Both the position numbers and the translations under genes were made by a program. The notes below the pieces were generated by a model. The model had not been told where the DNA came from, did no database searches, and was given only the letters and a program-made list of their open reading frames with translations. Of a stretch of 64,000 nucleotides of DNA, positions 1 through 64,000 are shown in pieces; positions within the stretch are counted from its first letter, which is position 1, and each line of letters opens with the position of its first letter. This DNA is from Escherichia coli (GTDB lineage Bacteria > Pseudomonadota > Gammaproteobacteria > Enterobacterales > Enterobacteriaceae), in the NCBI RefSeq assembly GCF_003018235.1, contig NZ_CP027437.1; one strand, written 5' to 3'.

Positions 1-1
1 T

Positions 2-940
2 ACTGCACGCAAAAATCCAAAGTACCGCGATGCGCAACATACAGTATTGCAACAGGTTGAGTATCTGGCGCTGGATAATTCGGTCACCGGCTATAACCGC
101 TATCGCGCGGGAGAGGTCGATCTCACCTGGGTTCCGGCGCAGCAAATTCCCACCATTGAAAAATCACTGCCTGGCGAGCTACGAATTATCCCGCGTCTGA
201 ACAGCGAATATTACAACTTTAACCTTGAGAAACCGCCATTTAACGATGTGCGGGTGCGTCGGGCGCTATATCTTACGGTTGATCGACAGCTTATTGCGCA
301 AAAGGTACTGGGGTTGAGAACGCCCGCAACCACGCTGACGCCGCCAGAGGTAAAAGGCTTTAGCGCGACGACGTTCGATGAACTGCAAAAGCCAATGAGT
401 GAGCGTGTCGCGATGGCAAAAGCCTTGCTGAAACAGGCGGGATACGACGCCTCTCATCCGCTACGCTTTGAGCTGTTCTACAACAAGTACGATCTGCATG
501 AAAAAACCGCGATAGCGTTGTCTTCCGAATGGAAAAAATGGCTGGGTGCACAGGTGACGCTGCGCACAATGGAGTGGAAAACTTATCTTGATGCCCGACG
601 AGCCGGTGATTTCATGCTGTCGCGGCAGTCGTGGGATGCGACGTATAATGATGCTTCCAGCTTCCTGAACACGCTCAAAAGCGATAGTGAAGAAAACGTC
701 GGTCACTGGAAAAATGCGCAGTATGACGCCTTACTAAACCAGGCCACGCAGATCACTGATGCGACAAAGCGTAATGCGTTGTATCAGCAGGCAGAAGTGA
801 TCATCAACCAACAGGCACCGCTGATTCCTATCTACTATCAGCCGTTAATCAAACTGCTTAAACCCTACGTTGGCGGTTTTCCGCTGCATAATCCCCAGGA
901 TTATGTCTACAGCAAAGAGTTGTATATCAAGGCACATTGA
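2..940 (+). CDS. ygiS: Periplasmic solute-binding protein of an ABC transporter (oligopeptide-type), C-terminal part; 5' end lies upstream of the window
   Basis: Frame is open from base 2 with no start; translation resembles family-5 SBPs; position upstream of parC matches E. coli synteny. Confidence 0.7.
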   Translation, partial: TARKNPKYRDAQHTVLQQVEYLALDNSVTGYNRYRAGEVDLTWVPAQQIPTIEKSLPGELRIIPRLNSEYYNFNLEKPPFNDVRVRRALYLTVDRQLIAQKVLGLRTPATTLTPPEVKGFSATTFDELQKPMSERVAMAKALLKQAGYDASHPLRFELFYNKYDLHEKTAIALSSEWKKWLGAQVTLRTMEWKTYLDARRAGDFMLSRQSWDATYNDASSFLNTLKSDSEENVGHWKNAQYDALLNQATQITDATKRNALYQQAEVIINQQAPLIPIYYQPLIKLLKPYVGGFPLHNPQDYVYSKELYIKAH

Positions 941-1077
941 TGCCTTTATCGCCGTCGGAGCACGTCCGGCGGCGCTATTCACGCTGATCTCCTGTGACTC
1001 GACGCGGCAGATAATGTAGTATCTCCGGCAATATTGCCCCTTTGAAGGCTGGCGAATAAGTTGAGGAATCAGAATTA

Positions 1078-3336
1078 ATGAGCGATATGGCAGAGCGCCT
1101 TGCGCTACATGAATTTACGGAAAACGCCTATTTAAACTACTCCATGTACGTGATCATGGACCGCGCGTTGCCGTTTATTGGTGATGGTCTGAAACCTGTT
1201 CAGCGCCGCATTGTGTATGCGATGTCTGAGCTGGGCCTGAATGCCAGCGCCAAATTTAAAAAATCGGCCCGTACCGTCGGTGACGTACTGGGTAAATACC
1301 ATCCGCACGGCGATAGCGCCTGTTATGAAGCGATGGTCCTGATGGCGCAGCCGTTCTCTTACCGTTATCCGCTGGTTGATGGTCAGGGGAACTGGGGCGC
1401 GCCGGACGATCCGAAATCGTTCGCGGCAATGCGTTACACCGAATCCCGGTTGTCGAAATATTCCGAGCTGCTATTGAGCGAGCTGGGGCAGGGGACGGCT
1501 GACTGGGTACCAAACTTCGACGGCACTTTGCAGGAGCCGAAAATGCTACCTGCCCGTCTGCCAAACATTTTGCTTAACGGCACCACCGGTATTGCCGTCG
1601 GCATGGCGACCGATATTCCACCGCATAACCTGCGTGAAGTGGCTCAGGCGGCAATCGCATTAATCGACCAGCCGAAAACCACGCTCGACCAGCTGCTGGA
1701 TATCGTGCAGGGGCCGGATTATCCGACTGAAGCGGAAATTATCACTTCGCGCGCCGAGATCCGTAAAATCTACGAGAACGGACGTGGTTCAGTGCGTATG
1801 CGCGCGGTGTGGAAGAAAGAAGATGGCGCGGTGGTTATCAGCGCATTGCCGCATCAGGTTTCAGGTGCGCGCGTACTGGAGCAAATTGCTGCGCAAATGC
1901 GCAACAAAAAGCTGCCGATGGTTGACGATCTGCGCGATGAATCTGACCACGAGAACCCGACTCGTCTGGTGATTGTGCCGCGTTCCAACCGCGTGGATAT
2001 GGATCAGGTGATGAACCACCTCTTCGCAACCACCGATCTGGAAAAGAGCTATCGTATTAACCTCAATATGATCGGTCTGGATGGTCGTCCGGCGGTGAAA
2101 AACCTGCTGGAAATTCTCTCCGAATGGCTGGTGTTCCGCCGCGATACCGTGCGCCGCCGACTGAACTATCGTCTGGAGAAAGTCCTCAAGCGCCTGCATA
2201 TCCTCGAAGGTTTGCTGGTGGCGTTTCTCAATATCGACGAAGTGATTGAGATCATTCGTAATGAAGATGAACCGAAACCGGCGCTGATGTCGCGGTTTGG
2301 CCTTACGGAAACCCAGGCGGAAGCGATCCTCGAACTGAAACTGCGTCATCTTGCCAAACTGGAAGAGATGAAGATTCGCGGTGAGCAGAGTGAGCTGGAA
2401 AAAGAGCGCGACCAGTTGCAGGGCATTTTGGCTTCCGAGCGTAAAATGAATAACCTGCTGAAGAAAGAACTGCAGGCAGACGCGCAAGCCTACGGTGACG
2501 AACGTCGTTCGCCGTTGCAGGAACGCGAAGAAGCGAAAGCGATGAGCGAGCACGACATGCTGCCGTCTGAACCTGTCACCATTGTGCTGTCGCAGATGGG
2601 CTGGGTACGCAGCGCTAAAGGCCATGATATCGACGCGCCGGGCCTGAATTATAAAGCGGGCGATAGCTTCAAAGCGGCGGTGAAAGGTAAGAGCAACCAA
2701 CCGGTAGTGTTTGTTGATTCCACCGGTCGTAGCTATGCCATCGACCCGATTACGCTGCCGTCGGCGCGTGGTCAGGGCGAGCCGCTCACCGGCAAATTAA
2801 CGTTGCCGCCTGGAGCGACCGTTGACCATATGCTGATGGAAAGCGACGATCAGAAACTGCTGATGGCTTCCGATGCGGGTTACGGTTTCGTCTGCACTTT
2901 TAACGATCTGGTGGCGCGTAACCGTGCAGGTAAGGCTTTGATCACCTTACCGGAAAATGCCCATGTTATGCCGCCGGTGGTGATTGAAGATGCTTCTGAT
3001 ATGCTGCTGGCAATCACTCAGGCAGGCCGTATGTTGATGTTCCCGGTAAGCGATCTGCCGCAGCTGTCGAAGGGCAAAGGCAACAAGATTATCAACATTC
3101 CATCGGCAGAAGCCGCGCGTGGAGAAGATGGTCTGGCGCAACTGTACGTTCTGCCGCCGCAAAGCACGCTGACCATTCATGTTGGGAAACGCAAAATTAA
3201 ACTGCGTCCGGAAGAGCTACAGAAAGTCACTGGCGAACGTGGACGCCGCGGTACGTTGATGCGCGGTTTGCAGCGTATCGATCGTGTTGAGATCGACTCT
3301 CCTCGCCGTGCCAGCAGCGGTGATAGCGAAGAGTAA
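1078..3336 (+). CDS. parC: DNA topoisomerase IV subunit A
   Basis: 752-aa ORF; GyrA/ParC N-terminal motifs (AMSELGL, YHPHGD); length matches E. coli ParC. Confidence 0.95.
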
Positions 3337-3377
3337 TATGCCGGGGAGGGCGCTGTTTCCTCCCGCTTGCAAGGAAC

Positions 3378-3407
3378 GCCGGATGAAACGTTAAGTCGTC
3401 ATCCGGC
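3378..3407. repeat. REP-like palindromic hairpin (gccggatga...tcatccggc) downstream of parC; likely terminator/REP
   Basis: Inverted repeat with 9-bp arms read directly from sequence. Confidence 0.5.
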
Positions 3408-3569
3408 AGCGTATTCAACCCCCGGAAACGATAAAAATTCCCTTGAAACCGTTGTTTATTCATGCGTTGCGATTAACAATACGCTTTTCCAGAGAGCGGC
3501 TTTTAACAATGCCCTAACCTGATTTCAGGTGACGTACAATGCCAGTCTCTCAGACCTTCAGAGGGTGTT

Positions 3570-4307
3570 ATGCTATATATCTTTCGTCTTATTATTACCG
3601 TGATTTACAGCATCTTAGTCTGTGTATTCGGCTCCATTTACTGCCTTTTCAGCCCGCGTAACCCGAAACATGTGGCCACCTTTGGGCATATGTTTGGTCG
3701 TCTTGCACCGCTGTTCGGCCTGAAAGTTGAGTGCCGCAAACCTGCGGATGCTGAAAGCTACGGCAATGCTATTTATATCGCTAACCACCAGAACAACTAT
3801 GACATGGTGACAGCATCGAACATTGTGCAACCGCCGACGGTGACGGTAGGTAAAAAGAGCTTGCTGTGGATCCCCTTCTTCGGGCAGTTGTACTGGTTAA
3901 CCGGCAACTTATTGATCGACAGAAACAATCGCACTAAAGCTCACGGCACTATTGCGGAAGTCGTGAATCACTTCAAAAAACGCCGCATTTCCATCTGGAT
4001 GTTCCCGGAAGGAACTCGCAGCCGTGGTCGCGGCCTGCTACCGTTCAAGACCGGGGCATTTCACGCGGCAATTGCGGCGGGCGTCCCGATTATTCCCGTG
4101 TGCGTCTCTACAACTTCGAATAAGATTAATCTTAATCGTCTACACAACGGTCTGGTGATTGTCGAAATGCTGCCACCAATTGACGTCAGTCAGTATGGCA
4201 AAGATCAGGTTCGCGAGTTGGCTGCCCATTGTCGTTCGATAATGGAACAAAAAATCGCTGAGCTCGATAAAGAAGTCGCAGAGCGCGAAGCCGCCGGAAA
4301 AGTTTAA
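3570..4307 (+). CDS. plsC: 1-acyl-sn-glycerol-3-phosphate acyltransferase
   Basis: 245-aa ORF with acyltransferase HxxxxD motif (NHQNNYD) and FPEGTR motif. Confidence 0.9.
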   Translation: MLYIFRLIITVIYSILVCVFGSIYCLFSPRNPKHVATFGHMFGRLAPLFGLKVECRKPADAESYGNAIYIANHQNNYDMVTASNIVQPPTVTVGKKSLLWIPFFGQLYWLTGNLLIDRNNRTKAHGTIAEVVNHFKKRRISIWMFPEGTRSRGRGLLPFKTGAFHAAIAAGVPIIPVCVSTTSNKINLNRLHNGLVIVEMLPPIDVSQYGKDQVRELAAHCRSIMEQKIAELDKEVAEREAAGKV

Positions 4308-4381
4308 GTCGGCAATCTGTATTTTTGCGGGGAACACTTTCCTGCACGGTATTACTTTAGCCAGTTTTACATGGAGCAAAT

Positions 4382-5794
4382 ATGTCACTCAGTCGGCGTC
4401 AGTTCATTCAGGCATCGGGGATTGCACTTTGTGCAGGCGCTGTTCCCCTGAAGGCCAGCGGAGCCGGGCAACAGCAACCGCTACCCGTTCCGCCGCTGCT
4501 TGAATCTCGCCGTGGGCAACCGCTGTTTATGACTGTACAACGTGCGCACTGGTCATTTACGCCAGGGACACGCGCGTCGGTTTGGGGAATCAATGGTCGT
4601 TACCTGGGGCCGACTATCCGCGTCTGGAAGGGCGACGATGTTAAGCTTATTTACAGCAACCGCCTGACAGAAAATGTCTCAATGACGGTGGCCGGGCTAC
4701 AGGTACCTGGCCCGCTGATGGGCGGTCCGGCACGCATGATGTCGCCAAACGCTGACTGGGCACCCGTACTGCCTATTCGCCAGAACGCAGCTACTCTGTG
4801 GTATCACGCCAATACTCCCAACCGCACGGCTCAGCAGGTCTATAACGGCCTTGCCGGAATGTGGCTGGTGGAAGATGAAGTCAGCAAGTCGCTGCCTATC
4901 CCCAACCATTATGGTGTGGATGATTTTCCGGTCATTATCCAGGATAAACGGCTGGACAACTTTGGTACGCCAGAATACAACGAACCGGGAAGCGGCGGCT
5001 TTGTTGGTGACACACTGCTGGTTAACGGTGTACAAAGCCCGTACGTTGAAGTCTCGCGTGGCTGGGTGCGCTTGCGTCTGTTGAACGCGTCGAACTCTCG
5101 ACGCTATCAACTACAGATGAGCGATGGTCGCCCGTTACATGTGATTTCTGGCGATCAGGGATTCCTGCCCGCTCCTGTATCGGTGAAGCAACTTTCGCTA
5201 GCACCGGGCGAGCGTCGTGAGATTCTGGTGGATATGAGCAACGGTGATGAAGTGTCGATCACCTGTGGCGAAGCGGCGAGCATTGTTGATCGTATTCGTG
5301 GCTTCTTTGAGCCATCCAGCATTCTGGTTTCTACGCTGGTGCTAACGCTGCGCCCAACCGGCCTTCTGCCGCTGGTCACAGACAGTCTTCCGATGCGCTT
5401 GCTGCCAACTGAAATCATGGCTGGTTCGCCGATTCGCAGTCGTGATATCAGTCTGGGTGATGACCCGGGTATTAATGGACAACTGTGGGACGTTAACCGT
5501 ATTGATGTCACCGCGCAGCAAGGAACGTGGGAACGCTGGACGGTACGCGCGGACGAGCCGCAAGCGTTCCATATTGAAGGCGTGATGTTCCAGATCCGTA
5601 ACGTGAATGGCGCGATGCCGTTCCCGGAGGACAGAGGCTGGAAAGATACCGTTTGGGTTGACGGACAAGTGGAGCTGCTGGTTTATTTCGGTCAGCCTTC
5701 CTGGGCGCACTTCCCGTTCTACTTCAACAGTCAGACGCTGGAAATGGCGGACCGTGGCTCGATAGGGCAACTGTTGGTCAATCCGGTACCGTAA
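4382..5794 (+). CDS. ftsP: Cell division protein FtsP (SufI), multicopper-oxidase fold, Tat-exported
   Basis: 470-aa ORF; twin-arginine signal MSLSRRQFIQASG; synteny after plsC. Confidence 0.9.
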   Translation: MSLSRRQFIQASGIALCAGAVPLKASGAGQQQPLPVPPLLESRRGQPLFMTVQRAHWSFTPGTRASVWGINGRYLGPTIRVWKGDDVKLIYSNRLTENVSMTVAGLQVPGPLMGGPARMMSPNADWAPVLPIRQNAATLWYHANTPNRTAQQVYNGLAGMWLVEDEVSKSLPIPNHYGVDDFPVIIQDKRLDNFGTPEYNEPGSGGFVGDTLLVNGVQSPYVEVSRGWVRLRLLNASNSRRYQLQMSDGRPLHVISGDQGFLPAPVSVKQLSLAPGERREILVDMSNGDEVSITCGEAASIVDRIRGFFEPSSILVSTLVLTLRPTGLLPLVTDSLPMRLLPTEIMAGSPIRSRDISLGDDPGINGQLWDVNRIDVTAQQGTWERWTVRADEPQAFHIEGVMFQIRNVNGAMPFPEDRGWKDTVWVDGQVELLVYFGQPSWAHFPFYFNSQTLEMADRGSIGQLLVNPVP

Positions 5795-5799
5795 TCTTC

Positions 5800-5824
5800 A
5801 TACTCGCCCGAGGAGGGCGAGTAT
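5800..5824 (+). terminator. Stem-loop after ftsP (tactcgccc-gagga-gggcgagta)
   Basis: 9-bp perfect stem immediately 3' of the ftsP stop; T-rich tail is weak. Confidence 0.45.
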
Positions 5825-5904
5825 GGAATACCTTTCGATTTCTCTTTCGTTCCGGCTTATAATCCCCGGCCTTTGATTATTTTTTTATCATTTCTGGAAG
5901 CAAA

Positions 5905-8124
5905 ATGAGCTCTATCTCCCTGATCCAACCGGATCGCGACCTGTTCTCCTGGCCGCAGTACTGGGCCGCCTGTTTTGGACCGGCACCGTTTTTGCCGATG
6001 TCTCGTGAAGAGATGGATCAACTTGGCTGGGATAGCTGCGACATCATTTTGGTTACTGGCGACGCGTATGTCGATCACCCAAGCTTCGGGATGGCGATTT
6101 GCGGTCGTATGCTGGAAGCGCAGGGCTTTCGCGTCGGGATCATCGCCCAGCCGGACTGGAGCAGCAAAGACGACTTTATGCGTCTGGGTAAACCGAATCT
6201 GTTTTTTGGTGTTACTGCTGGCAACATGGATTCGATGATCAACCGCTATACCGCCGATCGCCGTTTACGTCATGACGATGCCTACACGCCGGATAACGTC
6301 GCGGGTAAGCGACCGGATCGCGCCACACTGGTTTATACCCAGCGTTGTAAAGAGGCGTGGAAAGATGTGCCGGTGATCCTCGGCGGTATTGAGGCTAGTC
6401 TGCGCCGTACCGCGCATTATGATTACTGGTCCGATACCGTGCGCCGTTCCGTGCTGGTGGATTCCAAAGCCGACATGCTGATGTTCGGTAACGGTGAGCG
6501 TCCGTTGGTGGAGGTGGCGCACCGTCTGGCGATGGGCGAGCCGATTAGTGAAATCCGCGATGTGCGTAATACTGCGATTATCGTAAAAGAGGCGTTGCCA
6601 GGCTGGAGCGGCGTGGATTCCACCCGTCTCGATACCCCAGGGAAAATCGACCCGATCCCGCATCCGTATGGCGAAGATCTGCCGTGCGCGGATAACAAAC
6701 CTGTTGCGCCGAAAAAGCAGGAAGCGAAAGCCGTAACCGTGCAGCCGCCGCGCCCGAAACCGTGGGAAAAAACCTACGTATTGCTGCCTTCTTTCGAGAA
6801 AGTGAAGGGCGATAAAGTGCTGTACGCCCATGCTTCGCGTATTCTGCACCACGAAACTAACCCAGGCTGCGCCCGCGCATTGATGCAAAAACATGGCGAC
6901 CGCTATGTGTGGATCAACCCGCCTGCTATTCCGCTCTCTACCGAAGAGATGGACAGCGTTTTTGCGCTGCCGTACAAGCGCGTGCCGCATCCGGCCTATG
7001 GCAATGCTCGTATTCCGGCTTACGAAATGATCCGTTTCTCGGTCAACATTATGCGTGGCTGCTTTGGCGGCTGCTCTTTCTGTTCTATCACCGAGCACGA
7101 AGGGCGCATTATTCAGAGCCGTTCGGAAGATTCGATCATCAATGAGATCGAAGCGATCCGCGACACCGTTCCAGGTTTTACGGGCGTAATTTCCGATCTC
7201 GGTGGGCCAACTGCCAACATGTATATGTTGCGCTGCAAATCGCCACGCGCTGAGCAAACCTGCCGTCGTTTGTCGTGCGTTTATCCGGATATTTGTCCGC
7301 ATATGGACACTAACCACGAACCGACGATCAACCTCTATCGCCGTGCGCGTGATCTGAAAGGCATTAAAAAGATCCTGATCGCTTCCGGCGTACGTTATGA
7401 CATAGCCGTGGAAGATCCGCGCTATATCAAAGAGCTGGCGACCCATCACGTCGGCGGTTATCTGAAGATTGCCCCGGAACATACCGAAGAAGGGCCGTTG
7501 TCGAAGATGATGAAGCCGGGTATGGGCAGCTATGACCGCTTTAAAGAGTTGTTCGATACCTACTCGAAACAGGCAGGTAAAGAGCAGTATTTGATCCCGT
7601 ATTTCATCTCGGCACACCCCGGTACGCGCGATGAAGATATGGTGAATCTGGCGCTGTGGCTGAAAAAGCACCGCTTCCGCCTCGACCAGGTACAGAACTT
7701 CTACCCGTCGCCGCTGGCTAACTCGACCACTATGTATTACACCGGCAAAAACCCGCTGGCGAAGATTGGTTATAAAAGTGAAGACGTCTTTGTACCGAAG
7801 GGCGACAAGCAGCGTCGCCTGCATAAAGCGTTGTTGCGTTACCACGATCCGGCAAACTGGCCGTTAATCCGCCAGGCGCTAGAAGCGATGGGCAAAAAGC
7901 ATCTGATTGGCAGCCGTCGCGATTGCTTAGTGCCTGCGCCAACCATTGAAGAGATGCGTGAGGCTCGTCGCCAGAACCGCAATACCCGTCCGGCGTTGAC
8001 TAAACATACGCCGATGGCGACCCAGCGTCAGACGCCTGCTACGGCAAAAAAAGCGTCGTCTACGCAATCTCGTCCGGTGAATGCTGGTGTGAAGAAACGC
8101 CCTAAAGCGGCGGTTGGACGTTAA
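5905..8124 (+). CDS. ygiQ: UPF0313-family radical SAM protein
   Basis: 739-aa ORF; CxxxCxxC cluster (CFGGCSFCS); length and synteny match E. coli YgiQ. Confidence 0.85.
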
Positions 8125-8130
8125 AAAATA

Positions 8131-8165
8131 TCCCCGGTAACAGAATGCTACCGGGAATTTTTTTA
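8131..8165. terminator. Bidirectional rho-independent terminator between convergent ygiQ and yqhH
   Basis: Hairpin cccggta-N9-taccggg flanked by an A-run upstream and a T-run (aattttttt) downstream. Confidence 0.7.
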
Positions 8166-8423
8166 TCATTCTGCGTACATACGCAAGCAGCGCAGGCAAT
8201 CAAAATAGTCCTGAGCATCAAGACGCGTATTGGCTCTGTTAGCGTCGGATTTGGCAGCATAGATTTGTGGGCGTAATGCTTTCATATCCTGCTCAAGCCG
8301 GGCGATTTTGGCATTTAATGTTTGCACATTGCTCGCCAGCTGATTGACCTTTTGCTCATTGACGCAGCCACTGAGCAAGCAGGTTGCCAGAACAACAGCT
8401 CCCACGGTGAAAATCGTTTTCAT
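8166..8423 (-). CDS. yqhH: Small lipoprotein, Lpp paralogue
   Basis: 85-aa ORF with lipobox LLSGC and coiled-coil-like repeats resembling Braun lipoprotein. Confidence 0.8.
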
Positions 8424-8473
8424 ATAGTGTTCCCTTTTATTTATTGTTCCGGCTAATTGTTATTTAACTCAGC

Positions 8474-9400
8474 TCATTGTTTTAATCTGGCGGCGGTTTT
8501 TGCCTCAATCTGCTTAAGTAGGCTGCCGCTGTTCGGGCGGATAAAATCAGCGATTTCCCACTTACCTTCGCGCCGCTGTAAAATCAGTTCTTGCTCTTCG
8601 TTGTTGCCATTGGTCAGCGTAAAACGAACATGAATGCGGGCGGAATCGGTGGTTTTCTCCAGGACTCGAATTTCATCAACGCGGGAAAATAACGACTCTT
8701 CGCCAAAACAGATCGGATTGTCGTAAATAAATTGCCGTTCTATTTGCATATCTTCATCGGGATTGTTGGCAGTCTTGAAGGTGGTTTTATAGAAGGCATT
8801 GACCGCCTGGCGGTAAGAGTCGGAAACCACCCACGTCCACGGCCAGCTATAATCAGCAATATGTTCAAAGAGTTCGGCAACAAAGGCTTCCGGCTGTTCT
8901 TTTTGCAACGAAGCTATAGCGGCCAGCGTTTTTTCATTCTCGCTATTAACTGCTTGTAAGACGCTGCCATGATTGCTGACAATATCGTCAATGACCCAAC
9001 GACCATTTTCCGCCACCATTTTCAGTGTCTGCATGGTCTTTTCTTTGTCGTCTTTAAAGATACGAAAGCGCACAACGGCATCGGCATGATCGGCGTCAGG
9101 TTGTGTTATCGCTACGCTTTCTAACACCAGATCGCCAAAATCCTGACAATCACAAACCGGATCATAATCCAGCCAGCCAATATTGCCCGGTAGTGTAAGA
9201 TTGTCGTTCAGCGTAAGCGCCTGTTGAATACGCGCAGAAGTTATCGCTCGCTCCCCGGTTTCACCAAAATAAGGCGTACTGGCATCTGATTTATAGTTCT
9301 GATAAATCTGCCGGACTGTTTGTTCTACGGTCTGTGAAGGAGGCTGCGCCTGTACGGTAAAACTTGCCAGGGCTGCTAAAAACAGAAGTATTATTTTCAT
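8474..9400 (-). CDS. yqhG: Secreted protein of unknown function (DUF3828-like)
   Basis: 308-aa ORF with N-terminal signal peptide; synteny next to yqhH and dkgA. Confidence 0.75.
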   Translation of the reverse strand: MKIILLFLAALASFTVQAQPPSQTVEQTVRQIYQNYKSDASTPYFGETGERAITSARIQQALTLNDNLTLPGNIGWLDYDPVCDCQDFGDLVLESVAITQPDADHADAVVRFRIFKDDKEKTMQTLKMVAENGRWVIDDIVSNHGSVLQAVNSENEKTLAAIASLQKEQPEAFVAELFEHIADYSWPWTWVVSDSYRQAVNAFYKTTFKTANNPDEDMQIERQFIYDNPICFGEESLFSRVDEIRVLEKTTDSARIHVRFTLTNGNNEEQELILQRREGKWEIADFIRPNSGSLLKQIEAKTAARLKQ

Positions 9401-9599
9401 CTGTTTTTCACCTCTCCGTTGCGTTTATCCCGGGTGTAGATGAATTGTTCCTTTAAGAGCTTCCGGCTCTGCATGATGATATCCTTATATTTGGCATTCC
9501 TGAACAAGGAAGAGTAACAATGGGCAGGACGCGAGGGGAATAAATGATTTCTGAAAAGTCCGGTAGCGGAACATTACCGCCACCGGGAGAATTTGCACG

Positions 9600-10427
9600 T
9601 TAGCCGCCAAACTGGTCAGGATCGGGACCGAGACGCTTGCCCTGATCGAGTTTTGCAATTTCGCCGAGTTCGTCTTTGTCGAGACGGAAATCCCAGACAT
9701 CAAAGTTTTCGGCAATACGTGAAGGTGTGACCGATTTCGGGATCACCACCAGGCCGCTATCCAGATGCCAGCGGATAACAATCTGCGCCGGGGTTTTGCC
9801 GTATTTATCTGCCAGATCGCGAATGACTTTCTGATCGAAAACGCCTTTCCCTCCTTGCGCTAATGGGCTCCAGGATTCGGTCTGGATTTTGTGTGTCGCG
9901 TTCCAGGCATGTAGCTGGCGTTGTTGCATCAGCGGGTGAAGTTCGATCTGGTTTATCACAGGCGTCACGCCAGTTTCATCAATCAGGCGTTGCAAGTGAT
10001 GGATCTGGAAGTTGCACACGCCGATGCTTTTGATTAATCCCTCTTTTTGCAATTCGATCATGCCTTTCCATGCTTCGACATAATGGTCGATAGCGGGAAC
10101 GGGCCAGTGCATTAAGTAGAGGTCGATATAATCAAGCTGGAGTTTTTTCAGGCTGTCGAGCAGGGCTTCGCGGGGGCGCTTGTGGTCGTCGTTCCACAGT
10201 TTAGTGGTGATGAACAGTTCTTCTCTGTTGACTGAGGCATTTTTCAGGGCTTTGCCGACACCTTCTTCGTTCTTATAGGCCGCGGCGGTATCAATCGAGC
10301 GATAACCCACGTCTAACGCTTTTTGAATGGCGGTGATTACTTCCTCATTACTTGCTTGCCAGACGCCCAGTCCCAACTGGGGCATGACATTGCCATCCTG
10401 TAGCTTAATAACGGTTGGATTAGCCAT
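9600..10427 (-). CDS. dkgA: 2,5-diketo-D-gluconate reductase A / methylglyoxal reductase (aldo-keto reductase)
   Basis: 275-aa ORF of the AKR family; synteny with yqhD and yqhC. Confidence 0.9.
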   Translation of the reverse strand: MANPTVIKLQDGNVMPQLGLGVWQASNEEVITAIQKALDVGYRSIDTAAAYKNEEGVGKALKNASVNREELFITTKLWNDDHKRPREALLDSLKKLQLDYIDLYLMHWPVPAIDHYVEAWKGMIELQKEGLIKSIGVCNFQIHHLQRLIDETGVTPVINQIELHPLMQQRQLHAWNATHKIQTESWSPLAQGGKGVFDQKVIRDLADKYGKTPAQIVIRWHLDSGLVVIPKSVTPSRIAENFDVWDFRLDKDELGEIAKLDQGKRLGPDPDQFGG

Positions 10428-10531
10428 ACGTTCCTCCTTTATATGAACTCACCGGAGCAGGCTCCGGTGAGGTGTTGTGAACTTAAGTCTGGACGAAATG
10501 CCCGAAAACGAAAGTTTGAGGCGTAAAAAGC

Positions 10532-11695
10532 TTAGCGGGCGGCTTCGTATATACGGCGGCTGACATCCAGCGTAATGTCATGATTTTCGCCCAGTTGGGT
10601 CATACCGTGCTCTTCCAGTTTTTTCAACAAAGCCGGGATGGAGCTGCCGTCCAGACCGTAGTCGGAGAGGTGGGTCGGCACGCCTAATTGCTCAAAGAAA
10701 TTGCGGGTTGCGGCAATCGCGGCGTCAATACGCTCATCGTCGGAACCTTCTGTGATGTTCCAGACGCGTTCAGCATATTGCAGCAGCTTAGCGCGCTTGG
10801 TATCGCGTTTTTCATTCCACAGTGCAGGCAGGACGATAGCCAGTGTTTGTGCGTGATCCAGACCGTGCATCGCAGTCAGTTCGTGGCCTAGCATATGCGT
10901 TGCCCAGTCCTGCGGTACGCCAGCGCCAATCAAACCGTTCAGCGCCTGAGTCGCCGCCCACATAACGTTGGCGCGCACATCGTAGTTTTCTGGCTCTTTC
11001 AGGGCTTTCGGACCATCTTCGATCAGCGTCAACAAAATGCCTTCTGCGAAACGGTCCTGAATTTTGGCATCAACCGGTTTGGTAACATACTGTTCCACGG
11101 TGTGCACAAAGGCATCCACTACACCGTTAGCCACCTGACGCGGCGGCAGAGTGTAGGTATAAACCGGATCGAGCACGGCAAATACGGGTTGAACATGGGC
11201 AGAATGGAATGCCTGCTTGTCGCCTGTGGTTTTACGGGAGATCACCGCGCCTGCGTTGGATTCTGAACCGGTTGCTGGCAGCGTCAGCACACAGCCCATC
11301 GGGATGGCGCTTTTAATTTCTTTACCGCCCGTTTGTAGAATGTGCCACGGATCGATATTTTCCGGATAATTAGCCGCTGCGGCGATAAATTTGGTGCCGT
11401 CCAGTACAGAACCGCCGCCAACCGCCAGCAGGAAAGTCACTTTTTGTTCGCGAACCAGTTTCACGGCGTTCATCAGCGTTTCATAAGCCGGGTTTGGCTC
11501 AATACCGCCAAATTCCAGCACGTCCATGCCTTTCAGGGCATCCAGAACTTGATCGAGAACGCCGGTTTTTTTCACGCTGCCGCCGCCGTAGGTAATCAAT
11601 ACGCGAGCATCGTGAGGAATTTGTTCGCGTAAACCAGCGATTGCGCCTTTACCAAAAAGAATGCGGGTTGGGGTGTGCAGATTAAAGTTGTTCAT
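10532..11695 (-). CDS. yqhD: NADPH-dependent aldehyde reductase (iron-containing alcohol dehydrogenase family)
   Basis: 387 aa from ATG at 11695 ([17 protein letters not shown]); the longer ORF upstream is an in-frame extension. Confidence 0.9.
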
Positions 11696-11831
11696 TACTT
11701 GCTCCCTTTGCTGGGTCAATATGAGGGCAGAGAACGATCTGCCTGATGTTTTTCATTGTGGTCGCCAGCGCCGTACCTCTCAATGCTCATTTCTGCCAAT
11801 GTCTTGCCTATTTCTCCAGAGTGCTGGAGAA

Positions 11832-12788
11832 ATGCTACAAAATTGCGCACAATCAAATTGCCGCATTATTCCTAAGAAATTACGCGATATGAAACGTGAA
11901 GAGATTTGCCGCTTGCTGGCGGATAAAGTTAATAAACTGAAAAATAAAGAAAATGAATTGTCAGAGCTGTTGCCCGATGTGCGTTTGTTGTATGGCGAGA
12001 CGCCTTTCGCACGTACACCGGTAATGTACGAGCCTGGCATCATAATTCTCTTTTCCGGGCATAAAATCGGTTATATCAATGAACGCGTGTTTCGTTATGA
12101 TGCCAATGAATACCTGCTGCTGACGGTGCCGTTGCCGTTTGAGTGCGAAACCTATGCCACGTCAGAGGTGCCGCTGGCAGGGTTGCGTCTCAATGTCGAT
12201 ATTTTGCAGTTACAGGAACTGTTGATGGACATTGGCGAAGATGAGCATTTCCAGCCGTCGATGGCAGCCAGCGGGATTAACTCCGCCACGTTATCAGAAG
12301 AGATTTTATGCGCGGCGGAGCGGTTACTCGACGTGATGGAGCGACCACTGGATGCGCGTATTCTCGGCAAACAGATCATCCGTGAAATTCTGTACTACGT
12401 GCTGATCGGACCTTGCGGCGGCGCGTTACTGGCGCTGGTCAGTCGCCAGACTCACTTCAGCCTGATTAGCCGCGTGCTGAAACGGATTGAGAATAAATAC
12501 ACCGAAAACCTGAGCGTCGAGCAACTGGCGGCAGAAGCCAACATGAGCGTATCGGCGTTCCACCATAATTTTAAGTCTGTCACTAGCACCTCGCCGTTGC
12601 AGTATTTGAAGAATTACCGTCTGCATAAGGCGCGGATGATGATTATCCACGACGGCATGAAAGCCAGTGCGGCAGCGATGCGCGTCGGTTACGAAAGCGC
12701 ATCGCAATTTAGCCGTGAGTTTAAACGTTACTTTGGTGTGACGCCGGGGGAAGATGCGGCAAGAATGCGGGCGATGCAGGGGAATTAA
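11832..12788 (+). CDS. yqhC: AraC-family transcriptional activator of yqhD-dkgA
   Basis: 318 aa from internal ATG at 11832; C-terminal AraC HTH; divergent from yqhD. Confidence 0.85.
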
Positions 12789-12792
12789 ATAC

Positions 12793-12816
12793 GTTCCCGG
12801 TACAGCAACCGGGAAC
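12793..12816 (+). terminator. Stem-loop after yqhC (gttcccgg-N8-ccgggaac)
   Basis: 8-bp perfect inverted repeat directly 3' of the yqhC stop. Confidence 0.5.
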
Positions 12817-12834
12817 GGGGAAAATCGTCAGGCG

Positions 12835-13488
12835 TTACAGTATTTTTTTTTTAATCACCACAAACAGCGTGCCTAACAAGCCAGCGGTTAACAAGGCAAT
12901 TGGCAGGATCATCAGGAACGTCATTACCTGATCTTCATGGCGTTTAACGAACGGAATCATACTTAAGGCATAGCCGAAACTGGTTACCACGCTGACCCAC
13001 AGCAATCCGCTTAACCAGTTGAAAAACTGGAAACGGCGGTTTGGCAAACCGGAAATTCCCGCCATGGTTGGCAGCAGCGTACGGACAAATGCAAGAAAAC
13101 GTCCAGCCAGCAGCGCCAACAGACCGTGGCGGTCAAACATGCAGGTGGCGCGCTGGTGATATTTAGCGGGAAGCTGTGCCAGCCAGCCTTTCACCGTTTT
13201 GGTATTCCCTAACCAGCGCCCCTGAATATAACTTAACCAGCAGCCCAGACTTGCTGCGGCGGTCAGAATCGCAATCGTAGGCAGAAAATCCATAACCCCC
13301 TGGGCAATCAATGCGCCAGCCAATATCAACAAGCTGTCGCCTGGCAAAAATGAGGCGGGCAGCAGGCCGTTTTCTAAAAACAGCGTGGCAAACATGACAA
13401 AGTAAACAACGCTAACAATATGAGGATCCGCCAGCGCGGCAAAGTCGTGTTGCCAGAGCGCAGCGATGATATCTTGAATAACAGCCAT
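12835..13488 (-). CDS. yghB: DedA-family inner-membrane protein; C-terminus altered relative to the expected form (see findings)
   Basis: 217-aa ORF ending KKKIL; a 10-nt homopolymer lies at the 3' end and the adjacent frame gives KKKYCNA-stop (219 aa). Confidence 0.85.
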
Positions 13489-13627
13489 GGACTTTCCTGT
13501 GGAACAGCGTTTAAGCCTTTATCTGCCTATTGTACTCCTGAATCGTCCGGGACGCCTTGATCCCGGACGCAACAATTTAAGACTTTTCACAATAAAATGT
13601 CTGCAAAATTGTCCAAAAGTGGCAATG

Positions 13628-14815
13628 TTATACAATTCGCGCAAAACCGGCGTCCAGATCGGCAATCAGATCGTCGACATCTTCCAGACCAATATGCAGG
13701 CGAATCAAGGTCCCGCTAAAATCGATCTCGCCTTGCGGGCGAATGGCGGCGATATGTTCTGGTTGATTTGCCAGGATCAACGATTCATAACCGCCCCACG
13801 AGTAGGCCATGCTGAATAAACTGAAGTTATCCAGATAGTTCGCCAGCTCTTCATCATTGAGCTTTTTCTTAAGCACAAAGGAAAATAGCCCGCTGCTACC
13901 TGTAAAGTCTCGTTTCCAGAATTCGTGGCCTTTACTGCCAGGCAGAGCAGGGTGGTTAACTCGCGCTACTTGCGGATGTTCTGCCAGCCATTTGGCCACT
14001 TTCAGACTGCTTTCATGATGTTGACGCAAACGCACACCTAATGTGCGCAGGCCACGGCTGGTTATATAGGCGGTATCGGCATCGACCATCTGGCCCATCA
14101 GGTAGGCATTCTCCCGTAGTTGCTCCCAGCAACGGGCATTGCACACCGCAGTGCCAATCATCGCATCTGAATGCCCAACCAGATATTTGGTGGCGGCCTG
14201 AATAGAAACATCGATGCCAAAATCCAGCGCCTTAAACAGCACACCGGCTGCCCAGGTGTTGTCGATCATAATGATGGCATCCGGCACCACACTGCGTACG
14301 GCGGCAACAATCGCCGGAACGTCGTGGACTTCCATGGTGATGGATCCTGGGGATTCCAGAAATACGATTTTGGTGTTTGGCTGTAGATACTTAACGATAT
14401 CGGCACCAATCAGCGGATCAAACCATGATGTCGTTACGCCCAGTTTGCTGAGGATTTTGCTACAGAAATCCTGGCTCGGTTCGTAGGCGGTATTGGTCAT
14501 CAACACATGATCGCCCTGTTCAACAAAAGCAAGAATGGAATTGGCAACCGCAGCCGCCCCGCAAGGAAACAGCACGCAACCTGCGCCACCTTCCAGTTCG
14601 CACATCGCTTCTTGTAATGAGAAGTGCGTTAGCGTTCCGCGCCGTCCATAGAACAACTCGCCATTGGCGCGATTGCGCGTCGCATGTTTTTTGGCTTCCA
14701 CACTGTCAAAGACCAGCGAAGAGGCGCGCTGAATCACGCTATTTACCGCGCCGAGAGTGTATTTTTTGCTGCGTCCTGCATTGACCAGTTGAGTATCAAG
14801 TTGTTTGTCTGCCAT
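13628..14815 (-). CDS. metC: Cystathionine beta-lyase (PLP-dependent)
   Basis: 395 aa from ATG at 14815 ([15 protein letters not shown]); PLP-enzyme motifs. Confidence 0.9.
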
Positions 14816-14833
14816 GTTGGGATTCCTGTTTTT

Positions 14834-14857
14834 ATACGTCTGGATGTCTAAACTAGC
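14834..14857 (-). promoter_or_regulatory. Putative MetJ operator (tandem met boxes) upstream of metC
   Basis: Minus strand reads agacatcc agacgtat, two tandem 8-mers near the AGACGTCT consensus; metC is known to be MetJ-regulated. Confidence 0.45.
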
Positions 14858-14977
14858 ACGAATGAGGTCATGCGCATCCTGAAGAATTGGCATAAAGCAG
14901 AAAAATTTCGCAAAAGGTGTACTGGTGACTTTTTTACTGCGTAAACGCAAAGAAAAGAAAGCAAAGGTACGGCAGTA

Positions 14978-15006
14978 TGCAAATAGTAATGAGAACGACT
15001 ATCAAT
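14978..15006 (+). promoter_or_regulatory. Possible Fur box in the exbB promoter
   Basis: aaatagtaatgagaacgactatc loosely resembles GATAATGATAATCATTATC; exbBD is known to be Fur-regulated. Confidence 0.3.
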
Positions 15007-15066
15007 TCGACGTCGTTTTGATATTATTGTGCGCAGATTTTGTGACTTGCGTCCTGGAGATACACA

Positions 15067-15801
15067 GTGGGTAATAATTTAATGCAGACGGACCTTTCCG
15101 TCTGGGGTATGTATCAGCACGCCGATATTGTTGTTAAGTGCGTGATGATTGGGCTGATTCTGGCCTCCGTAGTCACCTGGGCAATCTTCTTCAGTAAGAG
15201 CGTAGAGTTCTTCAACCAGAAGCGTCGCCTGAAGCGCGAACAGCAACTTCTGGCTGAAGCACGCTCCTTAAACCAGGCCAATGATATCGCCGCTGATTTT
15301 GGTAGCAAAAGCTTAAGCCTGCATTTGCTCAATGAAGCGCAGAATGAGCTGGAACTGTCAGAAGGCAGCGACGATAACGAAGGTATTAAAGAACGTACCA
15401 GCTTCCGTCTGGAGCGTCGGGTCGCCGCAGTAGGTCGTCAAATGGGCCGCGGTAACGGTTATCTGGCAACCATCGGCGCGATTTCGCCGTTCGTTGGTCT
15501 GTTTGGTACGGTCTGGGGCATCATGAACAGCTTTATTGGTATCGCGCAAACGCAGACCACTAACCTGGCAGTCGTTGCGCCGGGTATTGCAGAAGCTCTG
15601 TTAGCAACGGCAATCGGCCTCGTGGCAGCGATTCCGGCGGTCGTTATCTATAACGTATTTGCACGTCAGATTGGCGGCTTTAAAGCGATGCTGGGTGATG
15701 TCGCAGCGCAGGTATTGTTGCTGCAAAGCCGTGACCTGGATCTGGAAGCCAGCGCCGCTGCGCATCCGGTTCGTGTCGCACAAAAATTACGCGCAGGATA
15801 A
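15067..15801 (+). CDS. exbB: Biopolymer transport protein ExbB (TonB energising complex)
   Basis: 244-aa ORF, GTG start, MotA/TolQ/ExbB family. Confidence 0.9.
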   Translation: MGNNLMQTDLSVWGMYQHADIVVKCVMIGLILASVVTWAIFFSKSVEFFNQKRRLKREQQLLAEARSLNQANDIAADFGSKSLSLHLLNEAQNELELSEGSDDNEGIKERTSFRLERRVAAVGRQMGRGNGYLATIGAISPFVGLFGTVWGIMNSFIGIAQTQTTNLAVVAPGIAEALLATAIGLVAAIPAVVIYNVFARQIGGFKAMLGDVAAQVLLLQSRDLDLEASAAAHPVRVAQKLRAG

Positions 15802-15807
15802 TGTCCG

Positions 15808-16233
15808 ATGGCAATGCATCTTAACGAAAACCTCGACGATAACGGCGAAATGCATGATATCAACGTGACGCCGTTTATCGACGTGATGTTGGTTTTGCTG
15901 ATTATCTTTATGGTGGCGGCACCGTTAGCGACGGTAGATGTGAAGGTGAATTTGCCTGCTTCTACCAGCACGCCGCAGCCGCGCCCGGAAAAACCGGTTT
16001 ATCTGTCGGTGAAAGCAGACAACTCGATGTTTATTGGTAACGATCCGGTCACCGATGAAACAATGATTACGGCGTTGAATGCGTTAACCGAAGGCAAGAA
16101 AGACACCACCATCTTCTTCCGAGCGGACAAAACCGTCGATTACGAGACGTTGATGAAGGTAATGGATACGCTGCATCAGGCGGGTTACCTGAAAATAGGT
16201 CTGGTCGGCGAAGAAACTGCGAAAGCGAAATAA
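15808..16233 (+). CDS. exbD: Biopolymer transport protein ExbD
   Basis: 141-aa ORF immediately downstream of exbB. Confidence 0.9.
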   Translation: MAMHLNENLDDNGEMHDINVTPFIDVMLVLLIIFMVAAPLATVDVKVNLPASTSTPQPRPEKPVYLSVKADNSMFIGNDPVTDETMITALNALTEGKKDTTIFFRADKTVDYETLMKVMDTLHQAGYLKIGLVGEETAKAK

Positions 16234-16237
16234 AAAT

Positions 16238-16273
16238 GATGCCCGGTTGCTTTTCACAACCGGGCATTTTTTT
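16238..16273. terminator. Bidirectional rho-independent terminator between exbD and yghA
   Basis: atgcccggttg-N7-caaccgggcat followed by ttttttt. Confidence 0.75.
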
Positions 16274-17156
16274 AACCTAAATGCTCGCCGCCGCAGACAC
16301 CGTGCACTTCTGCGGTGACGTAGCTCGACTCCTGACTTGCCAGGTAAACATATACAGGGGCCAGTTCCGCCGGTTGCCCCGCACGCTTCATCGGCGTTTT
16401 CTGACCAAACTGCGGGATCTTATCCTGCGTCTGTCCGCCGGAAATTTGCAGTGCTGTCCAGATCGGCCCTGGCGCAACAATATTCACCCGAATACCTTTC
16501 TCTGCGACCTGTTTTGCCAGGCCACGGCTGTAGTTCAGAATCGCCGCCTTCGTAGCCGCATAGTCCAGTAAATGCGGGCTTGGCTGGTATGCCTGGATTG
16601 ACGAAGTGGTGATGATACTGGCACCTTTCGGTAGCAGGGGGATCGCTTCCTGGGTTAGCCAGAACAGCGCGAAAACGTTAATGGCAAAGGTCTTTTGAAA
16701 CTGTTCGCTGGTGAGGTCTGCAATATCAGGAATGGCAACCTGTTTCCCGGCGACCAGCACCATAATATCCAGCCCGCCTAACGCCTTGTGCGCTTCGTGA
16801 ACCAGCGAACGGGCGAATTTCTCATCGCTTAAATCGCCTGGCAGCAGGACGGCTTTGCGTCCGCATTCTTCAATGATCTTTTTCACATCCTGAGCGTCTT
16901 CTTCTTCCACGGGAAGATAACTGATCGCCACGTCAGCCCCTTCACGCGCGTAAGCAATGGCGGCAGCGCGACCGATTCCGGAATCGCCCCCTGTCACCAG
17001 GGCTTTACGATCTTTCAGGCGACCGCTACCAACATAGGTTTTCTCGCCGCAATCCGGCACCGGTGTCATTTTCGCCTGGATGCCTGGCGTCGGTTGTTTC
17101 TGTTTGGGATATTCACCAGTGTAATACTGCGTGGTCGGGTCTTTTAAATGAGACAT
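16272..17156 (-). CDS. yghA: NAD(P)-dependent short-chain dehydrogenase/reductase
   Basis: About 294 aa; SDR glycine motif TGGDSGIG. Confidence 0.85.
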
Positions 17157-17277
17157 CATTTTTCTCCCTTCAGGTTCAACGTCCTTTAAGGGTAGACGCT
17201 CTCGATGCGTTGATAAGGGAACCAGGAAGATCCCTAACCCTCAGAATTATGCGACAAAGGTTTAACGGATATGTTGA

Positions 17278-17841
<564 letters not shown>

Positions 17842-17849
17842 TCTGATTC

Positions 17850-17868
17850 GGGCGCGGTTCTCGCGCCC
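17850..17868. terminator. Stem-loop between convergent yqhA and yghZ (gggcgcg-gttct-cgcgccc)
   Basis: 7-bp GC-rich perfect stem. Confidence 0.5.
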
Positions 17869-17880
17869 GTTATTAACAGA

Positions 17881-18921
17881 TCATTTATCGGAAGACGCCT
17901 GCCACAGATTCAGCTCGCCATCGGCGATATGCTGATCAATCTGCGCCAGCTCCTCGGTGCTAAATGTCAGATTATTCAGCGCCTGCACGTTCTCCTCAAG
18001 TTGCTCCGCGCGGCTGGCACCAATCAATACCGACGTCACGCGATCATCTTTCAGCAACCAGCTTAACGCCATTTGCGCCATTGATTGTCCACGTTGCTGT
18101 GCCATTTCATTTAATAACCGCAGGCTGTTGAGGTTGGCTTCGGTGAGCATTTTCGGCGTCAGACCACGAACTTTATTCCCTTCACGATGCATCCGTGAAT
18201 CTTGCGGAATGCCGTTGAGATATTTCCCGGTCAGCAATCCCTGAGCCAGAGGAGTAAAGGCAATGCAGCCCACGCCGTTATTTTGCAGGGTATCCAGCAG
18301 GCCGCTTTTATCCACCCAGCGGTTCAGTAAATTGTAAGAAGGTTGATGAATTAACAGCGGAATTTTCCACTCGCGCAGTAACTCGACCATTTTTTGCGTC
18401 CGCTCTGGCGAGTAAGAGGAGATCCCGACATACAGCGCCTTACCGCTTTGTACCGCATGGGCCAGCGCAGAGGCGGTTTCTTCCATCGGCGTATTTTCAT
18501 CGACGCGATGAGAGTAAAAGATATCGACATACTCAAGCCCCATACGCTTCAGGCTTTGGTCGAGGCTGGCGAGCAGGTATTTACGTGAACCGCCAGAGCC
18601 GTAAGGGCCGGGCCACATATCGTAGCCAGCCTTGGTAGAGATAATCAGTTCATCGCGATAAGCGGCAAAATCCTCCCGCAGCAGGCGACCAAAGTTCTCT
18701 TCTGCGCTTCCTGGAGGCGGCCCGTAATTGTTGGCTAAATCAAAGTGCGTAATGCCTAAATCAAACGCTTTACGCAGGATCGCACGCTGTGATTCCAGCG
18801 CGTTAACGTGACCGAAATTGTGCCATAAACCGAGCGATAACGCGGGCAGGCGTAAACCGCTTTTTCCGCAATAACGGTACTGCATCTGCCCGTAACGCTC
18901 GGGATTCGCTAACCAGACCAT
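17881..18921 (-). CDS. gpr: L-glyceraldehyde-3-phosphate reductase (aldo-keto reductase)
   Basis: 346-aa ORF of the AKR family (yghZ). Confidence 0.85.
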   Translation of the reverse strand: MVWLANPERYGQMQYRYCGKSGLRLPALSLGLWHNFGHVNALESQRAILRKAFDLGITHFDLANNYGPPPGSAEENFGRLLREDFAAYRDELIISTKAGYDMWPGPYGSGGSRKYLLASLDQSLKRMGLEYVDIFYSHRVDENTPMEETASALAHAVQSGKALYVGISSYSPERTQKMVELLREWKIPLLIHQPSYNLLNRWVDKSGLLDTLQNNGVGCIAFTPLAQGLLTGKYLNGIPQDSRMHREGNKVRGLTPKMLTEANLNSLRLLNEMAQQRGQSMAQMALSWLLKDDRVTSVLIGASRAEQLEENVQALNNLTFSTEELAQIDQHIADGELNLWQASSDK

Positions 18922-19074
18922 GACCTCTCCTTTCCACCGTTCAATTTCGAAACAATGTTTCTAGTTTAGCGATTCATCAGCGCGTATCCCGTAGTCTGGC
19001 TCACAGAGTGACGAAAAACTGGGCAAAAACACGTGCTTATGCTTTGCTTAAAAAAACACCAATTGAGGAGTGCA

Positions 19075-19965
19075 ATGATGCCGCGTCTGACCGCTAAAGA
19101 TTTCCCACAAGAGTTGCTGGATTACTACGACTATTACGCTCACGGGAAAATTTCGAAACGTGAGTTCCTCAACCTTGCGGCGAAGTATGCGGTAGGCGGG
19201 ATGACGGCATTAGCGTTGTTTGATTTGCTCAAGCCAAATTATGCGCTGGCGACTCAGGTAGAGTTTACCGACCCGGAAATTGTTGCTGAGTACATCACGT
19301 ATTCTTCACCAAATGGTCACGGCGAGGTGCGGGGTTATCTGGTGAAGCCCGCAAAGATGAGCGGCAAAACGCCAGCCGTAGTGGTGGTGCATGAGAATCG
19401 TGGACTGAATCCGTATATCGAAGATGTGGCACGGCGAGTGGCGAAGGCGGGGTATATCGCCCTGGCACCTGACGGCTTAAGTTCCGTTGGAGGTTATCCG
19501 GGTAATGATGATAAAGGTCGTGAGCTGCAACAGCAGGTTGATCCAACCAAACTGATGAATGATTTCTTTGCCGCAATTGAGTTTATGCAACGCTATCCGC
19601 AAGCGACAGGCAAAGTGGGTATTACCGGATTTTGCTATGGCGGTGGCGTATCGAACGCGGCGGCTGTCGCGTATCCGGAACTGGCCTGCGCGGTGCCGTT
19701 TTATGGTCGACAGGCACCCACCGCCGATGTGGCGAAGATTGAAGCGCCTTTACTGCTGCACTACGCGGAACTGGATACCCGAATCAACGAGGGCTGGCCC
19801 GCTTACGAGGCGGCGTTGAAAGCCAATAATAAGGTCTATGAGGCGTATATCTATCCGGGGGTTAATCACGGATTCCATAATGATTCCACGCCCCGTTATG
19901 ACAAATCTGCCGCCGATCTTGCCTGGCAAAGGACGCTGAAATGGTTCGATAAATATCTCTCCTGA
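19075..19965 (+). CDS. yghX: Dienelactone hydrolase-family protein, intact
   Basis: 296 aa from ATG at 19075, preceded by RBS gaggag; alpha/beta-hydrolase motif GFCYGG. Confidence 0.75.
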   Translation: MMPRLTAKDFPQELLDYYDYYAHGKISKREFLNLAAKYAVGGMTALALFDLLKPNYALATQVEFTDPEIVAEYITYSSPNGHGEVRGYLVKPAKMSGKTPAVVVVHENRGLNPYIEDVARRVAKAGYIALAPDGLSSVGGYPGNDDKGRELQQQVDPTKLMNDFFAAIEFMQRYPQATGKVGITGFCYGGGVSNAAAVAYPELACAVPFYGRQAPTADVAKIEAPLLLHYAELDTRINEGWPAYEAALKANNKVYEAYIYPGVNHGFHNDSTPRYDKSAADLAWQRTLKWFDKYLS

Positions 19966-20046
19966 TAGGTTTATCTCTTACGGGATTACGTCTTAAACAA
20001 GCATGAAAAAATAGCGTGCGCAAAAGTCGTTCTTTGCCTAAAATAT

Positions 20047-20070
20047 CGCTATATATGGCAATATATAGCG
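20047..20070. promoter_or_regulatory. Perfect 24-bp palindrome (cgctatatat-ggca-atatatagcg) 14 bp upstream of yghW
   Basis: 10-bp arms with a 4-bp spacer read directly; the location suggests an operator. Confidence 0.4.
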
Positions 20071-20083
20071 AATGAGGTGAACG

Positions 20084-20371
20084 ATGAATAACCATTTTGG
20101 TAAAGGCTTAATGGCGGGATTAAAAGCAACGCATGCCGACAGTGCGGTTAATGTGACAAAATACTGTGCCGATTATAAACGCGGTTTTGTATTAGGCTAC
20201 TCACACCGGATGTACGAAAAGACCGGAGATCGCCAGCTTAGCGCCTGGGAAGCGGGTATTCTGACGCGCCGCTATGGACTGGATAAAGAGATGGTAATGG
20301 ATTTCTTTCGTGAGAATAATTCCTGTTCTACGTTGCGCTTTTTTATGGCCGGTTATCGCCTCGAAAATTGA
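20084..20371 (+). CDS. yghW: Small protein of unknown function (DUF2623-like)
   Basis: 95-aa ORF; position between yghX and hybO. Confidence 0.7.
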
Positions 20372-20559
20372 TCAAACATACGTATTATCTTGCTTTAATT
20401 AATTACACTAATGCTTCTTCCCTTCGTTTTAGCGCCCCGCCGCAGTATCATGATATCGATAACCATAATAAATGTGTGGTAAATGGCGCATCGATCGCAT
20501 TATTGATTTTGCGATTGAGGCAAAATATATGCCAGGTCTTCGCAACGGAATAACTATAA

Positions 20560-21678
20560 ATGACTGGAGATAACACCCTCATCCATTCTCACGGCATTAA
20601 CCGTCGTGATTTCATGAAGCTTTGTGCAGCATTAGCCGCCACCATGGGGTTAAGTAGCAAAGCCGCGGCAGAGATGGCCGAATCGGTTACTAACCCGCAG
20701 CGTCCGCCAGTTATCTGGATTGGCGCGCAGGAGTGTACCGGTTGTACGGAATCTCTGCTTCGTGCAACGCATCCAACGGTAGAAAACCTCGTGCTGGAGA
20801 CTATCTCTCTGGAATATCACGAAGTGCTTTCCGCCGCCTTCGGTCATCAGGTCGAAGAGAACAAACATAACGCTCTCGAGAAGTACAAAGGGCAGTATGT
20901 GTTAGTGGTGGATGGTTCCATCCCATTAAAAGATAATGGTATTTATTGCATGGTTGCCGGTGAGCCGATTGTGGATCACATCCGCAAAGCGGCGGAAGGC
21001 GCAGCAGCCATTATCGCTATCGGTTCCTGCTCTGCGTGGGGCGGTGTTGCCGCGGCTGGGGTTAACCCAACTGGCGCAGTCAGCCTGCAAGAAGTTCTGC
21101 CTGGCAAAACCGTTATCAACATTCCGGGCTGCCCGCCGAACCCGCACAACTTCCTCGCGACCGTTGCGCACATTATCACTTACGGCAAGCCGCCGAAACT
21201 GGATGACAAAAACCGTCCGACCTTCGCCTATGGCCGTCTGATTCACGAACACTGTGAACGTCGCCCGCACTTCGATGCTGGTCGCTTTGCGAAAGAGTTC
21301 GGCGACGAAGGCCACCGTGAAGGCTGGTGCCTGTACCACCTCGGCTGTAAAGGGCCAGAAACTTACGGCAACTGCTCAACGCTGCAATTCTGCGACGTTG
21401 GCGGCGTGTGGCCGGTGGCGATTGGTCACCCGTGCTATGGCTGTAACGAAGAAGGTATCGGCTTCCATAAAGGCATCCATCAGCTTGCCAACGTCGAAAA
21501 TCAGACTCCGCGTTCACAGAAACCGGACGTTAACGCTAAAGAAGGCGGCAACGTCTCTGCGGGCGCTATTGGTTTGCTCGGCGGTGTGGTTGGGCTGGTT
21601 GCCGGTGTCAGCGTGATGGCGGTGCGTGAACTGGGTCGTCAGCAAAAGAAAGATAACGCTGACTCACGGGGAGAATAA
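20560..21678 (+). CDS. hybO: Hydrogenase-2 small subunit (NiFe), Tat signal
   Basis: 372-aa ORF; RRDFMK twin-arginine signal and Cys-rich Fe-S motifs. Confidence 0.95.
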
Positions 21679-21680
21679 CC

Positions 21681-22667
21681 GTGAACAGACGTAATTTTAT
21701 TAAAGCAGCCTCCTGCGGGGCATTGCTGACGGGCGCGTTGCCGTCTGTCAGTCATGCGGCTGCTGAAAACCGCCCGCCAATTCCGGGATCGCTGGGGATG
21801 TTGTACGACTCGACCTTGTGCGTAGGCTGCCAGGCTTGCGTCACCAAGTGTCAGGATATCAACTTCCCTGAACGTAACCCGCAAGGGGAACAGACCTGGT
21901 CGAACAACGACAAACTGTCGCCGTATACCAATAACATCATTCAGGTGTGGACCAGCGGCACGGGTGTCAACAAAGACCAGGAAGAGAACGGCTACGCGTA
22001 CATTAAGAAACAGTGTATGCACTGCGTCGATCCGAACTGTGTCTCCGTGTGTCCGGTCTCTGCGCTGAAAAAAGATCCGAAAACCGGCATTGTCCATTAC
22101 GACAAAGATGTGTGCACTGGCTGCCGTTACTGCATGGTCGCCTGCCCATACAACGTGCCGAAGTACGACTACAACAACCCATTTGGTGCGCTGCATAAGT
22201 GTGAACTGTGCAACCAGAAAGGTGTGGAACGTCTTGATAAAGGCGGTCTGCCTGGCTGCGTAGAAGTGTGCCCGGCGGGCGCGGTGATTTTTGGTACGCG
22301 TGAAGAGCTGATGGCTGAGGCGAAAAAACGTCTGGCGCTGAAGCCAGGCAGCGAATACCACTATCCGCGTCAGACGCTGAAATCTGGCGACACTTACCTG
22401 CATACGGTGCCGAAATATTATCCGCATCTGTACGGCGAGAAAGAGGGCGGCGGTACTCAGGTTCTGGTACTGACCGGTGTGCCTTACGAAAATCTCGACC
22501 TGCCGAAACTGGACGATCTTTCTACCGGTGCGCGTTCCGAAAATATTCAACACACCCTGTATAAAGGCATGATGCTACCACTGGCTGTGCTGGCGGGCTT
22601 AACCGTGCTGGTTCGTCGCAACACCAAAAACGACCATCACGACGGAGGAGACGATCATGAGTCATGA
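21681..22667 (+). CDS. hybA: Hydrogenase-2 ferredoxin-type Fe-S subunit
   Basis: 328-aa ORF; Tat signal [11 protein letters not shown]; several CxxCxxC motifs. Confidence 0.95.
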
Positions 22668-23835
22668 TCCACAACCGCTGGGCGGCAAAATCATCAGTAA
22701 ACCGGTCATGATTTTTGGACCGTTAATCGTCATCTGTATGCTCCTGATTGTGAAGCGTCTGGTGTTCGGTCTGGGCTCTGTCTCTGACCTGAACGGCGGC
22801 TTCCCGTGGGGCGTGTGGATCGCGTTTGACCTGCTGATTGGCACCGGCTTTGCCTGTGGCGGCTGGGCGCTGGCGTGGGCGGTATACGTCTTTAACCGTG
22901 GGCAATACCATCCGCTGGTGCGTCCGGCGCTGTTGGCGAGTCTGTTTGGTTACTCACTGGGTGGCTTGTCGATCACTATCGACGTGGGTCGCTACTGGAA
23001 CCTGCCGTACTTCTACATTCCGGGTCACTTCAACGTGAACTCGGTACTGTTCGAGACGGCGGTCTGTATGACCATCTATATCGGCGTGATGGCACTGGAG
23101 TTTGCTCCGGCACTGTTTGAACGTCTGGGCTGGAAGGTGTCGCTACAGCGTCTGAACAAGGTGATGTTCTTCATCATTGCACTTGGCGCGCTGCTGCCGA
23201 CTATGCACCAGTCTTCAATGGGGTCGCTGATGATCTCGGCGGGCTACAAGGTGCATCCGCTGTGGCAGAGCTATGAAATGTTGCCGCTGTTCTCGCTGCT
23301 GACGGCGTTCATAATGGGCTTCTCGATTGTCATCTTTGAAGGTTCGCTGGTGCAGGCGGGTCTGCGTGGCAACGGTCCGGATGAAAAGAGTCTGTTCGTT
23401 AAGCTGACCAACACCATCAGTGTGTTGCTGGCGATTTTCATCGTGCTGCGCTTTGGCGAGCTTATCTATCGCGACAAGCTGTCGTTAGCGTTTGCCGGTG
23501 ACTTCTATTCCGTGATGTTCTGGATTGAAGTCCTGCTGATGCTCTTCCCGCTGGTCGTTCTGCGTGTGGCGAAGCTGCGTAATGATTCCCGCATGCTGTT
23601 CCTGTCAGCACTGAGCGCGCTGTTAGGTTGTGCAACCTGGCGTCTGACCTATTCGCTGGTGGCATTCAACCCGGGCGGCGGTTACGCCTACTTCCCGACC
23701 TGGGAAGAACTGTTGATTTCTATTGGTTTTGTGGCTATTGAGATTTGCGCTTACATCGTACTCATTCGTCTACTGCCGATACTTCCTCCTTTAAAACAAA
23801 ACGATCATAATCGTCATGAGGCGAGCAAAGCATGA
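22657..23835 (+). CDS. hybB: Hydrogenase-2 integral membrane subunit
   Basis: 392-aa hydrophobic ORF overlapping the hybA stop. Confidence 0.9.
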
Positions 23836-25535
23836 GCCAGAGAATTACTATTGATCCGGTAACCCGTATTGAGGGGCATTTACGCATCGATTGCGAAATC
23901 GAAAATGGCGTCGTTTCGAAAGCATGGGCTTCCGGTACCATGTGGCGCGGCATGGAAGAGATCGTGAAAAACCGCGATCCGCGCGATGCATGGATGATTG
24001 TGCAACGTATCTGTGGCGTATGTACTACCACTCACGCGCTGTCTTCCGTTCGTGCGGCAGAGAGTGCGCTGAATATCGACGTTCCGGTTAACGCGCAATA
24101 CATCCGTAACATCATTCTGGCTGCGCACACCACGCATGACCATATCGTTCATTTCTATCAACTTTCGGCGCTGGACTGGGTGGACATCACTTCTGCACTG
24201 CAAGCTGACCCAACCAAAGCCTCCGAAATGCTGAAAGGCGTTTCGACCTGGCATCTGAACAGTCCGGAAGAGTTCACTAAAGTTCAGAACAAGATCAAAG
24301 ATCTGGTTGCCAGCGGTCAGTTGGGAATTTTCGCCAATGGCTACTGGGGTCACCCGGCGATGAAACTGCCGCCGGAAGTGAACCTGATTGCGGTAGCGCA
24401 CTACCTGCAGGCGCTGGAGTGCCAGCGTGACGCTAACCGCGTCGTGGCGCTGCTGGGCGGTAAAACGCCGCACATTCAGAACCTGGCAGTAGGTGGGGTC
24501 GCTAACCCGATCAACCTCGACGGTCTGGGCGTGCTGAATCTTGAGCGTCTGATGTACATCAAGTCCTTCATCGACAAGCTGAGCGACTTTGTTGAGCAGG
24601 TTTATAAGGTTGATACCGCGGTTATCGCCGCGTTCTACCCGGAATGGCTGACGCGCGGTAAAGGTGCGGTGAACTACCTGAGCGTGCCGGAATTCCCGAC
24701 CGACAGTAAAAACGGCAGCTTCCTGTTCCCGGGCGGCTACATTGAGAATGCGGATCTGTCCTCGTATCGTCCGATCACTTCTCATTCCGATGAATACCTG
24801 ATCAAAGGCATTCAGGAAAGCGCGAAGCACTCCTGGTATAAAGACGAAGCGCCGCAGGCACCGTGGGAAGGCACCACCATTCCGGCTTATGATGGTTGGT
24901 CTGACGACGGGAAATATTCCTGGGTGAAATCACCGACTTTCTACGGCAAAACGGTAGAAGTGGGTCCGCTGGCTAATATGCTGGTGAAACTGGCGGCAGG
25001 TCGCGAATCTACCCAGAATAAACTGAATGAAATCGTTGCGATTTATCAGAAACTGACTGGCAACACGCTGGAAGTGGCGCAGCTGCACTCCACGCTGGGC
25101 CGTATTATTGGTCGTACCGTTCACTGCTGCGAATTGCAGGATATCCTGCAAAATCAATACAGTGCACTGATCACCAATATCGGCAAAGGCGATCACACCA
25201 CCTTTGTTAAGCCGAACATTCCGGCAACGGGTGAGTTCAAAGGTGTTGGCTTCCTCGAAGCGCCGCGCGGTATGCTCTCTCACTGGATGGTGATCAAAGA
25301 CGGTATTATCAGTAACTACCAGGCAGTTGTTCCATCAACCTGGAACTCTGGCCCGCGTAACTTCAATGATGACGTCGGTCCTTACGAGCAGTCGCTGGTG
25401 GGTACACCGGTTGCCGATCCGAATAAACCGCTGGAAGTGGTGCGTACCATTCACTCCTTCGACCCGTGCATGGCCTGTGCGGTACACGTAGTGGATGCCG
25501 ACGGCAACGAAGTGGTTTCAGTGAAGGTTCTGTAA
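23832..25535 (+). CDS. hybC: Hydrogenase-2 large subunit (NiFe)
   Basis: 567-aa ORF; N-terminal RICGVC and C-terminal DPCMACAVH nickel-binding motifs. Confidence 0.95.
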   Translation: MSQRITIDPVTRIEGHLRIDCEIENGVVSKAWASGTMWRGMEEIVKNRDPRDAWMIVQRICGVCTTTHALSSVRAAESALNIDVPVNAQYIRNIILAAHTTHDHIVHFYQLSALDWVDITSALQADPTKASEMLKGVSTWHLNSPEEFTKVQNKIKDLVASGQLGIFANGYWGHPAMKLPPEVNLIAVAHYLQALECQRDANRVVALLGGKTPHIQNLAVGGVANPINLDGLGVLNLERLMYIKSFIDKLSDFVEQVYKVDTAVIAAFYPEWLTRGKGAVNYLSVPEFPTDSKNGSFLFPGGYIENADLSSYRPITSHSDEYLIKGIQESAKHSWYKDEAPQAPWEGTTIPAYDGWSDDGKYSWVKSPTFYGKTVEVGPLANMLVKLAAGRESTQNKLNEIVAIYQKLTGNTLEVAQLHSTLGRIIGRTVHCCELQDILQNQYSALITNIGKGDHTTFVKPNIPATGEFKGVGFLEAPRGMLSHWMVIKDGIISNYQAVVPSTWNSGPRNFNDDVGPYEQSLVGTPVADPNKPLEVVRTIHSFDPCMACAVHVVDADGNEVVSVKVL

Positions 25536-26029
25536 TGCGTATTTTAGTCTTAGGGGTCGGCAATATTTTGCTGACCGATGAAGCCATCGGCGTGCGGATT
25601 GTCGAAGCGTTAGAGCAACGATACATTCTGCCGGATTATGTTGAGATCCTCGATGGCGGCACGGCGGGAATGGAGCTGCTTGGCGACATGGCAAATCGCG
25701 ATCATCTGATTATTGCGGATGCCATTGTGTCGAAAAAGAACGCGCCGGGAACGATGATGATCCTGCGGGATGAAGAAGTTCCGGCGTTGTTTACCAACAA
25801 AATCTCTCCGCATCAGCTTGGCCTGGCCGACGTATTGTCGGCCCTGCGCTTCACCGGTGAGTTTCCGAAAAAGCTGACGCTGGTCGGCGTGATCCCGGAA
25901 TCGCTGGAGCCGCACATCGGCTTAACGCCGACGGTCGAAGCGATGATTGAACCTGCGCTTGAGCAGGTTCTGGCTGCGCTGCGCGAATCAGGCGTGGAAG
26001 CCATCCCACGGGAGGCGACTCATGACTGA
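25535..26029 (+). CDS. hybD: Hydrogenase-2 maturation endopeptidase
   Basis: 164 aa from ATG at 25535 (MRILVLGVGN), overlapping the hybC stop (TAATG). Confidence 0.9.
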   Translation: MRILVLGVGNILLTDEAIGVRIVEALEQRYILPDYVEILDGGTAGMELLGDMANRDHLIIADAIVSKKNAPGTMMILRDEEVPALFTNKISPHQLGLADVLSALRFTGEFPKKLTLVGVIPESLEPHIGLTPTVEAMIEPALEQVLAALRESGVEAIPREATHD

Positions 26030-26510
26030 AGAGATAGCAGGTTTCCAGACCTCCCCGAAGGCGCAAGTACAGGCAGCTTTTGAAGAAATTGCCCGGCGTT
26101 CGATGCATGATCTCTCTTTTCTGCATCCTTCAATGCCGGTGTATGTTTCTGACTTTACGCTGTTCGAAGGTCAGTGGACGGGGTGTGTGATCACCCCGTG
26201 GATGCTGAGTGCAGTTATCTTCCCCGGCCCGGATCAACTCTGGCCGCTGCGCAAAGTGAGTGAAAAAATTGGTCTGCAACTGCCGTATGGCACCATGACC
26301 TTTACCGTTGGCGAACTGGACGGTGTTTCGCAATACCTCTCCTGCTCGCTGATGTCGCCGCTTTCGCACAGCATGTCGATTGAAGAGGGCCAACGCCTGA
26401 CGGATGACTGCGCACGAATGATCCTTTCGCTGCCAGTCACGAATCCGGATGTACCACACGCAGGGCGTCGCGCCCTGCTGTTTGGCCGCAGGAGTGGCGA
26501 AAATGCATGA
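26022..26510 (+). CDS. hybE: Hydrogenase-2 operon chaperone
   Basis: 162 aa from ATG at 26022 (MTEEIAGFQ). Confidence 0.85.
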   Translation: MTEEIAGFQTSPKAQVQAAFEEIARRSMHDLSFLHPSMPVYVSDFTLFEGQWTGCVITPWMLSAVIFPGPDQLWPLRKVSEKIGLQLPYGTMTFTVGELDGVSQYLSCSLMSPLSHSMSIEEGQRLTDDCARMILSLPVTNPDVPHAGRRALLFGRRSGENA

Positions 26511-26844
26511 GTTGTCGCTTTGCCAGAGCGCCGTTGAAATTATCCAACGGCAGGCGGAGCAGCACGATGTTAAGCGCGTCACCGCCGTGTGGCTGGAAAT
26601 TGGCGCGCTCTCCTGCGTTGAGGAGAGCGCCGTCCGTTTTAGTTTTGAAATTGTCTGCCACGGAACGGTGGCGCAAGGGTGCGATTTACATATCGTCTAT
26701 AAACCCGCCCAGGCCTGGTGCTGGGATTGCAGCCAGGTGGTGGAGATTCATCAGCACGATGCGCAGTGTCCGCTCTGTCATGGCGAGCGGTTGCGTGTCG
26801 ATACCGGCGATTCGCTGATCGTCAAAAGTATTGAAGTTGAATAA
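26503..26844 (+). CDS. hybF: Hydrogenase nickel-incorporation protein (HypA paralogue)
   Basis: 113 aa from ATG at 26503; CxxC...CxxC zinc motif. Confidence 0.9.
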   Translation: MHELSLCQSAVEIIQRQAEQHDVKRVTAVWLEIGALSCVEESAVRFSFEIVCHGTVAQGCDLHIVYKPAQAWCWDCSQVVEIHQHDAQCPLCHGERLRVDTGDSLIVKSIEVE

Positions 26845-26856
26845 CCGGAGTTAACA

Positions 26857-27105
26857 ATGTGTATTGGCGTTCCAGGCCAGGTGCTGGCTGTCGGTGAAGA
26901 TATTCACCAGCTTGCGCAGGTTGAAGTATGTGGTATCAAGCGCGACGTGAATATCGCCCTGATTTGTGAAGGTAACCCTGCCGATCTGCTGGGCCAGTGG
27001 GTGCTGGTACACGTCGGATTTGCCATGAGCATCATCGACGAAGATGAAGCCAAAGCCACATTAGACGCGCTGCGCCAAATGGATTACGACATTACCAGCG
27101 CGTGA
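26857..27105 (+). CDS. hybG: Hydrogenase maturation factor (HypC paralogue)
   Basis: 82-aa ORF beginning MCIGVPGQV, the HypC-family signature. Confidence 0.9.
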
Positions 27106-27113
27106 TGATTAAA

Positions 27114-27130
27114 GCCGGATGCGGCGTAAA
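27114..27130. repeat. Left half of a REP palindromic unit (gccggatgcggcgtaaa) split by the IS insertion
   Basis: Matches the first half of the E. coli REP consensus; the complementary half (gctttatccggctaca) lies at 28568-28583 beyond the IS. Confidence 0.7.
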
Positions 27131-27655
27131 TTGAACTGCACCCCAAATGTTGGACACAATCTGACATCTGAAGGTGCAGTTTATGAAACATTCATTTGAA
27201 GTAAAACTTGCCGCTGTAAATCATTACCTGGCCGGTCATGCAGGCATCATTTCTACGGCAAAACTCTTTCAACTTTCTCACACCAGCCTCTCACACTGGA
27301 TTAATCTTTTTCTTCTTCACGGTCCTCAGGCACTGGATTGCAGACACAAGCGTAGCTATTCTCCTGAAGATAAACTTTGCGTGGTTCTTTATGCTCTCGG
27401 GCATTCTGAGTCTCTACCCCGGGTAGCTGCCCGGTTTAACATTCCCAGCCACAACACGGTTAAAAACTGGATAAAAGGCTACCGCAAATCTGGTAATGAG
27501 GCCTTTATCAGGCGCAGGAAGGAGAAAAGCATGACCCGTTCTGATGATACCCATGAAAACGAGGCAAACATGACGCCGGAAGAGATGAAGAATGAGCTGC
27601 GTTATCTTCGCGCAGAAAATGCATATCTGAAAGCCATGCAGGAGCATCTCCTGGA

Positions 27656-28563
<908 letters not shown>

Positions 28564-28610
28564 AAATGCTTTATCCGGCTACATAGCGATAAGCCTGCCA
28601 ATGTTGCGAC

Positions 28611-29477
28611 TTACCCCTGACGCTTATCTTCCGTATTCGTCTCGAAATCACTGGCGTCATGGCGTTCATGCAACTGCTCGTTCAGCGGTCCGTTGGTGCG
28701 GTTAACAATACGCCCACGCTTCACCGCCGGACGTTCGCCCACTTCTTTCGCCCAGCGTTGTACGTGTTTATAACTACCTGCATCAAGAAACTCTGCGGCA
28801 TCATACACGCCGCCTAACACCACGTTGCCAAACCACGGCCAAATCGCCATATCCGCAATGGTGTACTCATCGCCCGCAACAAACTTATGCTGCGCCAGTT
28901 GCTTATCCAGCACGTCGAGCAGGCGCTTGGCTTCCATAGTAAAGCGGTTGATGGCGTACTCAATTTTCACCGGCGCGTAATGGTAAAAGTGACCAAAACC
29001 ACCGCCGAGGAACGGCGCGGCACCCTGTAACCAGAACAGCCAGTTCAGCGTTTCAGTCCGTTTTGCCAGATCCTGCGGCAGGAAGTAGCCAAATTTCTCC
29101 GCCAGATAAAGCAGAATCGATCCAGACTCAAACACGCGGATCGGCGGAGTATGGGTATGGTCGCGCAGCGCCGGGATCTTCGAGTTTGGGTTCACTTCGA
29201 CAAAGCCGCTGGAGAATTGATCGCCATCGCCAATACGAATCAGCCAGGCGTCGTACTCTGCACCAGTAACGCCCAGCGCCAGCAGCTCCTCAAGCATAAT
29301 CGTTACTTTCTGACCGTTCGGCGTTCCCAGTGAATAGAGTTGCAGCGGATGTTTGCCCACCGGCAGCGTTTTTTCATGCGTCGGACCAGAAACCGGGCGA
29401 TTGATATTGGCGAACGCGCCGCCAGCGGATTTATCCCACGTCCAGACTTTCGCGGGCTGATAAGTATTGTCTGTCAT
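28611..29477 (-). CDS. yghU: Glutathione S-transferase-like protein
   Basis: 288 aa from ATG at 29477 (MTDNTYQPAKVW). Confidence 0.85.
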   Translation of the reverse strand: MTDNTYQPAKVWTWDKSAGGAFANINRPVSGPTHEKTLPVGKHPLQLYSLGTPNGQKVTIMLEELLALGVTGAEYDAWLIRIGDGDQFSSGFVEVNPNSKIPALRDHTHTPPIRVFESGSILLYLAEKFGYFLPQDLAKRTETLNWLFWLQGAAPFLGGGFGHFYHYAPVKIEYAINRFTMEAKRLLDVLDKQLAQHKFVAGDEYTIADMAIWPWFGNVVLGGVYDAAEFLDAGSYKHVQRWAKEVGERPAVKRGRIVNRTNGPLNEQLHERHDASDFETNTEDKRQG

Positions 29478-29681
29478 AGTGAGTTGCCTTCTCAGTGGTA
29501 GTGTTGAAGCAGTGTAGCAGGTCACTTGCTGTACAGAATGTGAATTTTTTAACCCTTTGCGCCAGCCGCTGCGATGAGGTGTATGATTAGTCTGACCTCT
29601 GTCCGGTTAATGTCGCTGAGCAGGTAATCAGAGCACAACAATTACGCCAACTGCTTAGGTTGTATTGTTAAAGGTAAAGTG

Positions 29682-31541
29682 ATGAGCAAAGGAACGACCA
29701 GCCAGGATGCCCCGTTCGGGACATTATTGGGCTACGCCCCAGGTGGGGTAGCAATCTACTCTTCAGATTACAGTTCTCTCGATCCGCAGGAATACGAAGA
29801 TGACGCCGTATTCCGTAGCTATATCGACGACGAATATATGGGCCACAAATGGCAATGCGTTGAATTTGCTCGCCGTTTTCTCTTTCTGAATTACGGTGTG
29901 GTCTTCACTGACGTGGGTATGGCGTGGGAGATTTTCTCGCTGCGCTTCCTGCGTGAAGTGGTTAATGACAACATCCTGCCATTGCAGGCATTTCCTAATG
30001 GCTCGCCGCGTGCACCGGTCGCGGGCGCGCTTCTTATCTGGGATAAAGGCGGTGAATTTAAAGACACTGGCCATGTCGCCATCATTACCCAATTGCATGG
30101 CAACAAAGTCCGTATTGCGGAACAGAACGTGATTCATTCCCCGTTACCGCAAGGGCAACAGTGGACACGCGAGCTGGAGATGGTGGTCGAAAACGGCTGC
30201 TATACCCTTAAAGACACGTTTGATGACACCACCATTCTCGGCTGGATGATCCAGACGGAAGATACTGAATACAGCTTACCGCAGCCGGAAATTGCAGGCG
30301 AGCTGCTGAAAATCAGCGGAGCGCGCCTGGAAAACAAAGGTCAGTTTGACGGTAAATGGCTGGATGAAAAAGATCCGCTACAAAACGCCTATGTGCAGGC
30401 CAACGGTCAGGTGATCAATCAGGATCCGTATCATTACTACACCATTACCGAGAGTGCCGAGCAGGAGCTGATTAAAGCCACCAACGAGCTGCACCTGATG
30501 TATCTTCACGCCACCGACAAGGTGCTGAAAGATGACAACCTGCTGGCGCTGTTCGACATCCCAAAAATCCTCTGGCCACGTTTGCGTCTCTCCTGGCAGC
30601 GTCGCCGTCACCATATGATCACCGGTCGTATGGATTTCTGTATGGACGAACGTGGCCTGAAGGTCTACGAATACAACGCCGATTCCGCCTCCTGTCATAC
30701 CGAAGCGGGCTTGATCCTCGAACGTTGGGCGGAGCAGGGCTATAAAGGCAACGGCTTCAATCCGGCGGAAGGGCTGATTAACGAACTGGCTGGTGCCTGG
30801 AAACACAGTCGTGCACGTCCGTTTGTCCATATCATGCAGGACAAAGATATCGAGGAAAACTATCACGCGCAGTTTATGGAGCAGGCGCTGCACCAGGCGG
30901 GCTTTGAAACGCGTATCTTGCGCGGGCTGGATGAACTGGGCTGGGATGCTGCCGGGCAACTGATTGATGGGGAAGGGCGACTGGTTAACTGCGTGTGGAA
31001 AACCTGGGCGTGGGAAACCGCGTTTGATCAGATTCGTGAAGTTAGCGACCGTGAGTTTGCTGCGGTGCCGATCCGTACCGGTCATCCGCAAAATGAAGTG
31101 CGTCTTATCGACGTATTGCTGCGCCCGGAAGTGCTGGTCTTTGAACCTCTGTGGACAGTGATCCCCGGCAACAAAGCGATTCTGCCGATCCTCTGGTCGC
31201 TGTTCCCGCACCATCGTTACCTGCTGGATACCGATTTCACTGTTAATGATGAACTGGTAAAAACAGGTTACGCAGTGAAACCGATCGCCGGTCGCTGTGG
31301 CAGTAACATCGACCTCGTCAGCCATCATGAAGAGGTGCTGGACAAAACCAGCGGTAAATTTGCCGAGCAGAAAAACATCTATCAGCAACTGTGGTGTTTG
31401 CCGAAAGTGGACGGTAAATACATTCAGGTATGTACCTTCACCGTTGGCGGCAACTACGGTGGGACGTGTTTGCGCGGTGATGAATCACTGGTCATTAAAA
31501 AAGAGAGTGATATTGAACCGTTAATTGTGGTGAAAGAGTAA
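29682..31541 (+). CDS. gss: Bifunctional glutathionylspermidine synthetase/amidase
   Basis: 619 aa; N-terminal CHAP amidase and C-terminal ATP-grasp synthetase; MSKGTTSQDAPFGTLLGY. Confidence 0.9.
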   Translation: MSKGTTSQDAPFGTLLGYAPGGVAIYSSDYSSLDPQEYEDDAVFRSYIDDEYMGHKWQCVEFARRFLFLNYGVVFTDVGMAWEIFSLRFLREVVNDNILPLQAFPNGSPRAPVAGALLIWDKGGEFKDTGHVAIITQLHGNKVRIAEQNVIHSPLPQGQQWTRELEMVVENGCYTLKDTFDDTTILGWMIQTEDTEYSLPQPEIAGELLKISGARLENKGQFDGKWLDEKDPLQNAYVQANGQVINQDPYHYYTITESAEQELIKATNELHLMYLHATDKVLKDDNLLALFDIPKILWPRLRLSWQRRRHHMITGRMDFCMDERGLKVYEYNADSASCHTEAGLILERWAEQGYKGNGFNPAEGLINELAGAWKHSRARPFVHIMQDKDIEENYHAQFMEQALHQAGFETRILRGLDELGWDAAGQLIDGEGRLVNCVWKTWAWETAFDQIREVSDREFAAVPIRTGHPQNEVRLIDVLLRPEVLVFEPLWTVIPGNKAILPILWSLFPHHRYLLDTDFTVNDELVKTGYAVKPIAGRCGSNIDLVSHHEEVLDKTSGKFAEQKNIYQQLWCLPKVDGKYIQVCTFTVGGNYGGTCLRGDESLVIKKESDIEPLIVVKE

Positions 31542-31556
31542 TACATGTTGTAGCAA

Positions 31557-31591
31557 CCCTGCACTGATTATGAAGAATAATCAGTGCAGGG
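31557..31591 (+). terminator. Perfect 15-bp-stem hairpin after gss (ccctgcactgattat-gaaga-ataatcagtgcaggg)
   Basis: Read directly; no U-tract follows, so it may be a terminator or an RNA-stability element. Confidence 0.5.
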
Positions 31592-31832
31592 ATTAATCAA
31601 AATATTCAATATTTATATATTCCAATATTTATTCATTTCATATGTGAATGTATTAACCAGTGGAATACCTGTGTTTTGATTATTTCTAAAGGTTTTGAAT
31701 GAATGCTTATTATCTGATACACAAGAAATAACACTCTTTTTATCGTTAAAAAATGATATTTCACTTTGCCCACGCCGTTAAAGTCACTGATAATGCGTCC
31801 GTTCGTAAATTCAAAATGGCGTAATCTAATAT

Positions 31833-33332
31833 ATGCTAAATTTATTTGTTGGCCTTGATATATACACAGGGTTTTTGTTATTACTTGCTCTGGCATTTGT
31901 GTTGTTCTACGAAGCAATCAATGGTTTTCATGACACGGCGAATGCGGTGGCAACCGTTATTTATACTCGTGCCATGCAGCCACAGCTTGCCGTGGTGATG
32001 GCGGCATTTTTTAACTTTTTTGGCGTATTGCTAGGCGGACTTAGCGTTGCCTATGCCATTGTCCATATGTTGCCAACCGATTTGTTGCTGAATATGGGGT
32101 CAACTCACGGCCTGGCGATGGTCTTTTCCATGCTGCTGGCGGCGATTATCTGGAACCTGGGAACGTGGTTCTTTGGTTTACCGGCCTCCAGTTCGCATAC
32201 CTTGATTGGTGCGATTATCGGCATCGGTTTAACCAACGCGCTGTTAACCGGCTCATCGGTGATGGATGCGTTAAACCTGCGTGAAGTGACCAAAATTTTC
32301 TCCTCGCTGATTGTTTCCCCTATCGTCGGCCTGGTCATTGCGGGAGGCCTGATATTCCTGCTGCGCCGCTACTGGAGCGGGACGAAAAAGCGTGACCGTA
32401 TTCACCGCATTCCGGAAGATCGCAAAAAGAAAAAAGGCAAACGTAAGCCACCATTCTGGACGCGTATTGCGCTGATTGTTTCCGCTGCGGGCGTGGCGTT
32501 TTCGCACGGCGCGAACGACGGGCAGAAAGGGATCGGCCTGGTGATGCTGGTACTGGTGGGGATTGCCCCTGCTGGTTTCGTCGTCAATATGAATGCGTCC
32601 GGCTATGAAATTACCCGTACCCGCGATGCCGTCACCAACTTTGAACACTATCTGCAACAGCATCCTGAACTGCCGCAGAAGTTGATTGCGATGGAACCTC
32701 CATTGCCTGCGGCATCGACTGATGGCACGCAAGTAACGGAGTTTCACTGTCATCCGGCAAATACCTTTGATGCGATTGCGCGCGTTAAAACGATGCTGCC
32801 AGGCAATATGGAAAGTTACGAGCCGTTAAGCGTGAGTCAGCGCAGCCAGCTGCGCCGCATTATGCTGTGCATCTCTGATACCTCCGCGAAGCTGGCGAAA
32901 CTGCCAGGCGTCAGTAAAGAAGACCAGAACCTGCTGAAAAAACTGCGCAGCGATATGTTAAGCACCATTGAGTACGCTCCGGTGTGGATCATCATGGCAG
33001 TAGCTCTGGCGCTCGGCATTGGCACCATGATTGGCTGGCGTCGTGTAGCGATGACCATCGGTGAGAAGATTGGTAAGCGCGGCATGACGTATGCGCAAGG
33101 CATGGCGGCACAAATGACGGCGGCAGTGTCTATCGGCCTTGCCAGTTATATTGGGATGCCCGTCTCCACAACACACGTCCTCTCGTCTGCGGTAGCAGGG
33201 ACGATGGTGGTGGACGGCGGTGGGTTACAGCGTAAAACGGTAACCAGCATCCTGATGGCGTGGGTGTTTACTTTACCGGCGGCGATTTTTCTTTCTGGTG
33301 GGTTGTACTGGATAGCATTGCAGTTGATTTAA
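31833..33332 (+). CDS. pitB: Low-affinity inorganic phosphate transporter
   Basis: 499-aa hydrophobic ORF of the PiT family; synteny. Confidence 0.9.
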
Positions 33333-33342
33333 TCTTCCTGAA

Positions 33343-33370
33343 AATGCCCGGTCCTGGCGATCGGGCATTT
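33343..33370. terminator. Stem-loop between convergent pitB and yghT (aatgcccg-N12-cgggcatt)
   Basis: 8-bp perfect stem followed by tccattttt. Confidence 0.55.
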
Positions 33371-33380
33371 CCATTTTTGA

Positions 33381-34073
33381 CTAGTGATACCCACGCGCGG
33401 TCATAAAATCCGTAATCGCTTTTTCTGCATCAACCAGTACCTTTTCCAGTGGCTGATTGGCGTCGATATCAACCAGTTGTGCACCACCAAAGGTTAACTG
33501 TGGCGTTATGGCTATCTTTCTTGCCAGCGATTCCCTTTTGTGGTCAGGCTTACGCGCGCAGGCCACGTCTAGATCGACATTGAGTTTGATGACCAGATCA
33601 GGTTTATGGCTCGCCATCCAGTGAAACGCTTTACGTTCCTGGCTTGCCAGCCATGAGACAAAACGACCACCTTCAATGTTAGGTGGGAACACTGTACCAT
33701 CGTAAGCGCCAGGAATTTGGTCCTGAGGATAACGGTCGGTTAGAACAATTAACCCGCGACGACGACAGGCAAGCATATGACGAAAGCGCAGTAAGCGACG
33801 GGCGACAAACGCTGTAATTACCAGCGCCGGAACAGGGCCAGGCAATTTTTTTGCTGTTTTCACCTGATTTCGTTCAATTGTTTTATGTAAGGATTTTCCC
33901 ATCAACGGTAATTTTGTCACTGCACGACCGACATTTCCGGCCTGTTTTCCTAAATGAACTCTTTCGGCTGCACCATATTTTTCGACAACGGTAATGAGAT
34001 GTTCACACACCGTTGACTTGCCTGAACCATCGCTACCAATAACGGCAATTAATGGAGGTGTTATTGACTGCAT
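33381..34073 (-). CDS. yghT: P-loop NTPase, kinase-like; paralogue of YghS and YghR
   Basis: 230-aa ORF; Walker [10 protein letters not shown]; shared C-terminal motif RKPDH with YghS/YghR. Confidence 0.8.
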
Positions 34074-34246
34074 GAATATATCCTTTAATTTAAATATCCA
34101 TTAAAAATATTTATTTGGTTAATATGTTTTTATGAAAGCGTAATTCAGGTCAATGTCACAATTAACCATTGTCACAATAAGGTTGAACGGATATTCTGAG
34201 CACGGACCACGTAATATTCAATACATTATTTGCTGCCGGGTTTTTC

Positions 34247-34960
34247 GTGAATCAACGTAATATGTCAATAATTAATTCCACGCCAGTGCGTGTTATTGCC
34301 ATTGTAGGATGTGATGGTTCAGGTAAATCGACCCTCACGGCAAGCCTGGTAAATGAACTGGCAGCAAGAATGCCAACAGAACACATTTATCTCGGGCAAT
34401 CGTCCGGGCGAATTGGCGAATGGATTTCACAGCTCCCTGTTATTGGCGCACCTTTTGGGCGTTATTTGCGAAGTAAAGCGGCACATGTGCACGAAAAGCC
34501 CTCAGCACCGCCTGGCAATATTACTGCGCTGGTTATCTATCTGCTTTCCTGCTGGCGGGCGTACAAGTTTCGCAAAATGTTGTGTAAAAGCCAGCAAGGC
34601 TATCTGCTCATCACCGACCGCTACCCGCAGGTTGAAGTGCCGGGTTTTCGCTTTGATGGCCCGCAATTGGCAAAAACCACGGGCGGTAACGGTTGGATAA
34701 AAATGTTAAGGCAGCGCGAGCTGAAGCTGTACCAATGGATGGCGTCTTATTTGCCCGTATTGTTGATTCGTCTTGGCATTGATGAACAAACCGCGTTTGC
34801 GCGTAAACCTGACCACCAACTGGCAGCGTTACAGGAAAAAATCGCCGTTACGCCGCAACTGACATTCAATGGCGCAAAGATCCTTGAACTGGATGGTCGG
34901 CAACCAGCCGATGAAATTATGCAAGCGTCACTACGCGCAATTCACGCCGCGCTTTCCTGA
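34247..34960 (+). CDS. yghS: P-loop NTPase, kinase-like; paralogue of YghT and YghR
   Basis: 237-aa ORF; Walker A GCDGSGKST. Confidence 0.8.
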   Translation: MNQRNMSIINSTPVRVIAIVGCDGSGKSTLTASLVNELAARMPTEHIYLGQSSGRIGEWISQLPVIGAPFGRYLRSKAAHVHEKPSAPPGNITALVIYLLSCWRAYKFRKMLCKSQQGYLLITDRYPQVEVPGFRFDGPQLAKTTGGNGWIKMLRQRELKLYQWMASYLPVLLIRLGIDEQTAFARKPDHQLAALQEKIAVTPQLTFNGAKILELDGRQPADEIMQASLRAIHAALS

Positions 34961-34991
34961 TCACCAAAATGGATAGGGGATGATTTAACGA

Positions 34992-35748
34992 ATGGATGCA
35001 CTACAAACACAAACTGTTAAGAGTACAACCGCGCCGCAGCCCAACTACATTCCGGGGCTGATTGCGGTGGTCGGGTGTGATGGCACCGGTAAATCCACGC
35101 TGACCACCGACCTGGTGAAATCGCTGCAACAACACTGGCAAACCGAGCGGCGCTATCTGGGGCTGCTCTCCGGCGAAGACGGCGACAAAATCAAACGATT
35201 GCCGTTGGTTGGCGTCTGGCTGGAACGGCGGCTGGCGGCCAAATCCTCGAAAACCCAAAGCATGAAAACCAAATTTCCAGCGCTATGGGCGGCGGTGATT
35301 ATGTACTGCTTCTCGCTGCGAAGAATGGCGAATCTACGCAAGGTTCAGCGACTGGCGCAAAGTGGCGTTCTGGTGGTCAGCGATCGCTTCCCGCAGGCTG
35401 AAATTTCGGGCTTTTATTATGACGGACCGGGGATCGGCGTCGAACGTGCGACCGGGAAAATCAGCATGTTTCTGGCGCAGCGCGAACGGCGTTTATACCA
35501 ACAAATGGCGCTACCGTCCTGAATTAATCATTCGCCTGGGCATTGATATTGATACTGCCATCTCCCGCAAGCCTGACCATGACTATGCCGAGCTGCAGGA
35601 CAAAATCGGCGTCATGTCGACGATTGGCTATAACGGCACAAAAATTCTTGAGATTGATTCCAGAGCGCCTTACAGCGAGGTGCTGGAACAGGCACAGAAG
35701 GCGGTTTCTCTGGTTGCCATCGTTTCTGACCGCCGAAGTTTAACTTAA
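34992..35748 (+). pseudogene. yghR: P-loop NTPase YghR interrupted by a frameshift near 35511 (two ORF pieces, 34992-35522 and frame +1 to 35748)
   Basis: Alignment to YghS/YghT (…LYQWMASYLP… / …FHWMASHKP…) shows the frame changing after QQMA; the repaired product would be 252 aa. Confidence 0.7.
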
Positions 35749-35793
35749 GGCAGGCGGGATACTTTTTACTATCAACGATAAGGTCAGGCTGAA

Positions 35794-37143
35794 TTGGCGG
35801 GTTTTAACATCAAACATTGGTTTGCAGATGGCGCGTTTCGCACCATTATTCGCAATAGCGCCTGGTTAGGCTCCAGTAATGTCGTGAGCGCCTTGCTGGG
35901 TCTGTTGGCGCTCTCGTGTGCCGGTAAAGGGATGACGCCCGCCATGTTTGGCGTACTGGTGATTGTGCAATCGTACGCCAAGTCGATCAGCGATTTTATT
36001 AAGTTTCAGACATGGCAGCTGGTGGTTCAGTACGGAACGCCAGCCTTGACCAACAATAATCCGCAGCAATTTCGCAATGTTGTCTCATTTTCCTTCTCGC
36101 TGGATATCGTCAGCGGCGCGGTGGCGATTGTCGGCGGCATTGCCTTACTGCCATTCCTTTCCCATTCATTAGGTCTGGATGACCAAAGCTTTTGGCTGGC
36201 GGCGCTCTATTGCACGCTCATTCCTTCAATGGCTTCCTCCACGCCGACCGGCATTCTGCGTGCGGTAGATCGCTTTGATTTGATTGCTGTACAGCAGGCG
36301 ACGAAACCTTTTCTGCGCGCAGCGGGGAGCGTCGTAGCCTGGTATTTTGACTTTGGTTTTGCGGGTTTTGTTATTGCCTGGTACGTGTCGAATCTGGTTG
36401 GCGGCACCATGTACTGGTGGTTTGCCGCGCGCGAATTACGCCGCAGAAATATCCATAACACCTTCAAATTGAATCTGTTTGAGTCTGCCCGACACATTAA
36501 AGGCGCGTGGAGTTTTGTCTGGTCAACCAACATTGCCCACTCCATCTGGTCGGCACGTAACTCGTGCAGCACAGTGCTGGTGGGGATCGTGTTAGGACCC
36601 GCTGCCGCCGGGTTATTTAAAATCGCCATGACATTCTTCGACGCCGCCGGAACGCCAGCGGGTTTACTGGGTAAAAGTTTTTACCCAGAGGTGATGCGTT
36701 TAGATCCGCGCACCACCAGACCGTGGTTGTTAGGCGTGAAGTCCGGTTTACTGGCGGGCGGAATCGGTATTCTGGTGGCGCTCGCGGTGTTGATCGTCGG
36801 CAAGCCGCTCATTTCGCTGGTGTTTGGCGTTAAGTATCTCGAAGCGTATGACCTGATTCAGGTGATGCTGGGCGCAATTGTGATTTCGATGCTGGGCTTC
36901 CCACAGGAGTCATTGCTATTGATGGCGGGAAAACAGCGCGCTTTTCTCGTGGCGCAAACCATCGCCTCAATCGGCTACATCGTATTGCTGTTCATGTTCT
37001 GTCATCTGTTTGGCGTGCTGGGGGCTGCATTTGCTTACTTCGCTGGGCAATGTCTGGATGTGGTGTTCTCGCTAATTCCAACCTTAAAGGCATTTTTTCA
37101 GCGCCATTCCTTGCTTTATAACGCAGCCGGAGAGAAATCCTGA
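35794..37143 (+). CDS. yghQ: Multi-pass membrane protein of the MOP/Wzx-like flippase superfamily; start codon uncertain
   Basis: 449-aa ORF (maximal), highly hydrophobic; K-12 annotation is shorter, to my recollection. Confidence 0.7.
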   Translation: MAGFNIKHWFADGAFRTIIRNSAWLGSSNVVSALLGLLALSCAGKGMTPAMFGVLVIVQSYAKSISDFIKFQTWQLVVQYGTPALTNNNPQQFRNVVSFSFSLDIVSGAVAIVGGIALLPFLSHSLGLDDQSFWLAALYCTLIPSMASSTPTGILRAVDRFDLIAVQQATKPFLRAAGSVVAWYFDFGFAGFVIAWYVSNLVGGTMYWWFAARELRRRNIHNTFKLNLFESARHIKGAWSFVWSTNIAHSIWSARNSCSTVLVGIVLGPAAAGLFKIAMTFFDAAGTPAGLLGKSFYPEVMRLDPRTTRPWLLGVKSGLLAGGIGILVALAVLIVGKPLISLVFGVKYLEAYDLIQVMLGAIVISMLGFPQESLLLMAGKQRAFLVAQTIASIGYIVLLFMFCHLFGVLGAAFAYFAGQCLDVVFSLIPTLKAFFQRHSLLYNAAGEKS

Positions 37144-37967
37144 TGATGAGAAAATATTTCCCGCTTGAGGCTAGCGAGCGTCTATTTGTTGCGATTGAAG
37201 AAGATGATGTCGTTGATGCACAGGTCAGTTTGCCGCCGACTATCGCACTAAGTTGTACCACCGAAATCATCCATGATAATTACGCGTTATGCCTGAAATT
37301 CTGGCTGGATGGTGTTAATCGTCAGGAGCTACTGCGTTTAATCCGCAAACAGGCGAAAGGCGATGAGCTGACGACAGACGAGCGCAAAAAGTATAAATAC
37401 ATGCGAGCGCGCTACAAGCATCTGCGCTTTGCGCAACGGCTGTATTTAAAGAAGCATCAGGCCGGATTTTTATTCGGCAAAACGACCGTTTTTTTGGGGC
37501 GTTTTCAGGACGGCTTTCGTAACGGTAAGAAAAATATTGTGTCGTATTACGGCAACCTGTTACGGGTTTATTTAAGCTCTCCGGTCTGGTCGTTGGTGAA
37601 CTATTCATTACGCCATAGCCAGTTAGAAAGCGTAAGCGGTTTTATTGCCTATCGGCAAAAGCAAATGCATACCCTGAAAGAGATAATTGCCAAACCGCGA
37701 CTAACTGGCAGGGAATTTCATGATGTGCGAAAAATCATCAGCCAGCAGGTTTCTTATTACGACACCCTAAGATCGCTTGATCCTGAAAATAAAGAGGCGT
37801 TACAGATTTCCCGCTTCCTCGCCGCCATTAATGGCCTGATGGGGGATAAACACGACGACATGGTGGCGGATGATATGGAAAACCGCCAGTCGTATGATGC
37901 ACCGGTGGCGCTGGATAGCGATATTCGCCAGCGCTTAGAGCTGCTGATTTCGCGTTTTCCGCTATAA
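37143..37967 (+). CDS. Hypothetical protein, 274 aa, no recognisable domain
   Basis: Start overlaps the yghQ stop (TGATG); charged, non-membrane. Confidence 0.55.
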   Translation: MMRKYFPLEASERLFVAIEEDDVVDAQVSLPPTIALSCTTEIIHDNYALCLKFWLDGVNRQELLRLIRKQAKGDELTTDERKKYKYMRARYKHLRFAQRLYLKKHQAGFLFGKTTVFLGRFQDGFRNGKKNIVSYYGNLLRVYLSSPVWSLVNYSLRHSQLESVSGFIAYRQKQMHTLKEIIAKPRLTGREFHDVRKIISQQVSYYDTLRSLDPENKEALQISRFLAAINGLMGDKHDDMVADDMENRQSYDAPVALDSDIRQRLELLISRFPL

Positions 37968-37975
37968 CCGGAGCA

Positions 37976-38539
37976 ATGATGTCATCTCGTTTGATTATTG
38001 CGCTGATTATCATGCTCTTAGCCCCGGGTGTGCAGGCACACAATTTCGTCACTGGCAAAACGGTTACCCCTGTTTATATCCAGGAAGGCGGCGAGCTGCT
38101 TCTGAATAGCGACGACGAAATTCACTACCAAAAGTGGAACAGCACACAGCTGGCGGGAAAAGTTCGCATTATTCAGTATATCGCCGGGCGTAAGTCGGCG
38201 AAGAAAAAGAACTCACTGTTAATTAAAGCGGTTGAAGCGGCAAACTTTCCGCAGGATCGTTTTCAGCCCACCACCATTGTGAACACCGATGATGCCATTT
38301 TTGGTACTGGCTATTTTGTCGTTGGCAAAATCGAAAAAAATAAACGCCGCTATCCGTGGGCGCAATTCGTTATTGACGGCAATGGACAGGGACGCGTTGC
38401 CTGGCGGTTGCCGGAGCAGAGTTCAACCATTCTGGTGCTGAATAAAGCCGGGCAAATTCAGTGGGCAAAGGACGGCAGCCTGACGCCGGAAGAGGTAGAA
38501 CATGTCATTGCGCTGGCGCAGAAACTGATCAATGAATAA
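37976..38539 (+). CDS. YtfJ-family periplasmic protein
   Basis: 187-aa ORF; signal peptide MMSSRLIIALIIMLLAPGVQA; conserved TTIVNTDDAI and WAKDGSLTPEEV blocks recalled from E. coli YtfJ. Confidence 0.55.
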   Translation: MMSSRLIIALIIMLLAPGVQAHNFVTGKTVTPVYIQEGGELLLNSDDEIHYQKWNSTQLAGKVRIIQYIAGRKSAKKKNSLLIKAVEAANFPQDRFQPTTIVNTDDAIFGTGYFVVGKIEKNKRRYPWAQFVIDGNGQGRVAWRLPEQSSTILVLNKAGQIQWAKDGSLTPEEVEHVIALAQKLINE

Positions 38540-38569
38540 AAAATTCAAAGGATTGAGGGCGTTAGTGAG

Positions 38570-39640
38570 ATGAAGCTGGTTGAACACTACATCATGCGTG
38601 GTACGCGCCGTCTGGTGCTGATTATCGTCGGTTTTCTGATCTTTATTTTCGCCAGCTACTCCGCACAGCGTTATCTGACCGAAGCGGCAAATGGGACATT
38701 AGCTCTTGATGTTGTGCTGGATATTGTTTTCTACAAGGTGCTGATTGCACTGGAGATGTTGTTACCTGTTGGACTGTATGTGTCAGTTGGCGTGACGCTA
38801 GGGCAGATGTATACCGACTCGGAAATTACCGCTATTTCTGCGGCGGGGGGCAGTCCGGGACGCTTGTACAAAGCCGTTCTTTATCTGGCGATACCGCTAA
38901 GTATTTTTGTCACCCTTCTGTCGATGTATGGTCGTCCGTGGGCTTATGCGCAGATTTATCAACTGGAGCAACAGTCACAGTCGGAGCTGGATGTTCGCCA
39001 GTTGCGGGCAAAGAAATTTAACACTAACGATAACGGACGAATGATCCTTTCGCAGACGGTTGATCAGGATAATAATCGCCTGACTGACGCGCTGATTTAT
39101 ACTTCTACTGCCAATCGAACCCGCATTTTCCGCGCCCGTTCGGTTGATGTGGTTGACCCATCACCTGAGAAACCGACCGTTATGTTGCATAACGGGACCG
39201 CCTATCTTCTCGATCATCAGGGGCGTGACGACAACGAACAGATCTACCGTAATCTGCAATTACATCTGAATCCGCTGGATCAAAGCCCTAACGTCAAACG
39301 CAAAGCAAAATCGGTCACGGAGCTGGCGCGCTCCGCCTTTCCTGCCGATCATGCCGAACTGCAATGGCGACAAAGCCGTGGCCTGACAGCATTGTTGATG
39401 GCGCTGCTGGCCATTTCATTAAGTCGGGTAAAACCGCGGCAAGGGCGATTTTCAACGTTATTGCCACTGACGTTGCTGTTTATTGCCATTTTTTATGGCG
39501 GCGACGTCTGCCGTACGCTGGTGGCTAACGGCGCGATTCCCCTCATTCCTGGTTTGTGGTTAGTACCCGGACTCATGCTAATGGGCCTGCTGATGCTGGT
39601 CGCACGCGACTTCTCATTGCTGCAGAAATTTTCCCGATGA
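38570..39640 (+). CDS. LptF-like permease (YjgP/YjgQ family)
   Basis: 356-aa ORF; N-terminal TM helices, periplasmic beta-jellyroll-like insert, C-terminal TM helices. Confidence 0.65.
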   Translation: MKLVEHYIMRGTRRLVLIIVGFLIFIFASYSAQRYLTEAANGTLALDVVLDIVFYKVLIALEMLLPVGLYVSVGVTLGQMYTDSEITAISAAGGSPGRLYKAVLYLAIPLSIFVTLLSMYGRPWAYAQIYQLEQQSQSELDVRQLRAKKFNTNDNGRMILSQTVDQDNNRLTDALIYTSTANRTRIFRARSVDVVDPSPEKPTVMLHNGTAYLLDHQGRDDNEQIYRNLQLHLNPLDQSPNVKRKAKSVTELARSAFPADHAELQWRQSRGLTALLMALLAISLSRVKPRQGRFSTLLPLTLLFIAIFYGGDVCRTLVANGAIPLIPGLWLVPGLMLMGLLMLVARDFSLLQKFSR

Positions 39641-40716
39641 ATGTTTTCAGTCGCTATTTAATCCGTCATCTCTTTCTCGGTTTTGCCGCCGCCGCAGGGC
39701 TATTGCTGCCGCTTTTTACCACCTTCAACCTGATTAACGAACTGGATGATGTCAGCCCGGGCGGTTATCGCTGGACTCAGGCGGTGCTGGTGGTGCTGAT
39801 GACCTTACCGCGTACACTGGTCGAACTTTCGCCGTTTATCGCATTATTGGGAGGGATTGTTGGCCTGGGGCAGTTATCGAAAAACAGTGAGCTTACCGCC
39901 ATTCGCAGCACGGGGTTTTCTATCTTCCGTATTGCACTAGTGGCGCTGGTTGCCGGGATATTGTGGACTGTTTCGTTAGGCGCGATAGATGAGTGGGTGG
40001 CGTCGCCATTGCAGCAACAGGCGCTGCAAATCAAATCGACTGCCACCGCGTTGGGGGAGGACGATGACATTACCGGCAATATGCTTTGGGCCAGGCGCGG
40101 TAATGAATTTGTGACGGTGAAATCGCTGAACGAGCAGGGCCAGCCTGTGGGCGTGGAGATATTTCATTATCGCGACGATCTCTCGCTCGAATCCTACATT
40201 TTTGCACGCAGTGCCTCCATTGAAGACGACAAAACATGGATCCTGCATGGTGTGAATCATAAAAAATGGTTGAATGGCAAGGAAACGCTGGAAACATCAG
40301 ATAATCTTGCCTGGCAATCGGCCTTCACCAGTATGAATCTTGAAGAGTTATCGATGCCGGGAAATACTTTTTCTGTCCGTCAACTTAATCATTACATCCA
40401 TTATTTGCAGGAAACTGGGCAACCCAGCAGCGAATACCGCCTTGCACTGTGGGAAAAACTGGGACAACCCATCCTGACCCTGGCGATGATTTTGCTGGCT
40501 GTGCCGTTTACCTTTAGTGCCCCGCGTTCGCCTGGGATGGGTAGCCGTCTCGCTGTAGGCGTCATCGTGGGCTTACTTACCTGGATCAGCTATCAAATCA
40601 TGGTCAATCTGGGATTGCTATTTGCGTTGAGCGCACCTGTTACCGCGCTCGGTTTACCGGTAGCGTTTGTGCTGGTGGCGTTGAGCCTGGTGTATTGGTA
40701 TGACAGACAACATTAA
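39637..40716 (+). CDS. LptG-like permease (YjgP/YjgQ family), paired with the upstream gene
   Basis: 359 aa from ATG at 39637 (MNVFSRYLIRHLF), overlapping the upstream stop (ATGA). Confidence 0.65.
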   Translation: MNVFSRYLIRHLFLGFAAAAGLLLPLFTTFNLINELDDVSPGGYRWTQAVLVVLMTLPRTLVELSPFIALLGGIVGLGQLSKNSELTAIRSTGFSIFRIALVALVAGILWTVSLGAIDEWVASPLQQQALQIKSTATALGEDDDITGNMLWARRGNEFVTVKSLNEQGQPVGVEIFHYRDDLSLESYIFARSASIEDDKTWILHGVNHKKWLNGKETLETSDNLAWQSAFTSMNLEELSMPGNTFSVRQLNHYIHYLQETGQPSSEYRLALWEKLGQPILTLAMILLAVPFTFSAPRSPGMGSRLAVGVIVGLLTWISYQIMVNLGLLFALSAPVTALGLPVAFVLVALSLVYWYDRQH

Positions 40717-40746
40717 ACCCGCCGTGGCGCAACACCACAGCGGGCT
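40717..40746. terminator. Hairpin between the convergent permease and lipid-synthesis operons
   Basis: cccgccgtgg-N7-ccacagcggg, 10-bp stem with one mismatch. Confidence 0.4.
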
Positions 40747-40750
40747 CACA

Positions 40751-41923
40751 TTACTGCTTCAGAGTAGCGAACGCTTGAATGATGGCATCAATTTGCTCAC
40801 GACTGTGGGCAGCGTTTACGCTACAGCGCAGCAGCGTGATGCCTGCAGGCGCGGCAGGTGGCAGGATAAGATTCACATAAACGCCCAGCGAAATAAGCTC
40901 GCGCCAGATGCGTAAACCTTCCTCTTTCGAACCGATTATTACTGGCACTACCGGGCTAATATGTGAACTTAACTCATAATCCAGTTTTTGCAGACCGTCA
41001 TACAGATGGTTGGCATTATCCATCAGCTTTTGCCGCAACTCTGGTTGTGAGACAATGGTTCTTAACGACGAGCGCACGGTCGCAATGCAGGACGGAGAAG
41101 GAGAGGCGGTAAAAATATACGGGCGGCTGCCGTAGCGCAACACTTCCATCGCTTCCGAACCGACAGCAAAACCGCCAATCGAGGCCAGGCTTTTACTGAA
41201 GGTACCAACGATAATATCCACATCATCTTCAACGCCAACGGCTTCAGCCAGTCCGCGCCCCGTTGCGCCTAACACGCCAAACGAATGCGCTTCATCGACA
41301 ATCAAATAACCACCGAGACGACGTTTGATATCAACAATTTCCGCCAGCGGCGCAACGTCACCGAGCATACTGTAGATGCCTTCAACGATGATAATCGCCT
41401 CTTTTGCCCGTTCACCGAGGCGAACCATGCGCCGTTCCAGATCTTTAGCATCGTTATGGCGGAAACGAATAATTTCCGCGCCACCGAGAGAACAGGCGTC
41501 ATAAATACTGGCGTGGCTGTCGGCATCCAGTAACACCACGGCGTTATGGTCGGCAAGTGCGCTGATGACGCCTAAATTAGCGGTATAACCGGTTGAAAAA
41601 ACGATAGCGGTAGGGCGATTAAAAAACTCGGCGATCTCTTTCTCTAACGCCAGATGCGGCGCATAACTGCCGTTTGCCATACGAGAACCGGTGGTGCCGG
41701 TGCCTTGGGCCGCTAACGCTGCCTGACCTTCGGCGATGGCATCATGATTAAAGGTTAAACCGAGATAATTATTGGTCCCGGCCAGAATCACTTTTTTATT
41801 GCCGATCCGACCTTCGGTGGCGGAATACACTTCATCAATACAGGTGCCAAACGGTGTTAACCCGTTGTCACTAAATTGCAGTCGCTCGCCAGCAAGGCGC
41901 GCATATTTATCGTATAGCCCCAT
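40751..41923 (-). CDS. PLP-dependent alpha-oxoamine synthase, serine palmitoyltransferase-like
   Basis: 390-aa ORF; PLP-lysine motif GTFSKSLASIGG (SPT-like rather than BioF GTFGKA or Kbl GTLGKA) and DADSHAS histidine motif. Confidence 0.75.
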   Translation of the reverse strand: MGLYDKYARLAGERLQFSDNGLTPFGTCIDEVYSATEGRIGNKKVILAGTNNYLGLTFNHDAIAEGQAALAAQGTGTTGSRMANGSYAPHLALEKEIAEFFNRPTAIVFSTGYTANLGVISALADHNAVVLLDADSHASIYDACSLGGAEIIRFRHNDAKDLERRMVRLGERAKEAIIIVEGIYSMLGDVAPLAEIVDIKRRLGGYLIVDEAHSFGVLGATGRGLAEAVGVEDDVDIIVGTFSKSLASIGGFAVGSEAMEVLRYGSRPYIFTASPSPSCIATVRSSLRTIVSQPELRQKLMDNANHLYDGLQKLDYELSSHISPVVPVIIGSKEEGLRIWRELISLGVYVNLILPPAAPAGITLLRCSVNAAHSREQIDAIIQAFATLKQ

Positions 41924-42171
41924 TATTTATTCTCCAGCCATGGAAGTAGTGTTTCCATTAATTGCGCAGGGGTTTTGACATCCAGCAGAATATTAATAGG
42001 AATGGAAATATCGAATCTGTCTTCCAGCATCATTAAGAGATCCATCACTTTGATCGACTCCAGGCCAAGATCGTTGACGAGATCGCTGTCGGGCTTAATT
42101 TCCACACCGTTTTCGACCAAATCCTGTAAACAGGAAAGGATGTAATCCATTACTATTTCACGATTTACCAT
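41923..42171 (-). CDS. Dedicated acyl carrier protein
   Basis: 82-aa acidic ORF with phosphopantetheine-site-like DLGLESIKVMDL; stop overlaps the downstream start. Confidence 0.7.
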   Translation of the reverse strand: MVNREIVMDYILSCLQDLVENGVEIKPDSDLVNDLGLESIKVMDLLMMLEDRFDISIPINILLDVKTPAQLMETLLPWLENK

Positions 42172-42202
42172 AGAAACGTTAACACACCTTTAAACAAGAC
42201 AA

Positions 42203-43117
42203 TCAAAATAGCCCGTTGCGTAATGCGTGTTCCAGGCTAATCCCGGGAAACCAATTAATATCTTCAGAAATACGGTTATTACTTGCCGACCAGTCGGCAT
42301 GAGTTAATTCACGGATTTTCGAACGAGTCAGCATCGGTTCTTTACCCGCCAGACGGCTCAACGCGGTACTGATATCCGCAAGGCAGGTGAGTAGCGGCAG
42401 AGGAATACCGACCATCCGCACGGAACCGCAACGGGCGTCGGCGGCAAGCTGTCTTACGCGTTGCCAGTCATAGCCTCCGGCGACGCCATCGCATAATTCA
42501 TAGGTTTGCGTCTGTACAGTTTCGGCGCTTAACCACTGACCCACTGCTTGCGCAAAATCGGTGACGTGAAGAAAAGAGAGCTGTGTCTCTGGCGTGCCAA
42601 GTCGTGGCAGCAGGCCGCGCAGCATCCAGTCAAACAGCGGTTTTAACTCTTTATCGCCGGGACCATACACGGCTGTCGGGCGAAAAACGCCCAGCGTAAT
42701 TTCATCAGCCATTGCAGTCAGCCGTTGTTCGGCGACGTGTTTGGAATTTGCGTACCAGGAGAGTTCGGGATGGCGCGCCGCCAGCGAAGAGATAAACAGA
42801 AAACGTTGGCAAAAGCCGCTCTCTTTTGCCGCTTGCATCAGGCGCAGGCTGCCGTCAACGTTACAGCGGGTAAAAATCTCTTCTTTGTGTCCGCGCACTT
42901 GTCCGGCGCAATGGACCACCGCGCTGGCTCCGGCAACCAGTTCGCTAAGCGAATGTGTATCTTCCAGCGAACCGCGCACCCAGATGAGATTATCATTGAC
43001 GTGAGCGCGGGCAGTACGCGTCAATGCGCGAACGTGAAAGCCGCGGGCGAGCAGGTTATCGATAATATATTTACCGATAAACCCGGTAGCGCCCGTCACC
43101 GCGACAGTTTGATTCAT
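42203..43117 (-). CDS. NAD(P)-dependent epimerase/dehydratase-fold reductase (extended SDR)
   Basis: 304-aa ORF; Rossmann motif GATGFIG; catalytic YANSK (YxxxK). Confidence 0.7.
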   Translation of the reverse strand: MNQTVAVTGATGFIGKYIIDNLLARGFHVRALTRTARAHVNDNLIWVRGSLEDTHSLSELVAGASAVVHCAGQVRGHKEEIFTRCNVDGSLRLMQAAKESGFCQRFLFISSLAARHPELSWYANSKHVAEQRLTAMADEITLGVFRPTAVYGPGDKELKPLFDWMLRGLLPRLGTPETQLSFLHVTDFAQAVGQWLSAETVQTQTYELCDGVAGGYDWQRVRQLAADARCGSVRMVGIPLPLLTCLADISTALSRLAGKEPMLTRSKIRELTHADWSASNNRISEDINWFPGISLEHALRNGLF

Positions 43118-44850
43118 GCCAGGGATTCCTGCACATGAAGGCTTGCAGCATAACGTTTTTTCGCTTCCGCACGGGCAGGCTTGCCGGAGGACGTTCGGGG
43201 AATACTGTGGGGCGGCAACAGATCGATAGCCGCTGTTACGCCAAATTCGCTTTGGATCCGTGCTACCAGTGCGTGGATAAGCTGCCCACGACGTTCTTCG
43301 TCGCTGATCCTACACTGGATCTGCAGAATGATTTTTTCCTGGGCGGTAACAAAAGCAATCGCATCGCCAGAATGAATTTCCGGTTCCTGTTCCGCAATAT
43401 ATTCAATATCCTGCGGCCAGATATTACGGCCACGAATAATAATCAGATCTTTAATGCGTCCGGTGACATACAGATAACCGTCCAGCAGATAACCGAGGTC
43501 GCCGGTGTCTAACCAGCCCGTCGCGGCAATCTCGTCTTGTGAAATCTGGTCGCCAAAGTAACCGCTCATCAGGCTAGGGCCGGAGATGCAAATATGGCCT
43601 ACCACACGTTCCGCGACAGGTATACCTGCTTCATTGCGGATTTCAATGCCATGTTCCGGCAACGCTTTACCGCAGTTGACGAAAGTCGATACGGCGCGTG
43701 TTTCAGCATCCGGCGCGACGGCTTTGCCCTGATATTCGAGGATGTCGCGATCCACTTCGTTAACCACAACCCCGGAAGCTTCATCAGAGAAGCTGACAGC
43801 CAGCGCATTTTCTGCCAGTCCGTAGCACGGCATGAAAGTTTTATCGTCAAAGTTGACCTGACGGAAACATTCAGCGAATTGATGGAGTTGTTCTGCGGAG
43901 ATGGGTTCTGCACCAATACCAGCGACGCGCCAGCAGGAAAGATCCAGTTCAGCGAGATCTTTTTCATTCACGCGGCGCTGGCACAATTCATAGCCAAACG
44001 GCGGCGCAACGGAAACGGTGCCGCGATTTTTACTGATCAATTTAAGCCATTGCAGAGGACGCATGGCAAAATCCTGAGTGCGCAAATAATCTACTGAAAG
44101 CTGCGTGGCGACGGGGGGCAGGAGAAAGCCGACCAGTCCCATATCATGGTAGAAAGGCAGCCAGGAGACGCAGCGGTCGCCAGGGCGTAATTTAATGCCA
44201 TCGTGGCTTATAGCACGTAGATTAGCCATCACTTCGCGATGGGTGATAATGACGCCACGGGGAAAACGGGTGCTGCCGGAGGTGTACTGGAGGTAGGCGA
44301 TATCGTTCGGAACTGGACGCTGGAGCGCAACATCGGCTTCCGGTAATGCCTTAAACCAGGCGTGGCTTAAAACATGTAATTCGGGGTTGTTATGCGTAGC
44401 GGCATTGACCAGTGGCAACCACTCATCACCAGTGATAATGGCTGCGGGCTGGCAACTTGCCAGTAAACCCTGCAGTTTGGCGCTCCAGGAATCCCGCTGA
44501 CCGACGCCCATTGGAATCGCCAACGGGACGGCGACTAAGCCGGCATACTGGCAGGAAAAAAAAGCCTCTACGAACCCGCTACTGGTTTCGGCAATCAGCG
44601 CCACGCGATCGCCTTTTTTCAGGTTCAGCGATAACAACCGCTTCGCACCAGCTTCGGCACGCGCTTTTAACGTCTGATATTCCAGTTGATCTTCAAGTTG
44701 GCAACGTCTGTCATAAAAATTCATTCCGGCGCTACTCAGAGCGGCGTAGTCCAAAGCATCAACCAGCGTTGGAAAATCGGCATAGCGCATAGGTAGGGAA
44801 TGCGTAAAGATTTTATTAGACATATACACCACGAAAAAATTGGATATCAA
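43114..44850 (-). CDS. Adenylate-forming acyl-AMP ligase / acyl-ACP synthetase-like enzyme; start uncertain
   Basis: 578-aa ORF; AMP-binding motif YTSGSTRFPRG; 4-nt overlap with the downstream reductase gene. Confidence 0.7.
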   Translation of the reverse strand: MISNFFVVYMSNKIFTHSLPMRYADFPTLVDALDYAALSSAGMNFYDRRCQLEDQLEYQTLKARAEAGAKRLLSLNLKKGDRVALIAETSSGFVEAFFSCQYAGLVAVPLAIPMGVGQRDSWSAKLQGLLASCQPAAIITGDEWLPLVNAATHNNPELHVLSHAWFKALPEADVALQRPVPNDIAYLQYTSGSTRFPRGVIITHREVMANLRAISHDGIKLRPGDRCVSWLPFYHDMGLVGFLLPPVATQLSVDYLRTQDFAMRPLQWLKLISKNRGTVSVAPPFGYELCQRRVNEKDLAELDLSCWRVAGIGAEPISAEQLHQFAECFRQVNFDDKTFMPCYGLAENALAVSFSDEASGVVVNEVDRDILEYQGKAVAPDAETRAVSTFVNCGKALPEHGIEIRNEAGIPVAERVVGHICISGPSLMSGYFGDQISQDEIAATGWLDTGDLGYLLDGYLYVTGRIKDLIIIRGRNIWPQDIEYIAEQEPEIHSGDAIAFVTAQEKIILQIQCRISDEERRGQLIHALVARIQSEFGVTAAIDLLPPHSIPRTSSGKPARAEAKKRYAASLHVQESLA

Positions 44851-45194
44851 AAATAAAATGACAATAATGCGGTGGATTATATAGGCATAAAAGATAAATG
44901 AGATAGTATTTTCATCAGTGTGAAAATGAACATTGATTTAAATAATGAGTTTGAGTTTTTTTGTTTTTATTGTGAATGATATTTAATTTATGAATGTATT
45001 AAGAAGAAGCCTTGTCCGGTCGCCTTAAATCGACAAAAGGCATTGTGGCGCTTCTGTGTAGTCTCTGACCTTATCGTAATCATTAATAAATGCTATTTAT
45101 TCGTCGTTTGTATTCATTGGGTTGATTATTAAGGTGCCGTTCGTTGCTGTTGCAACCTGTTTGTCACCGTTAATTATTTGTTACCCACAGAACT

Positions 45195-46337
45195 ATGGAA
45201 TGCGATCTGCTGATGATTAAAATTGAAAAAGTAATTAATAAAAATGACCTTAAGGCATTTATCGCTTTTCCGTCATCACTTTATCCCGACGATCCAAACT
45301 GGATACCCCCTTTATTCATTGAACGCAACGAGCATTTGTCTGCGAAAAATCCGGGGACGGACCATATCATCTGGCAGGCGTGGGTGGCAAAAAAAGCCGG
45401 GCAGATAGTTGGGCGAATTACCGCGCAAATCGATACCTTGCACCGTGAGCGTTACGGTGAAGATACCGGTCATTTCGGCATGATTGACGCCATTGATGAT
45501 CCGCAGGTTTTTGCCGCGTTGTTTGGCGCAGCGGAAGCGTGGTTGAAGTCACAAGGAGCAAGTAAGATCAGCGGGCCTTTCAGCCTGAATATCAATCAGG
45601 AAAGCGGATTACTGATTGAAGGTTTCGATACACCACCCTGTGCGATGATGCCGCACGGTAAACCGTGGTATGCCGCGCATATTGAACAATTGGGTTATCA
45701 CAAAGGCATTGATTTACTGGCGTGGTGGATGCAGCGAACCGATCTCACTTTCTCTCCGGCGCTAAAAAAACTGATGGATCAGGTGCGTAAGAAGGTGACC
45801 ATTCGCTGCATCAATCGCCAGCGGTTTGCCGAAGAGATGCAGATCCTGCGTGAGATTTTCAACTCTGGCTGGCAGCACAACTGGGGATTTGTGCCGTTTA
45901 CCGAACATGAATTCGCGACCATGGGCGATCAACTTAAATATCTGGTGCCGGACGATATGATCTACATCGCTGAGATTGATTCTGCACCCTGCGCGTTTAT
46001 TGTCGGCTTGCCAAACATCAACGAGGCGATTGCCGATCTGAACGGATCGCTCTTTCCCTTCGGCTGGGCAAAATTGCTGTGGCGTTTAAAAGTCAGCGGT
46101 GTGCGAACTGCGCGAGTACCGCTGATGGGCGTGCGGGACGAGTATCAGTTTAGCCGCATCGGCCCGGTGATTGCGCTGTTATTGATTGAAGCCTTACGCG
46201 ATCCGTTTGCCCGCCGGAAGATCGATGCGCTGGAAATGTCATGGATCCTCGAAACCAATACAGGCATGAATAACATGCTGGAACGCATTGGGGCGGAGCC
46301 GTACAAGCGTTACCGATTGTATGAAAAGCAGATTTAA
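45195..46337 (+). CDS. yghO: GNAT-fold acyltransferase-like protein, intact
   Basis: 380-aa ORF, divergent from the lipid operon across an AT-rich region; GNAT assignment is from recollection of this family, not a motif scan. Confidence 0.6.
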   Translation: MECDLLMIKIEKVINKNDLKAFIAFPSSLYPDDPNWIPPLFIERNEHLSAKNPGTDHIIWQAWVAKKAGQIVGRITAQIDTLHRERYGEDTGHFGMIDAIDDPQVFAALFGAAEAWLKSQGASKISGPFSLNINQESGLLIEGFDTPPCAMMPHGKPWYAAHIEQLGYHKGIDLLAWWMQRTDLTFSPALKKLMDQVRKKVTIRCINRQRFAEEMQILREIFNSGWQHNWGFVPFTEHEFATMGDQLKYLVPDDMIYIAEIDSAPCAFIVGLPNINEAIADLNGSLFPFGWAKLLWRLKVSGVRTARVPLMGVRDEYQFSRIGPVIALLLIEALRDPFARRKIDALEMSWILETNTGMNNMLERIGAEPYKRYRLYEKQI

Positions 46338-46343
46338 TACCAG

Positions 46344-47108
46344 CTAACTCTGGTTCATCTCCAGCGGCACCGCCGAGCGAATCAAATGGTGGCCTTCCAG
46401 CTCGATATCGTGGAGATTCTTTTTCACGGTCCGCACATGATCGCGTGCTGCGCGCTGGGCGACGTGCGGCAGCCGCTGCAACACCGCGTTGTAGATCCGC
46501 GCATGCTGGCGATCGATCTGCTTTTTTTGCTGTGGTCGATGGTAGAGATTATTTACGCTGGCAAACACTGAATTAAACATCAGGTCGGTCAATGATTGCA
46601 GTGTAAACACCAACACCTGATTGTGAGAAGCCTGACAAATGGCGAGATGGAAAGCGTGATCCAACTGCGCATGTTCGATCAGCGAAATCTCTTTGTTGTT
46701 CTCACTGGCGGCGAGCATTTTTTCATAACAGCGGGTTATCACAACAAAATCAGCCTGCGTTCCCAGCGTTGCCGCCAGCCTTGCCGATTCGCCCTCCAGC
46801 AATGCGCGAACGTCGAGCAGATCATACAGCGTTCGCGGCTGCGTACTGAACAGATGGATCAGCGGGCTGGTGTCCTGCACCCGATTAAGCCGTGCGACAC
46901 GAGAATCGCGACCCTGCGCCGTTTCAATAATCCCGCGCCCGCGCAGCACGGTCAGCCCTTCACGCAGTGCGGAGCGTGAGAAGCCGAGCTTTTCACACAG
47001 TCGACGTTCCGAGGGAAGCGGCTGACCGACCTTCAGTACGCCGTCGATAATTAACCGTTCGATACTCTCTGCAACCACTTCGCAAATAGGGCGACGTTCA
47101 TCTTTCAT
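46344..47108 (-). CDS. glcC: GntR/FadR-family transcriptional activator of the glc operon
   Basis: 254 aa from ATG at 47108 (MKDERRPICEVVAESIE); divergent from glcD. Confidence 0.9.
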   Translation of the reverse strand: MKDERRPICEVVAESIERLIIDGVLKVGQPLPSERRLCEKLGFSRSALREGLTVLRGRGIIETAQGRDSRVARLNRVQDTSPLIHLFSTQPRTLYDLLDVRALLEGESARLAATLGTQADFVVITRCYEKMLAASENNKEISLIEHAQLDHAFHLAICQASHNQVLVFTLQSLTDLMFNSVFASVNNLYHRPQQKKQIDRQHARIYNAVLQRLPHVAQRAARDHVRTVKKNLHDIELEGHHLIRSAVPLEMNQS

Positions 47109-47358
47109 TCCCGGACCTCGTGCACAGGTAGGACCAATTTTTCTGTTCTTGACTCGCAAAACACGCACATCACGTAAGTGATTATGTTACATCAATTTAA
47201 CATTAAGTTAACCAAGACAAGGTCACAGAGCTGGAAAAAAAATGGTCTGACCGGTAGCTAAAGAGATAGACGAAAACGAAAAGCCCGCTTAATAACTGTT
47301 CACAGAAGCAGCGCGCAAAAATCAGCTGCCACACAACACAACAAAGCGAAGCCTACTC

Positions 47359-48858
47359 ATGAGCATCTTGTACGAAGAGCGTCTTGATGGCGCTTTACCC
47401 GATGTCGACCGCACATCGGTACTGATGGCACTGCGTGAGCATGTCCCTGGACTGGAGATCCTGCATACCGATGAGGAGATCATTCCTTACGAGTGTGACG
47501 GGTTGAGCGCGTATCGCACGCGTCCATTACTGGTTGTTCTGCCTAAGCAAATGGAACAGGTGACAGCGATTCTGGCTGTTTGTCACCGCCTGCGTGTACC
47601 GGTGGTGACCCGTGGTGCAGGCACCGGGCTTTCTGGTGGCGCGCTGCCGCTGGAAAAAGGTGTGTTGTTGGTGATGGCGCGCTTTAAAGAGATCCTCGAC
47701 ATTAACCCCGTTGGTCGCCGCGCGCGCGCGCAGCCGGGCGTGCGTAACCTGGCGATCTCCCAGGCCGTTGCGCCGCATAATCTCTATTACGCGCCGGATC
47801 CTTCCTCACAAATCGCCTGTTCAATTGGCGGCAATGTGGCGGAAAATGCCGGTGGCGTCCACTGCCTGAAATATGGTCTGACCGTACATAACCTGCTGAA
47901 AATTGAAGTGCAAACGCTGGACGGCGAGGCGCTGACGCTGGGATCGGACGCGCTGGATTCGCCTGGTTTTGACCTGCTGGCGCTGTTCACCGGATCGGAA
48001 GGTATGCTCGGCGTGACCACCGAAGTAACGGTGAAGCTGTTGCCGAAGCCGCCCGTGGCGCGGGTTCTGTTAGCCAGCTTTGACTCGGTAGAAAAAGCCG
48101 GACTTGCAGTTGGTGACATCATCGCCAATGGCATTATCCCCGGCGGGCTGGAGATGATGGATAACCTGTCGATCCGCGCGGCGGAAGATTTTATTCATGC
48201 CGGTTATCCCGTCGACGCCGAAGCGATTTTGTTATGCGAGCTGGACGGCGTGGAGTCTGACGTACAGGAAGACTGCGAGCGGGTTAACGACATCTTGTTA
48301 AAAGCGGGCGCGACTGACGTCCGTCTGGCACAGGACGAAGCAGAGCGCGTACGTTTCTGGGCCGGTCGCAAAAATGCGTTCCCTGCGGTAGGACGAATCT
48401 CCCCGGATTACTACTGCATGGATGGCACCATCCCGCGCCGTGCCCTGCCTGGCGTACTGGAAGGCATTGCCCGTTTATCGCAGCAATATGATTTACGTGT
48501 TGCTAACGTCTTTCATGCCGGAGACGGCAACATGCACCCGTTAATCCTTTTCGATGCCAACGAACCCGGTGAATTTGCCCGCGCGGAAGAGCTGGGCGGG
48601 AAGATCCTCGAACTCTGCGTTGAAGTTGGCGGCAGCATCAGTGGGGAACATGGCATCGGGCGAGAAAAAATCAATCAAATGTGCGCCCAGTTCAACAGCG
48701 ATGAAATCACGACCTTCCATGCGGTCAAGGCGGCGTTTGACCCCGATGGTTTGCTGAACCCTGGGAAAAACATTCCCACGCTACACCGCTGTGCTGAATT
48801 TGGTGCCATGCATGTGCATCACGGTCATTTACCTTTCCCTGAACTGGAGCGTTTCTGA
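47359..48858 (+). CDS. glcD: Glycolate oxidase FAD-binding subunit
   Basis: 499-aa ORF; FAD-binding PCMH fold. Confidence 0.9.
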   Translation: MSILYEERLDGALPDVDRTSVLMALREHVPGLEILHTDEEIIPYECDGLSAYRTRPLLVVLPKQMEQVTAILAVCHRLRVPVVTRGAGTGLSGGALPLEKGVLLVMARFKEILDINPVGRRARAQPGVRNLAISQAVAPHNLYYAPDPSSQIACSIGGNVAENAGGVHCLKYGLTVHNLLKIEVQTLDGEALTLGSDALDSPGFDLLALFTGSEGMLGVTTEVTVKLLPKPPVARVLLASFDSVEKAGLAVGDIIANGIIPGGLEMMDNLSIRAAEDFIHAGYPVDAEAILLCELDGVESDVQEDCERVNDILLKAGATDVRLAQDEAERVRFWAGRKNAFPAVGRISPDYYCMDGTIPRRALPGVLEGIARLSQQYDLRVANVFHAGDGNMHPLILFDANEPGEFARAEELGGKILELCVEVGGSISGEHGIGREKINQMCAQFNSDEITTFHAVKAAFDPDGLLNPGKNIPTLHRCAEFGAMHVHHGHLPFPELERF

Positions 48859-49910
48859 TGCTACGCGAGTGTGATTACAGCCAGGCGCTGCTGGAGCAGG
48901 TGAATCAGGCGATTAGCGATAAAACGCCGCTGGTGATTCAGGGCAGCAATAGCAAAGCCTTTTTAGGTCGTCCTGTCACCGGGCAAACGCTGGATGTGCG
49001 TTGTCATCGCGGCATTGTTAATTACGACCCGACCGAGCTGGTGATAACCGCTCGTGCCGGAACGCCGCTGGTGGCGATTGAAGCGGCGCTGGAGAGCGCC
49101 GGGCAAATGCTCCCCTGCGAGCCGCCACATTATGGTGAAGAAGCCACCTGGGGCGGGATGGTCGCCTGCGGGCTGGCGGGGCCGCGTCGCCCGTGGAGCG
49201 GTTCGATCCGCGATTTTGTCCTCGGCACGCGCATCATTACCGGCACTGGAAAACATCTGCGTTTTGGTGGCGAAGTGATGAAAAACGTTGCTGGATACGA
49301 CCTCTCACGGTTAATGGCCGGAAGCTACGGTTGTCTGGGTGTGCTCACTGAAATCTCGATGAAAGTGTTACCGCTACCACGCGCCACCCTGAGTCTGCGT
49401 CGGGAAATCAGCCTGCAAGAAGCCATGAATGAAATCGCCCAGTGGCAACTCCAACCATTACCCATTAGTGGCTTATGTTACTTCGACAATGCGTTGTGGA
49501 TCCGCCTTGAGGGCGGCGAAGGATCGGTAAAAGCAGCGCGTGAACTGCTGGGGGGCGAAGAGGTTGCGGGTCAGTTCTGGCAGCAATTGCGTGAACAACA
49601 ACTGTCGTTCTTCTCGTTACCAGGTACCTTATGGCGCATTTCCTTACCCAGCGATGCGCCGATGATAGTTTTACCCGGCGAGCAACTGATCGACTGGGGC
49701 GGGGCGCTACGCTGGCTGAAATCGACAGCCGAGGACAATCAAATCCATCGCATCGCCCGCAACGCTGGCGGTCATGCGACCCGCTTTAGTGCCGGAGATG
49801 GTGGTTTTGCCCCGCTACCGGCTCCTTTATTCCGCTATCACCAGCAGCTTAAACAGCAGCTCGACCCTTGCGGCGTGTTTAATCCCGGTCGCATGTACGC
49901 GGAGCTTTAA
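48858..49910 (+). CDS. glcE: Glycolate oxidase FAD-binding subunit
   Basis: 350-aa ORF; start overlaps the glcD stop. Confidence 0.9.
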   Translation: MLRECDYSQALLEQVNQAISDKTPLVIQGSNSKAFLGRPVTGQTLDVRCHRGIVNYDPTELVITARAGTPLVAIEAALESAGQMLPCEPPHYGEEATWGGMVACGLAGPRRPWSGSIRDFVLGTRIITGTGKHLRFGGEVMKNVAGYDLSRLMAGSYGCLGVLTEISMKVLPLPRATLSLRREISLQEAMNEIAQWQLQPLPISGLCYFDNALWIRLEGGEGSVKAARELLGGEEVAGQFWQQLREQQLSFFSLPGTLWRISLPSDAPMIVLPGEQLIDWGGALRWLKSTAEDNQIHRIARNAGGHATRFSAGDGGFAPLPAPLFRYHQQLKQQLDPCGVFNPGRMYAEL

Positions 49911-49920
49911 GGAGCAGGCT

Positions 49921-51144
49921 ATGCAAACCCAATTAACCGAAGAGATGCGGCAGAACGCGCGGGCGCTGGAAGCCGACAGCATCCTGCGCGCCTGTGTTCA
50001 CTGCGGATTTTGTACCGCAACCTGCCCAACCTATCAGCTTCTGGGCGATGAACTGGACGGGCCGCGCGGGCGCATCTATCTGATTAAACAGGTGCTGGAA
50101 GGCAACGAAGTCACGCTTAAAACACAGGAGCATCTCGATCGCTGTCTCACTTGCCGCAATTGTGAAACCACCTGTCCTTCTGGTGTGCGCTATCACAATT
50201 TGCTGGATATCGGGCGTGATATTGTCGAGCAGAAAGTGAAACGCCCACTGCCGGAGCGAATGCTGCGCGAAGGATTGCGCCAGGTAGTGCCGCGTCCGGC
50301 GGTCTTCCGTGCGCTGACGCAGGTAGGGCTGGTGCTGCGACCGTTTTTACCGGAACAGGTCAGAGCAAAACTGCCTGCTGAAACCGTGAAAGCTAAACCG
50401 CGTCCACCGCTGCGCCATAAGCGTCGGGTTTTAATGCTGGAAGGCTGCGCCCAGCCTACGCTTTCGCCCAACACCAACGCGGCAACTGCGCGAGTGCTGG
50501 ATCGTCTGGGGATCAGCGTCATGCCAGCTAACGAAGCAGGCTGTTGTGGCGCGGTGGACTATCATCTTAATGCGCAAGAGAAAGGGTTAGCGCGGGCGCG
50601 CAATAATATTGATGCCTGGTGGCCCGCGATTGAAGCAGGTGCCGAGGCAATTTTGCAAACCGCCAGCGGTTGCGGCGCGTTCGTTAAAGAGTATGGGCAG
50701 ATGCTGAAAAACGATGCGTTGTATGCCGATAAAGCGCGTCAGGTCAGTGAACTGGCGGTCGATTTAGTCGAACTTCTGCGCAAGGAACCGCTGGAAAAAC
50801 TGGCAATTCGCGGCGATAAAAAACTGGCCTTCCACTGCCCGTGTACCCTGCAACATGCGCAAAAGCTGAACGGCGAAGTGGAAAAAGTGTTACTTCGTCT
50901 TGGATTTACCTTAACGGACGTTCCCGACAGCCATCTGTGCTGCGGTTCAGCGGGAACATATGCGTTAACGCATCCCGATCTGGCACGCCAGCTGCGGGAT
51001 AACAAAATGAATGCGCTGGAAAGCGGCAAACCGGAAATGATCGTCACCGCCAACATTGGTTGCCAGACGCAGCTGGCGAGCGCCGGTCGTACCTCTGTGC
51101 GTCACTGGATTGAAATTGTAGAACAAGCCCTTGAAAAGGAATAA
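49921..51144 (+). CDS. glcF: Glycolate oxidase iron-sulfur subunit
   Basis: 407 aa from ATG at 49921; motifs CxxCxxCxxxCP (CVHCGFCTATCP, CLTCRNCETTCP). Confidence 0.9.
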   Translation: MQTQLTEEMRQNARALEADSILRACVHCGFCTATCPTYQLLGDELDGPRGRIYLIKQVLEGNEVTLKTQEHLDRCLTCRNCETTCPSGVRYHNLLDIGRDIVEQKVKRPLPERMLREGLRQVVPRPAVFRALTQVGLVLRPFLPEQVRAKLPAETVKAKPRPPLRHKRRVLMLEGCAQPTLSPNTNAATARVLDRLGISVMPANEAGCCGAVDYHLNAQEKGLARARNNIDAWWPAIEAGAEAILQTASGCGAFVKEYGQMLKNDALYADKARQVSELAVDLVELLRKEPLEKLAIRGDKKLAFHCPCTLQHAQKLNGEVEKVLLRLGFTLTDVPDSHLCCGSAGTYALTHPDLARQLRDNKMNALESGKPEMIVTANIGCQTQLASAGRTSVRHWIEIVEQALEKE

Positions 51145-51148
51145 CAAA

Positions 51149-51553
51149 ATGAAAACTAAAGTCATTCTTAGCCAGCAAATGGCGAGTGCAATTATTGCCG
51201 CAGGTCAGGAAGAGGCGCAGAAAAATAACTGGTCTGTTTCCATTGCTGTTGCCGATGACGGCGGTCATCTGCTGGCGTTAAGTCGCATGGACGATTGCGC
51301 GCCGATTGCGGCTTACATCTCCCAGGAGAAAGCGCGTACCGCCGCGCTGGGGCGTCGTGAAACTAAGGGCTATGAAGAGATGGTGAACAACGGACGTACC
51401 GCGTTCGTGACTGCGCCGTTATTAACGTCGCTGGAAGGCGGCGTACCGGTTGTTGTGGATGGGCAAATTATTGGTGCCGTGGGCGTTTCTGGTTTAACCG
51501 GAGTACAGGATGCGCAGGTCGCGAAAGCGGCAGCAGCGGTGTTGGCGAAATAA
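51149..51553 (+). CDS. glcG: GlcG (heme-binding-like, DUF336)
   Basis: 134 aa from ATG at 51149 (MKTKVILSQQ). Confidence 0.85.
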   Translation: MKTKVILSQQMASAIIAAGQEEAQKNNWSVSIAVADDGGHLLALSRMDDCAPIAAYISQEKARTAALGRRETKGYEEMVNNGRTAFVTAPLLTSLEGGVPVVVDGQIIGAVGVSGLTGVQDAQVAKAAAAVLAK

Positions 51554-51574
51554 GCGAAAACGAGGAGATAAACA

Positions 51575-53746
51575 ATGAGTCAAACCATAACCCAGGGCCG
51601 TTTACGCATTGACGCCAATTTTAAACGTTTTGTGGATGAAGAAGTTTTACCGGGAACAGGGCTGGACGCTGCGGCGTTCTGGCGCAATTTTGATGAGATC
51701 GTTCACGATCTGGCACCAGAAAATCGTCAGTTGCTGGCAGAACGCGATCGCATTCAGGCGGCGCTTGATGAGTGGCATCGCAGCAATCCGGGGCCGGTAA
51801 AAGATAAAGCGGCCTATAAATCTTTCCTGCGTGAACTGGGCTATCTCGTGCCGCAGCCTGACCACGTTACGGTGGAAACCACGGGCATCGACAGCGAAAT
51901 CACCAGTCAGGCGGGGCCACAGCTGGTGGTTCCGGCAATGAATGCCCGCTACGCGCTGAACGCGGCGAACGCTCGCTGGGGCTCACTGTACGATGCGTTA
52001 TACGGCAGCGACATCATCCCGCAGGAAGGGGCGATGGTCAGCGGCTACGATCCGCAGCGCGGTGAGCAGGTTATCGCCTGGGTTCGGCGTTTCCTCGATG
52101 AATCTCTACCGCTGGAAAACGGCAGCTATCAGGATGTCGTGGCGTTTAAGGTGGTCGACAAACAATTACGTATCCAGTTGAAAAATGGTAAAGAAACCAC
52201 GTTACGTACCCCGGCACAGTTTGTCGGTTATCGTGGCGATGCTGCTGCGCCGACCTGCATTTTGCTGAAAAATAACGGCCTGCATATTGAGCTACAAATC
52301 GATGCCAACGGGCGGATTGGTAAAGACGATCCGGCGCATATCAACGACGTAATCGTCGAAGCTGCCATCAGTACCATTCTCGACTGCGAAGATTCGGTCG
52401 CTGCGGTTGATGCGGAAGATAAAATCCTGCTGTACCGCAACCTTCTGGGCCTGATGCAGGGGACTCTGCAAGAGAAAATGGAGAAAAACGGTCGGCAAAT
52501 CGTGCGTAAACTGAATGACGATCGTCAGTACACCGCCGCCGATGGCTCTGAAATTTCTCTGCACGGACGCTCGTTGCTGTTTATCCGCAACGTGGGTCAT
52601 TTGATGACCATTCCTGTGATTTGGGACAGCGAAGGCAATGAAATCCCGGAAGGCATTCTTGATGGCGTCATGACTGGCGCGATTGCCCTCTATGATTTAA
52701 AAGTGCAGAAAAACTCGCGCACTGGCAGCGTCTATATTGTGAAACCGAAAATGCACGGTCCGCAGGAAGTGGCGTTCGCCAACAAACTGTTTACCCGCGT
52801 TGAGACAATGCTCGGCATGGCGCCGAATACCCTGAAAATGGGCATAATGGATGAAGAACGCCGGACCTCGCTGAACTTGCGTAGCTGTATCGCTCAGGCG
52901 CGCAACCGCGTGGCGTTCATCAATACCGGTTTCCTCGACCGTACCGGCGATGAAATGCATTCGGTGATGGAAGCGGGCCCGATGCTGCGTAAAAACCAGA
53001 TGAAATCGACGCCGTGGATCAAAGCCTACGAGCGTAATAACGTGCTTTCCGGTCTGTTCTGTGGGCTGCGTGGCAAAGCGCAAATCGGTAAAGGCATGTG
53101 GGCAATGCCGGATCTGATGGCAGACATGTACAGCCAGAAGGGCGACCAACTGCGTGCCGGGGCAAACACGGCCTGGGTTCCGTCGCCAACTGCCGCTACG
53201 CTCCATGCGCTGCACTACCACCAAACCAACGTACAGAGCGTGCAGGCCAACATTGCCCAGAGCGAGTTCAATGCTGAATTTGAACCGCTGCTGGACGATC
53301 TGCTGACTATTCCGGTGGCTGAAAACGCTAACTGGTCGGTGGAAGAGATCCAACAAGAGCTGGATAACAACGTGCAGGGGATTCTGGGGTACGTGGTGCG
53401 TTGGGTGGAGCAGGGGATTGGTTGTTCAAAAGTGCCGGATATTCACAACGTGGCGCTGATGGAAGACCGCGCAACGCTGCGCATCTCCAGCCAGCATATC
53501 GCCAACTGGTTACGTCACGGTATTCTGACCAAAGAACAGGTGCAGGCGTCGCTGGAGAATATGGCGAAAGTGGTTGATCAGCAAAACGCTGGCGATCCGG
53601 CTTATCGTCCGATGGCGGGGAATTTCGCTAACTCGTGTGCTTTTAAAGCTGCCAGCGATTTAATCTTCCTCGGCGTGAAACAGCCAAACGGCTATACCGA
53701 ACCGCTATTACACGCCTGGCGTTTACGCGAAAAAGAAAGTCATTAA
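51575..53746 (+). CDS. glcB: Malate synthase G
   Basis: 723-aa ORF; size and synteny. Confidence 0.95.
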
Positions 53747-53758
53747 TAGCGTCAAAAA

Positions 53759-64000: not shown

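Follow-up and report, generated by a model that had tools for sequence, protein, structure and literature searches.

The run of ten A residues at the 3′ end of yghB in the 64,000-nucleotide stretch of Escherichia coli DNA analyzed here (the window) is, with high probability, a genuine and heritable allele of this gene (A10), generated by a +1 replication slippage within the run of nine A residues (A9) that is the norm of the species. The features of the locus, in window positions, are the following.

12843..12852, minus strand: A10 homopolymer, coding for Lys-Lys-Lys plus the first base of a shifted Ile codon; in the species, A9 is the norm.
12835..13488, minus strand: yghB ORF, 217 aa, DedA-family inner-membrane protein ending VIKKKIL; TAA stop at 12835-12837.
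12828..12830, minus strand: canonical TGA stop of the A9 allele (frame ...KKKYCNA-stop), out of frame in the window.
12792..12817, minus strand: terminator-like hairpin found by a terminator scan, 10 pairs, 7 of them G-C, followed by TATTTAATT.
11889..12788, plus strand: yqhC, convergent downstream neighbour of yghB, 299 aa in the PGAP call; it served as a lineage marker.
13631..14815, minus strand: metC, upstream neighbour of yghB, 395 aa, used to find sister assemblies.

The gene had been named yghB in an earlier note made on this DNA. The name is backed by the metC-yghB-yqhC synteny, by the Pfam VTT domain of the product (PF09335, VTT_dom; amino acids 48-173, E=3e-21, 76.6 bits versus a cut-off of 33.9, profile positions 1-122 of 123), and by RefSeq, where practically all complete E. 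coli genomes have at this locus a gene named "DedA family general envelope maintenance protein YghB". The 10-A run and the VIKKKIL end of the ORF, both reported in that note, were confirmed in the window sequence and in the list of open reading frames. The run reads as T10 on the plus strand, being A10 on the coding strand of yghB. The TGA stop of the A9 allele sits 7 nt downstream of the stop used by the window gene, and the hairpin is placed further on, between the convergent genes yghB and yqhC. The possibility that T10 formed part of an intrinsic terminator of yqhC was considered and discarded: the run lies past the hairpin by 27 nt, and a terminator came out of the scan on the minus strand only.

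The tract is the longest homopolymer of the 64 kb, the runners-up being runs of 8 nt. Since a first-order Markov model predicts 0.36 A/T runs of 10 or more nucleotides per 64 kb, the existence of such a run is not statistically remarkable. The relevant point is its +1 length with respect to the species norm.

The products expected from different tract lengths were obtained by in silico editing of the tract in the window. They are given below together with the number of blocks that carried each exact protein, on the canonical backbone, in a larger public assembly index.

A9: 219 aa, ending ...KKKYCNA; 102,678 index blocks.
A10: 217 aa, ending ...KKKIL; 3,979 index blocks.
A8: 233 aa, reading through the terminator hairpin; 1,731 index blocks.
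A7: 216 aa, ending ...KKIL, in the same IL frame as A10; 1,478 index blocks.
A11: 234 aa, reading through the terminator hairpin; 115 index blocks.
A5, A6, A12 and A13: various proteins; 1-5 contigs each.

The editing agrees with the supposition of the earlier note that with nine A residues yghB would end in KKKYCNA and encode 219 aa, and the length which that note gave for K-12 YghB, also 219 aa, is in agreement with the gene of MG1655, where the tract is A9 and the gene measures 660 nt. The A9 product of the edited window is identical to WP_000268419.1, the protein of the closest 781-nt haplotype. All tract lengths from A5 to A13 are present in public assemblies, with A9 far ahead of A10, followed in descending order by A8, A7 and A11; A6 is nearly absent (4 contigs).

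A survey of complete RefSeq E. coli genomes (5,402-5,426 genomes, short queries centred on the tract) gave a similar picture. The 84-nt A10 query matched 34 genomes exactly and another 21 in ungapped form with one mismatch in the flanks; five out of five sampled one-mismatch genomes turned out to be A10 with a flanking SNP. A10 is thus present in about 55 genomes, around 1% of the complete ones. The A9 query matched 3,364 genomes exactly, and most of the remaining ones differ through SNPs in the flanks, while A7 occurs in 2 complete genomes and A8 in 7. In the comparison with other yghB alleles proposed by the earlier note, A9 is therefore the prevailing form and A10 a minority one, both among complete genomes (3,364 versus about 55) and among index blocks (102,678 versus 3,979).

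The other tract lengths deserve some separate comment. A7 is about as common as A8 in the index despite needing a -2 change, and it is tagged E. coli O157:H7 by some sources. Its abundance suggests either that a real A7 lineage has expanded clonally or that errors of this kind are systematic. Several tract lengths (A7 and A8) occur within a single project, ETEC17xx, and A7 was also seen in long-read assemblies that additionally have frameshifts in metC and yqhC. A8 is found in the complete-genome records of the K-12 laboratory derivatives ER1709, ME8067 and HST04, while MG1655 is A9; most likely, these three cases are uncorrected long-read homopolymer errors in genomes deposited as complete. 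Some of the A7 and A8 records look like errors.

Concerning the effect of the extra A on the protein, the window YghB departs from the canonical E. coli length and C-terminus (219 aa, ...KKKYCNA). Residues 1-215, KKK included, are as in WP_000268419.1, and the YCNA tail is replaced by IL. The changed residues fall after the last membrane helix and the KKK triplet, outside the VTT/DedA domain. The four charged residues located at the tips of the re-entrant helices of YghB and essential for it, E39, D51, R130 and R136 (PMC10127716), are all present in the window protein. The tails that follow the basic triplet in orthologues are diverse (YCNA, FSNA, YSNA, YCDA, YCSA, VSA, VRIA, VRLA, FASK, FA, TQ and AA), and Atlantibacter, Cronobacter and Franconibacter have two-residue tails in a YghB of 217 aa. 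Because orthologue tails vary and some of these proteins have 217 aa, a KKK triplet followed by a two-residue end lies inside the natural range of the family, and the tail is not family-defining in other genera. Escherichia, Salmonella, some Klebsiella and Scandinavium have the YCNA tail in common, an identity that could reflect some constraint on the tail.

As the VTT domain, the four charged residues, the last helix and the KKK triplet are unchanged, it seems reasonable to interpret that A10 YghB is probably functional and the change near-neutral. Near-neutrality would explain why A10 originated repeatedly and why it persists in a few per cent of the alleles. It is improbable, on the other hand, that the extra A means a loss of function, i.e., that yghB is a pseudogene in this lineage and its loss is tolerated through the redundant paralogue YqjA. 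PGAP labels every A10 allele examined as a 'frameshifted' pseudogene, which agrees with a loss, but the replacement is limited to the last four residues, 213-215 of the 219 being unchanged. According to work with YqjA, its last, C-terminal helix probably forms an oligomer interface, a point on the side of a loss; however, the change in YghB comes after the helix and the KKK triplet and leaves the VTT domain and the essential residues intact, and two-residue tails are natural in orthologues. The redundancy of the two paralogues would make the loss of one of them tolerable, and YghB and YqjA are reportedly redundant for growth at 42 °C, a result said to be that of Thompkins et al. in 2008. Against a loss of function, no secondary decay, in the form of further frameshifts or stops, was found in any A10 allele examined. 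A lesion of yghB described in the course of isoprenol-tolerance evolution (PMC7653855) was also considered; it is a 15-bp promoter deletion and does not concern the A10 tract.

Another alternative is that the isolate is truly A9 and that the tenth A entered the window assembly through a miscall of the homopolymer. Errors are classically frequent in homopolymers of 9-10 nt, clearly error-prone assemblies do vary at this tract (the A7 and A8 records of the ETEC17xx project and of the K-12 laboratory derivatives), the A7 long-read assemblies carry further frameshifts in metC and yqhC, and in the 781-nt comparison the 18 best-matching complete genomes depart from the window in nothing but their A9. 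This alternative was confronted with the relatives of the window isolate, which were searched for with the exact protein sequences of the window MetC and YqhC.

The exact MetC sequence is lineage-restricted (46 index blocks). Twenty-four MetC contigs were read, of which 13 had a 219-aa YghB and 11 had no recorded YghB protein. The representative of the group without YghB record, GCA_011972655.1, has 100% identity with the window along 7,188 nt, A10 included. The representative of the 219-aa group, the Logan assembly of SRR3033418, shows zero mismatches to the window apart from A9, and GCA_012768955.1 also matches the window except for A9. The 318-aa, Prodigal-style form of YqhC was found in 23 contigs, 18 grouped with the 217-aa YghB and 5 with the 219-aa one, a split which is the look-up's own grouping of 'similar places' with one Logan example shown per group; by this grouping, A10 is the commoner form in the window lineage. 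The Logan assembly of SRR30570690, representative of the 217-aa group, has 100% identity with the window along 3,957 nt, again with A10 included. A9 and A10 were not told apart by the look-up with the PGAP-called YqhC, since no protein is recorded for a pseudogene.

A10 is thus reproduced, within the same lineage, by one assembly from NCBI and by Logan assemblies made from other runs. In the close relatives the length difference is confined to the mononucleotide run, with zero mismatches in flanks of 3.9-7.2 kb. The occurrence of A10 in independent assemblies of the window lineage is to be expected of an inherited allele and not of a one-off miscall. At least two of them, one from NCBI and one from Logan and a different run, have flanks identical to those of the window, 18 of the 23 Prodigal-called lineage contigs go with the 217-aa form, and the 217-aa protein is present in 3,979 blocks, mostly on draft-sized contigs of 20-200 kb. 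All this makes a miscall quite improbable. The earlier note had left open whether the tract was an artefact or a natural variant: the evidence favours a natural, inherited variant, since A10 is found in independent assemblies of the lineage on an identical background, and, judging from these sequence comparisons, the A10 of the window is probably not an artefact.

The A9 isolate SRR3033418 differs from the window in 3 SNPs and 2 one-base indels over 20,958 nt, so it is a close relative of the window isolate and not the same clone. Concerning the lineage as a whole, none of the 5,426 complete RefSeq E. coli genomes matches the first 25 kb of the window at more than 99.0%, while dozens of drafts have the exact MetC and YqhC; therefore, the lineage is one sampled by surveillance sequencing, apparently with no closely related complete RefSeq genome.

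Several observations were made on the neighbourhood of yghB. The start of yqhC is called differently by different sources: PGAP places it at 11889 (299 aa), whereas it is at 11832 (318 aa) in Prodigal-type calls and also in the record of MG1655, of 957 nt. This disagreement influenced which assemblies were found by the protein look-ups. At window position 20449, in the yghW-hybO intergenic region upstream of the hydrogenase-2 operon, the window has one G fewer than SRR3033418 (GTATC-ATGATATCGAT versus GTATCGATGATATCGAT), a one-base indel outside homopolymers. The gene yghX (about window 19080-19960) is annotated as frameshifted in strain WCHEC050613 (18616-19500 of the fetched locus) and is intact, with 295 aa, in SRR3033418 (17246-18133 of its locus), the close relative of the window lineage; it is another small frameshift polymorphism near yghB. 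Finally, exbB (about window 15070-15800) bears in RefSeq the product name 'tol-pal system-associated acyl-CoA thioesterase' (WP_000527864.1 and WP_000527844.1), while its product matches Pfam MotA_ExbB in the fetched loci (5287-6021; 14372-15106 in the WCHEC050613 locus). The thioesterase name looks like a propagated naming error.

Beyond the window lineage, the A10 loci fetched belong to at least seven distinct haplotypes, 1-2.7% apart, and the A10 genomes with one flank mismatch have their SNPs at three different sites. The presence of A10 on many haplotypes and the differing flank SNPs indicate that A10 arose many times. With respect to its inheritance, the 12 complete genomes which, in a 25-kb comparison, were nearest to WCHEC050613, itself an A10 strain, were all A10 (12/12), and they are of varied sources and hosts. 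This, together with the several A10 assemblies of the window lineage, is the behaviour of a heritable allele, at the limited resolution afforded by 25-kb haplotypes: in that test of low resolution, A10 genomes showed about 3-5 mismatches, and A9 genomes about 5 plus a gap. The mouse isolates NGF1 and NC101 have A10 in common.

The size of the contigs was also considered. Those larger than 1 Mb account for 1.1% of the A10 blocks and 7.3% of the A9 blocks, and most A10 contigs are of 20-200 kb, a profile confounded by source because Logan contigs are short and PGAP drops the proteins of pseudogenes. A10 is not concentrated in long-read assemblies.

As to the origin of the run, the codons of the KKK triplet were compared among relatives with the outgroup states taken from a scan of species representatives that yielded 10 loci, none of them of E. 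coli, E. albertii or E. fergusonii. The three codons are AAA AAG AAA in Salmonella enterica (three subspecies) and in Klebsiella oxytoca, K. grimontii and K. michiganensis, AAG AAG AAG in Pseudescherichia vulneris and in one further Enterobacteriaceae genome, and AAA AAA AAA in E. coli and in Escherichia sp. MOD1-EC7003. Among the relatives sampled, the pure A9 run is exclusive to Escherichia. From these codon states, a single synonymous change from AAG to AAA gave rise to a slippage hotspot in the Escherichia lineage, as this one G-to-A change leaves the run uninterrupted. The sequence of events would then be as follows. With the three Lys codons that follow the last helix all being AAA in Escherichia, the run is an uninterrupted A9; slippage of the strands during replication, which we infer, would have added one A in an ancestor of the sub-lineage of the isolate; and the extra A shifts the frame after KKK, changing YCNA-stop to IL-stop and the length from 219 to 217 aa. 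The slippage mechanism is the simplest one, taken from general knowledge of homopolymer indels.

It is very improbable that the tract is a functional switch, this is, a contingency (phase-variable) site which toggles by A9/A10 between two YghB C-termini and is kept by selection, with transcriptional slippage possibly amplifying the toggling. The finding in public assemblies of all lengths from A5 to A13, the recurrence of A10 on many backgrounds, and the maintenance of a pure A9 in Escherichia though a synonymous AAG would break the run, are what a switch would give; in addition, runs of nine or more A residues are known RNA-polymerase slippage sites in E. coli. However, the tract is at the extreme 3′ end of the gene, A9 and A10 both give near-full-length products that differ in 2-4 non-conserved terminal residues with no on/off effect, A9 makes up more than 90% of the alleles, each sister isolate is fixed for one state, and the tail has no known phenotype. 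It is equally hard to believe that the Escherichia run is kept as a mutational, perhaps transcriptional-slippage, switch between the YCNA tail, which contains Cys, and the IL tail, which is hydrophobic. If it were so, the tail, on the cytoplasmic end of the oligomerisation helix of YghB, would have a selectable effect on envelope maintenance, and the recurrent, clade-fixed A10 and A7 alleles, both in the IL frame, would be products of selection and not of drift.

Taking A10 as a heritable slippage allele, it can be compared with known systems. K-12 YghB (b3009, 219 aa; DedA, COG0586, putative undecaprenyl-phosphate flippase group) shares with the window gene the locus, the synteny, the domain and the essential residues, and differs in having A9 instead of A10, YCNA instead of IL, and 219 instead of 217 aa, the stop of the window gene being 7 nt further upstream. 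Homopolymer slippage indels in general are alike in the change of one base within a run of nine or more, in their recurrence, in the presence of neighbouring lengths in the population, and in the 'frameshifted' flag received in RefSeq. Unlike the usual ones, the window tract is so near the stop that the 'frameshift' costs only four residues. Since the tract adjoins the stop, it behaves as a tolerated polymorphism of protein length and not as a knockout. Phase-variable loci of Neisseria, Haemophilus and Campylobacter also have a coding homopolymer that varies between close isolates, but the yghB tract is 3′-terminal, has no on/off outcome, and one state dominates in the species. The YghB proteins of Atlantibacter (KKKFA), Cronobacter (KKKTQ) and Franconibacter (KKRAA) have the same 217 aa and the same layout of last helix, basic triplet and two residues as the window protein. 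In those genera, however, the short tail is a fixed state with no frameshift involved, while in E. coli IL belongs to a minority allele that arises from a +1 shift. So, it can be said that the A10 of yghB is an ordinary slippage polymorphism, not novel in kind.

The A10 allele was already present in public databases, both as protein records (such as ANJ39533.1 and BCL02050.1) and under the PGAP "frameshifted" flags. This flag is a formal call of disruption, based on length and frame alone. A10 YghB is almost certainly made, intact apart from its last residues, and the pseudogene flag on A10 yghB is probably misleading. In practice, about 1% of the complete E. coli genomes are deprived of YghB in their proteome by the RefSeq flag, and analyses of pan-genome, pseudogene counts or gene essentiality that trusted it would wrongly score yghB as lost. 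The A10 allele adds nothing new on the function of DedA proteins. The site is a natural example of how a frameshift placed beside the stop codon can act as a neutral length polymorphism.

What the first reader, a model, noticed from the sequence alone, without database searches (positions are those of the whole stretch)
19075..19965. yghX is an uninterrupted dienelactone-hydrolase gene
A single 296-aa frame with a good RBS and the alpha/beta-hydrolase motif GFCYGG is present. I recall yghX as a frameshifted pseudogene in K-12, so this is another marker of a non-K-12 lineage and a potentially active hydrolase.
Basis: partly seen in the sequence, partly recalled or inferred. Interest (0 to 1): 0.2.

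Follow-up and report, generated by a model that had tools for sequence, protein, structure and literature searches.

The report
Intact yghX hydrolase gene, ordinary
This E. coli window carries an unbroken copy of yghX, a cysteine-type dienelactone-hydrolase-family enzyme that is broken by two small deletions in K-12, but the unbroken form is the normal, already annotated and crystallised state in about three quarters of E. coli.

Summary
Window 19075-19965 (+) is one open frame with a GAGGAG ribosome-binding site and the GFCYGG nucleophile motif. The conserved start is the second ATG at 19078, giving 295 aa, because 19075 is ACG in six other lineages checked.

The product matches NCBIfam "YghX family hydrolase" (586 bits, cut-off 460) and Pfam DLH (E 3e-48). 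Its Cys186/Asp233/His264 align with the ClcD triad C123/D171/H202. It is 98% identical to PDB 4ZV9, the E. coli O157:H7 protein.

K-12 MG1655 is indeed a frameshifted pseudogene. It has a 2-bp deletion in codon 37 and a 1-bp deletion in codon 157.

That allele is not K-12-specific. About 1,200-1,250 of 5,426 complete E. coli genomes carry it, and about 4,200 are undeleted. dN/dS among intact alleles is 0.03-0.13, so the gene is maintained. The exact protein is already in public databases on at least 1,000 contigs. The finding is correct, already known and of low interest.

Two side observations:
- K-12's "small protein" YqhI is the translated stub of this gene.
- The family has a conserved 58-aa N-terminal leader that looks like a twin-arginine export signal. 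It reads RR in 80% of distant homologs and KR here. AlphaFold nevertheless predicts it as confidently folded, so export is unresolved.

The parts
19064..19069 (+). Shine-Dalgarno GAGGAG, 8 nt before ATG 19078 and 5 nt before ATG 19075
   Evidence: Sequence read directly. Conserved in all 8 alleles compared.
19078..19965 (+). yghX coding sequence, 295 aa plus stop. A lineage-specific extra ATG at 19075 would give 296 aa.
   Evidence: The protein is identical to WP_001360974.1 of strain ST2747.
19078..19251 (+). N-terminal leader, residues 1-58. Its parts are the conserved 'YqhI-like' segment (Pfam PF23678, residues 1-36), S-K27-R28-E-F-L (RR in most distant homologs), a moderately hydrophobic stretch, and P53-N-Y-A-L-A58 followed by T59-Q60. 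It is a candidate Tat signal or a structured N-terminal element.
   Evidence: Pfam hit, family alignment A2, motif counts, hydropathy against HybO, and AF2 pLDDT 89-95. The PDB 4zv9 construct begins at about residue 59/60.
19156..19161 (+). Codons K27-R28, the position of the twin-arginine pair in homologs
   Evidence: coordinates read.
19186..19188 (+). Codon Y37 (TAT), intact here. This is the site of the 2-bp deletion of the K-12-type allele.
   Evidence: Alignment A1, junction check, and 1,251 genomes carrying the deletion.
19546..19548 (+). Codon T157 (ACC), intact here. This is the site of the 1-bp (C) deletion of the K-12-type allele.
   Evidence: Alignment A1, junction check, and 1,198 genomes carrying the deletion.
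19327..19959 (+). Dienelactone-hydrolase (alpha/beta hydrolase) domain, residues 84-294
   Evidence: Pfam PF01738 E 3.1e-48. Foldseek: 4zv9 rmsd 0.6 A, and 1din TM-score 0.81 normalised to 1din.
19633..19635 (+). Cys186 codon, the nucleophile in G-F-C-Y-G-G
   Evidence: Aligns with residue 123 of ClcD (C123S in 4u2c). Nearly invariant in A2.
19774..19776 (+). Asp233 codon, the triad acid
   Evidence: Aligns with ClcD D171. Invariant in A2.
19867..19869 (+). His264 codon, the triad base
   Evidence: Aligns with ClcD H202. Nearly invariant in A2.

Best explanation
The feature is the intact, ancestral allele of yghX. It is a stand-alone gene between gpr (divergent) and yghW/hybO. It encodes a 295-aa cysteine-nucleophile alpha/beta hydrolase of the dienelactone hydrolase family.

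Shown here:
- The frame is open and has a conserved RBS and start.
- The Cys186-His264-Asp233 triad, plus Glu106 and Arg148 (equivalent to ClcD E36 and R81), is in place.
- The catalytic domain is 98% identical to a solved E. coli O157 structure.
- The gene evolves under strong purifying selection across E. coli.
- K-12 and about 22-23% of sequenced E. coli carry a derived allele broken by a 2-bp and then a 1-bp deletion.

Inferred:
- The enzyme hydrolyses an ester, lactone or thioester bond through an acyl-cysteine intermediate, as ClcD does. The natural substrate is unknown and is probably not a dienelactone, because ClcD's R206 is Asn268 here.
- It is expressed from its own promoter. In K-12 the same start drives the stub protein YqhI, which is induced at low Mg2+.
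- Its 58-aa leader may direct Tat-dependent export. This last step is unresolved.
For: - ORF, RBS and start.
- Family assignment: NF041440 586.3 bits against cut-off 460; Pfam DLH E 3e-48.
- Triad and auxiliary residues from the alignment with ClcD variant 4u2c; invariance in 34 diverse homologs.
- Structure: 4zv9 E 8e-160; AF2 model against 4zv9 rmsd 0.6 A.
- K-12 frameshifts.
- Allele counts: 1,251 and 1,198 genomes deleted; at least 3,333 and 4,221 undeleted.
- An intermediate allele with only the 2-bp deletion exists (AVS0575).
- Intact 294-299-aa orthologs occur in Citrobacter, Pseudescherichia, Enterobacter, Kosakonia, Leclercia and E. fergusonii.
- dN/dS is 0.03-0.13 among intact alleles.
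- The exact protein is on at least 1,000 public contigs, named 'YghX family hydrolase'.
- The start is used in vivo: YqhI was detected by epitope tagging (PMC6001520) and is induced at low Mg2+ (PMC11429745).
Against: No enzymatic activity of YghX on any natural substrate is known. The purified O157 catalytic domain (EcoDLH) showed no phosphotriesterase activity, and its active-site Cys was modified or oxidised in the crystal (bioRxiv 10.1101/2025.10.30.685675). The consensus scan found no sigma-70 promoter upstream on the + strand. Expression in this particular strain was not measured.
Confidence: 0.93

Rival explanations
1. YghX is made as a precursor whose first 58 residues are a Tat (twin-arginine) signal peptide with a long n-region. 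The folded Cys hydrolase is exported to the periplasm and cleaved after A-L-A58. Enterobacteria use a K-R variant of the motif.
For: - The family consensus reads ...RRxFLxR, then an Ala/Gly/Thr/Leu-rich variable stretch, then P-x-Y-A-x-A, then QV..DP.
- Of 75 distant representatives that have the N-terminus, 60 have RR and 13 have KR.
- Hydrophobicity of the stretch (best 15-aa Kyte-Doolittle mean 1.55) equals that of the bona fide Tat signal of HybO in the same window (1.46).
- TIGR01409 TAT_signal_seq is hit in 6 of 34 homologs. One is above the cut-off (17.4 against 16.7) and the others score 13.5-16.4 bits.
- Rieske-TAT and formate-TAT models give weak hits.
- Some homologs insert Ala/Pro/Thr-rich linkers after the stretch.
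- The depositors of 4zv9 removed residues 1 to about 59.
- From my own knowledge: natural KR Tat signals (Salmonella TtrB) and 56-aa Tat signals with the RR at about residues 26-27 (B. subtilis PhoD) exist.
Against: - The window protein has KR, and only 12 uncharged residues lie between K36 and D49.
- It gives no hit to any Tat model.
- AlphaFold2 predicts residues 1-60 as three short helices with pLDDT 89-95, in both the E. coli protein and an RR homolog. This is unlike typical cleaved signals.
- The n-region is unusually conserved; it is a Pfam family of its own, PF23678.
- No paper in the searched library links DLH proteins to Tat.
Confidence: 0.4
2. The N-terminal 58 residues are a permanent, folded helical element (a lid or cap, or a membrane-associating segment) of a cytoplasmic enzyme. 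The RRxFL resemblance to Tat signals is a relic or a coincidence.
For: - AF2 pLDDT is 84-96 over the leader in two family members, with pTM 0.91-0.93.
- LYDxYxH and R28 are conserved, and D65 is nearly invariant and could pair with R28.
- KR occurs in all 120 close homologs, which are mostly enterobacterial, and in 17% of distant representatives.
- Only one homolog passes the TIGR01409 cut-off.
Against: - The hydrophobic stretch is compositionally simple and variable in sequence, as in signal peptides.
- P at -6 and A-x-A at -3/-1 form a textbook signal-peptidase site.
- The catalytic domain crystallises and folds without the leader.
- The model coordinates and PAE were not available to me, so docking of the leader onto the domain could not be checked.
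Confidence: 0.4
3. The open frame is intact only by chance or recent history, and the gene is functionless in E. coli generally, that is, a not-yet-broken pseudogene.
For: - The gene has been lost by frameshift in about 23% of genomes without obvious cost.
- A few genomes carry larger deletions: 10 of 5,425 cover less than 80% of the region.
- K-12 derivatives use the locus freely as an integration site (papers listed).
Against: - dN/dS is 0.03-0.05 between deep E. coli lineages, for example 40 synonymous against 5 nonsynonymous differences between the window and ST95.
- Full-length orthologs are kept across Enterobacteriaceae.
- The triad is invariant or nearly invariant in homologs down to 36% identity.
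Confidence: 0.04
4. The difference from K-12 is a sequencing or assembly artefact in one of the two sequences.
For: Indels in short homopolymer or repeat contexts (CC, TAT) are a common error class.
Against: The two K-12-type junctions are found exactly in 1,248 and 1,198 independent complete genomes. The undeleted junctions are matched in at least 3,333 and 4,221 genomes, of which 828 and 4,202 match exactly. K-12's stub protein YqhI, with the frameshifted tail CGRRDDGISVV, was detected experimentally.
Confidence: 0.01

Closest known systems
YghX of E. coli O157:H7 Sakai (PDB 4ZV9, 'EcoDLH'); NCBIfam NF041440 YghX family hydrolase
   Same: It is the same gene at the same locus (gpr-yghX-yghW-hybO). 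Identity is 98% over residues 59-294, with 4 substitutions: V68F, S76P, S135N and Y229F. The triad is the same, and the AF2 model superposes at 0.6 A.
   Different: Only those four substitutions, plus a lineage-specific extra ATG at 19075. The crystal construct lacks the first ~59 residues.
K-12 MG1655 yghX pseudogene (formerly yghX_1/yghX_2) and the small protein YqhI
   Same: It is the same locus, with the same RBS and start codon. Coding-region differences are 15 synonymous and 2 nonsynonymous.
   Different: K-12 lacks 2 bp in codon 37 and 1 bp in codon 157. It makes only the 47-aa stub YqhI: 36 native residues plus an 11-residue frameshift tail.
ClcD dienelactone hydrolase (carboxymethylenebutenolidase, EC 3.1.1.45) of Pseudomonas knackmussii (PDB 1DIN, 4U2B)
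   Same: It has the same alpha/beta fold (TM-score 0.81 normalised to 1din). C123/D171/H202 align with C186/D233/H264, and E36 and R81 are conserved as E106 and R148.
   Different: Identity is only about 25%. The substrate-binding R206 is Asn268 in YghX. ClcD has no N-terminal leader and sits in a chlorocatechol operon, whereas yghX stands alone.
Tat signal peptides (TIGR01409), for example HybO encoded 600 bp downstream in this window
   Same: Both have an (S/T)-x-R-x-F-L-type motif, a moderately hydrophobic Ala/Gly-rich stretch and A-x-A. The hydropathy is similar.
   Different: YghX has KR instead of RR and a 26-residue conserved n-region. It gives no model hit, and AF2 predicts the region as confidently folded.

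Membership tests
YghX family hydrolase (NCBIfam NF041440) | Whole-protein HMM score at or above the curated cut-off (460 bits), covering the full model | tested here: met
   586.3 bits, model positions 1-292 of 292.
YghX family hydrolase (NCBIfam NF041440) | Orthologous position between gpr and yghW/hybO | tested here: met
   The window ORFs match the annotated order yghA-yqhA-gpr-yghX-yghW-hybO-hybA in K-12 and ST2747.
Dienelactone hydrolase family (Pfam PF01738) | Pfam HMM above the gathering score | tested here: met
   164.6 bits against 21, model positions 1-217 of 217.
Dienelactone hydrolase family (Pfam PF01738) | Cys-His-Asp catalytic triad with Cys in the G-x-C-x-G nucleophile elbow | tested here: met
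   C186/D233/H264 align with ClcD residues 123/171/202. They are invariant or nearly invariant in 34 homologs.
Dienelactone hydrolase family (Pfam PF01738) | Alpha/beta hydrolase fold superposable on ClcD | tested here: met
   Foldseek hit to 1din with E 1.4e-16 and TM-score 0.81 normalised to 1din; 4zv9 rmsd 0.6 A.
Carboxymethylenebutenolidase, EC 3.1.1.45 (true dienelactone hydrolase activity) | Substrate-carboxylate-binding arginines R81 and R206 of ClcD | tested here: not met
   R81 is conserved as R148, but R206 aligns with Asn268. There is also no chlorocatechol or maleylacetate gene context.
Carboxymethylenebutenolidase, EC 3.1.1.45 (true dienelactone hydrolase activity) | Hydrolysis of cis/trans-dienelactone to maleylacetate | not testable with these tools
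   This needs an enzyme assay.
Tat (twin-arginine) signal peptide | Consecutive arginines in the S/T-R-R-x-F-L-K motif | tested here: not met
   The window protein has S-K-R-E-F-L. RR occurs in 60 of 75 distant homologs, and KR in all 120 close homologs, which are mostly enterobacterial.
Tat (twin-arginine) signal peptide | Match to TIGR01409 at or above the cut-off (16.7 bits) | tested here: not met
   The window protein gives no hit. Among homologs, 1 of 34 passes (17.4 bits) and 5 are sub-threshold.
Tat (twin-arginine) signal peptide | Moderately hydrophobic h-region followed by an A-x-A signal-peptidase site | tested here: met
   YAVGGMTALALFDLL has a Kyte-Doolittle mean of 1.55, against 1.46 for HybO. 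P53-N-Y-A56-L-A58 follows.
Tat (twin-arginine) signal peptide | TatABC-dependent export and cleavage | not testable with these tools
   This needs fractionation or a reporter assay in wild type against a tat mutant.
K-12-type yghX pseudogene allele | 2-bp deletion in codon 37 and 1-bp deletion in codon 157 | tested here: not met
   The window has TAT at 19186-19188 and ACC at 19546-19548.

The most novel reading that the evidence does not exclude
The YghX subfamily may be a previously unrecognised class of Tat-targeted cysteine hydrolases. Its unusually long, conserved leader is confidently folded by AlphaFold. In this reading the leader (Pfam 'YqhI-like' segment, then RR/KR-x-F-L, then A-x-A) serves both as an export signal and as a structured pro-segment that docks on the enzyme before export. 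E. coli strains with the intact gene would then have a periplasmic, low-Mg2+/stationary-phase-induced esterase or lactonase that K-12 lacks. The K-12 'small protein' YqhI would be nothing more than the orphaned leader.
Probability: 0.3. Interest if true: 0.4.

Novelty: already known. Interest (0 to 1): 0.1.

Why it matters
There is little new here. The intact gene is annotated by PGAP in thousands of genomes, its product has a crystal structure, and K-12's pseudogene status is in every K-12 annotation.

The practical points are modest:
- yghX is a real, selected gene in most E. coli, including BL21-type, O157 and ExPEC strains. Treating it as a 'neutral pseudogene integration site' is valid only in the K-12-type clade.
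- Studies of the K-12 small protein YqhI are looking at the stub of this enzyme's leader.
- The enzyme's substrate and cellular location remain open and could be settled with simple experiments.

Tried and rejected
- Gene neighbourhoods of three distant homologs showed no conserved partner, so context gives no clue to function.
- The Rfam scan of 18500-20600 on both strands found nothing at E up to 1.
- The consensus promoter/terminator scan found no + strand promoter upstream of yghX, and the number of sites was no higher than in shuffles.
- Searches for papers linking dienelactone hydrolases to Tat gave only incidental co-mentions or nothing.
- Foldseek against afdb50 was unavailable. The model coordinates and PAE are not exposed, so I could not check whether the leader docks over the active site.
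- The old suggestion that YghX is a cPHB polymerase rests only on the GxCxG motif (review PMC3709699). I did not adopt it, because the motif is simply the DLH nucleophile elbow.
- Names in the source databases for homolog clusters gave only 'carboxymethylenebutenolidase' or 'dienelactone hydrolase family', with nothing about export.

Full report
**1. Observation.** The + strand of window 18900-20100 holds one uninterrupted frame ending at TGA 19963-19965. ATG codons lie at 19075 and 19078, preceded by GAGGAG at 19064-19069. ATG 19075 is specific to this lineage. It is shared with the best-matching complete genome at this locus, strain ST2747 (99.9% identity), but it is ACG in K-12, AVS0575, O157, ST95, the BL21-type strain BAP1 and CX04. 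PGAP starts the gene at the equivalent of 19078, and the K-12 stub protein also begins MPRLT. The conserved product is therefore 295 aa. I use that numbering below.

**2. What it is.**
- The protein scores 586.3 bits against NCBIfam NF041440 'YghX family hydrolase' (cut-off 460).
- It scores 164.6 bits (E 3e-48) against Pfam DLH over residues 84-294.
- It gives a second Pfam hit, PF23678 'YqhI-like', over residues 1-36.
- The neighbours are gpr (divergent, 17881-18921), yghW (20084-20371) and hybO (20560-21678). This is the same order as in K-12 and ST2747.
- The closest solved structure is 4ZV9, an 'uncharacterized protein from E. coli O157:H7 str. Sakai'. It covers residues 59-294 at 98% identity. 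An AlphaFold2 model of the window protein superposes on it at 0.6 A.
- Alignment with the ClcD variant 4u2c puts Cys186, Asp233 and His264 on ClcD residues 123, 171 and 202. Glu106 and Arg148 fall on E36 and R81. ClcD's second substrate-binding arginine, R206, is Asn268 here.
- In 34 diverse homologs (36-68% identity) D233 is invariant, and C186 and H264 are at least 90% conserved.

So this is a cysteine-nucleophile alpha/beta hydrolase of the DLH family. The failed R206 test and the lack of any aromatic-degradation context argue against calling it a true dienelactone hydrolase.

**3. K-12 comparison.** RefSeq annotates MG1655 yghX as 'frameshifted'. Relative to the window, K-12 lacks 2 bp within codon Y37 (window 19186-19188) and one C of codon T157 (19546-19548). 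The net change is -3, so codons 37-157 are read out of frame with many stops.

**4. How common each state is.** I used 40-42-nt junction queries, which megablast can seed only if the indel state matches.

| Site | K-12-type deletion | Undeleted |
|---|---|---|
| 2-bp site (codon 37) | 1,251 of 5,426 genomes | at least 3,333 |
| 1-bp site (codon 157) | 1,198 genomes | 4,221 |

- The 3,333 is a lower bound, because SNPs block seeding in divergent lineages.
- At the 1-bp site the two counts sum to 5,419 of the 5,425 genomes that have the region.
- The broken allele is thus carried by about 22-23% of complete genomes. These include K-12 derivatives, ETEC H10407 and many isolates from human, animal and water sources.
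- About 53 genomes have only the 2-bp deletion. AVS0575 is a verified example. This suggests the 2-bp deletion came first.
- The gene is intact in O157, ST95, BAP1 (BL21-type) and CX04, which has one extra Val codon.
- Full-length orthologs occur in E. fergusonii, Citrobacter, Pseudescherichia, Enterobacter, Kosakonia and Leclercia.

The intact state is therefore ancestral and the majority. It is a true but weak 'non-K-12' marker.

**5. Is it maintained?** Pairwise Nei-Gojobori estimates among intact alleles give dN/dS of 0.03-0.13. For the window against ST95 there are 40 synonymous and 5 nonsynonymous differences. The K-12 allele shows no excess of nonsynonymous change, so its decay is recent. 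The exact window protein is already in public collections on at least 1,000 contigs, named 'YghX family hydrolase' or 'Dienelactone hydrolase'.

**6. Expression evidence from the literature.**
- The K-12 small protein YqhI has the sequence MPRLTAKDFPQELLDYYDYYAHGKISKREFLNLAAKCGRRDDGISVV. It was detected by chromosomal epitope tagging (PMC6001520). It equals the first 36 codons of yghX plus the frameshift tail seen in my translation of the K-12 allele. The yghX start site is therefore used in vivo.
- YqhI is induced under Mg2+ limitation independently of PhoQP. Its deletion phenotype was not complemented by YqhI itself (PMC11429745). That paper never mentions yghX.
- yghW has its own reported sigma-70 promoter in the yghX-yghW spacer (PMC3946193), so yghX is probably monocistronic.
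- Many metabolic-engineering papers use yghX in K-12 as a pseudogene integration site.
- The O157 catalytic domain ('EcoDLH') has been purified by others. It showed no promiscuous phosphotriesterase activity, and its active-site Cys was modified or oxidised in the crystal (bioRxiv 10.1101/2025.10.30.685675).

**7. The N-terminal leader.** This is the only part that is not routine.

*Points towards a Tat signal:*
- Aligning 34 diverse homologs gives the consensus ...LYDxYxHxxxxRRxFLxR, then an Ala/Gly/Thr/Leu-rich stretch, then PxxAxA, then xxVxxxDPR.
- Among 75 distant cluster representatives that include the N-terminus, 60 have RR, 13 KR, 1 HR and 1 RK. All 120 close homologs, which are mostly enterobacterial, have KR.
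- Pro at -6 and A-x-A at -3/-1 before T59 form a textbook signal-peptidase site.
- The stretch is as hydrophobic as the genuine Tat signal of HybO in the same window, 1.55 against 1.46.
- The 4ZV9 depositors omitted residues 1 to about 59.
- TIGR01409 is hit in 6 of 34 homologs, once above its cut-off (17.4 against 16.7 bits).

*Points against:*
- The window protein itself hits no Tat model and has KR.
- The n-region is conserved enough to be its own Pfam family.
- AlphaFold2 predicts residues 1-60 as three short helices with pLDDT 84-96, in both the E. coli protein and an RR homolog. This is unlike typical cleaved signals.

I could not inspect the model coordinates or PAE. I therefore leave two readings at roughly equal weight: a Tat-exported precursor, or a cytoplasmic enzyme with a folded N-terminal element.

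**8. Verdict.** The feature is the ordinary, ancestral, already annotated and structurally solved yghX gene. The K-12 pseudogene is the derived state, shared by roughly a fifth of sequenced E. coli. Novelty is 'already known' and interest is low. The leader and the identity of YqhI are worth a note but are outside the finding as given.

Noticed in passing
window 19078-19185 (codons 1-36); K-12 locus L001 2657-2800: The K-12 'small protein' YqhI (47 aa, low-Mg2+-induced) is the first 36 codons of yghX plus an 11-residue frameshift tail. Pfam PF23678 'YqhI-like' is therefore the N-terminal leader of full-length YghX-family hydrolases; 27 of 34 distant homologs match it. The recent YqhI study does not mention yghX.
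   Followed up: yes
window 19078-19251 (residues 1-58): The leader looks like a long Tat signal: RR in 80% of distant homologs, KR here, and PxxAxA before T59. AlphaFold2 nevertheless gives it pLDDT 84-96 as three short helices in two family members. Whether it is exported is unresolved.
   Followed up: partly
window 19075-19077: An extra in-frame ATG directly before the conserved start exists only in this lineage (window and strain ST2747). It is ACG in K-12, AVS0575, O157, ST95, BAP1 and CX04.
   Followed up: yes
window 20046-20071: A perfect 11+11-nt palindrome, TCGCTATATAT-TGCC-ATATATAGCGA, lies 13 nt upstream of the yghW start (20084). It overlaps the position of the yghW sigma-70 promoter reported by Shimada et al. 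2014 (TTGCCT-17-GACAAT in K-12). It may be an operator; no regulator was identified.
   Followed up: no
locus L003 (strain AVS0575) 357-1242; about 53 genomes by count: An intermediate allele exists with the 2-bp deletion but not the 1-bp deletion. This suggests the two K-12 lesions arose sequentially, 2 bp first.
   Followed up: partly
locus L004 (strain CX04) 357-1247: This allele has one extra Val codon in the VVVV run just before the HENRG motif (296 aa) and is still annotated as intact.
   Followed up: no
window 19078-19962 against L006 (ST95): Synonymous divergence between this window's yghX and the ST95 allele is high for within-species E. coli (dS about 0.22), while dN is 0.007. Only 36 of 5,425 complete genomes are at least 99% identical to the window over this 1.16-kb region, so the window comes from a sparsely sampled lineage.
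   Followed up: no
E. coli genome collection: One yghX-region match lies on a plasmid. Ten genomes have less than 80% coverage of the region; for example, IAL7255 keeps only the last 215 bp. One genome has no match. These are other, rarer routes of loss or relocation.
   Followed up: no

What the first reader, a model, noticed from the sequence alone, without database searches (positions are those of the whole stretch)
20047..20070. Perfect 24-bp palindrome immediately upstream of yghW
cgctatatat-ggca-atatatagcg has 10-bp perfect arms and a 4-bp spacer. It sits 14 bp before the yghW start and overlaps the likely -10 and RBS region. That geometry fits a dimeric regulator operator or an RNA hairpin occluding the RBS. 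yghW function is unknown and it lies next to the anaerobic hyb operon.
Basis: seen in the sequence. Interest (0 to 1): 0.35.

Follow-up and report, generated by a model that had tools for sequence, protein, structure and literature searches.

The report
ModE (molybdate repressor) operator at yghW
The palindrome is real and deeply conserved, but it is an ordinary, already reported binding site for ModE, the molybdate-sensing regulator, sitting on the promoter of the small gene yghW.

Summary
The 24-bp palindrome exists as described. Its perfect arms extend to 11 bp, and no shuffle of the window produced even a ≤3-mismatch match.

It is the core of a 28-bp element (20045-20072) that matches the published E. 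coli ModE consensus ATCGNTATATA-N6-TATATANCGAT at 19 of 20 specified positions. That is better than the sites I located at modA, moaA, dmsA and napF.

The element lies just upstream of yghW in all 80 orthologous loci examined, and in Edwardsiella and Limnobaculum homologs. The flanking DNA and neighbouring genes differ between genera.

A weight matrix built only from the yghW sites picked out the four classical ModE-target promoter regions and nothing else in 101 kb of E. coli DNA.

The arms vary independently at the consensus "N" position, so base-pairing is not what is selected. The RNA-hairpin reading is not supported, and the Shine-Dalgarno lies outside the stem.

In Salmonella, yghW is co-expressed with modABC. 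The box covers the predicted -10 and start site, as at modA.

Most likely mechanism: molybdate-bound ModE dimer represses yghW.

Kurata et al. 2013 (not readable here) already placed this locus (yghW/morA) under direct ModE control. Verdict: already known, low interest. What YghW (DUF2623) does during molybdate starvation remains open.

The parts
20045..20072 (.). 28-bp ModE box, ATCGCTATATA-TGGCAA-TATATAGCGAA (the whole operator)
   Evidence: Matches 19/20 specified positions of the E. coli ModE consensus quoted in PMC545781. It is the only match with <=3 mismatches in the window, with 0/100 shuffles matching. Conserved in 80/80 orthologous loci.
20047..20070 (.).
20045..20055 (.). Left ModE half-site, ATCGCTATATA
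   Evidence: 10/10 specified consensus positions. In most other genera this arm contains a canonical TATAAT at box positions 8-13.
20056..20061 (.). N6 spacer of the box (TGGCAA; TGACAA in K-12)
   Evidence: Non-conserved centre. It corresponds to the N6 of the published consensus.
20062..20072 (.). Right ModE half-site, TATATAGCGAA
   Evidence: 9/10 specified consensus positions; only the last base differs.
20034..20039 (+). Candidate -35 hexamer TTGCCT of the yghW promoter
   Evidence: Shimada et al. 2014 list 'TTGCCT-17-GACAAT' as the constitutive sigma-70 promoter of yghW from genomic SELEX. This is a prediction; no TSS has been mapped.
20057..20062 (+). Candidate -10 hexamer GGCAAT (GACAAT in K-12), inside the box
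   Evidence: It lies 17 bp after TTGCCT and implies a start near 20069-20070, inside the right half-site.
20040..20043 (+). Conserved A-tract immediately 5' of the box
   Evidence: 1.25-1.8 bits per position across 78 unique orthologous sequences. Its role is unknown.
20074..20079 (+). Shine-Dalgarno GAGGTG of yghW
   Evidence: Read from the sequence. A conserved G-rich block follows the box in all orthologs.
20084..20371 (+). yghW, 95 aa, DUF2623: the gene that the box accompanies
   Evidence: ORF. Pfam PF11115, E 4.6e-53. Annotated as yghW in K-12.
20060..20088 (-). Candidate opposite-strand promoter, TTCATC(20088-20083)-17-TATATT(20065-20060); a possible morA promoter
   Evidence: Consensus scoring only. 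An antisense gene morA at yghW is cited from Kurata 2013. Its exact position was not available to me.

Best explanation
The palindrome is the core of a 28-bp operator for ModE, the molybdate-sensing, homodimeric transcription factor of E. coli. When molybdate is plentiful, the ModE-molybdate dimer binds the two half-sites ATCGnTATATA. The box covers the -10 element and the start site of the yghW promoter, so bound ModE shuts yghW off. When molybdate is scarce, ModE leaves and yghW is expressed together with the modABC molybdate transporter. This is the arrangement of the modA operator, whose start site lies at position 19 of its own box. Shown here: identity of the motif, its conservation, its linkage to yghW, and co-expression with modABC in Salmonella. 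Inferred: actual ModE occupancy at this site, the position of the yghW start site, and the sign of regulation. Because the box is symmetric it may also control an opposite-strand promoter (the published morA).
For: (1) The element matches the E. coli ModE consensus ATCGNTATATA-[N6]-TATATANCGAT quoted in PMC545781 at 19/20 positions. It is the only match with <=3 mismatches in 64 kb, with 0/100 shuffles matching.
(2) A symmetrised matrix built only from 49 unique yghW-upstream 28-mers, scanned over 101,369 windows of E. coli DNA, gave just six hits scoring >=5. These were yghW (twice) and one site each upstream of napF, moaA, dmsA and modA.
(3) The box is present upstream of yghW in 80/80 loci from Escherichia to Serratia (49 at 20/20). 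It is also present in Edwardsiella (18/20) and Limnobaculum (20/20) homologs, although DNA 5' of about -20 and the neighbouring genes differ.
(4) The only freely varying arm position (5/24) is the 'N' of the consensus. It varies independently in the two arms, with the same base preference in each.
(5) In Salmonella, yghW belongs to a 'molybdate iModulon' with modABC, and it falls together with modABC in Std-ON cells.
(6) Cho et al. 2014 list a modA TSS whose upstream sequence places it at box position 19, with TATATT in the left half-site. Their RNAP ChIP region RNAP_1456 is centred on the yghW box.
(7) In 69/83 loci the best sigma-70-like -10 on the yghW strand starts at box position 8.
(8) Papers citing Kurata et al. 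[quoted passage not shown]
Against: No binding, footprint or reporter data for this site could be read, because Kurata 2013 is not in the library. No experimental yghW start site was found in the supplements that could be searched. In E. coli itself the ancestral TATAAT is TATATG, and three different weak promoters can be drawn, so the precise overlap with the start site is uncertain. As far as I recall, the published work attributes the ModE-dependent promoter at this locus to the antisense gene morA rather than to yghW. The expression evidence is from Salmonella, not E. coli.
Confidence: 0.9

Rival explanations
1. The ModE box mainly controls an opposite-strand promoter (the published non-annotated gene morA), and yghW is a bystander.
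For: Kurata 2013 is cited for a yghW/morA overlapping pair under ModE control. In the E. coli window the opposite-strand candidate TTCATC-17-TATATT scores at least as well as any yghW-strand candidate. The box is symmetric, so it offers a -10-like sequence on both strands.
Against: The box stays 10-19 nt from the yghW ATG in 77/80 loci. DNA on the far side of the box is unconserved between genera, at about 0.04-0.7 bits per position, so no morA coding sequence there can be conserved. Opposite-strand promoter candidates are scattered (position 8 in 22 loci, 12 in 17, 15 in 15), whereas 69/83 agree on the yghW strand. yghW mRNA itself co-varies with modABC in Salmonella.
Confidence: 0.2
2. The palindrome acts as an RNA stem-loop in the yghW 5' UTR, stabilising the mRNA or controlling ribosome access.
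For: The sequence folds well as RNA: -13.7 kcal/mol with z -4.7 in E. coli, and -29 kcal/mol in Serratia grimesii. It abuts the SD. A few symmetric changes occur at the outermost pair 1/28 (T:A 3, G:C 3).
Against: The SD is outside the stem. Pair 5/24 is Watson-Crick in only 28/60 unique sequences, which equals the expectation under independence, and the most common non-Watson-Crick state is C:A, which cannot pair on the yghW strand. The predicted start sites fall inside the box, so the mRNA would lack the left arm. The same motif functions far from any RBS at moaA, dmsA and napF. There is no Rfam match.
Confidence: 0.04
3. The site is an operator for a different protein, for example YghW autoregulating its own gene, or H-NS.
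For: A small gene directly behind a perfect palindrome is typical of autoregulators. The element travels with the gene across families. The half-site TCGnTATAT resembles, from my memory, the H-NS high-affinity site TCGATATATT.
Confidence: 0.03
4. The site is an intrinsic transcription terminator on the minus strand, or a bidirectional one for yghX.
For: The consensus scan flags the minus-strand hairpin followed by TATTTTAGG. The corresponding A-tract on the plus strand is conserved.
Against: The stem has only 3 G-C pairs. No annotated minus-strand gene reads into it. There is no U-tract on the plus strand after the hairpin. In Serratia the A-tract is absent although the box is kept. The scan found 2 such sites against 1.2 expected.
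Confidence: 0.03

Closest known systems
ModE operator of the modABC promoter (E. coli)
   Same: Same 28-bp span and half-site: GTCGTTATATT-GTCGCC-TACATAACGTT at K-12 795044-795071. Both lie directly upstream of the SD. In both, the left half-site carries a -10-like hexamer. The listed modA TSS is at box position 19.
   Different: The yghW box is a much better consensus match (19/20 against 16/20) and a perfect palindrome. The downstream gene is a DUF2623 protein of unknown function rather than a transporter. The yghW start site has not been mapped.
Upstream ModE sites of moaA, dmsA and napF (E. coli)
   Same: Same motif, recovered by the matrix built from yghW sites: 16, 17 and 18 of 20 consensus positions.
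   Different: Those sites lie about 100-200 nt upstream of the start codon and, from established knowledge of these promoters, help activation. The yghW box lies on the core promoter, which predicts repression.
Archaeal ModE motif RTTATGT-N8-RCATAAY (Methanosarcina acetivorans)
   Same: An inverted repeat bound by ModE and shown by EMSA to be required for binding. It has a similar TTAT(A/G)T core and sits upstream of Mo-related genes.
   Different: The arms are shorter, the outer CG is missing and the spacer length differs. It controls alternative nitrogenases.
LexA SOS box (CTGT-N8-ACAG)
   Same: An AT-rich palindrome that overlaps core promoters.
   Different: The outer determinants are CTG/CAG, not TCG/CGA, and the span is 16-20 bp. 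The yghW element does not fit (read from the sequence; the consensus is from general knowledge).

Membership tests
ModE operator (E. coli type) | 28-bp inverted repeat fitting ATCGNTATATA-N6-TATATANCGAT | tested here: met
   19/20 specified positions. It is the only match with <=3 mismatches in the window, with 0/100 shuffles matching.
ModE operator (E. coli type) | Same recognition pattern as sites in the promoter regions of established ModE targets | tested here: met
   The matrix built from yghW sites returns only the modA, moaA, dmsA and napF upstream sites, besides yghW, in 101,369 windows. That these four are ModE targets rests on established literature, cited.
ModE operator (E. coli type) | Direct, molybdate-dependent binding of ModE | not testable with these tools
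   Kurata et al. [quoted passage not shown]
ModE operator (E. coli type) | The controlled gene responds together with the molybdate regulon | tested here: met
   Literature only, and in Salmonella: yghW is in the molybdate iModulon with modABC, and it falls with modABC in Std-ON cells.
ModE operator (E. coli type) | modE is present in the genome | tested here: met
   modE (b0761) is annotated in K-12 next to modABC. It is not within this window.
ModE operator (E. coli type) | Repressor geometry: the box overlaps the -10 and the start site | tested here: inconclusive
   Predicted promoters place the -10 and start inside the box, and an RNAP ChIP region is centred on it. No yghW TSS was found.
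Structured 5'-UTR RNA element (RBS-occluding hairpin) | Base pairing maintained by covariation | tested here: not met
   At pair 5/24, 28/60 pairs are Watson-Crick against about 28.5 expected by chance. All other core pairs are invariant and so uninformative.
Structured 5'-UTR RNA element (RBS-occluding hairpin) | The SD or start codon is sequestered in the stem | tested here: not met
   The SD at 20074-20079 lies 3' of the stem and is unpaired in the MFE fold.
Intrinsic terminator | G+C-rich stem followed by a U-tract, downstream of a gene on the same strand | tested here: not met
   There is no U-tract on the plus strand. The minus strand has TATTTT, but only 3 G-C pairs and no upstream gene.
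Autoregulated small DNA-binding protein with its own operator | The encoded protein has a DNA-binding fold | tested here: not met

The most novel reading that the evidence does not exclude
yghW (DUF2623), rather than the Escherichia-described antisense morA, is the ancient conserved target of this ModE box. The box is built into the yghW promoter in at least four families of Enterobacterales and is the best consensus match among the E. coli ModE sites compared here. That would make YghW a core molybdate-starvation protein whose role in molybdenum homeostasis is still unknown.
Probability: 0.55. Interest if true: 0.35.

Novelty: already known. Interest (0 to 1): 0.15.

Why it matters
As a sequence feature it changes little. 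The ModE consensus has been known for over twenty years, and this locus is already cited as being under direct ModE control. Its practical value is as a pointer. A tiny family of uncharacterised proteins (65 cluster representatives among 1.84 billion) carries a near-perfect ModE box in every member examined within Enterobacterales. YghW is therefore a good candidate for an unrecognised player in molybdate starvation, and the site is a convenient high-affinity ModE operator for reporters. It also warns against reading every perfect palindrome next to an RBS as an RNA switch.

Tried and rejected
RNA-structure reading: I folded both strands, searched Rfam (no match) and counted pair states in 60 unique orthologous sequences. 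It was rejected because there is no covariation and the SD is left free.

Motifs considered from memory and rejected on spacing or sequence:
- sigma-54 (GG-to-GC spacing off by one)
- sigma-28
- LexA
- NrdR box
- PuuR
- OxyR
- MntR
- LysR T-N11-A (the centre of symmetry falls between bases)
- H-NS high-affinity site (similar half-site, but it does not explain the 28-bp dyad)

Link to the hyb operon: rejected, because hybO adjacency is not conserved.

The RpoS SELEX peak listed next to yghW lies about 1.1 kb away, at gpr, once the coordinate versions are reconciled.

TSS hunting: the Kim 2012, Cho 2014, Cappable-seq and ROSE supplements gave no yghW start. The stored files are truncated. The Salmonella iModulon supplements had no yghW entry.

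Studholme & Pau 2003, Anderson 2000 and Kurata 2013 are not held.

Full report
**Observation.** The window around the finding is the E. coli yqhA–gpr–yghX–yghW–hybO region. The palindrome CGCTATATAT-GGCA-ATATATAGCG is at 20047-20070 as reported. Perfect complementarity extends one base further on each side, giving 11-nt arms at 20046-20056 and 20061-20071. Allowing three mismatches it is unique in the 64-kb window, and none of 100 dinucleotide-preserving shuffles contained a match. It ends 13 nt before the yghW ATG (20084). The Shine-Dalgarno GAGGTG (20074-20079) lies just outside it. K-12 MG1655 has GACA instead of GGCA in the spacer. The region is present in 5422 of 5426 complete E. coli genomes.

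**Conservation.** I fetched 80 loci encoding YghW relatives from one genome per species. They cover Escherichia, Citrobacter, Salmonella, Klebsiella, Raoultella, Kluyvera, Kosakonia, Enterobacter, Lelliottia, Phytobacter, Shimwellia and Serratia, the last at about 50% protein identity.
- Every locus has the same element directly upstream of the SD.
- In register it is a 28-mer with consensus ATCGCTATATAAT-tt-ATTATATAGCGAT. Position 1 corresponds to window 20045.
- Most arm positions are invariant, whereas DNA more than about 20 nt upstream of the element carries almost no information.
- The neighbouring genes differ between genera. hybO is downstream in some, yghX or gpr is upstream in others, and neither is present in Serratia, Shimwellia and Lelliottia. 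The element therefore tracks yghW itself.
- A profile search of 1.84 billion cluster representatives found only 65 family members.
- The most distant full-length members with usable contigs come from Edwardsiella (Hafniaceae) and from Limnobaculum and a Leminorella-like organism (Budviciaceae). They still carry the same core, 24-29 nt from the ATG. A GC-rich outlier has none.

**Hairpin or protein site?** The sequence folds well as RNA on either strand, but there is no Rfam match. The comparative data do not support selection for pairing.
- The only arm position that varies often is pair 5/24. Its states among 60 unique sequences are C:G 24, C:A 19, T:G 6, C:T 4, T:A 3, T:T 2, A:T 1 and A:G 1.
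- That gives 28 Watson-Crick pairs, against about 28.5 expected if the two columns vary independently.
- Both arms show the same base preference, C > T > A.
- The outermost pair 1/28 shows a few symmetric changes but more uncompensated ones.
- The sequences are phylogenetically related, so these counts are descriptive.
- This is the pattern expected for two half-sites read by a symmetric dimer.

**Identification.** The decisive lead came from the literature.
- In Salmonella Typhimurium, yghW is one of seven genes of a "molybdate iModulon", together with modA, modB and modC (PMC9764980).
- It is also listed with modABC among genes down-regulated in Std-ON cells (PMC6173445).
- Rodionov et al. 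2004 quote the E. coli consensus of the molybdate regulator ModE as ATCGNTATATA-[N6]-TATATANCGAT (PMC545781). This has the same 28-bp span and half-site, and its N falls on my freely varying position 5/24.
- The window sequence ATCGCTATATA-TGGCAA-TATATAGCGAA matches 19 of the 20 specified positions.
- Of the 80 orthologous loci, 49 match 20/20, 18 match 19, 10 match 18 and 3 match 17.

**Independent cross-check.** I built a symmetrised weight matrix from the 49 unique yghW-upstream 28-mers only.
- Only six windows scored ≥5, against a background mean of −72 and sd of 15.
- Two were the yghW copies, at 31.7.
- One lies about 200 nt upstream of napF (27.9).
- One lies 201 nt upstream of moaA (25.6).
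- One lies 99 nt upstream of dmsA (14.2).
- The last is GTCGTTATATTGTCGCCTACATAACGTT, 17 nt upstream of the modA ATG (5.1).
- These four genes are the classical ModE targets. That is established knowledge, and the primary papers are listed.
- Against the literature consensus these sites score 18, 16, 17 and 16 of 20. The yghW box is therefore the best match of the five.

**Architecture and likely mechanism.**
- Cho et al. 2014 list a modA TSS at 794285 (U00096.2), with the upstream sequence ending …GTCGTTATATTGTCGCCTA. This places the start at position 19 of the modA box and a −10-like TATATT inside the left half-site.
- At yghW, 69 of 83 loci have their best σ70-like −10 at box position 8 (TATAAT in the left half-site), with a −35-like CTrGCCA about 18 bp upstream. 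That predicts a start near box position 20-21. Opposite-strand candidates are scattered.
- In Escherichia the central bases have changed. TATAAT has become TATATG, and Shimada et al. 2014 propose TTGCCT-17-GACAAT (20034-39 and 20057-62), which is still inside the box.
- The RNAP ChIP region RNAP_1456 of Cho et al. (3144613-3144963 in U00096.2) is centred on the box, within the ±2-nt uncertainty of my coordinate conversion.
- No mapped yghW TSS could be found in the truncated supplements that I could search.
- By analogy with modA, and consistent with co-expression with modABC, I infer that the ModE–molybdate dimer occludes the yghW core promoter. yghW would then be de-repressed under molybdate starvation. 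The binding itself and the sign of regulation are inferred, not shown here.

**What is already known.** Kurata et al. [quoted passage not shown] Two held papers cite it for an overlapping gene pair yghW/morA. I could not read the paper. From memory of its abstract, ModE targets were found by genomic SELEX, and morA is a promoter and short ORF on the strand opposite yghW. My scan finds only one ModE-type site in the whole 64-kb window, so the published ModE site at this locus must be this palindrome. In E. coli an opposite-strand promoter, TTCATC-17-TATATT, can indeed be drawn through the box. However, the tight and conserved linkage of the box to the yghW start, and the lack of conservation on its other side, argue that yghW is the conserved target.

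**Verdict.** The regulator is ModE. The RNA-hairpin and hyb-operon ideas are not supported. The feature is a member of a well-known class, at a locus already reported as ModE-controlled, so novelty is "already known" and interest is low. The remaining open point is the function of YghW/DUF2623 as an apparently core member of the molybdate-starvation response in Enterobacterales.

Noticed in passing
window 19033-19965 (+): yghX is an intact 310-aa ORF here, whereas K-12 MG1655 annotates yghX as a pseudogene. The window is therefore not K-12; the tested 175-bp stretch (19966-20140) is 100% identical to strain 118UI.
   Followed up: partly
window 19862-20095 (-): A 77-aa ATG ORF on the opposite strand starts inside the first codons of yghW, runs through the ModE box and ends in the 3' end of yghX. 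It is a possible location for the published antisense gene morA, whose coordinates I could not obtain.
   Followed up: partly
window 20056-20061; L001-L004: Within Escherichia the N6 centre of the box has turned over (GGCA, GACA, GTTT, TTGT, and a spacerless 28-bp perfect palindrome in E. albertii). This destroys the ancestral TATAAT and apparently moves the -10 into the spacer: promoter turnover inside a fixed operator.
   Followed up: partly
L072:1440-1506 (Serratia grimesii): The palindrome is extended to 19-bp perfect arms (CACAATGATCGCTATATAA...TTATATAGCGATCATTGTG; RNA fold -29 kcal/mol). This goes well beyond the ModE consensus and is not shared by other Serratia species.
   Followed up: no
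L057 (Enterobacter sp. JUb54), about 73 nt upstream of the yghW ATG: This is the only locus where the box sits far from the start codon (73 nt, against 10-23 nt elsewhere). That suggests an insertion between operator and gene, or a mis-placed start.
   Followed up: no
L084:1868-2368 and L082:1175-1324: In the Budviciaceae-type loci a DUF1543 gene lies next to the DUF2623 gene: downstream on the same strand in Limnobaculum, and a weak hit upstream in the Leminorella-like contig. This may be a recurrent neighbour of unknown meaning.
   Followed up: no
window 20040-20043 and orthologs (box positions -4 to -1): An A-tract immediately 5' of the box is nearly as conserved as the box in Enterobacteriaceae (1.25-1.8 bits per position), but it is absent in Serratia and at the modA operator. 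On the minus strand it gives the hairpin a terminator-like T-run.
   Followed up: partly
window 31609-31636: The AT-rich stretch ATATTTATATATTCCAATATTTATTCAT matches 15/20 ModE consensus positions but lacks both CG dinucleotides. It is most likely a chance match.
   Followed up: no
K-12 U00096.2 coordinate 3145934 (about 1.1 kb from the box): The RpoS genomic-SELEX peak that Shimada 2017 list between yghW and yghZ maps to the gpr/yqhI side, not to the palindrome. A table reader could easily misattribute it to yghW.
   Followed up: partly

What the first reader, a model, noticed from the sequence alone, without database searches (positions are those of the whole stretch)
27655..27662. A7G slippery run at the orfA/orfB junction of the IS
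orfA ends just downstream of aaaaaaag, and orfB is open in the -1 frame from this run, the arrangement that gives an OrfAB fusion transposase in IS3-family elements. Both frames are uninterrupted, so the copy is probably transposition-competent.
Basis: partly seen in the sequence, partly recalled or inferred. Interest (0 to 1): 0.25.

Follow-up and report, generated by a model that had tools for sequence, protein, structure and literature searches.

The report
IS1397 transposase frameshift site
The A7G run is the expected ribosome-slipping site that joins the two reading frames of a complete copy of the known E. coli insertion sequence IS1397, so it is real but ordinary and already annotated in public genomes.

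Summary
AAAAAAAG lies at 27655-27662. In the orfA frame it reads GA|A AAA AAG, the canonical -1 heptamer A_AAA_AAG (27656-27662). orfA stops 40 nt downstream (27702-27704). The -1 frame is open from 27596 to 28531.

The element (27132-28563, 1432 bp) is IS1397, of the IS3 family, IS150 group. It is 99.7-99.8% identical to copies that RefSeq annotates as "IS1397 family transposase, programmed frameshift". It has TG...CA inverted repeats, an intact DDE triad and a 4-bp AAAT duplication. It sits in the loop of a REP palindrome between hybG and yghU, and a near-identical strain has the empty site.

A published survey (PMC4066793) already lists IS1397 as an A_AAA_AAG frameshift cluster with an upstream SD-like sequence and a 38-nt hairpin. 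I recover both: AGGAG at 27640-27644 and the hairpin at 27666-27703.

Frameshifting itself is inferred, not measured. The 49 codons of the -1 frame before GTG 27809 have no start codon yet are conserved in 79 relatives, so translation must enter them from orfA.

One side observation is less routine. IS150, an ISKpn1-like element and 55 other relatives place the heptamer 27 nt further upstream, followed by a covarying 11-bp stem. IS1397 has neither at that position.

Novelty: already known. Interest is low.

The parts
27114..27131 (.). Left half of the target REP/palindromic unit (GCCGGATGCGGCGTAAAT). Its last 4 nt, AAAT (27128-27131), are the left copy of the target-site duplication.
   Evidence: The empty site in E. 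coli LR-31 reads GCCGGATGCGGCGTAAATGCTTTATCCGGC with a single AAAT.
27132..27156 (+). Left inverted repeat (IRL) of IS1397, TGAACTGCACCCCAAATGTTGGACA, starting with 5'-TG.
   Evidence: It is unique in the window. It matches the reverse complement of the right end at 21 of 25 positions.
27132..27183 (+). Strong RNA hairpin at the left end. It pairs IRL bases 27132-27142 with 27173-27183, covering the orfA Shine-Dalgarno sequence (AGGTG) and the A of the ATG. It could form only in transcripts that start outside the IS, such as read-through from hybG.
   Evidence: -31.5 kcal/mol, z = -4.62, and 0 of 200 shuffles fold as well. The protective role is an inference by analogy with other IS elements.
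27183..27704 (+). orfA (173 codons plus stop), with helix-turn-helix domains and a C-terminal leucine-zipper-like region (...ENAYLKAMQEHLLEKK...).
   Evidence: Pfam HTH_28 6.7e-18 and HTH_Tnp_1 1.3e-8.
27629..27635 (+). Position homologous to the slippery heptamer of IS150 and the other relatives. In IS1397 it reads GAAAGCC (codons L-K-A), which is not slippery.
   Evidence: The gap-free alignment A1 places the relatives' A_AAA_AAG at columns 21-27. IS150 itself is shown.
27640..27644 (+). Shine-Dalgarno-like AGGAG inside orfA. [quoted passage not shown] Putative upstream frameshift stimulator.
   Evidence: It falls within the 6-17 nt rule of PMC4066793. That paper's Table S8 scores the SD as present in 100% of its IS1397 cluster.
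27656..27662 (+). Slippery heptamer A_AAA_AAG in orfA phase, the proposed site of the -1 tandem slip of tRNA-Lys. The reported A7G run is 27655-27662.
   Evidence: It is identical in the three other IS1397 copies compared, including a 3.2%-divergent one.
27666..27703 (+). 38-nt irregular hairpin starting 3 nt after the heptamer: a 4-bp outer stem and a 7-bp bulged inner stem (27672-27678 with 27690-27697). It can extend to 27662-27709. Putative downstream stimulator. The orfA stop codon (27702-27704) lies in its 3' arm.
   Evidence: -12.4 kcal/mol, and the extended form -17.6 kcal/mol with z = -2.8 (boundaries chosen after the fact). It matches the published description of 38 nt, spacer 3 and first stem 4 bp. 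No covariation test was possible.
27677..27683 (+). Second A-run (G_AAA_AAA, codons GAG AAA AAA) inside the overlap, in the hairpin loop. A minor alternative slip site.
   Evidence: It is not a canonical X_XXY_YYZ heptamer, and it reads GAAAAAG in the divergent copy L002.
27662..28531 (+). orfB-frame part of the OrfAB fusion. The -1 frame is open from 27596. It encodes HTH_21, the rve integrase core and rve_2. The modelled fusion is 27183..27662 joined to 27662..28531 (449 aa, junction ...LLEKK|APGAG...).
   Evidence: NF033516 scores 387.5 bits across the junction.
27809..27811 (+). GTG, the first possible start codon in the orfB frame. A possible start for a separate OrfB, which is not excluded.
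   Evidence: The upstream -1-frame codons are conserved in relatives.
28064..28354 (+). Catalytic DDE triad codons: D295 (28064), D355 (28244), E391 (28352), with K398 seven residues after E.
   Evidence: Pfam rve 1.3e-21.
28539..28563 (+). Right inverted repeat (IRR), ending ...GGGGTTCAGTTCA-3' (terminal CA).
28564..28579 (.). Right copy of the AAAT duplication (28564-28567) followed by the right half of the REP palindrome (GCTTTATCCGGC).

Best explanation
The run is the programmed -1 ribosomal frameshift site of an intact, recently inserted copy of IS1397 (IS3 family, IS150 group).

Most ribosomes translating orfA read GAA AAA AAG CGC and terminate at 27702-27704, giving the small DNA-binding protein OrfA. 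A minority slip. With the two tRNA-Lys on AAA (P site) and AAG (A site), the ribosome moves back one base onto A AAA AA and continues with GCG CCA GGA in the orfB frame. This yields a 449-aa OrfAB (...HLLEKK-APGAGEKTKVIR...) that joins the OrfA helix-turn-helix and zipper region to the HTH_21 and DDE catalytic domains. OrfAB is the transposase.

The slip is probably stimulated by two elements. One is an internal Shine-Dalgarno-like AGGAG (27640-27644) pairing with 16S rRNA, 13 nt before the second motif base. The other is a modest hairpin starting 3 nt after the motif (27666-27703).

Shown here: the motif, its phase, the open frames, the element's identity and completeness, and the conservation of the motif and of the -1-frame coding sequence. 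Inferred: that slipping occurs at this heptamer, its efficiency, and the roles of the SD-like sequence and the hairpin.
For: 1. Sequence and phase are as described.
2. Identity: 99.7-99.8% over all 1432 bp to copies annotated 'IS3-like element IS1397 family transposase, programmed frameshift', present in 3496 of 5426 complete E. coli genomes.
3. The fused product matches NF033516 in one stretch across the junction, 387.5 bits against a cut-off of 160. Pfam finds helix-turn-helix domains in OrfA and HTH_21, rve and rve_2 in OrfB. The DDE triad plus K is intact.
4. An in-phase A_AAA_AAG or A_AAA_AAA is present in 60 of 61 distinct overlaps from relatives with 50-58% OrfB identity.
5. The 49 -1-frame codons before the first possible orfB start are conserved in 79 relatives. 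Between two IS1397 variants, most of the 46 differences fall at third positions of the orfB frame, and only 14 change an amino acid.
6. PMC4066793 shows that A_AAA_AAG is among the most efficient -1 motifs in E. coli. It lists IS1397 as cluster A_AAA_AAG_5 with SD and hairpin in 100% of 59 genes (hairpin 38 nt, spacer 3). It calls the frameshift 'safely inferred'.
7. My folds recover the same hairpin.
Against: - No frameshift measurement for IS1397 was available. The primary IS1397 papers are not in the searchable library, and the 2014 survey calls the case inferred rather than demonstrated.
- The downstream structure is weak evidence. Folds of 52-141 nt around it are no more stable than shuffles (z -0.3 to -0.8, and +1.1 once the first 6 nt are excluded). 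The spacer of 0-3 nt is shorter than the usual 4-10 nt. In the divergent copy L002, one substitution breaks the outer stem (A27667T) while another strengthens the inner stem (G27696A).
- An SD-like tetramer in a 12-nt window is not rare by chance.
- A second A-run lies 15 nt downstream in the same overlap.
Confidence: 0.9

Rival explanations
1. The shift to the orfB frame happens at the second A-run (G_AAA_AAA, 27677-27683), not at A7G. The resulting fusion differs only in 7 residues (...EKKRQELEKK-TKVIR...).
For: The run lies inside the orfA/orfB overlap, and its A-site codon AAA can re-pair with AAA in the -1 frame. In the divergent copy L002 it reads G_AAA_AAG, which ends in the shifty AAG codon.
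Against: The P-site tRNA would have to re-pair on GAA, which is not a canonical heptamer. The run sits in the loop of the predicted hairpin with no structure after it. It varies between IS1397 copies, whereas A7G is invariant. The published survey scores A_AAA_AAG as the motif.
Confidence: 0.04
2. There is no functional frameshift. OrfB is made on its own from GTG 27809 and acts as the transposase, and the A-run is incidental.
For: GTG 27809 is the first start-type codon in the frame and coincides with the start of the Pfam HTH_21 match. AAGGA lies 12 nt upstream of it. From my own knowledge, unverified here: separate OrfB products are known for some IS3 members, including IS150.
Against: The 49 start-less -1-frame codons upstream of the GTG are conserved as protein in 79 relatives. 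The IS3 transposase model aligns continuously through the junction. The in-phase heptamer is conserved in 60 of 61 relatives. A separate OrfB may exist alongside OrfAB but cannot explain these constraints.
Confidence: 0.03
3. The frame change is made by RNA polymerase slipping on the A7 template run (transcriptional realignment), giving mRNAs with an altered number of A's, rather than by the ribosome.
For: Homopolymeric A/T runs support transcriptional slippage in some IS elements, for example the IS1447 group listed. The run also behaves as a DNA-level indel hot spot: an ISKpn1-like copy has lost one A.
Against: From general knowledge, efficient transcriptional slippage usually needs about 9 or more identical bases, and this run has 7. 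The motif is kept in the exact ribosomal X_XXY_YYZ phase and ends in G in most relatives, which matters for tRNA re-pairing but not for polymerase slippage. SD-like and hairpin elements accompany it.
Confidence: 0.02
4. The copy is a decaying relic, so the motif no longer has any function in this genome.
For: The copy differs from the commonest IS1397 protein at Q49, V215 and I401, and at one base just inside the left end (27157). No sigma-70-like promoter was found by the simple scan.
Against: It is full length at 1432 bp, with both frames open, both inverted repeats, an intact DDE triad and a perfect 4-bp duplication. The three substitutions are polymorphisms shared with other annotated copies: Q49 in 21 of 76, I401 in 33 of 76 and V215 in 5 of 76. 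An identical protein exists elsewhere. A strain 99.9% identical in the flank has the empty site, so the insertion is recent.
Confidence: 0.05

Closest known systems
IS1397 (IS3 family, IS150 group; E. coli; inserts into the loops of REP/palindromic units)
   Same: The length is the same (1432 bp) and identity is 99.7-99.8%. The ends, the orfA/orfB layout, the heptamer, the SD-like sequence and the 38-nt hairpin match cluster A_AAA_AAG_5 of PMC4066793. It is inserted with a 4-bp duplication in the loop of a REP palindrome, the published target preference (PMC1525189).
   Different: Only allelic differences: 5 nt and 3 aa from the E. coli 042 copy. This is a member of IS1397, not a variant.
IS150 frameshift cassette (A_AAA_AAG plus a stem-loop 6 nt downstream; listed as a proven case in PMC4066793)
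   Same: The heptamer sequence, the -1 direction, the OrfA / OrfAB logic and the protein family are the same. OrfB is 50.7% identical.
   Different: In IS150, an ISKpn1-like element and 55 further relatives, the heptamer lies in codons Y-L-K-K of 'ENAYLKK'. It is followed after 6 nt by a 10-11-bp stem GCCUUAG.../...CUAAGGC that covaries (92% of cells paired, 5 compensatory pairs). IS1397 reads ENAYLKA at that position, does not form that stem in register, and has its heptamer 27 nt (9 codons) further downstream, in what is the stem's loop in relatives.
dnaX and IS911 type -1 frameshift signals (upstream SD-like sequence, A_AAA_AAG, downstream hairpin)
   Same: The three-part layout is the same. 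GGAG ends 13 nt before the second motif base. By my recollection this distance is 12 nt in dnaX, and the tested stimulatory range is 6-17 nt.
   Different: The genes are unrelated, and in dnaX the product is shorter rather than longer. The IS1397 hairpin is weaker and closer to the motif (spacer 3 nt). No experimental dissection of the IS1397 signal was found.
ISKpn1 (Klebsiella pneumoniae; also targets palindromic units)
   Same: A 1445-bp element in K. pneumoniae ATCC 13883 (L018/L037) has a similar left end (TGGACTGCACCCCAAAAGTTGGACAC). OrfB is 55% identical. Both copies sit in the centre of palindromes.
   Different: It keeps the ancestral IS150-type position of heptamer and stem. Calling it ISKpn1 rests on length and host recalled from memory, not on a database name.

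Membership tests
IS3 family insertion sequence | Two consecutive, partly overlapping reading frames, with orfB in the -1 frame relative to orfA | tested here: met
   orfA is 27183-27704. The -1 frame is open over 27596-28531, giving a 109-nt overlap.
IS3 family insertion sequence | DDE transposase with the DD(35)E motif plus K/R seven residues after E (rve domain) | tested here: met
   D295, D355, E391 and K398 are present. Pfam rve scores 1.3e-21. NCBIfam NF033516 scores 387.5 bits against a cut-off of 160.
IS3 family insertion sequence | Imperfect terminal inverted repeats ending 5'-TG...CA-3' | tested here: met
   IRL is TGAACTGCACCCCAAA... and IRR is ...TTTGGGGTTCAGTTCA, matching at 21 of 25 positions. 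The repeat finder missed them because no exact 9-nt seed exists.
IS3 family insertion sequence | Short (3-4 bp) direct target duplication | tested here: met
   AAAT lies on both sides. The empty site in LR-31 has a single AAAT.
IS3 family insertion sequence | OrfAB fusion protein actually produced by -1 ribosomal frameshifting | not testable with these tools
   Only indirect evidence is available: the in-phase motif, conservation of start-less -1-frame codons, and the continuous HMM match across the junction. The literature calls it 'safely inferred'.
IS1397 (the named element) | Near-identity over the full length to elements named IS1397 | tested here: met
   Identity is 99.7-99.8% over 1432 of 1432 bp to many RefSeq copies named 'IS3-like element IS1397 family transposase'.
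IS1397 (the named element) | Insertion into the loop of an E. coli REP/palindromic unit | tested here: met
   The target is GCCGGATGCGGCGT[AAAT]GCTTTATCCGGC. Two other copies also sit in such palindromes. The published specificity is cited in PMC1525189.
IS150-type frameshift cassette | Heptamer in the Y-L-K-K codons, followed after 6 nt by a 10-11-bp GCCUUAG.../...CUAAGGC stem | tested here: not met
   IS1397 has GAAAGCC at the homologous position. Its rows do not pair in register in alignment A1, whereas 92% of cells pair overall. Its heptamer is displaced by 27 nt.
SD-plus-hairpin stimulated -1 PRF signal (criteria of PMC4066793) | SD-like GAGG/GGAG/AGGA 6-17 nt before the second motif base | tested here: met
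   GGAG at 27641-27644 is 13 nt before 27657. The criteria are quoted.
SD-plus-hairpin stimulated -1 PRF signal (criteria of PMC4066793) | Hairpin of 17-140 nt starting 4-10 nt after the motif, and more stable than its surroundings | tested here: inconclusive
   A 38-nt hairpin is present but has a 3-nt spacer. It folds at -12.4 kcal/mol. Shuffle z-scores are not significant unless the boundaries are chosen after the fact. The paper nevertheless counts it. Too little sequence variation exists for a covariation test.

The most novel reading that the evidence does not exclude
Within the IS150 group, IS1397 has rebuilt its frameshift cassette. The ancestral heptamer (Y-L-K-K codons) and the covarying 11-bp stem found in IS150, an ISKpn1-like element and 55 other relatives are gone. 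A new in-phase A_AAA_AAG has arisen 27 nt downstream, in the former A-rich loop. It has a GGAG at the same 13-nt upstream distance and a new 5' arm pairing with the region of the old 3' arm. This would be a natural example of a recoding signal moving along a gene while keeping its output, and it changes 9 residues of the OrfAB linker.
Probability: 0.75. Interest if true: 0.3.

Novelty: already known. Interest (0 to 1): 0.12.

Why it matters
For annotating this window, it settles that 27132-28563 is one mobile element encoding OrfA and a frameshifted OrfAB, not two independent genes or a pseudogene. It also shows that the hybG-yghU spacer was recently disrupted at a REP element.

Biologically the frameshift sets the OrfA:OrfAB ratio and therefore how often the element moves, but this is textbook IS3 biology and already catalogued for IS1397.

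The only point with some wider value is the displaced cassette. It offers a small natural experiment on how recoding signals relocate and swap stimulators.

Tried and rejected
- The repeat finder reported no inverted repeats. The inverted repeats are real but lack a 9-nt exact seed, so I compared the ends directly.
- My first Pfam call used the wrong frame and was repeated.
- The primary IS1397 papers (PMC94167, PMC95333, PMC169884) are not held. What they tested about the frameshift could not be checked.
- The search for homologous proteins listed only near-identical IS1397 proteins. It was useful for allele frequencies but not for diversity.
- A plasmid tblastn search showed a gap between IS1397 (over 95% identity) and everything else (under 60%). 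Diversity therefore came from the genome-contig scan.
- Whole-region folding gave no significant stability. I do not claim the hairpin on thermodynamic grounds alone.
- I considered a stem CUCCUGG (27648-27654) / CCAGGAG (27665-27671), and GCAUCUC (27644-27650) / GAGGUGC (27703-27709), both enclosing the heptamer. I rejected them as stimulators because a ribosome on the heptamer would already have melted the 5' arms.
- Rfam has no family matching the region.
- The second AAAAAAG at 28458-28464 is out of phase in orfB and irrelevant.
- The promoter scan found no sigma-70-like site in the IS, so the promoter remains unidentified.

Full report
**1. The observation**

The sequence at 27650-27665 is cctggAAAAAAAGcgc, with A7 at 27655-27661 and G at 27662. 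orfA (ATG 27183, with AGGTG 8 nt upstream; an alternative GTG at 27174) reads ...CTG GAA AAA AAG CGC... and stops at TGA 27702-27704. The in-phase slippery heptamer is therefore A_AAA_AAG at 27656-27662.

The frame of orfB is -1 relative to orfA. It is open from 27596, after a TGA at 27593-27595, to the stop at 28529-28531. The two frames overlap for 109 nt.

AAAAAAG alone is not unusual. There are 18 copies in the window on both strands, against 14.7 expected. One copy in the correct strand and phase inside a 109-nt overlap has a chance of about 0.005 by my arithmetic.

**2. What the element is**

- The run lies in a 1432-bp element, 27132-28563. It has ends TGAACTGCACCCCAAA... and ...TTTGGGGTTCAGTTCA, which match at 21 of 25 positions and terminate in TG/CA.
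- It is 99.7-99.8% identical over its whole length to many RefSeq E. coli loci named "IS3-like element IS1397 family transposase". Matches occur in 3496 of 5426 complete genomes, with full-length copies in 1707.
- OrfA carries helix-turn-helix domains. The -1 frame carries HTH_21, rve and rve_2.
- The catalytic residues D295, D355 and E391, plus K398, are intact.
- The modelled fusion (27183..27662 joined to 27662..28531, 449 aa) hits NCBIfam NF033516, IS3 family transposase, at 387.5 bits against a cut-off of 160. The hit is one uninterrupted stretch from residue 62 to 442, which runs straight across the junction at residue 160.

**3. Insertion site and age**

The element is flanked by AAAT on both sides and splits the palindrome GCCGGATGCGGCGT-AAAT-GCTTTATCCGGC, 26 nt after the hybG stop codon. 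E. coli LR-31 is 99.9% identical over the 3.1 kb upstream. It has the uninterrupted palindrome with one AAAT and a 69-nt hybG-yghU spacer.

This confirms the boundaries and the 4-bp duplication, and shows that the insertion is recent. It also matches the published REP-loop specificity of IS1397 (PMC1525189). Copies in E. coli 042 and FDAARGOS_448 likewise sit in REP loops, with AAAC and GAAC duplications.

**4. Is this copy intact?**

It differs from the 042 copy at 5 nt. Three of these change amino acids (Q49, V215, I401) and one lies at 27157, just inside the left end. Among 76 full-length annotated IS1397 proteins these are shared polymorphisms: Q49 in 21, I401 in 33 and V215 in 5. One database protein (P0001) is identical to the window's product apart from the junction residue.

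"Probably transposition-competent" is therefore reasonable, but it is an inference.

**5. Evidence that the frames are joined by translation**

- The -1 frame has no ATG, GTG or TTG between 27596 and GTG 27809. Yet the 49 codons from 27662 to 27808 (APGAGEKTKVIRSLRCGHCQSDLLKAAGLARSTLYYQLSLQKAKDKYAD) find the homologous segment in 79 related elements. Median identity is 41% and the best E-value is 2e-9. A conserved coding stretch without a start codon must be entered from orfA.
- In 61 distinct orfA/orfB overlaps from relatives (OrfB 50-58% identical, from Bacillaceae to Enterobacteriaceae), 60 carry an in-phase A_AAA_AAG or A_AAA_AAA. The exception is a Klebsiella copy that has lost one A from the run.
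- The heptamer is invariant between IS1397 variants that differ at 46 of 1432 positions. Most of those differences are silent in the orfB frame; only 14 change an amino acid.

**6. Mechanism and stimulators**

A_AAA_AAG is among the three most efficient -1 heptamers measured in E. coli, because tRNA-Lys(UUU) is very shift-prone on AAG (PMC4066793).

Upstream, AGGAG at 27640-27644 places GGAG 13 nt before the second motif base. This is inside the experimentally stimulatory 6-17 nt window quoted in that paper.

Downstream, the minimum-energy fold gives an irregular hairpin:
- The 38-nt form is 27666-27703 at -12.4 kcal/mol.
- The extended form is 27662-27709 at -17.6 kcal/mol.
- The inner stem pairs 27672-27678 with 27690-27697.

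This is exactly what Table S8 of PMC4066793 lists for its IS1397 cluster A_AAA_AAG_5: SD in 100% and hairpin in 100% of 59 genes, hairpin 38 nt, spacer 3 nt, first stem 4 bp. Table S4 footnotes the frameshift as "safely inferred" rather than demonstrated.

My own statistics for the hairpin are weak. Folds of larger segments are no better than shuffles, and only the boundaries chosen after the fact reach z = -2.8. In the divergent copy, one change breaks the outer stem and one strengthens the inner stem.

I therefore rate the heptamer as near-certain, the SD-like element as likely, and the hairpin as plausible. Rfam has no family for this region.

**7. Rivals**

- A slip at the second A-run (G_AAA_AAA, 27677-27683) is possible but non-canonical. 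That run is variable between copies and has no structure after it.
- Independent OrfB from GTG 27809 may occur alongside the fusion. It cannot explain the conserved start-less codons or the conserved heptamer.
- Transcriptional slippage on only 7 A's is unlikely, and it would not require the exact ribosomal phase.
- A dead relic is contradicted by the element's completeness and recent arrival.

**8. Comparison with relatives: a displaced cassette**

IS1397 aligns without gaps to its relatives from the OrfA motif ENAY to the OrfB motif (E/S)LR (alignment A1).

In IS150 itself, in a 1445-bp ISKpn1-like element from K. pneumoniae, and in 55 other relatives, the heptamer occupies the codons Y-L-K-K. 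After a 6-nt spacer it is followed by an 11-bp stem, GCCUUAGUUCA...UGAAUUAAGGC. That stem is strongly supported by covariation: 92.3% of cells are paired, five pairs show compensatory changes, and controls slid by 1-3 columns pair at only 20-48%. PMC4066793 cites IS150 as a proven stem-loop-stimulated case.

IS1397 reads Y-L-K-A (CTG AAA GCC) at that position. Its two rows fail to pair in register. Its heptamer lies 27 nt (9 codons) further downstream, in what is the A-rich loop of the relatives' stem. A GGAG sits at the same 13-nt distance that 33 of 57 relatives show at their own site.

The IS1397 cassette is therefore not positionally homologous to that of IS150, although it does the same job. 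This is a modest evolutionary curiosity. I could not establish whether it has been noted before.

**9. Verdict**

It describes a known, annotated and previously catalogued feature of a known insertion sequence. Novelty: already known. Interest is low (0.12). The displaced-cassette observation is the only part that might merit a short follow-up.

Noticed in passing
window 27132-28563 compared with L002 2701-4132 (E. coli ST648) and L003 (FDAARGOS_448): 74 complete E. coli genomes have an IS1397 at the hybG 3' junction. In ST648 it is at exactly the same nucleotide, with identical 45-nt flanks and the same AAAT duplication, yet the IS differs at 46 of 1432 positions (3.2%). By contrast, the window copy is within 5 nt of copies at other loci. 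This suggests either independent hits of two IS1397 variants on the same REP loop or conversion between copies. FDAARGOS_448 has the IS in a different REP of a longer spacer (GAAC duplication).
   Followed up: partly
window 27132-27183: The left end can fold into a very stable hairpin (-31.5 kcal/mol, z = -4.6) that pairs the inverted-repeat tip with the orfA Shine-Dalgarno sequence and the first base of the ATG. Since hybG is upstream on the same strand, this would silence translation of read-through transcripts, a known kind of IS self-protection. Not tested further.
   Followed up: partly
window 27662-27664 (residue 161 of OrfAB): RefSeq/PGAP proteins for IS1397 mostly read ...EKK-P-PGAG... 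(67 of 76). This implies a join at 27663 (re-reading C). A tandem slip on the heptamer predicts ...EKK-A-PGAG.... The annotated junction residue is probably an artefact of where the pipeline places the shift.
   Followed up: yes
L018 943-2387 and L037 944-2387 (Klebsiella pneumoniae ATCC 13883): Two copies of a 1445-bp IS (probably ISKpn1) are each inserted at the centre of a perfect palindrome. The second copy has lost one A from the slippery run (A6G to A5G), which truncates orfA and removes the heptamer. The slippery run is thus also a DNA-level indel hot spot.
   Followed up: partly
loci L004-L083: Among species-representative genomes, nothing between 58% and 97% OrfB identity to IS1397 was returned. 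The best-scoring relatives (up to 58%) are from Bacillaceae and other Bacillota, slightly above the enterobacterial ones (51-55%).
   Followed up: no
alignment A1 columns 4-9 (relatives): In relatives the GGAG 13 nt upstream of the heptamer comes from the codons ATG GAG (M-E). It is present in 33 of 57, including many low-GC Bacillaceae where GAA would be the commoner Glu codon. This hints at selection for the SD-like sequence. Not tested statistically.
   Followed up: no

What the first reader, a model, noticed from the sequence alone, without database searches (positions are those of the whole stretch)
31557..31591. Long perfect hairpin after gss without a U-tract
A 15-bp perfect stem with a 5-nt loop follows the gss stop but is not followed by a T-run. 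It sits before a long AT-rich region upstream of pitB. It could be a Rho-dependent or stability element rather than an intrinsic terminator.
Basis: seen in the sequence. Interest (0 to 1): 0.2.

Follow-up and report, generated by a model that had tools for sequence, protein, structure and literature searches.

The report
Stem-loop ending the gss mRNA
The hairpin is real and marks where the E. coli gss messenger RNA ends, four bases past the stem; it is an ordinary example of the U-tract-less 3' stem-loops that cap many bacterial transcripts, and the site is already listed in a published transcript-end catalogue.

Summary
Arms 31557-31571 and 31577-31591 form a perfect 15-bp stem with loop GAAGA. 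The stem starts 15 nt after the gss stop and has no T-run on either strand. It is followed by 241 nt of 73% A+T DNA before pitB. It is far beyond chance: the longest perfect hairpin in the window, 0 of 100 shuffles, fold z = -6.7.

The element is single-copy and syntenic in about 5,400 E. coli genomes and is conserved across Escherichia species. Three pairs show two-sided compensatory changes. Three fully paired alleles exist, and their one-step intermediates are all observed. The window carries a rare allele (24 genomes).

SMRT-Cappable-seq in K-12 (Yan et al. 2018) lists a gss-only transcript ending at 3136609, 4 nt past the stem. Read-through is 6 of 120 reads in M9 and 0 of 35 in rich medium.

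Most likely this is the protective 3' stem-loop of a transcript that terminates, probably by Rho, in the AT-rich silenced spacer and is then trimmed back (Dar & Sorek 2018 class). Rho dependence itself could not be tested. One Term-seq/bicyclomycin study lists nothing at this site. Verdict: ordinary, low interest.

The parts
29594..29594 (+). Transcription start of the gss transcript unit (equivalent of K-12 3138610)
   Evidence: Yan et al. 2018 Supplementary Data 1 and 2 give TSS 3138610 for b2988. Window 29560-29700 is 100% identical to K-12 3138644-3138504 on the minus strand, which places the TSS at 29594, 7 nt after a TATGAT box.
29682..31541 (+). gss coding sequence (bifunctional glutathionylspermidine amidase/synthase), stop TAA at 31539-31541
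   Evidence: ORF 29679-31541. RefSeq annotation of matching genomes names it gss. The ATG at 29682 aligns with the K-12 start.
31542..31556 (+). 15-nt spacer between the stop codon and the stem (TACATGTTGTAGCAA); no A-tract
   Evidence: Sequence read directly.
31557..31571 (+). 5' arm of the hairpin
   Evidence: the repeat finder pair I1, 100% complementary. Covariation with the 3' arm.
31572..31576 (+). Loop GAAGA (CAAAA in E. whittamii; 6 nt in E. albertii)
31577..31591 (+). 3' arm of the hairpin
31592..31595 (+). 4-nt tail AUUA up to the mapped steady-state 3' end of gss mRNA (equivalent of K-12 3136609)
   Evidence: The K-12 hairpin lies at 3136647-3136613 on the minus strand. The TTS is at 3136609 in both M9 and rich medium. 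The position is uncertain by 1-2 nt because the next bases are A (inference).
31592..31832 (+). Untranslated AT-rich spacer before pitB. It is the inferred zone of the actual, diffuse termination. It has two C>G windows (31592-31669 and 31712-31789) and a promoter-like site for pitB at 31766-31794.
   Evidence: Composition. C/G ratios of 1.62 and 1.84, the 97th and 99th percentiles of the window. Promoter scan. The few read-through reads extend a median of 212 nt (M9) and 96 nt (rich), so they end inside this spacer. The pitB locus lies in a tsEPOD.
31833..33332 (+). pitB coding sequence; downstream neighbour, not co-transcribed with gss in the published data
   Evidence: ORF and annotation. 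No transcription unit containing b2987 appears in Yan et al., and gss has a single transcriptional context.

Best explanation
The palindrome is transcribed as the last structured element of a monocistronic, roughly 2.0-kb gss mRNA (window 29594 to about 31595). It forms a 15-bp RNA stem-loop that defines the mature 3' end of that mRNA. Shown: the structure, its conservation with compensatory changes, and a sharp steady-state 3' end 4 nt past the stem with almost no longer transcripts. Inferred: RNA polymerase mostly runs past the hairpin into the 241-nt untranslated, AT-rich, nucleoid-protein-silenced spacer. There it is released diffusely, most likely by Rho acting on the ribosome-free RNA. 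The 3'-to-5' exonucleases PNPase and RNase II then trim the tail back to the stem, which blocks them. The result is a stabilised gss mRNA and insulation of pitB from gss transcription.
For: Structure: a perfect 15-bp stem, -25.3 kcal/mol, z = -6.7.

Conservation: the element is single-copy and syntenic in 5402/5426 E. coli genomes. The majority allele is identical in 4036 genomes, as conserved as the adjacent coding flank (3936) and more than the spacer downstream (2960).

Pairing: 95.6% of cells are paired, against 28-47% when partners are slid. Three pairs have changes on both sides. The covariation score is 0.170 against 0.121 in shuffles (2/500 reach it). There are three fully paired alleles (K-12, Yu5, window), and the intermediates C.A and U.G are observed. 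All alleles fold to the same hairpin at -20 to -27 kcal/mol.

Direct 3' end: Yan et al. 2018 list a TTS at 3136609 for b2988. In M9, 76 of 120 reads end there, 6 pass through and 3 end within 50 bp downstream. In rich medium, 26 of 35 end there and 0 pass through. The rare longer reads stop 96-212 nt further on, still before or at the very start of pitB.

[quoted passage not shown] Here there is no U-tract or A-tract, and C/G is 1.62 immediately downstream.

Context: the downstream DNA is a silenced tsEPOD. In 80 other species the same position after gss often carries an unrelated hairpin, with a T-tail in 28 and without one in about 21-23.
Against: Rho dependence is not demonstrated. The Adams et al. 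2021 tables of Term-seq 3' ends and bicyclomycin-sensitive regions contain no entry for gss, pitB or these coordinates. This may reflect low expression, since there are only 35 TSS reads in rich medium.

The spacer is C-poor (10-17 C per 78 nt) and its YC counts are unremarkable, so it is not a textbook rut site.

The 3'-end method cannot separate termination from trimming.

Strand assignment from wobble pairs is only suggestive: about 6-7 G.U events against 3 C.A events.

Compensatory changes in a DNA palindrome can also arise by quasi-palindrome template switching without selection on RNA (own knowledge).
Confidence: 0.6

Rival explanations
1. Non-canonical intrinsic terminator. The strong hairpin, followed by an all-A/U stretch (AUUAAU) that gives a weak RNA:DNA hybrid, releases RNA polymerase at or just after the stem without Rho. 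A nucleoid-protein roadblock at the edge of the silenced AT-rich domain may help.
For: The 3' end is sharp and only 0-5% of transcripts pass it, placing it among the tighter sites in that dataset. The six bases after the stem are all A or T. No bicyclomycin-sensitive region is listed here. Many other genera have a canonical terminator at the same position after gss. The downstream DNA is a tsEPOD.
Against: There are only 3 U in the 8 nt after the stem and no run of U, and the consensus scan does not call it. E. coli RNA polymerase generally needs a U-tract for hairpin-driven release (own knowledge). The mapped end is 4 nt from the stem rather than the usual 7-9 nt inside a U-tract (own knowledge). 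Yan et al. note that low read-through sites tend to have better-defined poly-U, which this site lacks.
Confidence: 0.2
2. Processing site. A longer gss-pitB or gss-spacer transcript is cut endonucleolytically at or next to the hairpin (RNase III or RNase E), and the hairpin is the recognition or stop structure.
For: The 3'-end method reports steady-state ends and cannot exclude processing. The double-stranded stem is in principle a dsRNA substrate.
Against: No transcript covering pitB was recorded, and gss has one transcriptional context. Only 7 of the SMRT-Cappable-seq TTS overlapped known RNase III sites. A 15-bp stem is shorter than typical RNase III substrates of about two helical turns (own knowledge). 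The end lies outside the stem, not within it.
Confidence: 0.08
3. DNA-level palindrome with no RNA role. It could be a protein-binding or cruciform site, or a relic of the junction between core gss and the Escherichia-specific pitB segment. It would be kept symmetrical by quasi-palindrome template switching, and the RNA 3' end would be a by-product.
For: The hairpin family and pitB downstream of gss have the same distribution, Escherichia only. Homology with other genera ends near the hairpin. Every observed change is a transition, and mismatched intermediates persist in dozens of genomes. The strand asymmetry of wobbles is not significant.
Against: A precise, abundant RNA 3' end sits 4 nt past the stem on the gss strand. 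The sequence is unique in the genome and matches no repeat family. The loop and stem sequences differ between species while pairing is kept, which does not suit a sequence-specific protein site. Other genera place unrelated hairpins at the same transcript position.
Confidence: 0.07

Closest known systems
U-tract-less protective stem-loops at the steady-state 3' ends of Rho-dependent E. coli transcripts (Dar & Sorek 2018, NAR, PMC6061677)
   Same: It is a stable stem-loop directly upstream of a precise 3' end. It has no U-rich tail and no upstream A-tract. There is a mild C>G bias just downstream, it sits in an intergenic position after a stop codon, and the gene is expressed at a low level.
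   Different: Rho dependence and exonuclease trimming have not been measured for gss. The downstream RNA is unusually AT-rich and C-poor. I could not check whether gss is in their tables, because the supplements are not held.
trp operon trp t hairpin with Rho-dependent trp t' downstream (classical case of 3' exonucleolytic maturation back to a hairpin; own knowledge)
   Same: The logic is the same: a hairpin after the last gene marks the mature end, while real termination occurs about 100-250 nt further on. Here the rare long reads end 96-212 nt downstream.
   Different: trp t has a U-rich tail and some intrinsic activity, and this hairpin has none. No genetic or in vitro work exists for gss.
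Canonical intrinsic (Rho-independent) terminators
   Same: It is a strong stem-loop shortly after a stop codon with a sharp RNA end. Relatives in Citrobacter, Enterobacter, Lelliottia and Leclercia carry true terminators at this position.
   Different: It has no U-tract and no A-tract, only 47% G+C in the stem, and the RNA end is 4 nt from the stem.
REP/BIME elements acting as mRNA 3' stabilisers
   Same: It is an extragenic palindrome that can block 3' exonucleases and is associated with Rho-dependent ends.
   Different: REPs are a multi-copy family with a shared consensus. This sequence is single-copy per genome, and no repeat feature is annotated between gss and pitB in K-12.

Membership tests
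Canonical intrinsic terminator | Stable G+C-rich stem-loop | tested here: met
   15 bp, -25.3 kcal/mol. The G+C content is moderate at 47%.
Canonical intrinsic terminator | U-tract (about 5 or more U in 8) immediately 3' of the stem | tested here: not met
   The tail AUUAAUCA has 3 U in 8, and the consensus scan finds no terminator here on either strand.
Canonical intrinsic terminator | Factor-independent release by RNA polymerase in vitro | not testable with these tools
   This needs in vitro transcription.
U-less protective 3' stem-loop of Rho-dependent transcripts (Dar & Sorek class) | Energetically stable stem-loop with the dominant steady-state 3' end immediately downstream | tested here: met
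   The published TTS at 3136609 is 4 nt after the K-12 stem end at 3136613, in two growth conditions.
U-less protective 3' stem-loop of Rho-dependent transcripts (Dar & Sorek class) | No U-rich tail and no upstream A-tract | tested here: met
   The head is GTTGTAGCAA and the tail is ATTAATCAAA.
U-less protective 3' stem-loop of Rho-dependent transcripts (Dar & Sorek class) | C-over-G bias (rut-like) downstream | tested here: inconclusive
   C/G is 1.62 in 31592-31669 and 1.84 in 31712-31789 (97th and 99th percentiles). However, absolute C is low and YC counts are average or below.
U-less protective 3' stem-loop of Rho-dependent transcripts (Dar & Sorek class) | Bicyclomycin- or Rho-dependent read-through past the 3' end | tested here: inconclusive
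   The Adams et al. 2021 Rho-region table has no entry near 31363xx-31367xx or for gss or pitB. gss is weakly expressed in rich medium. The Peters 2009/2012 and Dar & Sorek tables are not held.
U-less protective 3' stem-loop of Rho-dependent transcripts (Dar & Sorek class) | Longer 3' tails in pnp or rnb mutants | not testable with these tools
   No accessible data.
REP/BIME repeats | Many copies per genome sharing a consensus | tested here: not met
   There is one site per genome. The apparent second 'place' is the same perfect palindrome matched on the other strand. No other copy exists in the window, and K-12 has no repeat feature here.
Any curated Rfam RNA family | Covariance-model score at or above the gathering threshold | tested here: not met
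   The best hit is 28.7 bits against a threshold of 49 (rli38, E = 0.13). All hits are below threshold.

The most novel reading that the evidence does not exclude
The hairpin is itself an efficient terminator for E. coli RNA polymerase (95-100% apparent efficiency) despite lacking a U-tract. It might work through the weak all-A/U hybrid that follows it together with a nucleoid-protein (H-NS-type, tsEPOD) roadblock at the edge of the silenced pitB domain. This would be a Rho-independent, U-tract-independent mode of termination at a boundary between expressed and silenced DNA.
Probability: 0.1. Interest if true: 0.45.

Novelty: already known. Interest (0 to 1): 0.1.

Why it matters
It matters little beyond annotation. 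It fixes the 3' boundary of the gss transcript and explains why pitB, a poorly expressed and silenced paralogue, is not co-transcribed with gss. It also adds a clean natural example of stepwise compensatory evolution in a 3' stem-loop, with three fully paired alleles and their intermediates all segregating in one species. It could serve as a convenient test case for separating Rho-plus-trimming from hairpin-driven termination at a U-less site with very low read-through.

Tried and rejected
1. Rfam search of 31000-32200 at E <= 10 returned only sub-threshold noise.

2. A search for further copies in the window found none beyond chance. I rejected REP or repeat-family membership.

3. The metagenome scan with the 16-nt loop/inner-stem core was a poor choice. 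Only L106 and L167 were E. coli.

4. My early impression that the hairpin is hypervariable relative to its flanks was wrong. It arose because the window allele is rare. With K-12 as reference the hairpin is as conserved as the coding flank.

5. Strand assignment from G.U versus C.A asymmetry is not significant (about 6-7 versus 3 events), so I do not rely on it.

6. Literature on gss with pitB, the pitB promoter, and PhoB says nothing about the hairpin. PhoB does not bind or regulate pitB.

7. The supplements of Dar & Sorek 2018, Gruenberger 2022 and BacTermFinder are not held. Ju 2019, Lalanne 2018, Peters 2009/2012 and Harris 2001 are not held at all.

8. The Adams 2021 Term-seq and BCM tables have no entry at this locus.

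Full report
**Observation.** The sequence is as described. CCCTGCACTGATTAT (31557-31571) and ATAATCAGTGCAGGG (31577-31591) are perfectly complementary over 15 nt around the loop GAAGA. The gss ORF ends with TAA at 31539-31541, so the stem begins 15 nt after the stop. pitB starts at 33 nt... correction: pitB starts at 31833 (gene names from RefSeq annotation of matching genomes). The eight bases after the stem (ATTAATCA) contain three T. The eight bases after it on the other strand (TTGCTACA) also contain three T. A consensus terminator scan does not call the site. The 241-nt spacer before pitB is 72.6% A+T, in a window that is about 48% A+T.

The hairpin is not a chance feature.
- It folds at -25.3 kcal/mol.
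- The 91-nt context has z = -6.67 against dinucleotide shuffles.
- It is the longest of nine perfect hairpins of >=10 bp in the window, where 0.39 are expected.
- None of 100 shuffles produced a 15-bp stem.
- Eight of those nine hairpins also lack a T-run, so U-less hairpins are common in this genome.

**What it is not.** No Rfam family reaches threshold. It is not a repeat family. There is no other copy in the window and one site per genome in E. coli. The 'two places' reported for perfect alleles are the same palindrome matched on both strands. K-12 has no repeat or RNA feature annotated between gss and pitB.

**Comparative evidence.** The site is syntenic in 5402 of 5426 complete E. coli genomes. 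I first thought the hairpin was more variable than its flanks. That was an artefact of the window carrying a rare allele. With K-12 as reference, the 49 nt around the hairpin are identical in 4036 genomes. The adjacent gss 3' flank is identical in 3936 and the AT-rich segment downstream in 2960.

The window allele is exact in only 24 genomes, including ATCC 8739 and many porcine ETEC strains. It differs from the majority by two double changes. Counting pairs from the outside, pair 4 is U-A instead of C-G, and pair 6 is C-G instead of U-A.

A third perfect allele exists in strain Yu5, with C-G at both pairs. The single-step intermediates are also found:
- C.A at pair 6 in strain C4;
- U.G at pair 6 in a gut-metagenome contig;
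- C.A at pair 4 in a class of at most about 50 genomes.

Other alleles carry only G.U wobbles: BL21 type at pair 10, and O157 type at pairs 1 and 12.

Across the genus, Escherichia sp. MOD1, E. whittamii, Escherichia sp. E1V33 and E. albertii keep the hairpin. They show a further double change (pair 7, A-U to G-C) and altered loops.

On twelve distinct alleles, 95.6% of cells are paired, against 28-47% when partners are slid. Three pairs change on both sides. The covariation score is 0.170 against 0.121 in shuffles, and 2 of 500 shuffles reach it (the 11-allele version is). Every allele folds to the same hairpin at -20 to -27 kcal/mol.

Two caveats apply. The excess of G.U over C.A single changes (about 6-7 events against 3) is too small to fix the strand. 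Compensatory changes in a DNA palindrome can also arise by quasi-palindrome template switching (own knowledge).

**Wider context.** In 80 species carrying gss, only the four Escherichia loci have this hairpin, and only they have pitB downstream. Elsewhere, the 90 nt after gss carry an unrelated hairpin with a T-rich tail in 28 species (typical terminators in Citrobacter, Enterobacter, Lelliottia and Leclercia). About 21-23 species have a hairpin without a T-tail, for example Salmonella enterica subsp. arizonae and diarizonae. In 29 species there is nothing comparable. A structured end to the gss transcript is therefore recurrent, and a U-less version is not peculiar to Escherichia.

**Direct evidence.** K-12 gss is at 3136663-3138522 on the minus strand, and the hairpin is at 3136647-3136613. 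SMRT-Cappable-seq sequences full-length 5'-triphosphate transcripts. It lists a termination site for b2988 alone, with 3' end 3136609 and TSS 3138610, flagged 'novelTTS' in both conditions.

| Condition | Reads starting at TSS | Reads ending at TTS | Passing through | Ending within 50 bp downstream | Median read-through |
|---|---|---|---|---|---|
| M9 | 120 | 76 | 6 | 3 | 212 nt |
| Rich | 35 | 26 | 0 | 1 | 96 nt |

The operon table gives b2988 as monocistronic, the same as RegulonDB. gss has one transcriptional context in each medium. b2987 (pitB) appears in no table, although one file was truncated when stored.

The 3' end is 4 nt past the stem, which corresponds to window position 31595. 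The TSS corresponds to 29594, because the two sequences are identical there. The authors define a TTS as a position with at least 10 reads and more than 200 times the random expectation. They state that capture of termination sites is indirect, so termination and 3' processing are not separated.

By contrast, the Term-seq and bicyclomycin tables of Adams et al. 2021 have no entry for gss, pitB or these coordinates. Those files are held complete.

**Mechanism.** The anatomy matches the class defined by Dar & Sorek 2018. They describe Rho-dependent transcripts with precise steady-state ends immediately downstream of stable stem-loops. These stem-loops lack U-rich tails and upstream A-tracts, and are followed by a mild C-over-G bias. 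The ends arise because diffuse termination further downstream is followed by PNPase and RNase II trimming back to the stem.

Several features here fit that model:
- The RNA after the gss stop is untranslated for about 290 nt.
- C/G is 1.62 in the first 78 nt after the stem and 1.84 at 31712-31789.
- The few long reads end 96-212 nt downstream, inside the spacer.
- The pitB locus lies in a transcriptionally silent, heavily protein-occupied domain (Bryant et al. 2014).

I therefore favour a protective 3' stem-loop with termination in the spacer, probably by Rho (confidence about 0.6). The weak points are that Rho dependence is unmeasured, the spacer is C-poor, and one BCM dataset lists nothing.

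The main rival is that the hairpin terminates by itself despite having no U-tract (0.2). That would fit the very low read-through but runs against what is known of E. coli RNA polymerase. Endonucleolytic processing (0.08) and a purely DNA-level palindrome (0.07) are less likely, for the reasons given under each rival.

**Comparison and novelty.** The element works like the Dar & Sorek class and like the classical trp t/t' arrangement (own knowledge). It fails the defining U-tract test for canonical intrinsic terminators and the multi-copy test for REP elements. The site is already catalogued as a transcript end (Yan et al. 2018), and its kind is well described, so I rate it already known and of low interest. 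What this analysis adds is the link between that catalogued end and a conserved, covarying U-less hairpin, together with the allele series.

**Verdict.** Interest is 0.1.

Noticed in passing
L006 (strain 360D-1) about 330-411; L212 (strain AST205) 590-2500; window equivalent 31584-31596: There are two independent IS1 insertions at the hairpin. In 360D-1, IS1 sits inside the 3' arm, after ATAATCAG. In AST205, two IS1 copies start 4 nt after the stem, which is exactly at the mapped RNA 3' end. These strains have lost or displaced the gss 3' structure.
   Followed up: partly
window 31557-31591 compared with L087, L215, L001, L208, L106: This is a complete stepwise compensatory series within one species: three perfectly paired alleles (K-12, Yu5, window) linked by observed C.A and U.G intermediates. 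The window allele is the rarest, with 24 genomes including ATCC 8739 and porcine ETEC.
   Followed up: yes
L004 (O157:H7 BB24-1) and L005 (STS73-1-E), pitB at locus 584 onward: pitB is annotated as an incomplete pseudogene (missing C-terminus) in O157:H7 and in strain STS73-1-E. This is consistent with pitB being dispensable.
   Followed up: no
window 31592-33332; loci L007-L086: pitB lies downstream of gss only in Escherichia, 4 of 80 species loci. The AT-rich spacer and pitB look like a genus-specific addition next to a core gene. The K-12 pitB locus is reported to be in a silenced tsEPOD.
   Followed up: partly
window 5799-5825, 10448-10471, 11810-11833, 12792-12817, 16239-16267, 20046-20071, 26605-26630, 55793-55819: There are eight further perfect hairpins of 10-11 bp. 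Only 16239-16267 has the A-run/T-run of a canonical, possibly bidirectional, terminator. The others are U-less like the gss hairpin and were not examined further.
   Followed up: no
window 31766-31794 (+) and 31781-31753 (-): There are two overlapping promoter-like matches in the spacer. The + strand one (TTGCCC, 17 nt spacer, GATAAT) is well placed to be the pitB promoter, about 35 nt upstream of the ATG. The number of matches is no more than shuffles give.
   Followed up: no
loci L011, L012 (Salmonella enterica subsp. arizonae and diarizonae), +15 to +46 after the gss stop: An unrelated U-less 13-14 bp hairpin (CGGGATATCGGC...GCCGATATCCCG) occupies the same offset after the gss stop as the Escherichia hairpin. 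This suggests turnover of sequence while the position and type of structure are kept.
   Followed up: partly
window 29582-29594: The published gss TSS (K-12 3138610) maps to window 29594, 7 nt after a TATGAT box. This gives an 88-nt 5' UTR. The region is 100% identical to K-12.
   Followed up: yes

Follow-up and report, generated by a model that had tools for sequence, protein, structure and literature searches.

YghT, YghS and YghR, three TMK-fold kinase paralogues of a proteobacterial sphingolipid cluster, as probable ceramide head-group kinases in Escherichia coli

Three adjacent genes of Escherichia coli, yghT, yghS and yghR (the trio), on balance probably encode cytoplasmic kinases that phosphorylate the head group of ceramide before its flipping and export, and that play no part in nucleotide metabolism. 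Judged from their sequences and a structural model, the proteins appear to be soluble ATP-dependent phosphotransferases of the TMK (NMP-kinase) fold, with all catalytic motifs kept. We studied the genes in a 64,000-nucleotide stretch of one E. coli genome (the window) and at related loci. The trio stays with genes for ceramide synthesis and export in many Proteobacteria, so it most likely phosphorylates a ceramide lipid; we infer a lipid head group as the acceptor, as well as the order of the steps and the product.

Of 5,426 complete E. coli genomes, 4,131, or roughly three in four, carry the full island for ceramide synthesis and export, and biochemical work has shown its first three enzymes to be functional. 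The route known to lead from ceramide to an anionic sphingolipid of the outer membrane is that of CpgA-D in Caulobacter. This route is without a counterpart in the E. coli island, where annotation and Pfam gave no homologue of CpgA, CpgB, CpgC or CpgD. Assigning the trio to a head-group module offers three y-genes of long standing a specific role that can be tested, and predicts that the enterobacterial type of cluster leads to a different phosphosphingolipid by a convergent route using P-loop kinases. In Caulobacter, anionic sphingolipids can substitute in part for lipid A and govern the sensitivity to polymyxin, and the product may therefore matter for the envelope biology of Enterobacterales and their response to antibiotics.

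Three paralogous genes at the edge of a ceramide island

ORF calls and annotation agree on the gene order proposed by an earlier, sequence-only reading of the window, with yghS and yghR directly 5' of yghQ on the same strand and yghT divergent (Table 1). The paralogy proposed there lies far beyond chance, pairwise identities over ~218 residues being 34-44% (T-S 36%, 159 bits; T-R 34%, 146 bits; S-R 44%, 182 bits). Motifs of the form GxDGxGKST, DR(Y/F)PQ and RKPDH are common to all three proteins. The earlier outline of these motifs needed some redrawing: the Walker A motif given as G(C/S)DGSGKST describes YghT and YghS and has to be widened to G(C/S)DG(S/T)GKST to take in YghR (GCDGTGKST), and of the proposed C-terminal block only RKPDH is shared by the three, WMAS and PQLTF being confined in our alignment to YghT and YghS, with QKMAQY and STIGY as their YghR counterparts. 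The window's YghT differs by one residue from that of strain VCSW5.

Table 1. Features of the trio and the adjoining sphingolipid island, in window coordinates
Feature	Position	Strand	Remarks
GC-rich hairpin, outer boundary of unit	33342..33370	.	between convergent pitB and yghT 3' ends; 12-bp stem then T-run; consensus scan only
yghT, TMK-fold P-loop kinase, 'T' subfamily	33381..34073	-	230 aa, intact ORF; RKPDH present
yghT-yghS divergent intergenic region, AT-rich	34074..34246	.	presumed shared promoter region
yghS, TMK-fold P-loop kinase, 'S' subfamily	34247..34960	+	237 aa, intact
yghR, TMK-fold P-loop kinase, 'R' subfamily	34992..35748	+	2-bp deletion after 35511; pseudogene or sequencing error
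yghQ, Wzx/MOP-type flippase-like membrane protein	35794..37143	+	Pfam Polysacc_synt 43 bits, Polysacc_synt_3 32 bits
274-aa 'hypothetical protein', CHAD fold	37143..37967	+	fold computed here
YtfJ-family periplasmic protein	37976..38539	+	Pfam YtfJ_HI0045, 201 bits
lptF2, LptF paralogue, sphingolipid export permease	38570..39640	+	Pfam LptF_LptG, 184 bits
lptG2, LptG paralogue	39637..40716	+	ORF from internal ATG matching RefSeq annotation
strong hairpin, lptG2/spt convergent junction	40714..40748	.	16-bp stem, 9 GC pairs
spt, serine palmitoyltransferase	40751..41923	-	Pfam Aminotran_1_2; RefSeq name spt
acpR, specialised acyl carrier protein	41923..42171	-	ORF; annotation; PMC9386255
cerR/epi, candidate ketosphinganine (ceramide) reductase	42203..43117	-	intact 304-aa ORF; annotated NAD-dependent epimerase; PMC9386255
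aasR, acyl-AcpR synthetase	43114..44850	-	intact ORF; annotated fatty acyl-AMP ligase; PMC9386255
yghO, bacterial ceramide synthase (bCerS/aca) homologue	45195..46337	+	intact 380-aa ORF

The sizes of 230-250 aa given earlier hold for YghT and YghS; in the window yghR is not an intact gene of 250 aa, its frameshift having been overlooked. The deletion splits yghR into ORFs at 34992-35522 (176 aa, ending in QQMALPS and a stop) and 35362-35748, and cuts the RKPDH motif off. Intact yghR encodes 252 aa in strain VCSW5; with two bases restored, the window's gene yields a product of equal length that departs from the VCSW5 protein at 4 positions. The deletion is absent from all 5,426 complete E. coli genomes, where the highest identity across the 91-bp junction is 95.7%, and so reflects either decay in this strain or an error of sequencing. 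Should the frameshift be real, the pathway in the window would be without YghR.

Elsewhere in the island, the Spt enzyme of E. coli B has been characterised and yghO has been named as the aca/bCerS orthologue of CC_1154 (PMC9386255). In the searchable literature we found no functional study of yghR/S/T, of BL21 ECD_02855-02862, or of CHAD in connection with sphingolipid. Trio mutants of K-12, a strain without the rest of the island, gave no phenotype in one virulence screen; BL21(DE3), ATCC 25922 and VCSW5 are strains whose island is intact.

A thymidylate kinase fold with an apparently altered acceptor site

We compared the trio with known structures and sequence families. The fold has the five-stranded parallel sheet core, P-loop, acceptor-binding helical region and LID of the P-loop NMP/nucleoside kinases and matches known members structurally, TMK best of all (pLDDT of the YghS AF2 model, 91.8). 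A profile of 48 sequences matches TMK sequences with E values of 1.4e-11 to 3e-9, in an alignment that pairs the P-loop, the 'SANR' arginine (R104), the DRY motif (D124-R125-Y126) and the LID arginine (R186); the acidic residue of the TMK P-loop is also present (D23), as are the SANR arginine and the DR(Y/H) motif at the positions just named. Both arginines with which TMK holds the acceptor phosphate, R104 and R125, are invariant in the trio. The possibility of a non-kinase NTPase, against which the kinase reading was to be checked, is not borne out, the fold, DRY motif and LID arginine being of phosphotransferase type.

Conservation was then viewed within each subfamily (70 S, 63 T and 66 R orthologues). 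K27, R104, D124, R125, P127, Q128, D137, E158, R186-K-P-D-H190 and K198 are kept in at least 85% of the members of each, and mostly in 97-100%; the Walker A lysine K27, the Mg/Walker-B-type D124 and the LID arginine R186 each reach at least 97% in every subfamily. In alignment A3, which holds 48 diverse homologues, R186 never varies and K27 and D124 come close to that (at least 90%). We rejected the idea that one paralogue is a degenerate pseudokinase because the S, T and R subfamilies all retain every catalytic residue. The subfamilies differ (S/T/R) at positions 48 (Y/H/Y), 51 (Q/K/L), 134 (F/gap/F) and 162 (Y/F/Y). Two profile alignments place position 51 one residue apart relative to the 'REP' arginine of TMK, so we do not claim this equivalence.

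The RefSeq/PGAP name of YghS and YghT is 'dTMP kinase', and their GxDGSGKST P-loop hardly differs from the one in bacterial TMKs. Among known structures, too, TMK matches best. Could the trio then be true dTMP or nucleotide kinases, or a nucleotide-based defence or salvage system, that merely lies next to a lipid island? We regard this as very improbable. All curated family scores fall below their cut-offs: the three proteins score 24.4, 24.7 and 31.1 bits against TIGR00041 (cut-off 83.25), 24.3, 17.6 and 20.3 against NF005923 (cut-off 193), and 20, 19.2 and 26 against PF02223 (cut-off 27). In contrast to Tmk, they have ~40 extra residues in the acceptor-binding region, the extra invariant residues P127, Q128, D137, E158, K187, D189, H190 and K198, and apparently a leucine in place of the base-stacking phenylalanine, YghS L100 lying opposite the thymine-stacking Phe of the 'LLFSANR' helix of P. 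falciparum TMK in a sequence alignment made without superposition. Whereas Tmk is the product of one housekeeping gene, and E. coli has its own separate essential tmk, the trio consists of three paralogues in a lipid cluster, and lipid genes form its conserved neighbourhood in four proteobacterial classes. A role in anti-phage defence was also rejected, as matches to PADLOC-DB models span no more than the length of the P-loop (E 2e-4 or weaker). The widespread 'dTMP kinase' annotation is thus corrected.

Two other kinase families were considered. The trio has no Pfam match to PPK2, to which its similarity is weaker than to TMK, and none to DAGK_cat (the GGDG type), its fold being that of a P-loop kinase. 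CpgB, the Caulobacter ceramide kinase, carries a GGDG motif and is of the DAGK_cat/sphingosine-kinase type (PMC10331486); for this reason homology of the trio to CpgB was rejected.

The trio as a module of sphingolipid clusters

We detected 316 genome loci and fetched 79, drawn from the best 80 of the 316 matches and therefore biased toward YghS-like sequences; the counts below refer to these 79 best-match loci. They come from alpha-, beta-, gamma- and deltaproteobacteria and one Planctomycetota MAG, and the S-R tandem is found nearly everywhere with T adjacent. Natural fusion proteins join S to R and T to a further partner (P0121, P0124). We conclude that the triplication into T, S and R is ancient and that the trio is conserved as a three-gene module of the proteobacterial sphingolipid cluster.

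Neighbours were ranked by unbiased clustering of the ORFs around the 79 best-match loci. The commonest was YghQ, present at most trio loci (56), followed by the CHAD-like protein (51), Spt (48, within 10 kb), CerR (46), AasR (41), AcpR (39), LptF2 (35), LptG2 (34), YtfJ (34, essentially in Enterobacterales) and bCerS (26). The island genes are thus the commonest neighbours in four proteobacterial classes, in line with co-conservation with the lipid locus. For 50 of these best-match loci the flanks extend over the full 10 kb; 47 of the 50 have one or more island genes and 38 have spt, and the 12 without spt within 10 kb count against the lipid link. The trio lies inside the sphingolipid cluster in Serratia and Carnimonas, the Serratia order being bcerS-aasR-cerR-acpR-spt-T-S-R-yghQ, with the trio between spt and yghQ. 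Complete E. coli genomes carry the trio region in 5,082 of 5,426 cases and spt in 4,131; some 950 genomes have the trio region without spt, so retention of the trio is not strictly spt-dependent.

Accessory neighbours in other taxa include PAP2 lipid phosphatases, a PEMT/ICMT-like methyltransferase, an LpxO-like hydroxylase, and DgkA-like and DAGK_cat kinases, all of them lipid-phosphate or acyl-modifying enzyme types. A DAGK_cat gene stands beside the trio at three loci (L018, L053 and L075), so DAGK-type and trio kinases can coexist. The five-gene core of T, S, R, YghQ and the CHAD-like protein offers a search key for lipids of this kind in sphingomonads, Acetobacter, nitrifiers and many uncultured Proteobacteria. 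Distant relatives of the trio include fusions to a Wzx-like flippase (P0215) and to a GT4 glycosyltransferase (P0255); P0164, a nucleotidyltransferase-kinase fusion, has an uninformative gene context.

Proposed role in head-group synthesis

By annotation and Pfam, the E. coli island from pitB to glcC encodes no glycosyltransferase, nucleotidyltransferase, CDP-alcohol transferase or DAGK-type kinase, and therefore phosphorylation is the sole head-group chemistry encoded there. The earlier suggestion of lipid or small-molecule kinases is supported and can be sharpened to head-group kinases of a ceramide pathway, with the substrate inferred. In the pathway that we propose, AasR, AcpR, Spt, CerR and YghO (bCerS) would produce dihydroceramide on the cytoplasmic side of the inner membrane. 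The three kinases would then carry out three non-redundant phosphoryl transfers, with ceramide hydroxyls and/or a phosphate already attached as acceptors, giving an anionic, phosphate-based head group. The CHAD-fold protein may bind this polyanionic head group or its precursor, the Wzx-like YghQ would flip the product, and LptF2G2, with LptB, would extract it toward the outer membrane.

There is precedent for such a role in LpxK, the lipid A 4'-kinase, a P-loop kinase that phosphorylates its membrane-lipid substrate on the cytoplasmic side, ahead of flipping and Lpt-mediated export. CpgB (CCNA_01218/CC_1160) resembles the proposed kinases in its place in the pathway: it is soluble and ATP-dependent, its gene belongs to a sphingolipid cluster, and it carries out the first step of head-group synthesis (PMC10331486, PMC11324152). 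Since CpgB is of DAGK type and YghRST belong to the P-loop kinases, a role common to both would have arisen by convergence; no P-loop kinase has been described for the Caulobacter CC_1152-CC_1168 cluster.

Another way to view the trio is as kinases of a soluble compound, either a head-group precursor or a nucleotide, which some other enzyme, as yet unrecognised or encoded elsewhere, would attach to ceramide afterwards. The nearest structures all act on soluble nucleotide or nucleoside acceptors, and YghT, YghS and YghR have no obvious membrane anchor. Many distant relatives (~500 aa) have an N-terminal nucleotidyltransferase-like domain with a DLDLLV motif, P0215 giving a weak NTP_transf_5 match, and such domains recall the pairs of kinase and nucleotidyltransferase that activate head groups. 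In Caulobacter, according to PMC12275187, the head group comes from CDP-activated phosphoglycerate made by CpgD. However, in E. coli, Serratia and Carnimonas the clusters have no nucleotidyltransferase or transferase that could attach the precursor, and around the 79 best-match loci a family of this kind is not a recurrent neighbour. It would also be unusual for one soluble precursor to have three kinases to itself. We consider a soluble substrate doubtful.

The trio could also consist of ATPase or regulatory subunits that energise or gate YghQ or LptF2G2, or that sense nucleotides to control sphingolipid synthesis. P-loop proteins are commonly transport ATPases, the distant relative P0215 carries a Wzx-like flippase, and annotation shows no LptB paralogue in the island. 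We find this improbable, however: the proteins lack an ABC signature, PF00005 reaching 15-18 bits (15.5 and 17.8; cut-off 25) and covering no more than the P-loop at residues 8-41, and they have the phosphotransferase features of fold, DRY motif and LID arginine described above. No Wzx-type flippase is known to be ATP-driven. An LptB-like role was rejected on the same lack of an ABC domain and because Caulobacter LptF2G2, which is needed for sphingolipid transport, binds and uses the housekeeping LptB (bioRxiv 10.64898/2026.04.12.717747).

The preferred reading, phosphorylation of the ceramide head group, leaves room for more than one chemistry. Because DgkA-like or CpgB-like kinases also occur in some clusters, phosphorylation of ceramide itself may be the work of enzymes other than the trio. 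It is possible, if rather unlikely, that the trio transfers phosphate onto phosphate, as TMK does, on a lipid, giving a ceramide pyro-, tri- or oligophosphate. A first kinase (a member of the trio, or a DgkA-, YegS- or CpgB-type enzyme where one is present) would make ceramide-1-phosphate, which the remaining enzymes would extend stepwise to the pyro- and tri-(oligo-)phosphate; the CHAD-fold protein would bind the chain, YghQ would flip it and LptF2G2 export it. Indirect support for such a product comes from the invariant R104 and R125, the CHAD partner at 51 of the 79 best-match loci (from the best 80 of 316), the presence of three non-redundant kinases for only two ceramide hydroxyls, and the PAP2, PEMT/ICMT-like and separate DgkA/DAGK_cat enzymes of related clusters. 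If true, this would be a new class of highly anionic, lipid-A-like outer-membrane sphingolipid in E. coli and many Proteobacteria.

The CHAD assignment of the 274-aa neighbour comes from its architecture, a two-fold four-helix bundle with conserved basic and histidine residues; against the Pfam CHAD model it gives no match even at E <= 10. Unlike known CHAD proteins, it is missed by Pfam, has no CYTH/TTM fusion and belongs to a sphingolipid cluster. Inorganic polyphosphate is the ligand of the known CHAD proteins, whose domains bind tripolyphosphate and longer chains (PMC6537752).

Transcription signals

The genes from yghS to lptG2 share a strand in an operon-like layout; 31 and 45 bp separate the first three, and short gaps or overlaps follow. 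Co-expression with the island was judged from this architecture, in which no strong terminator precedes the hairpin at 40714-40748, the likely end of a putative yghS...lptG2 transcript. In K-12, over-expression of SlyA raised yghS 3.1-fold; under laboratory conditions the locus may be expressed poorly. Promoter and terminator scans did not exceed shuffled expectation, so only the two strong hairpins of Table 1 were used. An RNA element or riboswitch around the trio genes was rejected, as an Rfam scan including the intergenic region returned no family at E <= 1. The region between yghT and yghS contains one sigma-70-like match, at 34169-34197 (+), which does not exceed chance expectation, and an FlhDC gSELEX peak has been reported between the two genes in K-12 (PMC9962212).

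Gene arrangement and the yghR frameshift

The region is E. coli-type chromosome (3.2 kb at 98.8-99.2% identity to E. coli genomes), with the gene order yghU, gss, pitB, yghT, a gap, yghS and yghR, followed on the same strand as yghR by yghQ, an ORF for a 274-aa protein, a ytfJ-family gene, lptF2 and lptG2. The ceramide genes spt, acpR, cerR and aasR are convergent to this side, and yghO forms the end of the sphingolipid island. Strong GC-rich hairpins lie exactly at the convergent pitB/yghT and lptG2/spt gene ends and, judged from sequence, are likely bidirectional terminators bounding the yghT and yghS-lptG2 transcription units; scanning for promoters and terminators gave consensus matches, at about the frequency expected by chance. 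Just upstream of yghU is an IS3-family transposase ORF, and some human E. coli isolates are annotated with the same junction (~96.5% identity).

Features of the window and examples of accessory genes from the fetched genome loci (L numbers), each in the coordinates of its own sequence
Feature	Sequence	Position	Strand	Remarks
IS3-family transposase ORF	window	27809-28531		240 aa
Hairpin, pitB/yghT	window	33342-33370		GC-rich, strong
yghT	window	33381-34073	-	230 aa
yghT-yghS intergenic gap	window			173 bp, AT-rich
yghS	window	34247-34960		237 aa
yghR	window	34992-35748		frameshifted
yghR 2-bp deletion	window	35505-35515		after 35511
ORF, 274 aa	window	37143-37967	+	annotated 'hypothetical protein'
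Hairpin, lptG2/spt	window	40714-40748		GC-rich, strong
yghT and yghS as 'dTMP kinase'	window	33381-34960		RefSeq/PGAP name
yghT and yghS as 'dTMP kinase'	L001	14382-15961		RefSeq/PGAP name
PAP2 phosphatase	L049	795-2195		PAP2 to LptA-like: beta-, gamma- and deltaproteobacterial loci
PEMT/ICMT-like methyltransferase	L075	8491-9258
LpxO-like hydroxylase	L045	11533-12288
LptA-like protein	L065	12859-13392
DgkA-type kinase	L002	2194-2553
DgkA-type kinase	L003	12359-12730
DgkA-type kinase	L042	11540-11896
DAGK_cat kinase	L018	8816-9874		also in L053 and L075

On sequence comparison YghT, YghS and YghR are clear paralogues, with pairwise identities over ~218 residues of 36% (T-S), 34% (T-R) and 44% (S-R), scores of 146-182 bits, and the common motifs GxDGxGKST, DR(Y/F)PQ and RKPDH. 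The sequence-only reading of three paralogous genes was thus right as to paralogy but not as to an intact yghR, since in the window a 2-bp deletion ends its frame at codon 176, ahead of the RKPDH motif. An intact YghR of 252 aa was found in E. coli strain VCSW5, a search of 5,426 complete E. coli genomes turned up no copy of the deletion, and the rest of the island's genes are intact in the window; either the frameshift is a sequencing error or the gene decayed very recently.

In the literature searched we found no paper assigning a function to these proteins, which appear only in regulon and screen listings: an FlhDC gSELEX site lies between yghS and yghT (PMC9962212), yghS rises 3.1-fold on SlyA over-expression, and K-12 knock-outs of the three genes had no effect in a silkworm screen.

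A distant branch of the thymidylate kinase superfamily

Against Pfam and NCBIfam the three proteins gave sub-threshold matches to thymidylate kinase (TMK) families (PF02223, 19-26 bits against a cut-off of 27; TIGR00041, 24-31 against 83) and, beyond these, P-loop noise only. An AlphaFold2 model of YghS, with 48 diverse homologues as input, was confident (pLDDT 91.8, pTM 0.87), and the 48-sequence profile matched TMK sequences in the PDB with E values of 1.4e-11 to 3e-9. The alignment pairs the P-loop, the LLFSANR helix (whose Arg is R104, in YghS numbering), the DRY motif (D124-R125-Y126) and the LID (R186), equivalences that derive from profile alignments rather than superposition. The three proteins are almost certainly TMK-fold kinases, bearing out the kinase-like fold proposed from sequence as opposed to that of a non-kinase NTPase. 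Thus, we conclude that they are distant kinases of the TMK superfamily rather than equivalogues of dTMP kinase. The RefSeq/PGAP name 'dTMP kinase' for YghT and YghS, whose scores fall far under the TIGR00041 and NF005923 cut-offs, is an over-annotation, and looks like a systematic one extending to thousands of genomes.

Among orthologues taken from 79 genome loci (70 YghS, 63 YghT, 66 YghR), G21, D23, G24, G26, K27, S28, T29, R104, D124, R125, P127, Q128, D137, G138, E158, R186, K187, P188, D189, H190 and K198 are each kept in at least 85% of every subfamily, and most in 97-100%. Subfamily-specific positions are few (S/T/R: 48 Y/H/Y, 51 Q/K/L, 134 F/gap/F, 162 Y/F/Y). With the catalytic positions retained in all three subfamilies, no member resembles a pseudokinase, and the three appear to be active, non-redundant enzymes. 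The triplication is older than the module's spread through Proteobacteria. Single polypeptides joining S-like and R-like domains (P0121, 492 aa) or a T-like and a second domain (P0124), both metagenomic, suggest that the three proteins work together physically.

Conservation with the sphingolipid genes

A scan of the genome collection found 316 loci with a relative, of which the best-scoring 79 were retrieved along with flanks of at most 10 kb per side; this quarter, found by a P-loop pattern, is biased towards YghS-like proteins. The loci span Enterobacterales (Escherichia, Serratia, Pantoea, Erwinia, Hafnia, Citrobacter, Rahnella and others), Carnimonas, Xanthomonadales (Rhodanobacter, Luteibacter), Betaproteobacteria (Nitrotoga, Gallionellaceae, Sulfuritalea, Methylotenera, Rhodocyclaceae), Alphaproteobacteria (Sphingobium, Sphingopyxis, Novosphingobium, Acetobacter), Myxococcales and other Deltaproteobacteria, and one Planctomycetota MAG. 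Searched by tblastn with the E. coli proteins, they show the S-R tandem nearly everywhere, with T adjacent.

As an annotation-free test, 1,559 ORFs from the 79 loci were clustered all-against-all. After the kinases themselves the top neighbour family was YghQ (56/79 loci), followed by the 274-aa protein (51), Spt (48), CerR (46), AasR (41), AcpR (39), LptF2 (35), LptG2 and YtfJ (34 each) and the ceramide synthase bCerS (26), counts that are lower bounds because the ORF caller missed some genes in GC-rich loci (e.g. L052). Where both flanks were full (n=50), spt lay within 10 kb in 38 loci and at least one island gene was present in 47. In Serratia proteamaculans the order bcerS, aasR, cerR, acpR, spt, T, S, R, yghQ places the kinases inside the cluster, and in Carnimonas the cluster is complete, though rearranged. 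In sphingomonads and Acetobacter S-R-T stay together with YghQ (54-57% identity), joined in Sphingobium and Sphingopyxis by the 274-aa protein (44%); spt there is more than 10 kb away, in keeping with a published account of sphingolipid genes being dispersed in Sphingomonadales (PMC11324152). Among complete E. coli genomes the kinase region is present in 5,082/5,426 and spt in 4,131/5,426, about 950 having the kinases without spt; coupling is looser within the species, K-12-type strains having kept the kinases and lost the ceramide genes.

The proposed tie to the lipid island therefore survives as co-conservation, and the kinases are very probably part of the sphingolipid pathway. The view that they are dTMP or nucleotide kinases proper, with no connection to the island, is contradicted by both the curated cut-offs and this conserved context, and is most improbable.

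Neighbouring and accessory genes

YghQ is a Wzx/MOP-type flippase-like protein. The 274-aa protein had no match by Pfam or PDB sequence search, has invariant His/Arg/Lys motifs and is predicted to fold as a CHAD (polyphosphate-binding) domain; one UniRef orthologue already bears the CHAD name. CHAD domains bind polyphosphate specifically, and tripolyphosphate as well (PMC6537752); nothing in the literature searched connected CHAD proteins with sphingolipid clusters.

Recurring beside the kinases in other taxa are an LpxO-like hydroxylase (16 loci), two families of PAP2 lipid phosphatases (14 and 8 loci), a PEMT/ICMT-like methyltransferase (11 loci), in many cases placed between yghT and yghS, and an LptA-like protein. 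A DgkA-type (DAGK_prokar) kinase gene lies in or next to the cluster in 14 loci (Serratia, Carnimonas, Rosenbergiella and others); the DgkA of E. coli can phosphorylate ceramide in vitro, and these genes may be dedicated copies. Enzymes of all these types, DAGK_cat kinases included, are the ones that remodel lipid A, modifying its phosphates and its acyl chains. In three loci a DAGK_cat gene of the CpgB/sphingosine-kinase type is directly upstream of yghS, so that P-loop and DAGK-type kinases coexist in some sphingolipid clusters, which argues that the three proteins do not simply stand in for a ceramide kinase.

Proposed phosphorylation of the head group

Spt, AcpR and AasR of E. coli B/BL21 have been shown to make 3-oxosphinganine, and yghO is the bCerS orthologue (PMC9386255). 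The Caulobacter head group is assembled by CpgB, CpgC, CpgA, CpgD and others (PMC10331486, PMC11324152, PMC12275187); these enzymes include no P-loop kinase, and the E. coli island encodes no homologue of any of them. Apart from the enzymes of ceramide synthesis, the island encodes just a flippase, an Lpt-like exporter, a CHAD-fold protein that would bind polyanions, and the three kinases. Glycosyltransferases, nucleotidyltransferases and CDP-alcohol transferases are absent from it, and none recurs near the kinases in the 79 loci. With no other type of head-group enzyme present, phosphorylation by YghT, YghS and YghR is the parsimonious reading.

We therefore lean towards a scheme in which the three kinases phosphorylate the head group on the cytoplasmic side and YghQ flips the product afterwards; we infer a lipid acceptor, three distinct steps and the nature of that product. 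The kinases would then match CpgB (PMC10331486) in function but not in ancestry, CpgB being a ceramide kinase of the DAGK type with a GGDG motif. For P-loop kinases that act on lipids, LpxK is a general precedent. That the three instead phosphorylate a nucleotide or a soluble precursor of the head group is rather unlikely; in its favour, every structural relative uses soluble substrates and many ~500-aa relatives are fused to a nucleotidyltransferase-like domain, and against it, the cluster is without any transferase. A role as ATPases or regulators that partner the flippase or exporter is improbable, given the phosphotransferase motifs of the proteins and that Caulobacter LptF2G2, needed for sphingolipid transport, uses the housekeeping LptB (bioRxiv 10.64898/2026.04.12.717747).

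R104 and R125, the two arginines that grip the acceptor phosphate in TMK, are invariant in all three proteins, and three non-redundant kinases face a lipid with just two hydroxyls. Taken together with the extra DgkA- or CpgB-type kinase of some clusters and the CHAD-fold partner, these features raise the doubtful, speculative prospect that the kinases extend a phosphate chain on ceramide-1-phosphate, to a pyro-, tri- or oligophosphate. If true, such a chain on ceramide would be a new lipid class.

Many distant relatives of ~500 aa (P0164, P0169, P0173 and others) carry a YghRST-like domain C-terminal to the nucleotidyltransferase-like domain (DLDLLV motif); the single genomic context inspected (L005/L006) was uninformative. 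One such relative (P0215, 978 aa) is also fused to a Wzx-like flippase, and another (P0255, 669 aa) to a GT4 glycosyltransferase.
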